64,000 nucleotides of DNA from Camelus ferus (Eukaryota), in assembly GCF_009834535.1 (NCBI RefSeq), contig NC_045717.1:19592001-19656000 (forward strand), in the 5' to 3' direction. Below, in pieces: positions 1 through 64,000 of this stretch (the stretch's first letter is position 1; each line of letters starts with the position of its first letter). The position numbers and the translations under genes were made by a program. The notes below the pieces were generated by a model. That model worked only from the letters and a program-made list of their open reading frames with translations. It was not told where the DNA came from and did no database searches.

Positions 1-90
1 GGAGACAAGGATGAGGTGGCCTGAGGATTGGCATTTGCAGGAAGCTGCTGCCACCTCTAGGGATAAGGGACAGCAGGAAGGGTGGACCTT

Positions 91-141
91 CCTGGGGGGA
101 TTAAACAGAAATACAGGACCCCTGGGGGGATTAAACAGAAA
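91..141. repeat. Local direct duplication, period 30
   Basis: cctggggggattaaacagaaa at 91-111 and 121-141. Confidence 0.85.
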
Positions 142-764
142 ACCCTCAGCCCATTGAGTGGCACACAGTTGGCACTCAATAAATGCTAGTTCTTCGTATG
201 ATCCCCTCCAGCTAAGTGGATCTATCAACTTGCTCCCAGATCGTGGTGCTTCTCTGTTTAAACCCTATACCCCCACCCCATCCGCTATGCCCATCTCCCC
301 ACTCTTCCTTCTCTCACTGCCCCAGCCCCCCTGGCCTCCTCCCTGCTTCTTCAGTGCATCAAACTTGTGCCTGCCTCTGGGCCATGGCCCCTGCTGTGCC
401 CTCCACCTGGACCACTCTTCCATCCACCCTTCCCAAAGCTCATTCCAACTCAACCTTCCTTCCTCAGAGGCCCCCAGAGACAAACTTCACCCTCCTGGTG
501 GTCTCTCACCTAGCACCCTCATCTCTTTCTCCAGAGGCTCATAGCAATTTACATGTCTCTTTGAGGGACTGGTAACATGCCTCTTTCCCAGCATATACGC
601 TACCTGAAGACGGGGACTTTCTCTATCTTGTTCTCAGCTACAGCCCCAGGAGACCCAAAACATAACAAAAACTAATACTTGCCAAACCCTAATACCCGGT
701 GGGGCCCATGCTACTCACCTTAGATGAACTCACTCCTCCCCACGATGCTGCAAGGCTGGAACCA

Positions 765-860
765 TTATTATCCCCTTTAACAGATGAGCAAACTGAGGCT
801 CAGAGAAGTCCCTTGCTTGCCTAAGGCCACACAGATGCTACAGGGACTGCTAGCCCTCAG
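765..860 (-). mobile_element. MIR SINE core remnant (one of many in the window)
   Basis: cccctttaacagatgagcaaactgaggctcagagaag...cctaaggccacacag resembles the reverse complement of the MIR core. Confidence 0.7.
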
Positions 861-1349
861 AGCATCTTTGTGCCCCTTCCTGGTGACAGTGGCAGCTCTG
901 GGAGATGGTACACAGCTGGACCCTAGGCCAGGGTCCCCTCTAATGGGTGCAGTGTGCACAGCCATATGGGGCAACGGAGGTGACTGTGCCATCACCACTG
1001 AGTTGCCTGGATTCAGCAAAGCTTTGCTAAATGAATAACAATCCAAGGGGTCTTGGGAACTGACACCTTGCTCCGTAGGATCCCAAACACTTTGCACAAG
1101 TTCTCGACTATTATTAACTGCCTTCTGCAAAGGTGGGAATTGAGGCATAGATCAGGAAAGCCACTTGCCCTGGGTCACATAGAAATCAACAGCTAAGGCA
1201 GAATTTGAACTGAGGTTCACCAAGCTCCAAATGCTGGGCCATAAACACATGGTCTAAATTAACAAAACCTTTTATAGAGCACCTATGAGAGTGAACCCCT
1301 CACCTTTCTCTTCCAGTTTGCCCAACAGCCCTCAGGAATCAAGGACTAC

Positions 1350-1990
1350 TATTCATTCATTCATTCATTCATTCATTCAACAAACACTTACCAAGTGCCC
1401 GCTGTGTGCCTGGCTCTGCTCTAGAGGGAGGATGTGGATACAGAAATGAATAAAGGGTAAAAGTCCTTGCCCTGGTAGAGCAAATATTCCAATAAGGGAG
1501 ACAGATGATAAATGTCATCACAAATTCAATTGCATTTGTTAGGTGAGGATGTGAAGGACAGGGAGAAATAAAGCAGAAAAGGGGGAACATTTTGGAACAA
1601 CTTCTGAATCAAAACCTGGAGGTGAGAGAAAGAGCCATAGAACGTTGGGGGTGGGGTGTGCTAGAGGCAAAGAGAACAGCCAGTGCAAAGGCCCTGAGGT
1701 AGATATAACATTGGTATGTCAGGGGAAAAGCAAGGCAGTTGGTGTGGCAGGAGCAAAGCAGATAAGGGGGAGAGTGAGGGGAGGTAAGGGCAGGAGGTGA
1801 CAGGCAGTTGTGCAGGGCCTTGTTGGCCATGGGAAGGACATGGACATTTGCACTAAATGAACTGGGAGCAAGGGAGGGTCAAAGGGGGCATGTGATCAGA
1901 CTCAGGTGTTCACAGATGCCCTCTGGCCACTAGATGGAAAAACAGACTTGGCGGAAAGGGTGGCAACAGCAGAAGCTGGGAGACCAGGAT
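1350..1990 (-). mobile_element. L2 LINE 3' remnant with (ATTC)n tail
   Basis: (attc)n at 1351-1379 followed by aacaaacacttaccaagtgcccgctgtgtgcc and a degenerate purine-rich L2 body. Confidence 0.65.
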
Positions 1991-2171
1991 AGAGACAGTT
2001 GCATAGGCCCAGGTAGGAGAGGCTTATGCCCTATTTTACAAGGCAGGAAACTGAAGATCAGAAACATTTAGGTGAAGGAAGCAGGGCTGACCCCAAATCT
2101 GTCTGCTGCCACAGCCGGTGCTCTGTCAGCGCTGAGACCCAGCCCTCTCCTTACCCCATCCATACACTTAC

Positions 2172-2498
2172 TTGAGTGAAGGGCACAGCCTGGCACAATT
2201 CCTGGGCCACTTCCCGTGGGCCCGGCAGCAGAGACACAGTGTCGGCCACACTGCAGCCTGCCTGTCCCCTGCTGACCAGTCTTCTGCAGGCCCAAGAAGG
2301 CCTTACAGCTGCCAAGGGCAGAGGATGGCACCAGGAAGGTTGGGGCCCCTTGATCCAGAGCTTGGGTCTGATTGGCAGCAGCCCAGGGCTGAGGTGGGGG
2401 ACCCTGGGGTCCAGGCCTCGCTGAGCCTATGGGCAGCCAGGTCCCATTGAGTGGGCTCAGGAGGGTGGTCAGCACAGATGCTGCTGGCTGAGTAGCAT
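2172..2498 (-). pseudogene. DAND5: DAND5 (Cerberus-like 2) exon 1, frameshifted pseudogene
   Basis: ATG at 2498 gives MLLSQQHLC* (TGA 2471-2469). A second frame reads LTTLLSPLNGTWLPIGSARP...WAAANQT...LVPSSALGSCKAFLGLQK...GRLQ. After a further shift at ~2247 it reads ADTVSLLPGPREVAQELCQAVPFTQ, followed by donor GTAAGT (2171-2166). This matches recalled human DAND5 exon 1 and the syntenic position next to GADD45GIP1. Exon 2 not seen in the window. Confidence 0.9.
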
Positions 2499-2664
2499 CT
2501 GTCTGTCTGTTGGGCAGCGTAGGACTGGGCTAGGGTCCTGGGCAGCCGACCCTGCTGTCTGGCAAGTGGAGTCTGGGCCCTTCAGATGCACTTTTTTCCT
2601 AAGTTTTTTAAAAAAAATAATTTCTTTCTTTTGGGGTGTGGGGGGTGTGAGGAGGTTAGGCATT

Positions 2665-2768
2665 TATTTATTTGTTTGTTTATTATTTATTTATTTAAAT
2701 GGAGGTACTGGGGATTGAACCCAGGACATGCTAAGCTTGCACTCTACCACTGAGCTATAGTCCTCCCA
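2665..2768 (-). mobile_element. tRNA-Ala-derived camelid SINE (Vic-1-like), ~7-nt internal deletion
   Basis: Reverse complement: gggaggactatagctcagtggtagagtgcaagcttagcatgtcctgggttcaatccccagtacctcca plus A-rich tail. Confidence 0.85.
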
Positions 2769-3760
2769 AATCCACTCTTAATGGCTTGTCCCCCACGTGA
2801 GCATCCTGGGAGGCACCTCTGCAAACCCACAATGGGGATGAGAGTAAACCCCCTACCTGCTGGGTTCTCAGCCCTCCTGCTACCCTGGCAGGGGGCCTGG
2901 GGGCCAGGCCTTCGAGTGTGCGGGCTGTAGAGACCCGGAAGGGCCGCTCTAGAGGCAAGGGCTCAGGCACACAGTGAGGAAGGCCCTGAGGGCTCCTTTC
3001 GCCCCCATTTATTCATTTAGCAAAAGCAGACTTTGCAGTTAGGCTTCTTCAGCTTCCATATAAGCACTGAAACTTCTTGGTTGTGCAGTGCCAAGTCTCT
3101 AAACTTCTCTGGGCCTCAGCTTCCTCGTCTGTAATATGGGGATAAGAACTTTGTAGATTTGTTCTGAAAACCAGAGATGATTTATGTAAGGAGCTTCAAA
3201 TAGAGGTTGGTACACAGTGGCATCATGAGTAAGCTATGATTAACACTATTGCTGTTTTTTTTTTCTTTAGTACCCATTAGAGGCCAGGCATAATTATGAG
3301 CCCTGCGGATACAGGGGGACAACACAGAAAATGGGGCCTCGCTGCCACAGATTTTACATTGCAGTGCAGAAAATAAACAACACAAGATAAATAAGGTGAT
3401 TTCAAAGTCTTAAGTGTTACAAAGATACCAAAATGGGATGTGCCTTAGAGGGGTCAGAGCGGGGGCTTCTGCCCCCAGGGTGGTCAGAGAAGGCCTCCCT
3501 ATGGAGGTAACATTTTTGCAGAGATCCTAGGTGCAGTGGGAACAGCCTGGTGGGGAATGGTGGTTGGAGAGCTGGAAGCACAGAAAGGGCCGCGTCCCAA
3601 GCTTTGGGGCCCCAGAAGCGCCTGAGGGGTCCAGGCCTGGCCCTGATACCTCCTCGGCCCCCATCTCGCACCCAGGTGAGGAGCTGCGGGCCGACGTGCC
3701 TTGAGAAGCCACAGGGCTGGTCGTCCTCGCGGCCCAGAGCTGTGAATGCGATGGGGTGCG

Positions 3761-3779
3761 CTTGCCCTCTGGCGGCGAC
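3761..3779 (-). promoter_or_regulatory. CTCF-like motif in an orphan CpG-rich patch
   Basis: Reverse complement contains CGCCGCCAGAGGGCAAG, matching core CCASYAGRKGGCR at most positions; motif match only. Confidence 0.4.
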
Positions 3780-3889
3780 TCTCGGGACTCCACGGCGGCC
3801 GCGCCCAGGACACCTGTCTCCTGGACGCCCCACCTGGAGGTGCGCAGGTGCCTCCCACTCACCCCACTATAACCGAGCGGCCCCCAATC

Positions 3890-4400
3890 TACCCTTCCGC
3901 TGTTTTCTAGATCCAACTAATGGCAGCTTCGTCCTGCCAAGTGTTAAGGCTCCAAACTTCGGAGCATCTTTAACTCCCCTCTTTCTCTGACCCCACCCCC
4001 TCCCCAATTTGATATGACAGCAAATCCCATCCACTTCAGAATCTGCCCAGAATCTGCCCACTTCTCAGTCCTTCCTCGGTCCCCTACCTGAACATGGTCC
4101 CCATTATCTCCCACCTGAACCAATACAGCCCCTCTACCCTGGCACCCCTGCTCCCGCCTCCTCCCCCACCGAAGTCTGTTCCCCGCAACAGCGGCCAGAT
4201 GGCGCCTGTGAGCACCTAAATCACACGCCATTCCTCTGCTCAGAACCTTCCAGTGCTCCCACCTCACCCGAGTTAGTAGCCCAAGTCCTCACTGCAGTCC
4301 ACCAGGCCTCAACCTGTCTGCTTCCATCAGCTCACCACCCTCGTCTCCCCGTTTTCTCACTTCCTCCAGCCACACGGACCTCTTCGCTATGTCCTAGACT
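3890..4400 (+). mobile_element. L2 LINE remnant
   Basis: cagcggccaga...ccattcctctgctcagaaccttccagtgctcccacctcac resembles the L2 3' region. Confidence 0.6.
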
Positions 4401-5297
4401 CCCCAGTCATATTCCCATAATCCCACACAGTTGCACCGGGCTGCGACGCTCTTTTAAGTTTCAACGTGGAAAGATATCTAAGAAAAATGAAGTTTAAAAA
4501 AAAATGTCACAACAGGGTGCTGACCTTTTTGGGGAAGGGGGATAAGAATTTACAGGTACAATCTACCTGTATTTGCATACTGAAAAAAGAGGCACTGTTT
4601 TCCTGCTGGGGAGGGGCATGTAAATAGGCAGATGAGATGCGGGGGGTTCACTCTAGAGTTTAAAAATTCAATGCAAGTGAAAAAAAAAAAGAAAAAAGGC
4701 ACACACAAAAGCAATCGCTACCTTTGTTTTGCCCTTTGCTTTTTAAGTGAAGTATTTCGGGCAGTCAAATAAGCATAGATAAAAATAGATAAAACATATA
4801 GTAGATATAGATAATAGACATAGTAACATAGATAATATAAATATATATAATAGATAAAAATATAACAAACACCCCTGTACTCATTACCCCAATTAAGAAA
4901 TGAAAGATTACAAAAAAAAGATATAAAAGATTACAGATATGAGAGAAATTGGCTCCAGACATGTCCCTAGTCCCTGAATTTGCCAGTTATAATCCTATGC
5001 CTGTACTCACAGTTTTACTATATATGTGTGTCCATTTGGAAAGGATATATAAAATTGTTTTAAACAATGTACATGATTTCAGAACGTATATATCCTTTTA
5101 ACTTTCATCTGTCCTCCCCTTCGTGTTCCTCCATTTTTACTACTGAAGAGTATTCCATGGCACATACGTACCCCAACATGTATTTCTCCATTGTCCAATT
5201 TTTTAACTGTCACCAACAATGCTGCAAGGGATGTGCTGGAATATGACTCTGGCACCTGGCTTTTTGCACTTACTCTATCTGGGAGTTTGCTCCTAAT

Positions 5298-5645
5298 CAG
5301 TGGTTCACATTCCTGGTTGCCCATTAGAGTCACTTCTAAGTGAGGAATTGATGCCCAGACTCTGCTCCTAATCAGTTACTACACTGGAATCTCTGGGGAT
5401 GGAGCCCAGGCACGAGTGTTTCAAGAAAGCATCTTAGTGCTGTTGTGAGCCCATAGCCCACAGACTGTATCGTTATACACAGCAGTAGGTCTCAAACTTG
5501 AGCCCACATAGGCATCACCTGGCAGGCTCTCGCACTGATCACTGTAGAGTATGTGATTCTGGGATGGAGCCTGAGAACCTGCATTTCTAACATGTTCCCA
5601 GGTGATGCTGCCGCTGGCCTGGGGACCAGACTTTGAGAACCATGA
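5298..5645. mobile_element. Two adjacent MER5-type hAT MITEs
   Basis: cagtggttcac... (from ~5298) and cagtaggtctcaaacttgag...ccaggtgatgctg...ggaccagactttgagaacca (5483-5645). Confidence 0.7.
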
Positions 5646-5826
5646 CACAGTGCGCTCCCTTGTTCTTTTTTAACATCTGCATAGTTTTCCATCCTATGGG
5701 TATTCGGTAACTTCTTTAACAAGTCCTCTATTCTTGGACATTTAGGCTATTTTTCATCTTTTGTTATTACAAAAAAAAAATTGCCCACAAGGGAATATCA
5801 TTCACCTATAAAAAAGAATGAAGTAT

Positions 5827-6321
5827 TGTATTAATTTGCTAGGGCCACCGTAACAAAGCACCATAAACTCAGGGGCTTAAACAACAGAAATGTACTGTCT
5901 CACAGTCTGGAGGCTGGAAGTCCGAGATCAAGGTGTCACCAGGGTTGGTTTCTTCCGAGTCCTCGCTCTTTGGCTTGTAGACAGCCGTCTTCTCCCTGTG
6001 TCTCCACATGGTCTTCCCTGTGCGTGTGTCTGTGTCCTGATTTCCTCTTTTATAAACCAGTCATATTGGATCAGGACCCACCCTGGTAACTTCACTTAAT
6101 TACTTTTTGGGGGCGGGGATTAGGTTTACTTATTTATTCTTAGAAGAGGTACTGGGGATTGAACCCAGGACCTAGTGCATGCTAGGCATATGCTCTACCA
6201 CTGAGCTACACCCTCCCTGCTTTAATTATTTATTTAAAGACCCTTTTTCTACATATGTCATGTACTGAGTGTTGGCACTTTAACATATGAATTTTGGGGG
6301 GGACACAACTCAGTCCTAACA
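5827..6321. mobile_element. MLT1-type MaLR solo LTR with 5-bp TSD
   Basis: Begins tgtattaatttgctagggccaccgtaacaaagcaccataaac and ends ggggggacacaactcagtcctaaca; flanked by agtat (5822-5826) and agtac (6322-6326). Confidence 0.85.
6103..6219 (-). mobile_element. Vic-1-like SINE, full length, inside the MLT1 LTR
   Basis: Reverse complement: gggagggtgtagctcagtggtagagcatatgcctagcatgcactaggtcctgggttcaatccccagtacctc; TSD ttaatta at 6096-6102 and 6222-6228. Confidence 0.85.
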
Positions 6322-7609
6322 AGTACTGAGACATGTTACAGCATGGGGGAACCTCGAAAACATGCTAAGAAAAAGAATCTGTACACAAATGGTCATGTGG
6401 TGTGTGGTTCCATTTACATGAAATGTCCAGAATAGGCAAATCCATAGAGACAGAAAGTAAATTAGTGGTTGCCAGGGGCTGAAGGGAGCACAGAATAGAG
6501 TGTGACTGCTTACTGGGTACGGAGTATCCTTTTGGGGTGATGGAAATGTTCAAGAACTAAATACAAGTGGAGGTTACACAACACTGTGAGTGGACTAAAT
6601 GCCACTGAATTTACAACGATTAATTTTATCTTGCGTGACTATTACTTCGATTTCAGGGCTGCCCTCAGAAGCCCCTCCACCCATGACCATTTGGCACCTG
6701 CTGTGTGCAGAGAACCCTGACCAGCAGCTGAAATCCAACCCAGGCTGGTTTGACAACAGTGTGGTTCCCAAATGTCCTAGTCTGGGAGGAAACTGCAGCT
6801 CAGAAGTCCCACACCCAGCTGCCTATCAGCCCCATTCTAGGTGCTTTCTTCCTCCTTCACCTCCATTATGATTTTTTTGAGTGACTCACAAGACTGTGAA
6901 CTGTTTGAGGTCAGGAACCATCTCTACTTCATTTATTAGCTCTTGAAAGGTCCAAGGAGTAGGGGAGATGTCTGTTGAGTTAAACCTAAATGACAAGAAA
7001 AAGCCCACCATGTATAGATCTGGAGGACAGTTCTAGGCATGGAAACACCAAAAGTAATGCAAAGGTCCTAAGGCCGGTATAGATCAGGGACCACGTGGCC
7101 CCTTCTACCTCCTAAAGGGTCTTTCTGCTTCTACATGTCTTCCTACTCAGTCACTTTTCTGCTCAGCAGCCAGAGGAACATCATAAGTCATATCCTGCTC
7201 ATAGACCTGCCATGGCTCCCCATTGCCCTTGGAATAAAACCAGAACCCCTCACCATGTCTTATAATCCTGCCTGGCCTCTGCCTAACACTCTTCACTCCA
7301 CCTCTTCCTTCAATCCTCTTCATTCACTGGACTTCAACCACACTGGTCACCTGTCCCTCAGCAAACCCTAGGGAACGACTCCTTCAGAACCTCAGGGAAA
7401 CTTCACCGTGGGCACATGGGGACACAGACAGGGAAGCTCACTGCAGCATCACTTCTGCAATCAAGAAAAATTGGAAACAAATGTCCATCAAAACAGCCAG
7501 ACAGAATAATTATAGTTTATTCCTACCATGGACAATATTGAGCAGAAATTTTTTTCTGTCTGTTTTTTTAACCACTAAACACAGTACGAAATACATTTTA
7601 CACTGTGAA

Positions 7610-8175
7610 ACAGAAGTGGCAGATTGTACTTTTCAAAGAGGCCTGAATAATATCTCCTTTCATATGTTCCCTGTATACAATCCTTTGTGACAATGTGACC
7701 TTGACAATCTTTTGAGTGACAAAGCCTCTGACCCCTTCCCTTGAACCCAGACAATCTTTGTGACTGGCTTGACCAATAGAATACAGCAGAAATGATGTCA
7801 CGTGACTTCTGCGACTCAGTCATAAAAATGCCATGCACTTCAGCCTGGTTCACTTGGGCCCCTGCTGCCACATTGTAAGGAAGCTCAAATTGGCCCATGA
7901 AGAGAGACCACTGTATAGATGTTCCACCTAATAATTCAGCTGAGTCTCTAGCCAGAATCAATCATGAGACACGAAGGAATAAAGATGCCTTCTGATGATG
8001 CTAGCCACCAGGTGTTAAGTCACTCAGCTCTCCATTCTTCCCATGGGGGCTGCAGACAGCACGGAGCAGAGACAAGCCATCCCCACTGTGCCCTGCCCAA
8101 ATTCCTCATCTACACACTTAATGAGCATAATAAAATGGTTGCTTGGGGAAGGTTTGTGAGCATCAATTGCAACTC
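7610..8175. mobile_element. Older MLT1-type LTR remnant
   Basis: gactggcttgaccaatagaatacagcagaaatgatg...gcagagacaagccatccccactgtgccctgcccaaattcc...aataaaatggttg. Confidence 0.6.
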
Positions 8176-8399
8176 TATCACCAGCATATCCCTACATGTA
8201 TATGTGACAGAAATGAAAGTTTTACCAAACAATACTTACCCTTACTATATGTGATATACTCTGATACTTAAATTTTATTCTATCTTTTTCATTGATAGTA
8301 ACTGCTCTACACCTACATTCACAGGAACATTATTCACAATAGCCAAAAGGTGGAAGCAACCCAAACATCCATCAGGGGATGAATGGATAAACTAAATAT

Positions 8400-8564
8400 N
8401 NNNNNNNNNNNNNNNNNNNNNNNNNNNNNNNNNNNNNNNNNNNNNNNNNNNNNNNNNNNNNNNNNNNNNNNNNNNNNNNNNNNNNNNNNNNNNNNNNNNN
8501 NNNNNNNNNNNNNNNNNNNNNNNNNNNNNNNNNNNNNNNNNNNNNNNNNNNNNNNNNNNNNNNN
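8400..8564. other. Assembly gap (165 N) inside an old L1 3' end
   Basis: N run. Confidence 0.99.
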
Positions 8565-8909
8565 ACAATTTCACTGGGACAGAAAGTAGAACAGTCATTA
8601 CCAGGGAGAAGAGGGAGTTAAGTGTTTAATGGGGACAGAGATTCCATTCTGTAAGATGACAAAGTCCTGGAGACAGATGATGGTGATGTGAATGTGCTCA
8701 ATGCCGCTGAGCAGCAGACTTAAAAATGGTTACTGTGGTAAGTTTTATGCGTATTATGTCACAATTTTTAAAAAATAAATAAATTTTAAAGATTTTAAAT
8801 TCCTAAAGTTTATGAATCATTCTTCCCTTTATTGTAAACCCGAAAGTAAATAAATAAATAAATAAATGCTGGTTAAAAAGTACCTCACTGACTTCCTGAA
8901 TCAATAATG

Positions 8910-9653
8910 GGCCCCATGAACACTCTACCCTGCAAGGCTCTCATTCAGGTTTGATGGAGAAATCAAAATCTTCACAGATAAACAAAAGCTAGAAGAATTC
9001 AGCATCACCAGACCAGCTTTACAACAAATGTTAAGGGAACTTCTCTAATCAAACCACAAGAAAAGAGATACATGCACCCCAATGTTCATAGCAGCACTAC
9101 TGACAAAAGCCAAGACATGGAAGCAACCTAAATGTCCATTGACAGATGACCAGATAAAGAAATTGTGGTATACTTATACAATGGAATATTACTCAGTCAT
9201 AAAAAAGAATACGATAATGCCCTTTGCAGCAACATAGATAGACCTGGAGACTGTCATTCTAAGTGAAGTAAGCCAGAAAGAGAAAGAAAAATACCACATG
9301 ATATTACTGACATGTGGAATCTTAAAAAAAAAAAAGACACAAATGAATTTATTTACAAAACAGAGATAGACTCAGACAGAAAACAAACTTATGGGTGGTG
9401 GGGGGAGAGGGTGCAGAGGGATAAATTGGGAGTTTGGGATTTGCAGATACTAACAACTATATATAAAATAGATAAACAATAAGGACCTACTGTATAGCAC
9501 AGGGAACTATATTCAATATCTTGCAGTAACCTCTAATGAGAAAGAAAATTGAAAGAAATATTTGTATGTAAAAATGAATCACTTTGCTGTACACCAAAAA
9601 CTAACAGTGTATACCGACCATACTTCAATTTAATTAATTAATTAATTTAAAAA
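8910..9653 (+). mobile_element. 5'-truncated, internally deleted L1 (ORF1 tail + ORF2 tail + 3'UTR)
   Basis: 8923-9048 reads LYPARLSFRFDGEIKIFTDKQKLEEFSITRPALQQMLRELL*. From ~9061 it reads KRDTCTPMFIAALLTKAKTWKQPKCP...EYYS. An L1 3'UTR and A-rich tail follow; possible TSD aataatg (8903-8909, 9654-9660). Confidence 0.8.
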
Positions 9654-10973
9654 AATAATGCATCCTGTGACTTGGAATGTGAAAAACCTGGCAACACTGT
9701 ATGTTCAATAAATCTACAGGGATCCACCTTCCCAGGAATATCTGGAAACCAAGAGGTTGAGAGAGAAAAGGTGCAAATTCATACACTCAGGATACCATTT
9801 ACATAAACTGTTTAAAAATAGATATATTGATACTGTTTCCAGACTCCAGATAAGAAGGGAATGCAGAAAGACTGGTCTTGGAAGAACAAGCTAATTTCAA
9901 AATAACTGTTACTCCTGAGAAGGATGGAGGGCAAGGGGGAGGGAAAGGGGTGGTACCTGCTGGTGGAGGCCTTACTGTCACTGGAGGCTTTCATAATAGA
10001 GCTCAATTTTTATTAGAAGGAATTAAATATATATATGTATATATTTATCTGAGGCAGTTCAGCCAAAGTATGACTATTTGTTAAATCCGGATGATGACAC
10101 AATGACTGTACCCTTCTGTCCTTCTGAAATAATTCACTAACACTGTAAATGAGAGTATACAAAGCAGTTCTCTAGGTTATATACAAAACTACCACCAGTG
10201 GGGGTTGAGGGGCACAGACAGGGAAGCGGAGGATGGGAGGGAGGGAGGAGTAAGACTCCTCACTATAATCCTTTCTGTTGCTTGTATTTTCATCTTTTAA
10301 GTTGTGAAATACAATAAATCTACAGGAAAGTGTGCAACCCACACATAGACAGTTACAGACAACTGAACGAATCATTATAACTCAGCCATTGCTGAAGCCC
10401 AGATCAAGAAATAACATTGAATGGAGTCCACTTAGAGAAAAGCTAACGGAATGGGAATGCCCAGCTCAATGACCTGTCACAAAGCAAACCCCTCCCACCC
10501 TCTGCCATGTGACCACCATCCAGATGCCCCCTCATCCCCACCAGAGGCATCTTATCCTGACTCCTAGAATGATCACTGCCTGGTTTTTCTTTATCGTTTA
10601 CCCCTTAAGGCATGCATCCAGAATGACACCAGGATTTTTCGACTTTGTATGAAAAGGACAATTTGTGTAAACCTTACACAAGGAAAAATGTTCCTTTATG
10701 AAAAGGAATCATTTGAGTCCTGCTTCCTTTGCTGCATAAGAAGTCTGTGAGGATCATCCACATTGTTGTGAGCCGCAGTGAATGCTCTTGCAATCCCGTG
10801 TAGTATTCTGTTGGCTGAAACATCAAAATTTAGGTATCCAGTCTACTGCAGATGGACTCGGGTGGGTTGTTTCCAGCCTGAGACTAATTTATATCAGATA
10901 TATGGTATTGCTGTGAACTGTGAACATTCTCATCCAGGTTTCCTGGTTCACTGAGCAAATTGCAAGGGTTTTT

Positions 10974-11144
10974 NNNNNNNNNNNNNNNNNNNNNNNNNNN
11001 NNNNNNNNNNNNNNNNNNNNNNNNNNNNNNNNNNNNNNNNNNNNNNNNNNNNNNNNNNNNNNNNNNNNNNNNNNNNNNNNNNNNNNNNNNNNNNNNNNNN
11101 NNNNNNNNNNNNNNNNNNNNNNNNNNNNNNNNNNNNNNNNNNNN
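10974..11144. other. Assembly gap (171 N) inside an L1 remnant
   Basis: N run. Confidence 0.99.
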
Positions 11145-11384
11145 ACTCTTATTCCCCATGTCCCTGCCCCTCCAACCACTCTATGAATTTGACTACTCTA
11201 GGGGCCTCATATAAGTGGAATCATATAATCTATGTCCTTTTCTGACTGCCTTATTTCACTCAGCATAATGTCTTTCAAGTTCATCCATGCTGTAGCATGA
11301 GTCAGAATTTCCTTCTTTTTTAAAGTGGAAATCCTTTTTAAAAAATAATGTTTAATTTCTGCATAACGATCAAACATTTCAAGA

Positions 11385-11860
11385 TACAAAAAATTAAATT
11401 AAAAGGCATAAAGTAAATATTTACAGTAGAATTTAAAATAAAATTTCCACATAAATATCTCCAATAATAGTTACAAATTTAAATGTTTTAAACAGAAATA
11501 TAAACATTTAAACGTTAAAGTTTTAAATAATTATTCAAAATTAAAATGTTAATAAAGATATTAAAATCAAACCTAAAAGCATAAAATGTTATGAACAATA
11601 CTTAAACAAATGTTTAAATATTTAAATACTTTACCGTTTTAAACAGATTTAGAATATTTAAATTAAAATATAAATACGTACGACAAAAAAATTGAAATGC
11701 TACGTGAAGGTTTTAAATAAATTTTTAAATTATTGTTTAAATTTCAAACACTTAAATTTTAAACTAAAAACTAAATGCTATTTTTAAAATACAAATTAAA
11801 GAGACGATTTTAATAAATTAACTGGTACAATAAATTTAAAATTATACGTGAAGACGTGTA
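11385..11860. repeat. Extremely AT-rich low-complexity tract abutting the GADD45GIP1 CpG island
   Basis: Near-continuous tttaaa/aaatt/atttaaa units with very few C or G. Confidence 0.8.
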
Positions 11861-12480
11861 AAAACTACACTACGCCGCGCCTTCTCCCTGCCTGGCACTG
11901 AGGCAGCCGGGAAGCCCCTCGCGGGCCCAGGCCCCCAGCAGCCCTCACGCGCAGGCAGCGCCTTGGCCAGCCCGGCCAGCCCGCGAGGACCCCGCACGGC
12001 CAAGATGGCTGCGCCCGTGCGGCAAGCGCGCGGCCTGCTCAGGCTGGCGTCGACCTTGGGCCCCGGCTCCCGCAACTACCGGGCGCCGCCGCCTCCGCGC
12101 CGCTCGCCGGGACCCTGCTGGCCGGACCCGGATGACCCGCTGACCCCGCGCTGGCAGCTGGGGCCACGCCATGTGGCTAAGCAGTTCGCGCGGCATGGCG
12201 CCGCCTCCGGGGTGGCCGCCGGTTCTCTGTGGCCGTCGCGGGAGCAGCTGCGTGAGCTGGAGGCTGAGGAGCGCGAATGGTACCCGAGCCTGGCGGCCAT
12301 GCAGGAGTCGCTGCGGGTGCAGCAGCTGGCCGAGGAGGAGAAGCGTCAAGCCAGGTGCGTGCGTGCGGTCGAGCAGGCGCGGGGCTGCAGGCCTTGGGTG
12401 GATTGTGCCCCAACAGTGCTTACTTGATCCGCCGCTTATCGCGGGGTTTCCGTGCAGTATTTATGTTCCTGCTCACCGAC
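11860..12480. promoter_or_regulatory. CpG island / promoter of GADD45GIP1
   Basis: High GC and CpG density spanning the start and exon 1. Confidence 0.8.
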
Positions 12481-14009
12481 ATGCAAAACAAGACTTATGA
12501 ATAACGGTTCATTTAGTCATTAATCAACAAATCTTTACCGAATGCCTGCTGTGTGCAAGACCTTGTCTCGGGTGCTGAGGACACAGCAGGGAACAAAGAT
12601 TATTTCATATGGCAACTGAGAGCCATTAGGTAAATAAATTGGGTGGTGAGTGCACGCCCAAAGGCACCTTTGGTTTGGTAGGCCTCAGGCCGCTCTGCGA
12701 ACTTGATGTTTAAATGTTTAAGCAGACCCCTGAATGGCCAGACATAACCATGGGAAGATCTTAGGGAGAGTATTCCTGGTTGAGGGAGCAGCTGGTGCAA
12801 AGGCCCTGAGGTATAGGAACGTGCTTTAAGGAACAGCCTGGACATCAGTGTGGCTGGGGAAGAGTTGGGGGTAATGGGGCATGGAGTCAAGGGCAAAGGT
12901 AGGACTTGGAGGCAGGTCTGAAGGATTTAGACTTGAGGGAAGAATGACGGCAAGACCAGGGACATGGACATGCCACCACTTACTGGAGGGAGGGGCAGCC
13001 AAAGTTAGGCAGGTGTGATCCTGGTGTTTGTTCCTGTCCTCACAACAGCTCTAAGAGGAACACTCTTTATAGATGAGGAGACTCATCCTGGGAGGAAGTC
13101 ACTTGTCCAGTCACCCAGGCAGTGAACAGTGGAGCTAGGATGTGACCCCTGTCTCTCATAAAGCCAGTTTTCCCAGCTGGATAACCATGACATGGGGCTT
13201 TAGTTCTTTCAGCTTCATGTTTCTAATCCTTAAAATGGGACTGTGCCTGGCACCTAAAAACTCGTAAGATTGAAGGGAAAGGTCCAACCCATTTCTTGCC
13301 TTGACTCTTGCACCTAGAACTGGGCCTGGCATACAGTGGGTGCTCAGTGACATCTGTAGGATGGAGTGAGCTGTGGGAATGGCCCCACATAATATGCAGC
13401 ACTTGAATGGCTCAGCAGACAGCTTAGGGAGATGTTGGGTTGACTTGGGGTCTACTCCTTGGGGTTACTGGGGTTTGGCTTTCTTGTGCTCAAGGTCACA
13501 CACAAGTTAGTTTCTCTCTCCTACCTCTTTCTTCACTTGTCAAGGACTTTTCTTGACAGTTTTAATGGCCACTGTTAAGTTTTTCAACTTGGAGAGGCAG
13601 GATGTGGGCAAAGGCTTGGGATGGGATGTGGATGAGGGCTGCTCTGGCTGGGAGTGGCTGCCCTCACTGACTACCCTTCTACCCCTGCAGGGAGCAGCTC
13701 ATTGAAGAGCGCATGGCCAAGATGCCACAGATGATTGAGAACTGGCGGCGGCAGCAGCAGGAGCGTAGGGAGAAGGAGCAAGCAGACAAGGAGCGGCGGG
13801 CCCGGCTGCAGGCTGAGGCCCAGGAGCGCCTGGGATACCACGTGGACCCACGGAGTGCCCGCTTCCAGGAGCTGCTGCAGGACTTGGAGAAGCAGCACCG
13901 CAAGCGCCTCAAGGAAGAGAAACAAAGGAAGAAGAAGGAGGCACGAGCTGCTGCAATGGCCGCTGCTGTAGCCGAGGACCCAGCAGCCTCTGCAACACCC
14001 AGCTCTTGA
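12005..14009 (+). CDS. GADD45GIP1: GADD45G-interacting protein 1 (CRIF1, mitoribosomal mL64), 222 aa, 2 exons
   Basis: Exons 12005-12354 and 13691-14009 (350+319=669 nt), GT-AG intron. MAAPVRQAR...[17 protein letters not shown]|[18 protein letters not shown]...ATPSS*. Confidence 0.97.
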
Positions 14010-14024
14010 GCTGTGTTCTTTCCC

Positions 14025-14030
14025 AGTAAA
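14025..14030 (+). terminator. Likely GADD45GIP1 poly(A) signal (variant AGTAAA)
   Basis: AGTAAA 16 nt after the stop codon; no AATAAA nearby on +. Confidence 0.5.
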
Positions 14031-14584
14031 ACCTGCTGCTTGATAGCCCCACCCTCAGAGAGCTGTGTCCTCTCATTATGTCCCTCCCTGGGCACCCTGG
14101 TTCTTTGCCCAACACCTGGAGCCAGGGAATCCCCCACCCTTCCCTGGCTCTGCTCACTCAGGGACACTAGGCCAGGCCGACTAACTCCGGGGCTTGGGGG
14201 GAGAGAAAGGGGGATGCAATGGGGAAATAATGGAGGAGCAGATGGCAGTGTAGAAGAAGGCTTCTGTTTACCAACATTAATCTCCAGTAATTAGCCAATT
14301 ACCAGGGGGGAAGTGTAGCCAAAACAGACTGTGGTGATGATGGTGGGGGGCAGGGAGAAGCAGCCCTTCCAAGGCTGAGCCAGGGCTGGGGCCCACTGCC
14401 TGGGAATGAGACAGCTTGGGGGGAGGGGGTGGAAACACTGGACGCCACAATTTGCAGAAGCTGACAGAGCCCTCTGTCCCTTTGTGGCATGCCTGCATCT
14501 CCTGGGCCCAACCAGCCCCCAGACCCAGACAAGCTGAAGTGGGAAGCCCCAGCAGGCACAAACCACAGGACTGGCTTTTGAAAC

Positions 14585-14590
14585 TTTATT
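14585..14590 (-). terminator. RAD23A poly(A) signal AATAAA
   Basis: tttatt on +, about 630 nt after the stop codon. Confidence 0.7.
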
Positions 14591-15215
14591 CACTTCAAAA
14601 CCTTTATCAGAGACACGGTTCTGTTCTGGGGTGGGGGGTGGCCTTGACCTCCAGAGCAACTCTGATGTTTCCCCCTCCCCAGGTGGGACAAACCAGGCTT
14701 CCTCCTCCCCAGCAAAGGGATGCAGGATGGAGGCCAAAGCCAGACCAGGGAGGGGAATCTTGGGCCTCTGAGTGCTCACCCCAGATGGAAAGATTGGGCC
14801 ACTCCAATGGAGGATCAAAGTTTACAGCTCCAGCTTCCCCTCGCCCTGGAAGAGGAGTGGGGAGGTCTCAGGGGCTCTTTGGGGGATGGGGAAGCAAGCA
14901 GCCGCCTCTCCATCTGGCTGCAGGGAGCTGGGACAGAGGCCAAGAGGGGCCCATCTGTCACCTCCAGTCCTGCCAGCTCCTTGGAGCAGGCTGGGCTGGG
15001 GCGGGGGAAAGGGGGGACAGCTGTCTGGCCCAGGTCTTCTCAGGCCAAGACAGGAATAGGGGCCACTTTAGGAGGGGGAAATTGGGGTGGGTTTTTTTTT
15101 TAGGTTTTTGATTTTTTTTTCCACTTCTTAAATAAACGTGAATATATATATATACTTTTTCTTTTATAAAACTTTTGTAGAAGGAGGGGTCGATGGGCGG
15201 CCTGGCCTCCTGGCA

Positions 15216-19234
<4,019 letters not shown>

Positions 19235-21036
19235 GGTGGGGCCCGAGCGACACGGCGGCCCCCGGATCCTCACACAACATGCAACTCACGCCGCCGCCAT
19301 CTTAGCGCCCAGCCGCGCCGCACGCAGACCGCTTCCGGGGCAGGCGGTGCGCGCGCCGACCACCGGAGCACGTGACCTGCGCGCGCCCCTCTTGTCCTTC
19401 GTGAGCGTGCGCAATTGTGGCCTCGAGCGAGGCATGCGCAGACTTAACTTTGCCCCTTGGCCGGGAGGTGGCTTCTCACTCCGCAAGCACAACCATCACG
19501 TGGCTTCCTGCGAGTGACGCCATGCCCGTCAGCGGTGACGTCATGCGGCCACAAAATGGCTCCGATGTCCCCAGTTTCGCGCCCGTAAGTTTCATTTATT
19601 TGCTGACGTTGAGCAAAATTTTCATGTACATGTATCGATACTTGTATTTCTTCCATAAAAATCTTGTGTTCATTTTTTTTGCTCGTTCCAATTGGGGCTT
19701 ATTCTGGTCTGCCCACCCTGACAGGAAGCCTGTCAAGCCCTGAAAAACCTATAAAGGATACTTGAAAGTTACCAACAATTAAAAATACAAATCCCACACA
19801 CTAAACATGTTTGGCTGTGGAAGCAGGGACACAAGGCCATCTTGTGGCCCCATTCATTCGTGAGGCAAGAGCTGGATTTTTTGAATGAATCTGCAGTTCT
19901 AATTCCTAGGTCTCCCATCTCTCTGCAGCTCCTTTCCTGACCATTTGAAGTATTTAAGGAAGATGTAACTTTCTAGTCTTCCCTACATTGAATACAAAAT
20001 TCCCTCCTTAAACTTTCGCTAGATACATCAATCCTGGAGGCTTCCCAGAAGGCTGGGGCTGGGCCACAGGCCACAGGAAGGAAGCGTGAAGTCCTATCCA
20101 AAGAACAAGAATTGAAAGGTTGGTTAGCCAAAGCAGAAGAGGGTGCTGTGGCTGACTGGATGGCGATGGGCTTACCTTCCAGTTAGTGGGTGGACTTCCC
20201 CATCCTCCAAAGTCCTCAACTGACCATGAACTTGCCTCCAAACCTGTTCTCACCATTCCCATCCAAGTAGGACTCCAGGCAGTTACCTGTCACCTCTCGT
20301 GCATTACCCAATTCTAACTTGGTCCTGCTGCTTCTCCCTTCACTGCACACCATAAGCTTCCAGAATAGGCCAGGCTTCATTGATTCTTACCTCTCCTGCA
20401 GCAAGGCACATCAGTTTCCAACTACCTACTGGACTTAAGTGGCAGCCTCATGAAACCCAATAGAGGTGGAGCCAGACCCTCTGCATTTCTGCACCTTCCC
20501 TTGAGGCCACCTTTTTCCCTTCCAAAGGTTCAAATCCCAACTTGGCCAACGAAGAACACAGGCATGCTAAATAAAATCTCTAAACCTACTTCCTTGACTA
20601 TTAAAAAAAAATCTTTTGGCTAGTACTAAGATGTTTAAAACTCTCCAATAGCTCTATGTAATCTTGTTCCTTAGTAGGTAAAAGAGGTACATATATACTA
20701 AAGCGGTTCAGTATAAAACAGTCAGTATGAGATAGTGGCTAAGGTGTGGGCTCATATCCCTGTCCCACCTCTTAAAGTCTGGACCTCAGTCTCCTCATCA
20801 AACTGGTACTAAAACCAACTCACCAGTTTTATGCAAGGACTCAAAAGAGTTAATACATGGAGTCTCTGTAACAGTACTTTTAAGTTACTCTTTCCCACTC
20901 ATTTGGGATTCTAGGGGTAAACAAGGGCCCCTGTAACCTTATGGGACATTCAGCCAACACTTTAGTGGCTGAAAAATGAGCCTCACTTAAGTCACCTCCC
21001 ACAAAAGGAGACACAGGAGGAAGACACAAAACTTAA

Positions 21037-21042
21037 TTTAAT
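21037..21042 (-). terminator. CALR poly(A) signal ATTAAA
   Basis: tttaat on +; reverse-complement context aaaatttctATTAAAttaa. Confidence 0.7.
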
Positions 21043-21604
21043 AGAAATTTTGTTTGTAGTTCTTACATTCTCAGTATGAGCCGAGCTAGAACCCGCTGCC
21101 CCACTCAGAAGTGGCCCATTTCTGGGGGCGGGGAAGAAAGCGGGGGTGGGTCAGAGCCCAGGTCCTAAGAGCCCCATTCTTCCTCAGTGCTGAAAGGCTG
21201 GGGATACCACCCTCTTCCCCTACACCCCTCTGGGATCCAGGGAAGATGAAAAGATGGAATCTTGGGCCTGGGGCTTCTCCTCCACACCATATCCCAATCT
21301 ACCCTGAGTCCCCAAGTTGGAGGGGAACTAAGGGATCTGAGGAGAGCAAGGGACAGGTGAAAATGTCAAATTAAGAAAGATGAAGGCCAGGGATGAGGGC
21401 TGAAGGAGAATCAGAGACAAAACACCAGTTAAAAAAAAAGGGGGGGATGGTGGGGGGGACAAAACCAATATCCACCCCTAATCAGAACCCGCCTGGAAAA
21501 AAAAAAAAAGTTCTCCAGTCTCATAGAGACATTATTTGGCGCGGCCTGCTCTGCAGCAGGAGCGCTCAGGCCTCAGTCCAACCCTGGAGGTGGTGGTGTG
21601 GCCC

Positions 21605-24600
21605 CTACAGCTCATCCTTGGCCTGGCCAGCGGCAGCATCTTCTTCCTCGTCCTCCTCCTTGTCATCCTCGTCCTCCTCGTCCTCCTCCTTGTCATCCTC
21701 GTCCTCCTTGTCTGCCTCCTCCTCCTCCTTGCGCTTCTTGTCCTCCTCCTCCTCCTTTAGCCTCTGCTCTTCATCCTGCTTGTCCTTCATTTGCTTTTCT
21801 GCTGCCTGTGTGCAAACCACACACCTCAGGGCCTGGACTCCCCTGCCAGCCCTGCCCACTCACCAGCCCAGGACTGGACCCTGCTCCCACCTTTGTCATG
21901 CCCCATGTCTCGTTGCCGAACTCCTCAGCATAGGCCTCATCGTTGGTGATGAGGAAGTTGTCAAAGATGGTGCCAGACTTGACCTGGATAGGGCCAGGGT
22001 GGGGGAGGGTGGAAGAGTGGTCAGAGGGGGATACCTGTTGGCCTTGGCAAGGGCTCCTGCCCATGTTCCCATAACCACTACACAATGCTGCATCTAATGC
22101 TGAGGTAAAAAACAGCCTGCCTGGGTTCAAACCCCAACTCTGCCATTTCCTGCCTATGCAATCTTAGGCTGGTGACTTCACTTCTCTGCACCTCAGTTTC
22201 TTCATCTGTAAAATGGGGTCTGACTCCCTTCTTCAGATATTTTCCCAGTACCTACTATGTGCCAGGCACCATTCGAGGTGCAGAAAGTACAGCACTGAAC
22301 AGAACAAAAATTCAGTCCCTAGATGGGTAGGGAGTTATAGCTCATTGGTACAGCATTCAATCCCCAGTGCCTCTGTTAAGGGGGACAAAAAAATTTGGTG
22401 CCTGTGAACCTAATTTTCTAATGGGGTTATCTAATTACTGTCTAGGTTGTTGGGAGCAGTTAAATGAAGTTGGTTCCCATACAGACACTTAAAAAAGTAC
22501 CAGGCACACAGTAAGTACAATTTCAATGTGGGTGCCGTAAGAACTCCATACAGATCAGGAATTTCTTCAAAAAAAAAAAAAGGCACCATTTTGGAGTCAG
22601 ATCTCTCTTGTCCCTTTCCTCTTGGGTTGACCCCGAGCACTTGAGGTCCCTTAGGGCACCTCCTCTTCCCTGTGTCTCACCTGCCAGAGATCCAGGCCCA
22701 GCACAGCGAAGTTTTCATAGGCGTAGATGTTGCTATCAGGGGAGTACTCAGGGTTGTCGATCTCTGGGTGGATCCAAGTGCCCTTGTAATCCGGGTTGTC
22801 AATCTGCCGGGGCTTCCACTCACCCTGCAAAAGGGAACTGGTGGGTGAGCGGAGGGGAGTGCATTCTCCACTGTACACCATCCTGCTCAGAGCCCCAGGC
22901 TCACCTTGTACTCTGGGTTCTGAATCACTGGTGGTTCCCACTCTCCGTCCATCTCTTCATCCCAGTCCTCAGGCTTCTTAGCATCAGGGTCAGGAATGTG
23001 CTCAGGCTTGTCCCAATCCTGAAGATACACAAGGAGGTCAGAGTTGGCCCAGTCTCCTCCGCACCCTTCATAGGGGGTAGCCCCTGCCCACAAACCAACC
23101 TCAGGTTTGGAGTCTGTAGGGTCATCGATCTTGGCTCGCTCGTCCCAGTCTTCAGGCTTTGCAGCATCGGGATCCTTTATCTTCTTGGGTGGCAAGAAGT
23201 CCCAATCATCCTCCAAGGAGCCTGACTCCACCTGGCTATTATCAATCTTCACCTCATAGGTATTATCGGGCCGCACAATCAGCGTGTACAGGTGTGTGAA
23301 TTCATCATCCTGAAGAGAGTGGAAGTTGAGCGGCCCCGCCCACCAGACCGGTCTCTGAACCTCCCCAGACAGCCATTTGTCACCACCCCCAGGCACACCT
23401 TGCAACGGATATCCTTGTTGATTAGCACGTTCTTGCCCTTGTAGTTGAAAATGACATGAACCTTCTTGGTGCCAGGGCCACAGATGTCCGGGCCTAGGTG
23501 AGGAGCAGGTCCAATCAGAGCTGGAGGCTACCTACCATTATAGGCCCCCCAGTCCCTCTAAAAAAAGAAAACTTAGTTCTTAAAATTCAGGTCTGTAAAG
23601 CTCAAAAAAGAGATGATCTTGGCTCTAAGGTACTGTAGGTAGACATTTAAAAAAAGAAAAAAATCAGTGCTCTGGAATTCACATTATCTTCACTTGTAGA
23701 ATTGGGCAACGCCTACATAAAATCGTAGAAATTACCAATCTTCAACCAATGATAAAATGCAGTAAGTTGCTGCCAACTTCAACTATTCCCTCAGCTTCCC
23801 CTCCAAAGAAAAGTCAACCCTATTTAAGTGTTTTCTGTGCCCTGAAGACCCCCTTTCAAAGGCTGTGAAGAAATTACGGGGTTTCAGATTCCCTCTAACT
23901 AATCAGAAGTCAGCACCAGGGTGGGGCCCCCTCACCAAACATTATGTTGTATTCGGAGTCTCCGTGCATGTCTGTCTGGTCCAAACCATCTGGAAATAGC
24001 TTCACATAGCCGCCCCCACAGTCGATGTTCTGCTCGTGTTTCACGGTGAACTGCACCACCAGCGTCTGACCCTTATTGCTGAAGGGCTCGAATCTGGCCG
24101 ACAGTGCGTAAAACCGGGCATCCTGGCTTGTCTGCAGCCCTAGCAAGGGATGGTAGTAAGGTCAGGGCTCGGCCACAATCCCCGGGGCACCCTAAGGATG
24201 AGAGATATAGACGACTCCCGCTTCCTCCACCTGCCCTGCTCCTAGAGATACCCAAACTGTGTGGTGGCTAGGGCTTCCTCCAGGAAGTCCTCCTGGATCT
24301 GAGCACCCAACCCTGAGCTCTTACCTTTATCTTTCTCCTGGTCACCGTAGAACTTGCCGGAACTGAGAACGAATTTTCCAAAATCCGGTTTGTGTTTGGA
24401 TTCAATCCAGCGATCGGTCCACCCGTCTAAAGGATGAAAGGGGCAGGTCAGCGTCGCCGTGTTGATTATCCCCTATCAAACGTCTACCAGGAGCCACAAA
24501 CAGGTAGGAGCAAGAAAGGAGATTCGCCCCCCACCTCGACTGCCCCCGCCCCAACCTCTAATTTGACACCTCCGTAGGCTTAAACATCCTCGGGTGAACC

Positions 24601-24884
24601 CTAATTCCCGCCGCGGAAGGCCACTTCGCCCTACACGCTCCCCAGGGACGCAGAGGGAAGGATCGCCTGCAGCTCTAGTCCCTGAAGGGCCACCGTGTTG
24701 GCCCGCTGAGCAGTAATTACAGGCGACACGCAGATATGGAATGGGGGGCCAGCCGCGTCGTTAGAACGGCCTCGAGGCGGGACTAGGCGTTACCTCCGTC
24801 CAGAAACTGCTCCTTGAAGTAAACCGTGGGTTCAACGGCGGCCAGGCTGATAAGGCCGAGCAGCAGCGGCACCGGTAGCAGCAT
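21605..24884 (-). CDS. CALR: Calreticulin, 417 aa, 9 exons
   Basis: Exons 24884-24794, 24426-24325, 24139-23936, 23493-23399, 23309-23100, 23018-22905, 22824-22681, 21983-21891, 21805-21605 (1254 nt). Signal peptide, P-domain repeats ([27 protein letters not shown]), acidic tail ending in KDEL*. Confidence 0.98.
22328..22395 (+). mobile_element. Internally deleted Vic-1-like SINE in CALR intron 7
   Basis: agggagttatagctcattggtacagcattcaatccccagtgcctct; anticodon arm missing. Confidence 0.65.
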
Positions 24885-24978
24885 GGCGGGCCGAGGAGGC
24901 GGCGGCTGGCAAGCCCTTTAAGTCACTCCTACAGCAGCTGCTCTGCAATAGGGACGGACGCTGCTGCCGGCCGCGCGC

Positions 24979-25180
24979 TTTTATACCCGACCGCCTCTCA
25001 AACCAACCTGGTCCGGCCTCTTGGCCCGCCTCCCCCACCTTAACATTGGTCTGTGCACATAGCCGTGCCTTTCCATTGGACCTTTGTCGGCTCAGCATGT
25101 TAGACTGTGCCTCGGAACGCTGGGTTCCCAGATGGCCGATTTCTATTGGCCGCAACACTGGCCAATGAAGGTCGACCACG
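24979..25180 (-). promoter_or_regulatory. CALR promoter: TATA box, CCAAT boxes and ER-stress elements
   Basis: TATAAAA (- strand) 24985-24979; CCAAT (- strand) at 25049, 25079 and 25149; exact ERSE CCAAT-gaaggtcga-CCACG at 25162-25180 (+); ERSE-like CCAAT-N9-CCATC at 25149-25131 (-). Confidence 0.85.
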
Positions 25181-26874
25181 CGTTGTGGGGGACGCCCACC
25201 GGTGGAGTGGGGGCCGGGAGCGCCTCAGGCTAGGTCATGTGACCAGACCTCGGCCCAACCCCGCCCTTGCCCGCGCGCCTCGCTAGCGATCTGGCGGTTT
25301 AAAGAACCCGCGCGAGAGCAGGTGCTACAGTGCAGAACTGCGGATCTGCTCCAGCCTCTACTCCGCTTATCCCCTCTACCAGGACGGGTAGGCAAGGTTT
25401 TCGTAGCCTTTTTCTACCCTGAATTTGGGGAACTCCTCCCACTCCGACTCTCCCCACCCACCTCCCCGCCTAGAATGGAGCAGATAGCATCCAGCCCTGG
25501 AGATTAATTTCAGCCCAGCACCAGAGCCATGCAAGCCTGCTGGGAGAGTGCCGCCTCTCCTCCGTGCGGCCCCTACTGCCTTGGCAGCCTGTCAGACTGC
25601 TGCTGTGTGACCTGGGGCAAGTCACTTAGCCACTCTGAAGTCAGGGAAGTTACTGAAAAGCCAGAAGGAGCGACCCTGGCCAGCTGCTGCCTGGCAGAGA
25701 TGCTGTTAAAGCTTTGAGAAATGTCCTGGGACAAGGAAAATGAAGCCCAGACGGCTCGAAGTTGTGGCTATAGGTTGTTTGTTCCCCTTGTTAAAGCCGC
25801 TCTTTCACCCCCCCCCCCCGCCTCCTCGGCCTGTAAATGAAAGTGGTCGCTGTCTTGTGGTCTCCCACAAACGGCCTGCTTTTGCAATTAAACGGCTGAG
25901 GATGAGAGGGCAGGGGGTTCCGTTGGGGAGGAAAAAAAAAGGGACAGATGGTCGGGAAGATAAGGTTCAAGGGAGATGGGCAGGACCCTTAAGCCTAGAG
26001 CCTTCTTCTGAAGCCAAAGGCACATGACTGACAGTGACTGACACCAGCTCTTTTCCCCTAGGCTGCAAGAAGTAGGAAGGAAAGCTGGGGGTTTCCCAAA
26101 CTGAGCACATAGGCCCTGGACCTAGGAAGTGGGAGTAAACTGCGGAAGCAGTGAAGGAGGGGGGTCCTAGACAAAGGGTGGGAAGGAAGTGCTTCCCCTC
26201 TAGGGGTGGGGACTTAGAAAAGGGAGGAATGAGGAATCCTGGAGATGCTGAGGTTCTGCCCCTTCATGAGGCAGTATCCGGTATTGCCCAACCTGGTCCA
26301 CAAGGACCCCCAAGTCTAGGATGACCACTCTAGGCCTTCCCCTGACCTTCTCGCCTTCCCTTCTTTCCACCATGTGTCATGGACACACAGGCTTGGTGCT
26401 TCCTGCCCACAGGTACATACTATACCTGTCTTGTTCACCCCACCATGCCCCAGTGTCTCCTGCAGCACCTGGCACAGAACAAGCTTAAAACCTACTTGAT
26501 GTGTGACAGAAGGAAGGAAAAAAAGACTCCTGTGGGAAATACATAACAAACAAAAATGAGGAAAGTGCTTTGAAACTAAGAGGAGACTCTGAGGGATGTA
26601 TTCTGAATTTTTATCAGAACTTCACTGTAGACCTAGGATCAGGGATATTAGTAACCCCATTTTCCAGGCTTAAACAACAATTGTGATGGCTAATGAGTAA
26701 ATGTTTACTGCTTGGAATAGCACCCATCACACAGTCCACATTCCATTCAGTATCAGCAAATATGATGTACATGTGTGGGCACTATTTCTCTTAATTCCCA
26801 CAATAACCTGGGCTTGCAGACATTTCCATCCAAGTGAGAAAGCTGAGGCACAGAAAGAATTTGAAAACTTAGTA

Positions 26875-27060
26875 TGAAAAAGGATGTATACTATTTCACT
26901 AGTACTTTTATATTGAGTGTTGAAACAATAATTTGGACATTTTAGGTTCTGTAAATTCTCAAATTAATTTCACCCACTTTGTTTTTAACATTGCTACTAG
27001 AAAGTGTAAAATTACATTTTTATCTCAAATAATATTTATATGGGACAGCACTGATCTATA
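26875..27060. mobile_element. MER33/MER3-type hAT remnant
   Basis: ttgctactagaaagtgtaaaattacat...tatgggacagcactgatcta resembles the MER3/MER33 end. Confidence 0.5.
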
Positions 27061-27508
27061 CTATGAGTTATATACCTGACATTGAGATTCCCAAAGCATG
27101 AGGATGAGGGGAGAAGTCAGGCTCTGGGGTATTTATAATTTCTGACACCATCTCCACCAGCTCCTTACAGTAGCTTGGGCAAGGCATATCATGCTCTAGG
27201 CCTCTATTTTCACATCCGTGAAATGGAAATTATATCACTATCTACGTCATATACTTCTGGGGAAAATAAAATAACACACCTGAAGAACTTAGCACTGGGC
27301 TGGCTGGGCACACTGGAGAATGTCCATAGAGGTTGGCTGCTACTTCGACTGTAACTATTATTAAGTGAGTACTTTTCCCGTATGTAAATAGAGTTGGGTC
27401 CCTACCCAGCCTCCCTTTGAAAATTTTAAAGTAGTTGACATTAGCAGAATGACTATCTCTGGAGCCCACCACCCACAGCCTTCCTGTGGGGTAAAAAAGA
27501 ATCCTCGA

Positions 27509-27600
27509 GTGGGGTGGGAAGGGACAGACTGGGATTTCAAAGTTTGTAGATACCGACAGGCATATGCAAAATAGGAAAACAAGATTATACTGTATAGCAC

Positions 27601-27635
<35 letters not shown>

Positions 27636-27779
27636 CTTGTGGTAGTTCACAGCAAAAAAAAAAGTGACAATGAATATATGTATGTCCATGTATAACTGAA
27701 AAATTGTGCTCTACACTGGAATTTGACACAACATTGTAAAAGGACTACAACTCAAGAAAAAAAATGTAAAAAGAAAAAA
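27509..27779 (+). mobile_element. Short 5'-truncated L1 3' end with TSD and (TA)n microsatellite
   Basis: ctgtatagcacaggga (same 3'UTR motif as 9490-9505); (at)n 27605-27632; A-tail; TSD aatcctcga at 27500-27508 and 27780-27788. Confidence 0.8.
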
Positions 27780-27959
27780 AATCCTCGAAGGGTGACTACT
27801 CTGGTCCAAAGAGGGGGAAGTCTAAGGTCACACAGCCCGCTGCAGGCGGGGTAGGTGAAGTTTAAAACAATGCTGTGAGTCTGTCCTTGATGGCATTAAT
27901 TTGACCTCTCTGGTCAACCAGACACCACCAGTCCAGCTAGGACTGGGTCCTTAACTCGC

Positions 27960-28450
27960 CTGAAGTTCAAGTGACACACTCAAGATGGCGGCACTCGAGC
28001 CCTCAACGTGATACACCACAATCAAGATGGCGGCGCACGCTCCCGGCGCCGGTTCCGGTTCCGGTTGTTCTGGTCGCCGGCAGGGACACGCCGAGCGCAC
28101 TGGGAGCAGCCATGGCAGACGGCCCCGTGGCGGAGGTGCTGCTGCGGCGGCTGGAGGCGGCTGATGGCGGTCTGGACAGCGCAGAACTGGCGGCCGAGCT
28201 AGGCGTGGAGCACCAGGCCGTGGTGGGCGCCGTGAAGAGCCTGCAGGCGCTGGGCGAGGTGAGCGGGGCCCGTGATGCCGGGCCTCCTAGCTTTTTCATC
28301 TGTGGTTCCCTTGCCAGGAGGGCTCGGTCTACAGGCCAAACTCTGAGGCCTGGATAAGGGTAATGGTATATGCGTCCAGCCGAGGGTGCGCAGGCGGAGA
28401 GTCAGGAACTTGTGAGGGCCCGGGCTCACGGACTTTCCTCATATAGTAAA
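27960..28450 (+). promoter_or_regulatory. FARSA CpG island promoter with two YY1 consensus sites
   Basis: TCAAGATGGCGGC at 27980-27992 and 28022-28034; (CCGGTT)x3 near 28049-28066. Confidence 0.7.
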
Positions 28451-31400
28451 TGTCTATTGAGGCATGATCACTGTCAGGGAGTGGGGAGTATGCTGGTGGA
28501 CAAGAAAGACGCAGTCGCTGCCTTCACGGAGATTGTAGTCTAATGGGGGATATACCCAAGTGACCAGAGTGGTGAAAGCACAGGAAACTCAGAGGTGACA
28601 GTTGACCCCGACTTGGGGATCATCCCAAAGGAGATAACAGCTGAGTCGGGTTTCTGCATTGAGGAGGAAAGTCATGGCATTTTGGGGATCGGTGGGGTGG
28701 GGAGGCAAGTGGTGAGAGAGACCAACAGAGCCAGAATTTGCAAGGTATTGTAGGTCTTTATCTCACCGAGGTACTGGGGGGCCGTGGCAGTTGCTGGAGC
28801 CACTCAGATGTGCAAACTGCCTCCATCACTCTTGGGAAGGATTGGCAGGGGCAGGACTGGAGGTGAGGGGACAAGGGCAGAGGTTGGCACATTCTCAGAC
28901 TAGAGGGTGTGGTCTCTGGCTATAGGGAGGCAGCTGGAATGGAGAAACGATTCAGGAGAAGGAATGAAATGAAATTCATGGCAAGGTAGGAGGAGCACCC
29001 ACTGATGAAGTTCAGCCTTCTAACTTGAACAAGTGAAGGGTGATGGAGCCAGAGGGAGAGGATGCTGAGGGACCTGTGGCTCACCCAGGAGGCTGGATCC
29101 ACGACTCAAAAGAACAGATCTGGGCTGTCTATTCATCAAGCTCATGTTCTGTGTCCCACTCTAGTCTTAGCTTTATTTATTATCCACTCTTTGATGTAAC
29201 TTTAGGATGATGATGCTGTTATTATCCCCATTTTGCAGATGTGACAACTTCTGAGCACTGGTCAGACACTTGATCAGTGTCAACAGAAGGAAAAGGCTAT
29301 CCTGGATTTGAAATTAGGTGCTCAGGCTGCAAAGCCTAAGGTCATCAGTGCACAAAGGAATTGAAGCTATGTTGTATGGGATGACAGTACCTTGATTGAA
29401 ATTGACATTTGTGTAGGTTACAGATGGTTAAGTAGTGGTAATTTAATGTAATTCAGTCTAAGAACAGTGATGGTAAAATAATAGTAGTAGTATCAGTAGT
29501 TAGAACTTATGCAGCATTTCTTGCATGCTAAGCACTCTACATCCTTTCTGTGTATTGATTTAGTGACTCCTGAAAACAACTTTCTGAGGTAGAGTCCACC
29601 ACACCTTTCTCTCATGAATAAGAAATTTTGCTCAGGGAGGTTAAGCAACTTTCCCAAGATTACACAGCAAGTGTAATAGGAATTAGAATGAAAAGAGAGC
29701 TAGGACCTGTGGGTCCCACCCAGCCCTTGTCTTTTTCTGTGTAACCCAAGCCCATCCTCTTCGTGGAGCTTAGGGTTCCCGCGTGTAATGTGGACATACA
29801 CACCCCAACTCCCGTCCTTCTCTGACACTCCAGGTACTGGGATGCAAACTTGTAAGTGTGCAGATAAATCCTTTCACCTGAGATCATAAAAATCTTTCCC
29901 AGGTTCAGAAGTGATAGGAAGAATTTGTTCTTTGTCAGGCAGGCAACACTGTTAGTACTTTACCTCACCCTGGGAGGTGTGAATACTTTTTATCATCATC
30001 CCTAGGTCACAGAAGATCAGCCCAGGCTCAGGAGGGGGAGATCAGTCGGCTGGGAAATGGTGCAGCTGGGGTGTGAAGCTGGCTTCAGAGGCTGTGCTTT
30101 CAACCATGTACCTGGTGCTATGGCAGAAGGGTGCCTGGATCTGAGCCTTGTCCCTGCCTGTGTCCCCCTATTTTCCTGCAGATCATCCAGGCCGAGCTGC
30201 GCTCCACCAAGCGCTGGGAGCTTACCGCGGAGGGCGAGGAGATTGCTCGGGAGGGCAGCCATGAGGCCCGAGTGTTTCGCAGCATCCCCTCGGAGGGCCT
30301 GCCCCAGAGCGAGCTCATGGTAGGAGCCGGTGGGGGCGGGCAGGGTCTAGAGAGGTGATGGGGTGATGGCAGCCCTTGAGCCCCGCTCACTGCAGCCTTG
30401 ATCCCCTAGCGACTGCCCAGTGGCAAGGTGGGCTTCAGCAAGGCCATGTCCAACAAGTGGATCCGGGTGGATAAGAGTGCTGCTGACGGGCCCCGGGTGT
30501 TCCGAGTGGTGAGTCCCTGCCAGGGGATGGTCGAGCAGGGTGGGCAGACTGGTGGGCCCCTGGCCCTTGCGGCCCCTCATTCCCATCATCGAGGCAGGTG
30601 GACAGCGTGGAGGATGAGGTGCAGCGGCGGCTCCAGACGGTCCGGGGTGGACAGGCTGAGAAGCTGGGAGAGAAGGAGAGGAGTGAGCTCCGGAAGAGGA
30701 AGCTGCTGACTGAAGTGTGAGTGGGTGCCACCCCCAGGTTCGCACCCGTGTCACCTGCATGGCCCTGGAGCAGGGGGAGGGGAAGGCGAGCCGTCCCACC
30801 TGCCCTGGGCCATGGTGCTGTCAATCTCCTCCCAGCTCTCCTTCACACTGTGCGTGTCAGGCACACGTGCCAGGCTCATGCCAGTTCAGGGCCTTTGCCT
30901 GTGCTGTGCCTTATGCCGAGAAGGGTCTTCCTGCTATTTTCCAGTGCAAGTTCCGACATCCAGCCTCTGCTCATGTGTCACCTTAGAGAGGCCACCCTGA
31001 TACCCTTCCTCCCTTTGAATTCCATAAAAGCTCCTCACTTCTAGTCTCCATCCCTTGTGCCCTTGTTTATTTCCTTTGCAGACTAAGCACTGTCTGAAGT
31101 TTAGTGAATGCTGGGACTCGGACAGGCTGGGGCTCTGCACTCACTGGGCTGACATCTCCTTTGAGCAGACGTAGCAGGAGCATGGCAGTAAAAAGAACGC
31201 AGACTGGAGTGGGGCTGCCCGATTGCCAGCTCTGCCATGTACTAGCTGTAACCTTTACCAAGTCCCCTGATCTTTCCAGGCTTCTGTTTACTCCTCTGTA
31301 AAATGGTCCCTTTTCACAAGATTATGGGGTGATTTCAGTGGAACAGAGCCTAGCATAGATTAAATCCTTAAAACTTGACCTGTTGTTATCACTCCCAGCT

Positions 31401-34400
31401 ATATGCTTAGTGCCTTGAACAGGCCCCGGCACACAGTAGGTTCTCAGTAAATGTTTGTTCACTGAATAATCGCCAAAACATAGGGATGTAGGTGGGGGTC
31501 AAATAAGAGGATTTCAGGTGATGATAAGTGTTGGGATAAAAATACAACACAGTGACTTAGTGGGTGATGTTGGTGTCAACATCAGATGGGAGGTCAGGGG
31601 AGACTGCTTGGAAGAGGTGACAGCATTGCCTCTCCCCTCAGGACTCTGAAGACCTACTGGGTGAGCAAGGGTAGTGCCTTCAGCACCAGCATCTCCAAGC
31701 AGGAGACGGAGCTGAGCCCAGAAATGATCTCCAGGTAGGGGGCAGCCCCAGGGTTGGGGGTCGATGTGGGTGGTAGGCAGCCCCGACCAGGCCCATGTAT
31801 CCTGCATCTCTCCATAGTGGCTCCTGGCGGGACCGGCCCTTCAAGCCCTACAATTTCTCAGCCCACGGCGTCCTCCCTGACAGTGGCCACCTGCACCCCC
31901 TGCTCAAGGTCCGCACCCAGTTCCGGCAGATCTTCCTGGAGATGGGGTGAGCACAGGGCCTGGGGCAGGGCCAGCCCANNNNNNNNNNNNNNNNNNNNNN
32001 NNNNNNNNNNNNNNNNNNNNNNNNNNNNNNNNNNNNNNNNNNNNNNNNNNNNNNNNNNNNNNNNNNNNNNNNNNNNNNNNNNNNNNNNNNNNNNNNNNNN
32101 NNNNNNNNNNNNNNNNNNTGACACCTTCTTCCTGCAAGGTGGGTGAGCCCCGCCACACCATCAGAGGTGCTCAGCCTAGGCAGAGCCTTTCGGGGTGACA
32201 TACCATTTTACAGGGTAAACTCTATCCTCAGTGCGGCTAGCAAAGCCTATGTGAGCCACCATCGTCAACTTCTGTGACCTCCTTCCACCTCCCTTCCTGG
32301 CTACCTCAGGGCTTTTGCTGGTCTGTGCCTTCTGCCGAAAACTGTCTTCTCCCAGATCTGCATGGTGGGCTCCGGCATCAAACCTCTGCACAGGTGTCAC
32401 CTCAGAGAGACCACCCTGACATGCCGTTGCCTCCCCAAGTTCTAAAATCTCCCACCACTTGTCTTCCATCTTGGTCTCTGTTTTTTCTTCCACAGCCCTT
32501 AGTACTTTCTGAAATTGAATGACTGTCCAACAAAGGTCATTGTCTTCCCCACCAGGAGGGAACAGGAGGCTGTTGGGTGCCCATTACCTGGCCAGGGACA
32601 ACAGCGTCCTGGTCATCACCATGGCATCCAAAACTTATTGAGCAGTCACTATCCTAATTTTCCAACCAACTATAGGAAGTAGACTGTTAACCCCCTTTTG
32701 CAAATGAGGAAACTGGGGCTCAGAGAGGGGACATCACTTACCCAGGGTCACAGCCTCCAAGTAGTAGAGTTGGGATTCAGTATCAGGCTTTTCAGGCGTA
32801 GTAAAATTGTGTCTGGAAGGAACCATAAGAACTTGCACATTCAAGCATCATATGTCACTGAGCTGCTACTGTGTGCTGAAGTCTCTGTTAAACACTTGGG
32901 TCACAGCCATGAACGGCACAGAAGTCCTTGCCCTGGTGAGACCTGCATGTTCTGGTGGGGGAGACCTGGCCCCTGAGGCTGGCACATGCCTGGTGTGCTG
33001 ACCACTGAGCAGGGAGGCCCTGTGACTTGAGGAAACGATCAATTAGGAGTGGGAGGAAACAGGAGCAGTGAGGTAACAGGACAGTGTGCAGGGCACTCTG
33101 GGCCACAGAGAGAAATTTGGCTTTGGCTTTTTCTCCAAGTGAGATGAGAGCCATGGAAGATTTTGGGCAAAAGAGACATGTGACTGACTCAGGTGTCCTC
33201 AGGTGCCTTCTGGCTGCTGTAGGGGGTAAGGGAGGGAGCTGCACATGTCACTGTCTGTTTTCGGTGTAGTGGCTATTTGAGAAATGCTCCTTGACTGACC
33301 AGATGTTGCTCTGTCCTGCCCAGATCCAGCCCAGGCCCTGCAGCTGCCAATGGACTACGTCCATCGGGTCAAGCGGACTCACTCTCAGGGTGGCTACGGC
33401 TCACTGGGGTGAGGAGGCATCAGGACTTTGGGGTGTCACAGGGAAGGAGGTTGGGGGCCCAAGAGCTAGTTCATGGGCTTCCTGCGTGTCTCCCTGAAGG
33501 TACAAGTACAACTGGAAGCTGGACGAGGCTCGGAAAAACCTGCTGCGCACGCACACAACATCAGCCAGCGCCCGCGCCCTCTACCACCTGGCCCAGAAGG
33601 TGTGGCTGGGCTTGGGCAGTGCAGGGGGCAGGGGGCTGTCATACTGACCTTCTCACCCACACTGGGGCCTGGCCTGCTTGTAACCCCTAGAAGCCCTTCA
33701 CACCGGCCAAGTACTTCTCCATCGATCGTGTGTTCCGGAATGAGACCCTGGATGCCACACACCTGGCTGAGTTCCACCAGATTGAGGGCGTCGTGGCTGA
33801 CCACGGCCTCACCCTGGGCCACCTCATGGGCGTCCTGCGGGAGTTCTTCACCAAGCTGGGTAAGCAGGCAGGCTGGGGCAGGCAGTGTTGGTGGGCAGTG
33901 GGAAGATGCCTTGATCATCAGCCTTATCCTCACTGTTCTGCTTGCCTGCCTCCCCCGACCCAGGTATCACCCAGCTGCGTTTCAAGCCGACCTACAACCC
34001 CTACACTGAGCCCAGCATGGAGGTGTTCAGCTACCACCAAGGTCAGGCTAGAACCCACTACTAGGGCGGGGAAGGAGGTCTCAGGCTGCCCACCGCTCAG
34101 CCTCAGTCCCCGTCACTGCCAAGCCCACACCCCACCTCCCAGGCTAACTGCCAGGCCCAGTATCACCCACACGAGCCACCCTACTCTGCCTCCACAGGTC
34201 TGAAGAAGTGGGTTGAGGTGGGAAACTCTGGGCTCTTCCGCCCCGAGATGCTGCTGCCCATGGGGCTCCCCGAGAATGTGTCAGTCATTGCCTGGGGCCT
34301 TTCCCTGGAGCGGTGAGTACCCAAACCCCTTTGGATGTCTGGCTGCCTCAGTTGGGTGACTTGCCAGGCATGGGGCCTGCACACTTGCAGCCCCATCCAT

Positions 34401-35150
34401 TCGTTCATTTATCTGACAGACCATTAGTGAGCACCTTCCATGTGCTTGGTCCTGTGCCGTGATTACGACACACACATCTGTGTCAGGGGTGTCTGGTGGA
34501 ATGAGAAGGATGATAATTAGCAAGATAAATAAGTAAGTTCAACAAATAAAGCCTAGAGTGTAGCCCAAAACAGTAACTGTTACAGAGAAAACACAGCAGA
34601 GAGAGTTAAGGAAACATAGTCAGGGAAGGTCTCGTGGAGGAAATGGCATCTGAACAAAGACTGGAGGTGAATGAATTGATAAGCTATGAGGTTATCTGGG
34701 GAAGGATGCTCTAGGCAGAGGGAATAGCCAGTGCTAAGGCCCTGAGGCTTAAACTTGACTGCTGTGTTTGGAGAACACCGAGGTGGCCCTTGTGGCTAGG
34801 AGTGAATGAGTGAAGGCTGAGAGTGGGAGGAGACGAGGGTGGGGAGGTGACAGAGAATATTGTGCAGGGCCTTGCAGGCCCCGGGAAGGACTTGGGCTTT
34901 TACTTCAAGGAAGGTGGGAGCCCTCAGAGAGGGTCTGATCAGAATAGAACATGACCTGACCTTGTGTTAAACCATGTCCATCCCATCCTCTTCCCCCCAC
35001 CCAAGGCCAACAATGATCAAATATGGCATCAACAATATCCGGGAGCTGGTGGGCCACAAGGTGAACCTGCAGATGGTGTACGACAGTCCCCTGTGCCGCC
35101 TGGACAACGAACGGGGACCCCCCTCCAACACAGGAGGCCGCATGACATGA
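28112..35150 (+). CDS. FARSA: Phenylalanine--tRNA ligase alpha subunit, 13 exons (exon 7 mostly in gap; C-terminus frameshifted as assembled)
   Basis: Exons 28112-28258, 30182-30319, 30410-30508, 30598-30716, 31642-31734, 31818-31946, [gap]-32138, 33324-33408, 33500-33599, 33691-33859, 33964-34041, 34198-34312, 35006-35150. Motifs [52 protein letters not shown]. The ancestral-type stop TGA at 35143-35145 is out of frame. Confidence 0.96.
31979..32118. other. Assembly gap (140 N) covering most of FARSA exon 7
   Basis: N run; the exon tail tgacaccttcttcctgcaag|gt resumes at 32119. Confidence 0.99.
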
Positions 35151-35375
35151 GCCACCCTGCATAGGCCGCCTTCCCCAAGACCCTGCTGCCCGTTGCATCC
35201 CTGCCAGTGACCCCTTGTATTTACAAGGCCTCTGTGAGGCCATCCCCCTGCCCCTGGTATCTCCTCTTCCCCACCGGCCCCAGGGTCCCAGGGACAGGGG
35301 AGTGGGTAGCAGGTTCATTCTGTTGTCCACCTGTGAGGGTGGGCCTTGAGGGGCCCTACGGGCCAGTTGCTGGCT

Positions 35376-35381
35376 AATAAA
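35376..35381 (+). terminator. FARSA poly(A) signal AATAAA
   Basis: AATAAA about 230 nt after the stop codon. Confidence 0.75.
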
Positions 35382-37939
35382 GTGGGCAGTTGCACTCATC
35401 TGGTGCCTTTCCTTAGGGGTGACAGGGTGCTGAGCCCCAGATGTGGGGTGTGGTGGGTTGGAGGTCTTAGATCCTCGGGAGCTCCTGGCCCACCTAAGCC
35501 AGATCCCCCCAGGGAAGACTCGCTCCATCAAACATTTACTGATCACCTACTGATGCCAGGCCTCTTCTAGGTGAAAGGAACAGAACTTCCTAGGCCTGTG
35601 GAAGGGTCATGTGGGAAGGGGAGGCCGAGGCGGGTGTTGGGGGCCCCCAGGAGCCAGGATCCCCACTAACTGGGAGCCTTGGGGCATTGGTGGGCTGGGG
35701 CACATAGCAAGGTAAGCCTGTAAAGCTGCCCTTTTTTTTTTTTAAAGAACAGTTTTAGGTTTATAGCAAAATTGAGCTGAAGGTACAGAAATTTCCTGTA
35801 TACCCCCAGCCTTGACACATAATCACCCAGGTCCATATTTGACATGACAGTTGACGCCCCGTGTTGTACGCAGATTTAGACAAATGTATGGTGATGTGGA
35901 TTCATCATTACGGTGTCATAGTGTTTTCACTGCCCTAAAAGTCCTCTGTGCTCCACCCATTCATCCCTTTCTCCCCTTAAAAAGCCACTCTTTAAAAAAA
36001 AATTCTCATAAGGATTTCAGATGAGCCCAGAATGGAGAGATGAATGGGTAGGTTAAAGCTCCACGAACCCACCACTCACGGTGAACAGTAAGTGAGATCT
36101 CACACCCGTATCTGTGAGTTGCTCCCAGCCACCATGTCACTCCACGTCTTCAAGGGCAGTGGACTTGGGGAAACATGGACGGTTTCTTAAGTAACCACAA
36201 GGCCACTCATACCCAGTGCAGTTGGTAGGCAGCTAAGGACATGGGTTTTGCTGGTCCCAGAGCCTGTAGGCACCAATCTTCCAAGGGCTCCTCACTCAAA
36301 TCTTTTGCTTATTTATTTCAAATTAAATAATCCAGTCATATAGAAAAATATTCATGCAATAAGTATGCACTTCTTAAGTACCAGCGGTGTTTATGAACTG
36401 AAGGCTCGGCAGTGGGCAAAGCTGGCTCTGGCCCTTGGCTTCAGGAGCTGACACTGGTGGGTGGGGAGGCATGGAGACCTGATGAACAGACAAATACAGA
36501 AATGGAGGGAGGGGTAGAGGCCATGTTAAAAGTGAAGGCTGGAGAGGGTGAAGCATGTATAATACAAAGTATAATACAGCGATCACCCAGGAATGCACCC
36601 CTACTTCATTCAAATCTGAGCATAGATTATACTTGCTTTGGATCTTTCACTTCAGATCTATGTGACTAATAGTTTGAAGACCCTATGGGCTTGTCCTAGT
36701 TTCTTTTGCCTCCACCCCACTAAGGTTGACCTCCAGAATTTGGTATTTTATCATTCTCAGGTGTTTTTAAACTTTAGCTACTTACATGTGTTACTTTAAC
36801 AAGACATAGTTTCATTTTGCATGTTTTCAAAAGTTACACAAACCCTTGCACCTAAAAATTCTGCATTTTTGTTGCTTTTTTTTTTTTTTTTTTTGGTGTG
36901 TGTGTGTTGGTATGCATGCTTAAAGGTAAGTCTGAGATTTTTCTCAGTAGATAATCCTCCAGTCTTCAAATCTGATGCTGGAGGAGGATGTATCTTGTTT
37001 AATTTGGAACTTTGCCACAAATTACTAATGTTAGCTACTGTTTATTAAACTCTTAATGTATTCCAGATGTCTATCCCTGAAGCCCTTACAATAGTCTCAT
37101 GTTTTAGATTTTATTGCCTCAGTAATAGACAAAGATGAATTTTGAGAGTGAGTGGCAGTTTTCTGATTACCCCCACTGGTAAGAGGCAGCCCAGATTCAA
37201 ACCCATGTTCTCCAGAACGTTGGTGTAAAGGTGTGTGCCCTAGTGTGTGTGCCCAGGGACAGGACTCTGCACAGAAGGGGTTGAGCAATGTGAGCAGATT
37301 CCTGATGGCTCTATATAGAAAATATAGGTGTCCCGGAGAAGAGCCCCACCTCCTTCCCAGTCAGTTGGAATAAAGTCCAAACCTCTGGCCTTGGACCCCA
37401 GCCCAGCCCCTGTCCAGTTCTTCATCTGCTCCCCACCAGGCCAGGCTTCTCCTCAAACACACTGAGCTTATTCGGATCTCAGGGCCGAATCACCATTTCA
37501 AGTTGTTTGCCCATTTTAAAATTGAGTTTTCTATCTTATTGAGCTGCAAGAGGTCTTTGTAGATGCTGAGCACAAGTTCTTAAATATTTTCTCCCAGTCT
37601 GTGGCTTCTTGTGTGCCAATTATTATTACCGTTTTCACTATTAATTCATTATTGTTACTATTACTATTTTTATTAATAGGTATGGGCCCAACTTTTAGGG
37701 CCAGCCCCGCCATGCTTTCAAGGAACTTCTGGTTTTGAAGTGCAGGTAACTGATTCAAGGTGGTAATTGCATAAATGTTTTCACTGAAGGCAACAGGTTG
37801 TAATCAAGGAATAGCAACGGTCAGAACTTTTTATTGGAAAGATTCCTTTGGGAGGAGCAGAGGAACTGAAACGTAAACAATGAAAGCAAAGTCAGCAGGA
37901 TTCCCCTCTTATATTGGGCCCTCCTGGACCCTCACACAT

Positions 37940-38460
37940 GTGCACACGCACACGCAGAGGCCACCGGCTCCTCCCAGCTGTGAGGGCTGCGCGCGCAGGC
38001 CCTGGAGAACCTAACCGCCGCTCAACGGCCAACCCCGCCCCGCTGCGCGCGCAAGTTCCCCTAAAGGGGCGGGGCCAGGAGTGTGCGCCTCAGCACGTGC
38101 GCGGGGGCGAGGAGTTCCAGGGGCGGGACCGGCGCGTGCGCAGTGGGCGCAAACGAGAAGGCGGGAAAAGACAGGATGGAGCGACACGGGGTACGCGGCG
38201 CTTGTTTCCTTCGCGTGGGCGGCGGTCAGACGGACAGGGAATGGCAGCGATCTCAGGCTTCCCTGGCGGACCGGAGCCCGGTCGCCTGTCTCCTGCCATC
38301 GGTGGCTCCTCGTCCGGCTGGGCCCCGATTTCCTGACTGACAGACCTGGCCCTGACTAACAGACCAACTGTGTGACTGACGCGCTCAGCCCAGACGAGGA
38401 CTGACTTCCACGCTTGGCGAGTGGCAGGAGTAGGGTAGAGAGAGACTCAGACACTCAACG
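37940..38460 (+). promoter_or_regulatory. SYCE2 CpG island promoter
   Basis: MYB-like TAACCG 38012-38017 and CAACGG 38023-38028; CACGTG 38094-38099; GGCGGGAAA 38160-38168. Confidence 0.7.
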
Positions 38461-39163
38461 CACCTCACCCGTTTCTTTTCTTCTTTTTCTCTTACCTCTT
38501 CTCCCTCCTCAAAGGACTCAAGCCGACCAACACCCCAGTTAGGAGCCCAGCCCCTCCAGCGCCCCATCCGGAGCCCCTGCATTCACCCCAGCCCCTCCGG
38601 GTCTCCTCATCTCAATCCTGTACCCCTGGCACAGGGTCCCCCTACCCCACGCCCCCAGTCCTCATGGTGCCTGCCCCAGCTCCCCCCGTCTCTTCTGGGG
38701 GTCCCCACCATGCCGCAGAGGCACACAGGGTTGTCAAGGGTTGAAGAGGCGGGAGGTGAGGAATCTGACTACTTCTAGCCCTCCCTTCCTCCTTCGACCT
38801 CTCAATTGCTGGCTATGCTCACAGGTGGACATGCCCCACGTAGAGGGCAAGGACCAGGAGCCACAGCTGTTCAGGGAGAGCAAGGAGCAGCAACAGGGCG
38901 AGGAGAACCGCGAAGAGGAGGCTGGTCGGGGACCAGCTAGGTGAGGAAGAACCAGCCCAATGGGTCCAAACAGACCCCTGAGTCCTCATTCACCCTTTTC
39001 TTCCACAAGACCCTACCAGTGTCTTCTCTTGGTGTATTTGTTGCTCATACTTGTCCAGCATCTCCCATGTGCCTGGGATATAAGTGCTGGGGACACAGCA
39101 GTGAGCTGACATTCTGGAGGAGGAGAAGGTCTATAAACTCAGAAATATACAGTAGTCAGGGGA

Positions 39164-39257
39164 AGGGGAGGGAAATAGGGGTAGAATGCATGCTTAACAT
39201 GCATGAGGTCCTGGTTTCAATCCACAGTACCTCCATTTAAAAAAAGAAAAAGAAAAA
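39164..39257 (+). mobile_element. Vic-1-like SINE with 13-bp TSD (SYCE2 intron 2)
   Basis: gtagaatgcatgcttaacatgcatgaggtcctggtttcaatccacagtacctcca plus A-tail; TSD agtagtcagggga at 39151-39163 and 39258-39270. Confidence 0.85.
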
Positions 39258-40079
39258 AGTAGTCAGGGGATGCTAAGTGCTATGGGGGAAAAATAGGGAG
39301 AGAGTGACAGGTGGCCAGTTTAGATCAGAGGGTCGAAGAAGGCTTCATGGAAGAGGTGACAAGTGAACCATGAGGGTAGAGACAACTATGCTACAGGCAG
39401 AGAAACAGCAGCTTCAAAGGCCCTGAGGAAGAGCTATGCTAGAGCAGCCTGAGTAAGAAGGAGGTAGGCAGACAGGTAATGGGACTTTGGATGATAATTA
39501 CCCATGAAGAAGTCTGGAATAGAGAAGTGACAGGAAGTGACTACAGCAGGGTGAGGTCTGTTGTTAATAACGTTTTATTGGAACAGGGCTGCTTCTGCAG
39601 AGGTGAATTGTTGTAACTGAGACCATATGGCCTGAAACACTGAAAAGATTTCCTATCTCACCCTTTGTAGAAGTTTGTAGGCCTCTGGACTAAAGTATTA
39701 AAAGGCTCCCTCTGGCTGCCATGTAGAGAATAGATTATCGAAGGTAGGCTTGGAAGCAGGGAGGCCAGTGATAAGGCAATTGAAATAATTTAGGTGCAAG
39801 ATGACTCTGACGTGGATCCCAGGTGGATCCCTGGAATTGATGAGAAGTGGTCAGATTCTGGATAGATTTAAGAAAATAGAACTAACAGAAATTGCTAATG
39901 GAGTCAATGTTGGAGTAAGAGAAAGAGCAGGGTCACGGATGACTTTCAAAAGATGTTTTTGTCCTGCACATTAATTTACCAGATATTTATTGATAGTCTA
40001 TTTTGCCCAGGCACTGTTTTAGATGCTGGGGGTACAATAGTGAACAAATCAGAATTCCTGCTCTCTTGGAGCTGACTTT

Positions 40080-41310
40080 CTTTCACGTAGCAGTGTGCAC
40101 TTAAGGTTCCTCCATGTCTTTTCATGGCTTAATAGCTCATTTCTTTTTAATGCTGAATAATATTCTCTATACCACGTGGTACATTTTCACAATGTACCAC
40201 AGTCTATCTACTTGCCTATTAAAGGACATCTTGGTTGCTTCCAAGTTTTAGCAATTATAAATAAAGTTGCTATAAACACTCACATGCAGGTTTTGTATGG
40301 ATGTAAATTTTCAGCTCCTTTGGGTAAATATCAAGGACCACAATTGCTAGATCATATGGTAAGAGTGTTTTTAGTTTCATAAGAAACTGCCAAAATATAT
40401 TCCAGAGTGGTTCAACCCTTTTACATTCCTGTCCTCAGTGAATGAGAGTTCCTGTTGCTCTACATCCTCACCAACATTTGGTGTTGTCAGTGTTTTGGAT
40501 TTTCCCCCATTCTAACAGGCGTGTATCAGTATCAGTGTTGTGTTGACTTACAACTTCCTGATGAGGTATGAAGTTGAACATCTTTTCATATGCTTATTTG
40601 CCATCTGTGTATCTTTTTTGCTGAGATGTCTGTTCAGATCTTTTGTCCGTTTTTAAGTTGGGTTGTTTGCTTTCTTATTGCTGAGTTTAAAGTGTCCTAG
40701 TATATTTTGTATATCATTCCTTCATCAGGTATGTGTTTTGCAAAGATTTGTTCCCAATGTGGCTCTTGTCTTTTCATTCTCTTAACAGTGTCTTTTGCAG
40801 AGCAGAAGTTTTAAATTTTAATGAAGTCCAATTAACCAATTTTTTTCTTTTGATATTGTGTCTAAGAAGTCACTACCAAACCCAGGGCCATCTATATTTT
40901 CTCCTATGATATCTTCCAGGAGGATTATAGTTTTTTGTTTTACATTTAGGGCTATGATATCGATTTTGAGAGAATTTTTGTGAAAGGTGCAAGGTCTGCG
41001 TCTAACCAGTTTTTCTGCATGTGGGTGTCCAGTTGTTCCAGCACCATTTGTTACAAAGACTCTCCCTTCTCCACTGAATTTTCTTTGTTCCTTTGTCAAG
41101 GATAAGTTTACTATATGTGTGTGGGTCTATTTCTGGGCTGTCTCTTCTGGTCCATTGATATGTTGTCTATCCTTTCACCAGTACCACACTATCTGGATCA
41201 CTGTAGCTTTGTAGTAAATCTTGAAATCAAATGGCATCAGTCTTCCAACTTAATTGTTCTCCTTCAGTATTGTGTTGGCTATCCTGGGTCTCTTGCCAAG
41301 CTGACTTTCT
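40080..41310 (-). mobile_element. Old L1 (L1M-type) ORF2 3' region and 3'UTR
   Basis: ORF 40818-41099 (-) resembles degenerate L1 ORF2 (KTIILLEDIIGENI...GFGSDFLDT); ggacatcttggttgcttccaagtttt is a typical L1 3' motif. Confidence 0.8.
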
Positions 41311-41959
41311 AAAAGATAGACAGTACTTTTAATGTGATTTTAACTGGTGGCAAAGTGATGTGAAGAAACAAAACAGAGAAGGAGCAACTAGAGTGACAGG
41401 GAGTTTAGTTGGAGATCTCTAAGGAGGTGACATGAGAAGGAGCCAGCCAGGAGGTACCCATGGGCCCAAACATTCCAGGCAGAAGGAGCCTCCATTACAA
41501 GTCCCTGAGGCAGGAGTAAGCTTGGTGTGCTCACAAAACAGTGGGAAGGCCAGTGTGTCAGGCATTGTGATTGGTACTAGGGGTAACCCGGGCACATCGG
41601 ACAGAAACCCTCATACCCTTCTAGTGCTCCCATCTGACTGGAAGGCATATATTGAACAAGTACTGACACAGAAGAGGTCGGGGTCCTGGGAAAACGTTTT
41701 CCCTGTGGTCAACCAGCACTAAATGAGTGCCCTCGAATAGGTGATGCTAAGTCATAAGGTGACGGAGAGTCGGTGCTGAGTAAGCTTGGGGTTGGAAAGA
41801 GGAGCTGAGAGAATAGCTCATGCAAAGCCCCTGCCCATGGCTTCAGGGAGCTGAAGGCAGGCCCGTGTGGCATGGGCAGGGGCATGAGTGCAGGAGGAGG
41901 GCTCAGCAGGGACCAGGTAACAGCATTTTGTTGGCTATGAACTTGATCCTGAGGATTTT

Positions 41960-42475
41960 TTTCTGTAACAGCTTTATTGAGCTATAATTCACATACCATA
42001 CAATTCACCTACCTGAAGTGTACAATTCAGTTGTTTTTAGTGTATTGACAGAGCTGTGCAACCATCACAGTCAAATTTATAACATTTTCATTGCCCTGAA
42101 AAGAATCCTTGCACCCCTTAACCATCACTGCGTCTTTCCCAGTCCCTGGCAATCACAACTCTACTTTCTGTCTCTACAGATTTGCCTCTGCTGGATATTT
42201 CATATAATACTGGAGTCATACCCTTATGTGGTCCTTTGTGACTGGCTTTTTTTACTGAGCATGATGTCTTCAGGGTTCACCCATGTTGTAACATGTATTA
42301 GAACTTCAGTCCTCTATGTGGCCGAATTATATTCCATATTATGGATCTATCACATTTTATTTATCCATTCATCAGCTGATGGAAATTTGGGTTGTTTCTG
42401 CTCTTTGGCTCTTGTGAGCAATGCTGCTATGAACAGCCATCTATCAGTTTTCATTTCTCTTAGGTAGATACCTAG
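41960..42475 (-). mobile_element. Old L1 3' end
   Basis: cagctttattgagctataattcacataccatacaattcacc...ccattcatcagctgatggaaatttgggttgtttc. Confidence 0.75.
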
Positions 42476-42685
42476 GAGGGTCAGAAAAGTGACATGCATT
42501 CCTGTTATAAAAAGACACTGGCTGCTTTGTGGAGAATGCGTGAGAGAGGGCATGAGTGGACCTGGGAGAGAGGTGGGAGGCTCCTGAGAGGGTGGCATCT
42601 AGCAGGGTAGATGGAGAGAAGATGCGGGGGGCAGTCATTTTGTGAGGCATGAGGAAGAGGATGAGCCGAGGTTGTCTCCCAGCTT

Positions 42686-42892
42686 CAGTGTGCTGGAGCC
42701 AGCTCCTCCTAGCAAGAGCCAGTTCTACTTATCTCTTCTCAACCTGGCATTTAGTGATTTCATGTTGGTAGCTTGAAATTGGCTATAGTAGGAGTCTTTG
42801 CACCATGGAAATTGGCAAACACTACAAATCAAGGCTTCCCCCCTCTCCCCACCCAGAGAGCCAGTTGCTAAATGCTTACCAGCACACTACTG
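42686..42892. mobile_element. MER63-type hAT MITE with terminal inverted repeats
   Basis: Starts cagtgtgctggagccagctc and ends ttaccagcacactactg. Confidence 0.65.
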
Positions 42893-45800
42893 CTCCTCAA
42901 TTTCTGGCTTGAGGTGGCTTGCAGCAGGTGGTGGTCTCCCTGGCAGAGGTGAGAACACGAGTTCCATTTCGCCCTTGTTGAGTATGAGGTGGCCGGAGAC
43001 ATGCACATGTATGCGTCCAGGACAGGGTTGGACTTTCTGACTCGGAACTCATGGTGGGGCCAGGGCTGGAGATGGGAGTCACTGTTCCAGTGAAGCACCT
43101 CACCTGGGGATAGAATGAGGCTTGGGACAGGGCCCTGGGGACTCCAGGCAAAAAGCCAGCTTTCTCTGGCCTCCCAGCTTCCTCAGTTGTAAATCAGGCC
43201 ACTGGGTGGAATGGTTTCCAGGTGTGTGCTGTCAATTGGTGACCAGAAAAAAAAGAAGGAAATGGCTGAAGTAGTTTGTTTGATAATGTCTTCCTGCAAG
43301 TAGCACATTTAGACTGGGATCTAAGTGGTGAGGAGACAGAAAATTGCAAATCATTGAGAGACTTCAAGGATTTCCAAAAGAGCTCTGGGCCTAGAAACAG
43401 ATGGGTTAGAACCAGTGCAGGGACCAGTTAATAGATCCAGCAGCAGACTCTCAGTGACATGATTAAAATGTGAACACATTTCGGGAGAGGAAAGCAGAGG
43501 GTGAAAGGAACAGGCTCGGCAGCTTCGATTCAAACCTTCCCCCTTCCTGGCTGTACTTCAGCAAAACATCATTTTGCTCAAGCGCCAGAGATTCTGTTGT
43601 GTTTCTCCTTGAATGTTTGATTAGCTTGCCTCTCCTCCTGGGACTGCTGCCTGCGGTGGTCATAAGTGGCTGGCGGATTGTTTACTTGTATATCTGTTCG
43701 AGGCCACGGAGGGAGGGCTCCACCGGCGGGCGGCTCTGGCTCACACGCCTGCCAATCACAGCTTTACCTGGAGCGAACAGATGGTCTCTTCACTTAGACC
43801 CATTTCCTCTGCCGTTCCCGGGCCCCCTGCCAGGCTGGGCCTGGCTTGGATCTATGTCCTAATCCTCGAAGCCGAATTAGGGACTCCGTAGAAGGACAGA
43901 CCATCATAGATGAGCACAGGGATGTGTTCACAGCCCCCACCCCGACCCCCCCACTGCCCAACCCAGAGCACAAGGGGCCTACTGTGTTGGGCCAACTTCC
44001 ACTCCCTGGCCTCCATCCAGGCTTGGGCAACAGAAGCAGGCCCGGGAATGGGGGAAGCCAGTGGAGAGGACATGGTGCATTTTGTTTATTAAAGTTAATT
44101 GGTGAATGCAGGCCCAGGGAAGCCTATGATTCATTAGCATCCTGATTAATATGCAGCTGCTGAATATTAAGAAAAATGAAATGGAAAGGAATCAATCCCC
44201 CAAGGAGAGGTTGGGGGAAATCAAGCAGCTCTCTGCAGACATCTGATGCAGGCCTTTGTCCCACAACGAAATTTGAATGAGCCGAATTCAAGTGATTTTT
44301 CACCATTTGTGTAGCTGCCACAAAGACCAGTTCCAGCCTCATCCCTTGAGCCAGAGAGAGGAGTGACTTTGAACAGTTAGCAACTCAAGCAGTTTGTGAG
44401 CAATTACACAAAAAGAAGCACCGGGTTCTATCATTGATTTTAATTTCAGTATCCTTACACTGTTGGGATAACAAAGCAACTGCAGGTACAAAGTGGCTCA
44501 AGAGCAAGAATGTTACACCAGGCTCTGAGGCAGAAGTTCATTCATTTAGGTATTCTGGGAACATGAACATTTGCGATGCCTTTGGAATGAGTGCAATGCA
44601 GTCCCTACCCTGAGCATACATGGTGACCTGGGGGGAACTGACATGTACAAACTGGCAGTGCTGTGATTAGTTAGCAAAAGTACGGTGGAGATGCTCAGAA
44701 TGTTGCCTTCTGAAGTTGACAGAAAGGGAAAATCATTTCAGGTGAAGTCTGATGGGTTTGGTGTAATTGTGGAAGGTTCCAAATCACTAGGAGTGGAGGG
44801 TGAAAAGAAGTGGGGGCCAGGGCCCTGGAAAACCTGCTGTGCTGTGCTAGGGAATTTACTTGATCCTGTGGTTGGTGGGGGCTCTTGGAGGCTGGGGAGC
44901 AGGAACAGGAGTGCAGTATCAGATTTCAGGTCTAAGATCACTAGGGCCCAGATGAGAGTGATAGGCATGGGGTTGTAAATGGTTGTAAATGGAGGAGATG
45001 ATAGGTTTGGGAGAAATAAAGGAGATAGAAATGAGACTTTGTGACAGGATACAGAGGAACAGAGAGAAGCCAGGCTCCAGGCTGACTGCTAAGTTTCTAG
45101 TTGATAACCAGGTGGCTTTTGGTGTCATTCAAGGAAATGAGCAGGGAAGACAATATTGGGTTTGGGGGGAAATAATGTTGATGTGCAAATTTAGAGGCAT
45201 TTGAGATGCCTCTGGGACAGCCAAGTGGAGAAGACCCAGAGGCAGTCAGGTGTGTTGTTGGGAGCTTGGGAGTTAGGCGTGGGCTGGTGATGATGTTTGG
45301 GAGACGTGGAAGTGTGGATGATAATGAAAGTCCTTGCTCGTCATTCATTCATTTACTCAATGCTTTCATTATTCTTCACGTGAGGGATAGGTACTGGGGA
45401 CAGCAAAATGTTTTTTAACAAGAATGCTCAGGGAGCCTTTAGTTGGTCCATTGTTTTCTACCTGATATGTCTTTGCTATAAAATGCCTGCCTCAGTCAGA
45501 GGCACACTTTCTCGTCTTGACAAATGCACTGAACACAAGTGTCTGGGCTTGGAGGCAGATGAACATGCATGCTTTGTGTGAAGCCAGAGGAAGGAGGCAT
45601 AAATCAGAGGGAAGTTATCTTTCATTCATTCAAGAAACAGTGGAGGACTAACTATGTGCTGGATGCTGGGAATGCAGAGGTAAACGGGACACAGCCCTCT
45701 GGGGAGAGAAGGGTCTTAACAGTGACAAGCACACAGTGGTAGAGATGGGCTCAGGGTCATAGCTAGCTTCTCAAAGGAGGCAGTGGTCTGGGCTAGGTCT

Positions 45801-48002
45801 CACAGGTCAGAGAGCAAATACATGCAAAAGCCCAGGGGCAAGAAGCAATCAGGTAAGGAAAACATAAGGACCACGACACAGCCAGTGTCTCAGGCCTGAG
45901 GACCTTTGTGCAAATGAGAGCCGTGGCTATCGTGGCTCTTGTGCATCCAAGTTTCAAAGTGCTTGTATCCTGAGCCAAAAGGAAGAGCTCAGGCAGTTGG
46001 GGAAAAGCCAAGAAACATAGTTGTCTGGAGAAAGCATCTGAAAATCAGGATGTGTTTTTCTAAGTATCAGTGTCTGGCTTGCAGTCATGGCTGACTCTAT
46101 GATTGTGTGTGAACCGGTGTATTGAGGAACTGCTGTATTGTCACCTCCGAGTCTCAGCCATTCAGAGCTGGAAGCACCTCAGGGGGTAAGGAGGAAACTA
46201 AGGGCCCAGGGGAAATGAGGATTCAGGGAGTCAGTCCACCTGGGTGCCACACCCAGCTCTGCCAGTGACTGGCTGGTGATCCTGAGAAAGTGACACAACT
46301 GCTCTGAGCCTGTGTCCTCAGCTATGGGGTAAAGATGATAGGGACAGACCCCAAAGCGTGGTAATGAGGATGTAGCAAGAAGAGGCATGTAACTTAGCAT
46401 GGTATGTGGCAGATAAAGCAGGGAAATAGGGGGGGAGCTTACCATAATTTTTTTTCTTAATTTAAATCACCATTGGGTCTGCTGAGCAGATTGCAACTTT
46501 TTTTTACATGAACCTCATTCATAATGCGTTACCCACAATTTCCACTTTCATGTTTCTAAAGCAGAGTGAAAACTCACAGGCCTTGACAAAGAGATCTGTA
46601 TACAGAATCCTTCTAGATTTTTATGTTCTTTGCCCCATATATAGTTGTCTCCCCCATACTTGATTTAATAGTTGTTTTATTAAGCTCTTTATTCATTCCA
46701 TTAAGCTTTAGACAGCTGTCACTTTTTCACCATTTCACTAGCTAACAAGCTAACTGAATTGCATCATTATAGTCATGTGTACAGTGTGGGACAGACCTAA
46801 CTGTCTAGGGGGGCATTTTTAAATTTTTATTTTTTAACATAACTACCTCTTGACAGGCCACCTCACCGGGTAGGAGCAGAGACATGCAGGTACACTGGCC
46901 CCAGATGGTCTGCATACTGTGAGCATCACCCAGATTTAGAAAGGGATGGAAAAAGATGCAGCAGGTTGGTGACGGGAAGATCATCTAAGAAAGCATCTAA
47001 ACTATTTTTAATTGATGCTTATTTCAAAGCAGCAGTTTGGTGTAATAAAACAACTGTGGGCTTTGGAGTCAGGCAGATCTCCTTGTACTGGAAACTTGGG
47101 CAGATTTTGTTTGTGCTTCTGGGTCTGATTTCAGTTATAAGATGGGGATGCCGTCCCTGCCTCTCAGGGGTGTATATGAATGAAATAAACAAGTGTCACC
47201 CATGAGAGACACACAACACGGCTTCTCCTCCCACCATAGAGCTAATTGAGACCACTCTCAGGAGAGTTTGGCGCTGATCTCAGTTTCCTATACTTTCAGA
47301 AGTCAGGTTTCTAGCCCCTCTGTCGCCACCTCCAGTGCCAACCGCCAGCTGATGATGCTGGAAGGAAAGTCGGGACCCTTTTCCTCTCTGGACTCGAGCA
47401 TTGACATCCTGAAGAAGAGGGCCCAGGAGCTGATCGAGAACATCAACGAGAGCAGGCAGAAGGACCACGCACTCATGACCAACTTCAGAGACAGCCTCAA
47501 GATCAAGGTGCGAGATTCCTCACACTCACTGTGAAGCCCCAGTGAAGGTGGGGTGTTCCTCATGCAAAAGGTGAAAGGCGGGGGCAGGGGGAAATGAAGG
47601 CAATAGCTGTCATGTTCACTGCATGGTGCTAGGCAATTTGCCCATTGTACTTCATTTTATCCTGACAGCAATCCTGCAAAGAGATAGAACCCATTTTGTA
47701 GATGTGAAAAATGAGGTTTGGAAATAACTTGCCCAAGTCCAAAAACTAGGATGAAGAGCCAAGATCCGTCTGTACCCACAGCCCAGCCCCTTACTTCATG
47801 CCAGGGCTAACGGCTGTGGGAGTAGGGGGCTGAGGCATAACCTGAGTTATTACTCCCATCTGTCCTCCAGAAGTCCAATGATTTGTGACAGGAGAGTAGA
47901 GGTCCCGGGACATGCCTGGGGCTTGTGTCTAACAAAGCCTGATGTTATGTTCAGATCTGATATTAATGGCTGTCCCTGATGCTTCTTCAGAATGCATAAT
48001 GG

Positions 48003-48099
48003 GGGGGGTGGGGTGTGAATATAGCTCAGTGGTAGAACGCATGCTTAGCATGCACAAGGTCCTGGGTTCAATCCCCAGTACCTCCATTAAAAAAAAAAA
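48003..48099 (+). mobile_element. Vic-1-like SINE, best-preserved copy (SYCE2 intron 3)
   Basis: atagctcagtggtagaacgcatgcttagcatgcacaaggtcctgggttcaatccccagtacctcca plus poly(A); TSD aatgcataatgg (47991-48002) / aatacataatgg (48100-48111). Confidence 0.9.
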
Positions 48100-49214
48100 A
48101 ATACATAATGGATCCTGTGAGTGGGACAGCTTGTTGATTCTACATGTCATCTCTCAATGACAGACTTGACTTTTTTCCCTTTTTACGCCCCCCATCCCTA
48201 CCTACCTGGTACATAGAAAATTTAGACAGTAGAGAAAAATATAAAAAGGCAGAAAAAATATAAAAACATTCATATGATACCACCACCCAGAGCCACTTGG
48301 CTGCATGTTTTCTTCTAGTCTCTGCTCTGTGTACTTTCCTCCTAACCTGCTTGAGCTTATACTATTTACATAATTTTGCACCTTGCTTTTTAAAAAGAAA
48401 AGTTTAACCTGTAGGCAGTTTCACCCCTAGTCACTGGAGTTGTTTTTACCACTTTTATAAGAGAAACTGCAGAAATCTTAAAGAGCCATCTAGAACAATG
48501 TCTTGTGATGCCTCTTGTTTGCTTTTCCAAAAACACACCTTATTCTTTAAAAGGTTTCGGACCTGACAGAGAAGCTAGAGGAGAGGATGTATCAGATCTA
48601 TAATCACCACAACAAGATCATTCAGGAAAAGCTCCAAGAGTTCACCCAGAAAATGGCAAAGATCAGTCATCTGGAAACAGAGCTCAAACAAGTGTGCCAC
48701 ACTGTGGAGACCGTGTACAAAGACCTGTGCGTCCAGCCTGAGGTATGACAAAACTCACGCATGCGGGCGCAGCCTGAGGAAGGAGAGTTATAGCAGCAAA
48801 GATGAAAATCAATGTCAATAGAAAGCAGGGGCATTAGCCCCTGCCGCCCTAAACCCCACAGGGGCCACCACCACCACGAAACCCGTGATGATCCCCATCT
48901 CACTTGTGACATTGTGCTCCCCTGTCATGTGAGAGCTGGACCATCATTTCCCATGCTTTGTGTCAGCTCTGTGGTGATAGAAAGGACAAAGTCCCCTCTG
49001 CCCTCAGCCCGGAGCCCTGGGCAGTGCCTAACCAGGTTTATTTATTACAGCTGAGCCCAGGACTCAGCCACAGACCAGATCACTCGGGAGCAGGGGAAAT
49101 CCCCGCCAGGTCCCAGCCCACTTCACTGCCCCGTGTTCCTTTTTCCTGTGACTGAAATAACTTTCAGTGGTTACAAGTAAATGTGTCCAACACTGTGGGG
49201 TCAAGCATGCAGAC

Positions 49215-49220
49215 TTTATT
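49215..49220 (-). terminator. GCDH poly(A) signal AATAAA (inside the last SYCE2 intron)
   Basis: tttatt on +, about 460 nt after the GCDH stop. Confidence 0.65.
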
Positions 49221-49674
49221 ATCTCTCCTTCCCCTTTGCTCTGCTCCAACGTCCAGCATAAGGCACTTACCCCACATGAGAGGGTCAGAGGGCGCACAGT
49301 GAACTCTTGGGGTGTGTATTGGGGGGGTAGTTTGCTTAGGCAGACACCAGGTGGGTCTCACAAGTTGCCTCCGTGTCACTCTCGTTCCCTCTCCCTGATA
49401 CCCTGTCAAGAGAAGCTTCTGTTCCAAGGTTAGTGAGTCTGTTCCCATCCATAGTGAAAAGTGGCTTGAGAAACTCAGTACAGAGAGTCCCCTCTTCTTT
49501 TTAAGGAACACATTTGAATGACTTCAAAAGGGAAATTTTGATATTTAAAAATCAGTGTCTCTCACTTCCCACCATAAGAATTGGCTCCATCTGCCACCTC
49601 TCTGGCTCAGCTCAGAGCACAGCATCTCCCTGGGAAGGAGCTTGGTACCACCCAGGCTCCCGGGTGAAGTGTGT

Positions 49675-55257
<5,583 letters not shown>

Positions 55258-55879
55258 GTGGGCAGCGAGTGGGCGAGCGCAACAACCACGGCCCACCTGG
55301 AGGAGTGGAGGCGTCTGAGCGGAGCAGCTCCCACCAGCTGCCCTAGCCCTTTGCACCCCTCGCCCCTCGCCCCTCTCGCCAGTCCTCACCTGAAGCCTTT
55401 CGGCTCACGGCACAGGATACAAAGCAACTGACCACGGCTTTTGACCTCCGGCGAGGGTGGGCGGGGTAGAGGATGAATAGGGCTTGTCATTGGTTCGTCC
55501 TAGTACCCAGCTCCTTCACGGCTCTGTTTTTAAAAGGGTTATGGCAGCCTTGCGGGTGGAAGCGGACGCGCCCAAGCCGCGGCATGTTAGCCTCTTTTAA
55601 GGAGCAGAACAGTGACGGGGCGGAAGGCGAGTGCGCCGACCCAATTGGCCAACTGTATTCCTGCTCTGATTGGCCTTAGGATGGGGCTCGGCCCACTCCT
55701 GGTTGGTCAGTAGTAGGGGGCGTGTGCAGTGGGAGTCAGAAGTTAAACCAGGATACTGAGGCACGAGAAAAATGAGTCCTGGAACCCAGGAGCGCAGAAC
55801 TCGACATCTCCTTTAATGGGGCGCTGTGTGTGGAAGGGGGAGGTGGGTTCCAGTGAGCGATCTCAGCCCAAGCTGTCTG

Positions 55880-56690
55880 CCAGTCTGTCGCAGGAAGCAT
55901 GTGTAGCCACATGTGACTGCGAGTGACTTGGTGTGATTCCTTGTGCTTTGTGATTCTGTGCGGTTGATTGAACCTGAGTGACTGTGTATCTGTATGTGAG
56001 TGGGGCTGACTGTGACGTTGTGGGGCTGTTGACTATGGGTGGTTGTGTGCCTATGTAACTGAATGTCTTTTTGGTTTCTTGTCTAATTGTAAGCTTGTGT
56101 AATGATATTCTGTGTGGTCATGTGTCTGTGTGATACTATGTGCATGACTGTGTTTTGATGATTTTTCTCTCTGGGTTTGGCTGTTATCTTTGTGAGAATA
56201 TGACTAGATATTTGTGTGTATATCTGTGCAATTGTGTATACCTGTATGTGTCAGTCTATGTGCAGTTATGTGTGATTGTGAGCTTGAGTGTGACATGAGT
56301 ATATACCTGAATGAGTGGCTGTGCTCACCTAGATCACTTTTATGAGCATCTGTTTGGTGTGCTTTCGAATCTGAATGCATCATGCTTGACTATATCTGAA
56401 AGTCCAAGACCCATTCATTTCCCAGTTGGGGAAAATAAGGCCCAGAAAGCAGAATGGTCTTGCTCAGAGTCACAATGGGCCAGGTGCAGAGCAGGGACCA
56501 GTACTGGGATCCAAGCCTGCTGCTTCCCAGGACAGCCTCCCCGCCACCCCACCCACCCAGGAAAACCTCTTCCCACATAGACACTCTGGGTAGTTGTGTG
56601 TTAGAGTGTTCCGTCTCACACATCGTCTCTGGCTGAGTATGATAGAAATAACTGTGAGATTGTGCCCTAATGTGATCACTAGCCTGCTTA
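55880..56690. repeat. Degenerate TG-rich low-complexity block 1
   Basis: Dense tgtg/tgtgac/tgtgat units, strongly G+T biased on +. Confidence 0.7.
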
Positions 56691-57229
56691 TCCCCAAGTG
56701 CCTGGGGACTGGGTGTGTTCAGACTCTTCCACTTTCTGGGCCCTTTTTGCCCTTAATATCCAAATAAAATGTTTTGAACCCTCCTTCTCATTCAGCAGGG
56801 AGTAAGCCCCTCACCACCCTGAAATGTCTAGGATTCTGCATAGCTCTTATTCTGGGCACCTCCCTCTGCCTGGAGCCAATGGCCTCCCTCTTTCCATCCC
56901 TTCCTTTAGCCAAAGCTCCCTGCTCTGGAGCTGTTGTGGGTGTTGGAGTTCTCTGATGCACAGTGGGTGTAGAGGGTGATGACAGCATACACACTAGGAA
57001 ACCCAAAGAGTCTCAGGCTATCTTGGAAGACCATCATCTGTACTGGCTACATGCTCCCAAAGGCCTTATCTCCCAACCAGATGCCCCACTGCCCCTCTCT
57101 GAACCCTCATCCTCTTGCCTCACCTTTCAGAACCAAACATGCCTGTTAGTGTCTTATCCTAAATCAAGGAGACCTCTTCCCAAGAGAGACTCTGCTTTCC
57201 TATCCAGGAGACCACTCTTAATTTCAACC

Positions 57230-57900
57230 ACATAGTTTTGTTGAAGTGAAATTCACATAAAATAAAATAAATCATTTAGAGTGTATAGTTCAGTGGCTTG
57301 TAGTATATTCACGACGTTGTGCAATCACCANNNNNNNNNNNNNNNNNNNNNNNNNNNNNNNNNNNNNNNNNNNNNNNNNNNNNNNNNNNNNNNNNNNNNN
57401 NNNNNNNNNNNNNNNNNNNNNNNNNNNNNNNNNNNNNNNNNNNNNNNNNNNNNNNNNNNNNNNNNNNNNNNNNNNNNNNNNNNNNNNNNNNNNNNNNNNN
57501 NGACATGTTGTGACTGGCTTCTTTTACATAGCATGTTTCAGCCATGTTGTAACATGTATTAGAACTTAATTCATTTTTATGGCAGAATAATATCCCATTG
57601 TATAGATGGACCACATTTTGTTTATCCATCCGTTGATGGACATTTGGGTTGTTTCCACCTTTTGGTGATCGTAACTAGTGCTACTGTGAACGTTGGTGTA
57701 CAAGTATTTGTTCATGTACCTGTTTCCAATTCTTTTAAGTATATACCTAGGAGTGAAATTGCTGGATCATACAGTGACTCTATGTTAAACTTTTTGAAGA
57801 ATCATCAAACTGTTTTCTATAGTAGTTGCACCACCAGCAGTGTGTGATGGTTCTCATTTCTCTGCATCTCACCAACACTTGTTATTTCCTTTTTTTTTTT
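57230..57900 (-). mobile_element. Old L1 3' end containing an N-gap
   Basis: gttttgttgaagtgaaattcacataaaataaaat...atggacatttgggttgtttccaccttttgg. Confidence 0.75.
57331..57501. other. Assembly gap (171 N) inside an L1 remnant
   Basis: N run. Confidence 0.99.
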
Positions 57901-57989
57901 TTTTTTTTACTAGTCATCCTAGTGGGTTTGCCAAGCTGGATTTTACATTACATTTTTGCCCCACCTCCCCTTTTGCAGCACATCATTTT

Positions 57990-58750
57990 TTTGTCTTTTT
58001 GTGTGATACATTTATGGTGCCCCAACTCTGGATGTGTCTGTGGTGTGACGTGCCTACATCTCGGTAAGGTTGTATGCCTTTCACTATCAGGGTGTTTAAT
58101 TCCATGTTAGTGTGGGTGTCTGTGTTTGGGTGCGCCCCCTATTGTTTGGCATTACTAGTTGTGCAGTTGTGTGGCTAATTACATACTGTATCAGAGACAG
58201 GTGGCTGTGATTCTGTAAGGTTGTTGGTTTTATATGGTACTGTGTGTTACTGTGTCTGTGCCTGATGTAAAACTGTGTGCATGACTACATTATTGTATGC
58301 TTATGAATGTGGGTTGCATTGATGTGTTTTACACTTTTGTGTCTGAGGCTTCATCTGTGTTTGATGGGGTTGTGTGACTGCATCTATTATAGTTCTGTGA
58401 CAATATACCCAGGAATCTCCGTGTATCTGTTCAGTTGTGGCCTTATTGTGTCTGTGTGATTGTGTGTGATTTGGGTAACTGTGTGATTGTCAGAGCCTGA
58501 TTATGACTTCTACATCTGAAGGATTGTGTGACTATAATATTGTACGACTGATGTAGTATATGGTTGTTTTCAGGCCTGGGTATAGTATGTCTGTGCATGG
58601 TCTCTATGACACACAGATATACAGTTATATGTGCAGGGACCATATGGGGTGTGTGATTTAGGGACTGGGAATTTGTGTCAGTACGTAATCACACAGTGTG
58701 TGTGTGTGTGACTATGAATTATGTGTCTGTGATGTGTGTCTCTGTCACCC
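57990..58750. repeat. Degenerate TG-rich low-complexity block 2
   Basis: Same composition as block 1; includes a pure (tg)n run near 58697-58710. Confidence 0.7.
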
Positions 58751-59192
58751 ACCTGGACTCCCTCAGCACCACAGTGGAGGTCTCTGGTGCAGAACCTCAT
58801 ATTCCTCCCCCATATTAGGTAGAATTCAAGCAGCAGCCAGGTCTCCTGCAGGTCAGGTACTTCCTGTGACCCAGTCCAGTGGTCCCATCCCACCCAGGAG
58901 TGGGGCTCACCTGCTCCCCAGCCCTCATCACACTGGAGCAGCTGTAACTGCACCAGTCTCAGCCTCCACACAGCCATACTCATGCAGCATACTCATACTT
59001 TCCCAGCCCCCACACAGCCATACTCAGGGGGGTGTCTATGGCAGACAGTGATGGCTGATTGGGGGGGTCTTTCCTGCCACTAGTCTCAGACCAGAGAGAT
59101 CACAGCCCAAGAAAGCTAAAACCAAGCTAATTCCCATCCCCCAGCCCTTTCACTCACTGGGGAAAGAGCCTTGGCTGTTCTGGGCCCCCACC

Positions 59193-59227
59193 TGATAGCA
59201 GCCTCCAACATCTGGGGAGTCTGATAA
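59193..59227 (+). promoter_or_regulatory. KLF1 upstream erythroid enhancer, GATA/E-box/GATA module
   Basis: TGATAG 59193-59198, CATCTG 59209-59214, TGATAA 59222-59227, about 500 bp upstream of the ATG; same arrangement as the known EKLF EHS1 element. Confidence 0.8.
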
Positions 59228-59582
59228 TGCCTGGCTTGGCAGGGAGTTCATGCCAAGTCCCGCCATCAGCACAGTTGCTGCTGTTTACTGGGGAAGGGGA
59301 AAGCTGCAAGGCCCTGGTCAGGGGCAAGGGTCTCGAAGCTCCTTCCCAGAATCTCCATTCTGCTCGTCACTCCTTCTCCAGGACAGTAACTGAGAGCAGA
59401 CCCCAAGTCTCTCCTTTGGGAACCCAGTGCCTCACTCTGCCTAACCCTAGAACCCCCAACCTCAGAACCTCCAGCCCCTGAACCCCCAGCCCCTGAATAT
59501 CTGATTGGCTTTGGATACAGGATCAATCTTTAAGGCTCAGCCCCAAACAGACCTCAGTGAGGTCTGTTCCCCAGAAACGGTG

Positions 59583-59624
59583 ACCCCCGCCTTTGCCTGC
59601 CCCTTATCAGGGGCTGCAGCCAAT
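59583..59624 (+). promoter_or_regulatory. KLF1 proximal promoter: GC box, GATA site and CCAAT box
   Basis: acccccgcc 59583-59591; TTATCA 59604-59609; CCAAT 59620-59624. Confidence 0.75.
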
Positions 59625-59730
59625 GAGCTGAGGGCAGAGAGGAGCCCTCCAAGAGGCCATCAGAACCTCAGAGCCCACGAGGTCGCCAAGGGAGAGGAGG
59701 CCTGAGTCCCAGGGTGGGCACCAGCCAGCC

Positions 59731-62745
<3,015 letters not shown>

Positions 62746-62985
62746 GTCCTGCCCTAGCACTTGGACCTTCCTAGGTAATGGAGTTGGGACAAGAGCGGAT
62801 CTACATAAGATGGTTTTCCCTTGAATGAATCCTCGTCTGGACTCTTGGCCCCACACATCCACCAGAAGATCAAGGACTGGCCCATAGACTAGGGTGAACC
62901 TCCAACGGAAGCTCCCACATGTCCTTGGCCACAGGGAGCCACACAGTCACGTATGGTCTCATAGACCCAGTGAAATAGATCTCCA

Positions 62986-62991
62986 AATAAA
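62986..62991 (+). terminator. Candidate KLF1 poly(A) signal AATAAA
   Basis: First AATAAA after the stop codon; usage unverified. Confidence 0.4.
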
Positions 62992-64000
62992 CGGACTCTG
63001 ATGGATACTTATATACTTCTGACAAAGAGACAGACCCTCAGAGAGCTGGACCATCAGACCAGCTCACAGGTTGCCTAGACAGCGGGAGGGGTTGTCGGGT
63101 GAGGCTTCCCACGGACCCTGATTCTAGAAATCTTCACACTGTGACTCCTGAAGCTCCACAGTGACTGGCATCTGCTGTGAATGGTTATGGGTCCTGTAAA
63201 AACGCCCTCCCAGATAAAGCTTCAGTATTGGCCTGACTTTGTGGGTTTTGGGTGCTGGAAGATGGGAAGATACTGGGGGGCCATACACACTCACATCCTC
63301 ATCTCCTAAGCCTGCGCAACCCTCCTCGGTCATTGCAGTCCTTGTCGCCCCTCCTTTCCCCACCCCAAGGTCAGATTACATCGTCCTTGTCTCCTGCCTT
63401 GAAACCCAGGGACATTCACAGGGACCGTCTTCCTCCATTTAACAGCCCTCAGCCCAGTCCCAGAGCCCCAGCATCCTTCACCCTTCCATGATCCAAAGTG
63501 ACCCTTTGGCTAGCTCCGGCCGGGGCGAAGGCGAGGCGGGGGGCGGGTGCCGGGGAAAACATGCAGAATGAAAGGGGGAGGATCAAGAGCACAAGCGAAA
63601 GTCATGAGTTGGACCTCAGGCTGTAAGGTAGGAAAGGAAAAAATAATTCGCATCTGATCCAGAAGCAGAGAGAGGAGCGCGGTTCGGTGGAAGAATGTTG
63701 ATTAGCATTAACCCGAATTGAAAGAGACGGAGGCAGGGCCTAGCGGAGTGACGTGAGCTGCGATGGGCCGTAAGAGGGCGTGGCCGGGGCCGAGTCAGAG
63801 GGTGGAGTCTATCAGGGACCAATCCTCCAGAAGCAGGAGGCGGCCCCAGGCTGGCCGGGTCGGGGGCGGGGCCTGCAGGGAGCGACTGCCCGAAAGAAAG
63901 CCCAGCCCCCGGAAGGATCCTTGACAGCATTTTCAAATCTCTGCTTCTCACCTCGCGGGCGGAGTCTCCATCCTCGTGAAGTCCGGGCCTGGGTTCCCAG

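What the first reader, a model, noticed from the sequence alone, without database searches (positions are those of the whole stretch)
2172..2498. DAND5 is a frameshifted pseudogene: loss of a cilia-flow left-right gene
Seen: the ATG at 2498 hits three stops within 24 codons. DAND5-like protein is split between two frames by an ~11-nt insertion (2483-2473) and an ~11-nt deletion (~2247), sizes relative to recalled human DAND5. The W of SALGSWKAFLG is C. The donor is intact, but no frame links a start codon to exon 2. Established: DAND5 antagonises Nodal downstream of leftward flow. Together with MMP21, CIROP, PKD1L1 and CIROZ it has been reported inactivated in reptiles/birds and even-toed ungulates, which lack a motile-cilia organiser. 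Inference: a camelid is an early-branching cetartiodactyl, so its lesions help date the loss (shared or independent).
Basis: partly seen in the sequence, partly recalled or inferred. Interest (0 to 1): 0.8.

Follow-up and report, generated by a model that had tools for sequence, protein, structure and literature searches.

The report
Camel DAND5 is a broken gene
The camel copy of DAND5, a gene that helps set the left-right body axis in most mammals, is disabled by frame-breaking insertions and deletions; this fits the published loss of this gene group in even-toed ungulates, but the camel's breaks differ from those in whales.

Summary
Window 2172-2498 (minus strand) is DAND5 exon 1 at its ancestral locus, with GCDH and KLF1 downstream. 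The conserved ATG (2498) meets stops at codons 10, 14 and 24.

Against five intact laurasiatherian genes, the camel has an 11-nt insertion (2474-2484), an 11-nt deletion (junction 2250/2249) and W61C (TGT, 2305-2307). The donor CAA|GTAAGT is intact. The two indels cancel in length, so the ATG and the exon end share a frame, but about 75 codons between them are out of frame.

Contigs of 17 DNA runs from three coded organisms hold every sampled 31-mer across both lesions. An independent dromedary assembly is identical there. In that assembly exon 2, 269 nt left of the window, has a 47-nt deletion that removes three of the nine cystine-knot cysteines.

NCBI's dromedary 'DAND5' protein models are chimeras that fail the Pfam DAN domain.

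None of the three camel indels is shared with the three cetacean indels, so the reading frame was broken independently. dN/dS and rate tests cannot date the loss.

The clade-level loss is already published; the camel lesion map is a modest addition.

The parts
2172..2498 (-). DAND5 exon 1 remnant (327 nt), from the conserved ATG to the last exon base before the donor
   Evidence: Translations; homology; DNA alignments A1 and A3
2474..2484 (-). Camel-specific 11-nt insertion (GCAGCATCTGT) after codon 5; shifts the frame
   Evidence: Absent from narwhal, a second cetacean contig, horse, rhino, cheetah, pangolin, Pteropus and three bat contigs. Present in the dromedary assembly L016.
2427..2471 (-). 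Stretch holding the three stops of the ATG frame: TGA 2471-2469, TGA 2459-2457, TAG 2429-2427
   Evidence: ORF table (ORF 2469..2663 ends MLLSQQHLC)
2305..2307 (-). TGT codon: Trp61 to Cys at a position invariant in 12 aligned orthologues
2249..2250 (-). Junction of a camel-specific 11-nt deletion; returns the sequence to the ATG frame
   Evidence: The cetacean lesion (a 2-nt deletion) starts 11 alignment columns after the end of the camel gap (columns 343-344 vs 321-331 of A3), so it is a different event.
2170..2171 (-). Intact GT splice donor (CAA|GTAAGT). The last exon base is A in camel and cetaceans, G in all intact species.
1..2169 (-). Intron 1, first 2171 nt of about 2439 when the GT donor at 2170-2171 is counted. 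Exon 2 starts 269 nt beyond the left end of the window.
   Evidence: The window's reverse complement 1-6000 matches L016 3010-9012 at 99.6%. Exon 2 lies at L016 9281-9479.
2596..2764 (-). tRNA-derived SINE with an A-rich tail, inserted into the proximal promoter directly after the conserved CCATTAAAAGTGG motif. It is flanked by decayed target-site copies at about 2765-2780 and 2578-2595.
   Evidence: Rfam tRNA hit at 2700-2764, 29.1 bits. In alignment A4 the insert is absent in horse, rhino, cheetah, pangolin and two bats.
50905..51441 (-). Synteny anchor: exon with an acyl-CoA dehydrogenase C-terminal domain (GCDH)
   Evidence: Pfam PF00441, E = 1.1e-4
60493..61377 (+). Synteny anchor: KLF1 exon (EKLF transactivation domain 2 plus a C2H2 finger)
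   Evidence: Pfam PF16833, E = 2.2e-13

Best explanation
This is the unitary pseudogene of DAND5 (Cerl2/Coco/Charon, the Nodal antagonist of the left-right organiser). It sits at its ancestral position in a Camelus genome.

Shown:
- An 11-nt insertion after codon 5 throws the signal-peptide frame into three stops.
- An 11-nt deletion 235 nt further on restores the frame by chance.
- In the dromedary assembly, a 47-nt deletion in exon 2 removes three of the nine cystine-knot cysteines and shifts the frame again.
- No start codon can therefore yield a secreted DAN-domain protein.
- The exon-1 lesions are fixed across three coded Camelus-like organisms.

Inferred:
- The gene became dispensable because cetartiodactyls do not use the cilia-flow mechanism that DAND5 serves.
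- Because none of the camel indels is shared with cetaceans, the reading frame was destroyed separately in the camel and whale lineages.
- The locus is still transcribed to some extent.
For: - Frames and stops.
- Indels against seven other mammals.
- Population and species support: 17 DNA runs from three organisms hold 100% of the 21 sampled 31-mers of 2225-2505. The independent assembly GCA_036321535.1 is identical over exon 1 and 99.6% identical over 6 kb.
- Exon 2: the 47-nt deletion, with a stop after 41 codons in the reference frame.
- NCBI models P0071 and P0072 use non-homologous upstream exons, the shifted frame of exon 1, a 12-codon intronic exon and the tail of exon 2. They score 0 and 10 bits on Pfam DAN against a cut-off of 22; horse scores 71.
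- Relaxation: 13 camel replacements at 95 positions invariant in five intact species, against 4 in narwhal. Camel-specific substitutions run at 0.115 per site in coding sequence and 0.100 in the intron. Lineages with an intact gene show 0.058 vs 0.099 (rhino) and 0.091 vs 0.131 (horse).
- Synteny.
- Literature.
Against: - No read pile-up could be made.
- Exon 2 lies outside the window and was seen in the dromedary assembly and its gene models only.
- dN/dS on the camel branch is 0.49 (CI 0.27-0.90). It does not differ significantly from the background of 0.35 (p = 0.31), and omega = 1 over the whole branch is marginally rejected (p = 0.02-0.13). Selection tests therefore do not demonstrate relaxation on their own.
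- In the reference frame there is no nonsense codon, only the three indels.
- The whole genome could not be searched for a second copy.
Confidence: 0.9

Rival explanations
1. One loss in the cetartiodactyl ancestor. On this view DAND5 stopped being used, for example through a regulatory change or loss of its upstream flow module, before camels split from the other even-toed ungulates. The lineage-specific indels are only later decay.
For: - PKD1L1 and MMP21 are reported eroded in nine artiodactyls, including alpaca and Bactrian camel, 'in the same ancestor' (PMC7498332).
- The camel coding substitution rate equals its intron rate.
- The 3 coding indels match the 3.6 expected if the whole camel branch were neutral.
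- Camel and cetaceans share G to A at the last exon-1 base and two replacements at otherwise invariant positions: R72Q and V144I.
Against: - No disabling lesion is shared between camel and cetacean.
- Stem-branch omega is 0.33, like the background.
- The narwhal coding-to-intron rate ratio (0.049/0.075) resembles that of lineages with an intact gene. Narwhal has only 4 replacements at invariant positions.
- Omega = 1 over the whole camel branch is marginally rejected.
- The promoter SINEs of camel and narwhal belong to different families.
Confidence: 0.4
2. The gene is still functional through the alternative upstream exons that NCBI annotates (283- and 245-aa 'DAN domain family member 5').
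For: Two dromedary models exist. Contigs of RNA-seq runs hold 38-57% of the sampled exon-1 words, so the locus is probably transcribed.
Against: - The models start with charged, non-homologous sequence instead of the signal peptide.
- They read the last 30 codons of exon 1 out of frame, which loses Cys102.
- They lack Cys116, Cys126 and Cys130.
- They fail Pfam DAN.
Confidence: 0.04
3. The lesions are assembly or sequencing errors.
For: None found. The equal and opposite 11-nt indels look odd at first sight.
Against: The sequence is identical in an independent dromedary assembly. All sampled 31-mers across both lesions are present in contigs of 17 DNA runs, from at least 11 samples, at least 6 studies and 3 organism labels.
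Confidence: 0.01
4. An intact DAND5 duplicate or retrocopy exists elsewhere in the camel genome.
For: Not testable with these tools, so it is not excluded.
Against: A search of 5.8 billion proteins returned no camelid DAND5 other than the two chimeric models at this locus.
Confidence: 0.04

Closest known systems
Loss of the left-right flow module (DAND5, PKD1L1, MMP21, CIROP, C1orf127/CIROZ) in sauropsids and Cetartiodactyla (Szenker-Ravi et al. 2022, Nat Genet 54:62; seen only through citing papers)
   Same: Same gene, same clade and same rationale: dispensable where the left-right organiser lacks motile cilia.
   Different: In reptiles and birds the gene is absent from a conserved syntenic block. 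In the camel it is still there, 570 nt alignable, with only three indels and no nonsense codon. The held literature gives no camelid lesion map, and I could not check whether camelids were sampled in the original paper.
PKD1L1 and MMP21 erosion in nine even-toed ungulates, including alpaca and Bactrian camel (Turakhia et al. 2020, PMC7498332)
   Same: Companion genes of the same pathway, inactivated in camelids.
   Different: Those genes are heavily eroded (up to 98% of coding bases deleted) and were assigned to one ancestral event. DAND5 is not mentioned in that paper, is lightly damaged, and its lesions differ between camel and whale.
Cetacean DAND5 remnant (narwhal GCA_005125345.1 locus L017, and contig L001 from an ENA metagenome assembly)
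   Same: Same two-exon structure and the same locus type. It is also frameshifted, and it also has SINE insertions at the same promoter target.
   Different: The lesions differ: -2 nt in exon 1, -17 nt and +1 nt in exon 2, and Cys184 to Arg. The start region and Trp61 are intact. The SINEs are CHR-like, not the camel's tRNA-like element.

Membership tests
DAND5 orthologue (DAN family, Pfam PF03045) | Sequence homology of exon 1 to DAND5, with an aligned start codon and donor | tested here: met
   E = 4.6e-26 to 7e-20. The ATG and donor columns are conserved in alignments A1 and A3.
DAND5 orthologue (DAN family, Pfam PF03045) | Ancestral genomic position (19p13.13-type block with GCDH and KLF1) | tested here: met
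   GCDH-type exon at 50905-51441 and KLF1 exon at 60493-61377. The gene order is recalled from the human map, not tested here.
DAND5 orthologue (DAN family, Pfam PF03045) | Uninterrupted ORF from the signal peptide to the end of exon 1 | tested here: not met
   Stops at codons 10, 14 and 24; the middle 75 codons are in another frame.
DAND5 orthologue (DAN family, Pfam PF03045) | Nine-cysteine DAN cystine-knot domain | tested here: not met
   A 47-nt deletion removes Cys116, Cys126 and Cys130 in dromedary exon 2. The camel models score 0 and 10 bits against a cut-off of 22. Exon 2 lies outside the window.
Unitary pseudogene | Disabling mutations at the original intron-bearing locus, fixed in the species | tested here: met
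   The intron is retained. The lesions are present in 17 DNA runs from three organism labels and in two assemblies.
Unitary pseudogene | No functional copy elsewhere in the genome | not testable with these tools
   Indirect only: no other camelid DAND5 protein in the collection.
Unitary pseudogene | Relaxed selection on the lineage | tested here: inconclusive
   Omega is 0.49 on the camel branch against a background of 0.35, p = 0.31. The coding rate equals the intron rate, and there are 13 replacements at invariant sites.
Cetartiodactyl loss of the cilia-flow left-right module | Companion genes PKD1L1, MMP21, CIROP and C1orf127 also inactive in the same genome | not tested
   They are not in this window. 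The literature reports PKD1L1 and MMP21 erosion in Bactrian camel and alpaca.
Cetartiodactyl loss of the cilia-flow left-right module | A single ancestral inactivating lesion shared across suborders | tested here: not met
   No indel is shared between camel and cetaceans. Suina, Ruminantia and Hippopotamidae could not be sampled.

The most novel reading that the evidence does not exclude
DAND5 outlived the rest of the flow-sensing module. PKD1L1 and MMP21 were eroded in the cetartiodactyl ancestor, but DAND5 stayed under selection as a flow-independent Nodal antagonist. It was then disabled separately, by different indels and different promoter SINE insertions, in the camel and whale lineages. 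Its decay would give a second, later time point in the rewiring of left-right patterning.
Probability: 0.4. Interest if true: 0.55.

Novelty: already known. Interest (0 to 1): 0.3.

Why it matters
It adds a lesion-level record for Tylopoda, the earliest-branching living cetartiodactyls, to a published clade-wide gene loss.

The practical points are two:
- The dromedary 'DAN domain family member 5' protein entries are mis-annotated chimeras and should be flagged as a pseudogene.
- Camel and whale carry non-overlapping lesions. DAND5 cannot simply be assumed to have died once in the common ancestor, as PKD1L1 and MMP21 are said to have done.

If dense sampling confirms this, the order in which the left-right module was dismantled becomes testable.

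Tried and rejected
- Read pile-up. I substituted a k-mer presence search limited to the lesion-bearing stretch.
- Pig, ruminant and hippo sequence. A protein-pattern scan of the metagenome contigs found 134 pattern matches but no relative. A DNA-pattern scan for the conserved LCNSCVP stretch found nothing. A protein search with the camel exon-2 ORF found no candidate. The unnamed ORFs proved to be bats, cat, dog, mustelids and human when compared with named proteins.
- The Szenker-Ravi 2022 paper is not held, so I could not check whether camelids were among its species.
- Dating by dN/dS. My own GY94 branch model gave wide intervals: the neutral share of the camel branch is 0-85%. An indel clock (3 seen, 3.6 expected) and the rate ratio point to mostly neutral evolution. 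The two approaches overlap only loosely, so I give no date.
- tblastn suggested a 'CFGPRCSPGWGS' motif in camel exon 2. The DNA alignment showed this to be intron tail read through into the deletion, not a preserved CxGxC.
- At first I read the cetacean 12-nt gap as a loss of the donor. The re-alignment shows CAA|GTAGGG, so a GT donor remains.
- Earlier notes of this scan held nothing on this locus or these genes.

Full report
**What is at the coordinates**

On the minus strand, window 2498-2172 aligns base for base with DAND5 exon 1 of other mammals, from the ATG to the splice donor.

- The ATG frame reads MLLSQQHLC*PPS*AHSMGPGCP*, with stops at codons 10, 14 and 24.
- The DAND5-like sequence LTTLLSPLNGTWLPIGSARPGPQGPPPQPWAAANQTQALDQGAPTFLVPSSALGSCKAFLGLQKTGQQGTGRLQ is in a second frame.
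- The end of the exon, VSLLPGPREVAQELCQAVPFTQ, is back in the ATG frame.
- A protein search with the open middle frame returned DAND5 of colugo, manatee and horse, plus unannotated exon-1 ORFs, at E = 4.6e-26 to 1.3e-5.

One refinement: the two indels are equal and opposite, so the start codon and the exon end share a frame. Only the middle of the exon is displaced.

**The lesions, measured against real sequences**

I fetched the genomic loci of horse, rhino, cheetah, pangolin and Pteropus, all with intact two-exon genes whose splice sites I verified by exact translation. I also fetched narwhal and three pteropodid-bat contigs.

Against all of them the camel has:
- an 11-nt insertion, GCAGCATCTGT, at 2484-2474, directly after codon 5;
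- an 11-nt deletion between 2250 and 2249;
- TGG to TGT at 2307-2305, giving Trp61 to Cys, at a tryptophan invariant in 12 orthologues.

The donor CAA|GTAAGT is intact.

**Locus and species**

The window carries a GCDH-type exon at 50.9-51.4 kb and a KLF1 exon at 60.5-61.4 kb. This is the expected neighbourhood of DAND5; the gene order is recalled from the human map.

The first 6 kb of the window match dromedary assembly GCA_036321535.1 at 99.6%, with 21 mismatches and one gap. The window is therefore a Camelus genome, but not that assembly.

**Are the lesions real?**

Instead I asked which public runs hold the 31-mers of window 2225-2505, the stretch that spans both indels. Contigs of seventeen DNA runs hold all 21 sampled words; they come from three organism labels, at least eleven samples and at least six studies. 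The independent dromedary assembly is identical across exon 1. An assembly artefact is excluded at contig level, and the lesions predate the split of the sampled Camelus forms.

**Exon 2**

Exon 2 lies 269 nt beyond the left edge of the window, at L016 9281-9479.

- In the dromedary it carries a 47-nt deletion relative to horse and narwhal.
- The deletion removes the codons for Cys116, Cys126 and Cys130, which include the CxGxC motif of the cystine knot.
- It also shifts the frame, so the reference frame ends after 41 codons.

Even a repaired exon 1 could not give a DAN domain.

**The annotated camel proteins**

NCBI lists two dromedary 'DAN domain family member 5' proteins, of 283 and 245 aa. 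They are built from:
- non-homologous upstream exons (window about 3651-3841 and 2857-2949);
- the shifted frame of exon 1, read through to the donor;
- a 12-codon piece of the intron;
- the tail of exon 2.

They begin with charged sequence instead of the signal peptide and lack four of the nine cysteines. They score 0 and 10 bits on Pfam DAN against a cut-off of 22, whereas horse scores 71. They are gene-model artefacts on a transcribed pseudogene. Contigs of two RNA-seq runs labelled 'reproductive system' hold 57% and 38% of the sampled exon-1 words.

**Shared or independent?**

The narwhal locus, and a near-identical cetacean contig from an ENA metagenome assembly, carry other lesions:
- a 2-nt deletion in exon 1, starting 11 alignment columns after the end of the camel gap;
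- a 17-nt deletion and a 1-nt insertion in exon 2;
- Cys184 to Arg.

None of these coincides with a camel lesion. What camel and cetaceans do share is:
- G to A at the last base of exon 1;
- two replacements at otherwise invariant positions, R72Q and V144I.

The reading frame was therefore broken independently in Tylopoda and Cetacea. I could not obtain pig, ruminant, hippo or New World camelid sequence.

**Timing**

My own GY94 branch model on seven taxa gave these omega values:

| Branch | Omega |
|---|---|
| Background | 0.35 |
| Camel | 0.49 (profile interval 0.27-0.90) |
| Narwhal | 0.56 |
| Cetartiodactyl stem | 0.33 |

No branch differs significantly from the background. Omega = 1 over the whole camel branch is rejected only marginally: p = 0.023, 0.036 and 0.13 under three codon-frequency models.

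Other measures point to long neutrality in the camel.

| Lineage | Lineage-specific substitutions per site, coding | Same, intron |
|---|---|---|
| Camel | 0.115 | 0.100 |
| Rhino | 0.058 | 0.099 |
| Horse | 0.091 | 0.131 |
| Narwhal | 0.049 | 0.075 |

- The three coding indels match the 3.6 expected from the camel's intron indel rate.
- The camel has 13 replacements at 95 positions invariant in the five intact species; narwhal has 4.

These estimates overlap only loosely, so the date of inactivation is unresolved. The cetacean copy looks younger as a pseudogene than the camel copy.

**Promoter**

All intact species have a conserved block ending in CCATTAAAAGTGGrTCTGG, about 115 nt upstream of the ATG. 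In the camel, a tRNA-derived SINE with an A-rich tail (window about 2596-2764; Rfam tRNA 29.1 bits at 2700-2764) is inserted exactly there, flanked by decayed target duplications. The narwhal has two CHR-like SINEs in tandem at the same target, each with its own duplication. The elements belong to different families, so these too are independent events. That they disrupt the core promoter is inference.

**Comparison with what is known**

Loss of DAND5, PKD1L1, MMP21, CIROP and C1orf127 in reptiles/birds and even-toed ungulates is attributed to Szenker-Ravi et al. 2022 by three papers I could read. The paper itself is not held.

Turakhia et al. 2020 report PKD1L1 and MMP21 erosion in nine artiodactyls, including alpaca and Bactrian camel, assigned to one ancestor. 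They do not mention DAND5. No held paper names both DAND5 and camel.

The finding is thus an instance of a published clade-level loss.
- the camel lesion map;
- the mis-annotation of the dromedary protein entries;
- the absence of lesions shared with cetaceans.

**Verdict**

The phenomenon is already known, so interest is modest.

Noticed in passing
window 2578-2784 (minus strand); narwhal L017 about 2640-2960: The same A-rich promoter target (TTAAAAGTGGATCTGG, about 115 nt upstream of the DAND5 ATG) was hit by retroposons in two lineages: once in the camel (a tRNA-like SINE) and twice in tandem in the narwhal (CHR-like SINEs). Each insertion has its own target-site duplication. The site is uninterrupted in horse, rhino, cheetah, pangolin and bats.
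   Followed up: partly
window 3651-3841 and 2857-2949 (minus strand): NCBI's dromedary DAND5 models take upstream exons from a GC-rich stretch with long ORFs on both strands (3417-3990). This may be a CpG-island promoter whose transcripts read into the pseudogene.
   Followed up: no
window 2172 (minus strand); L017 3325; L001: The last base of exon 1 is A (CAA) in camel and both cetaceans but G (CAG) in all five intact species and the bats. This synonymous change at donor position -1 is the only candidate shared change touching a splice signal.
   Followed up: partly
window 8400-8564, 10974-11144, 17003-17174, 31979-32118, 57331-57501: Five runs of N, 140-172 bases long.
   Followed up: no
window 1345-1385 (minus strand): A short (GAAT)n microsatellite, about eight units, in DAND5 intron 1.
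   Followed up: no
L001-L004 (ENA assemblies ERZ27291708-714): Four metagenome assemblies hold a DAND5 exon-1 contig whose product differs from narwhal's at 3 of about 100 residues. Their host DNA is therefore cetacean.
   Followed up: partly
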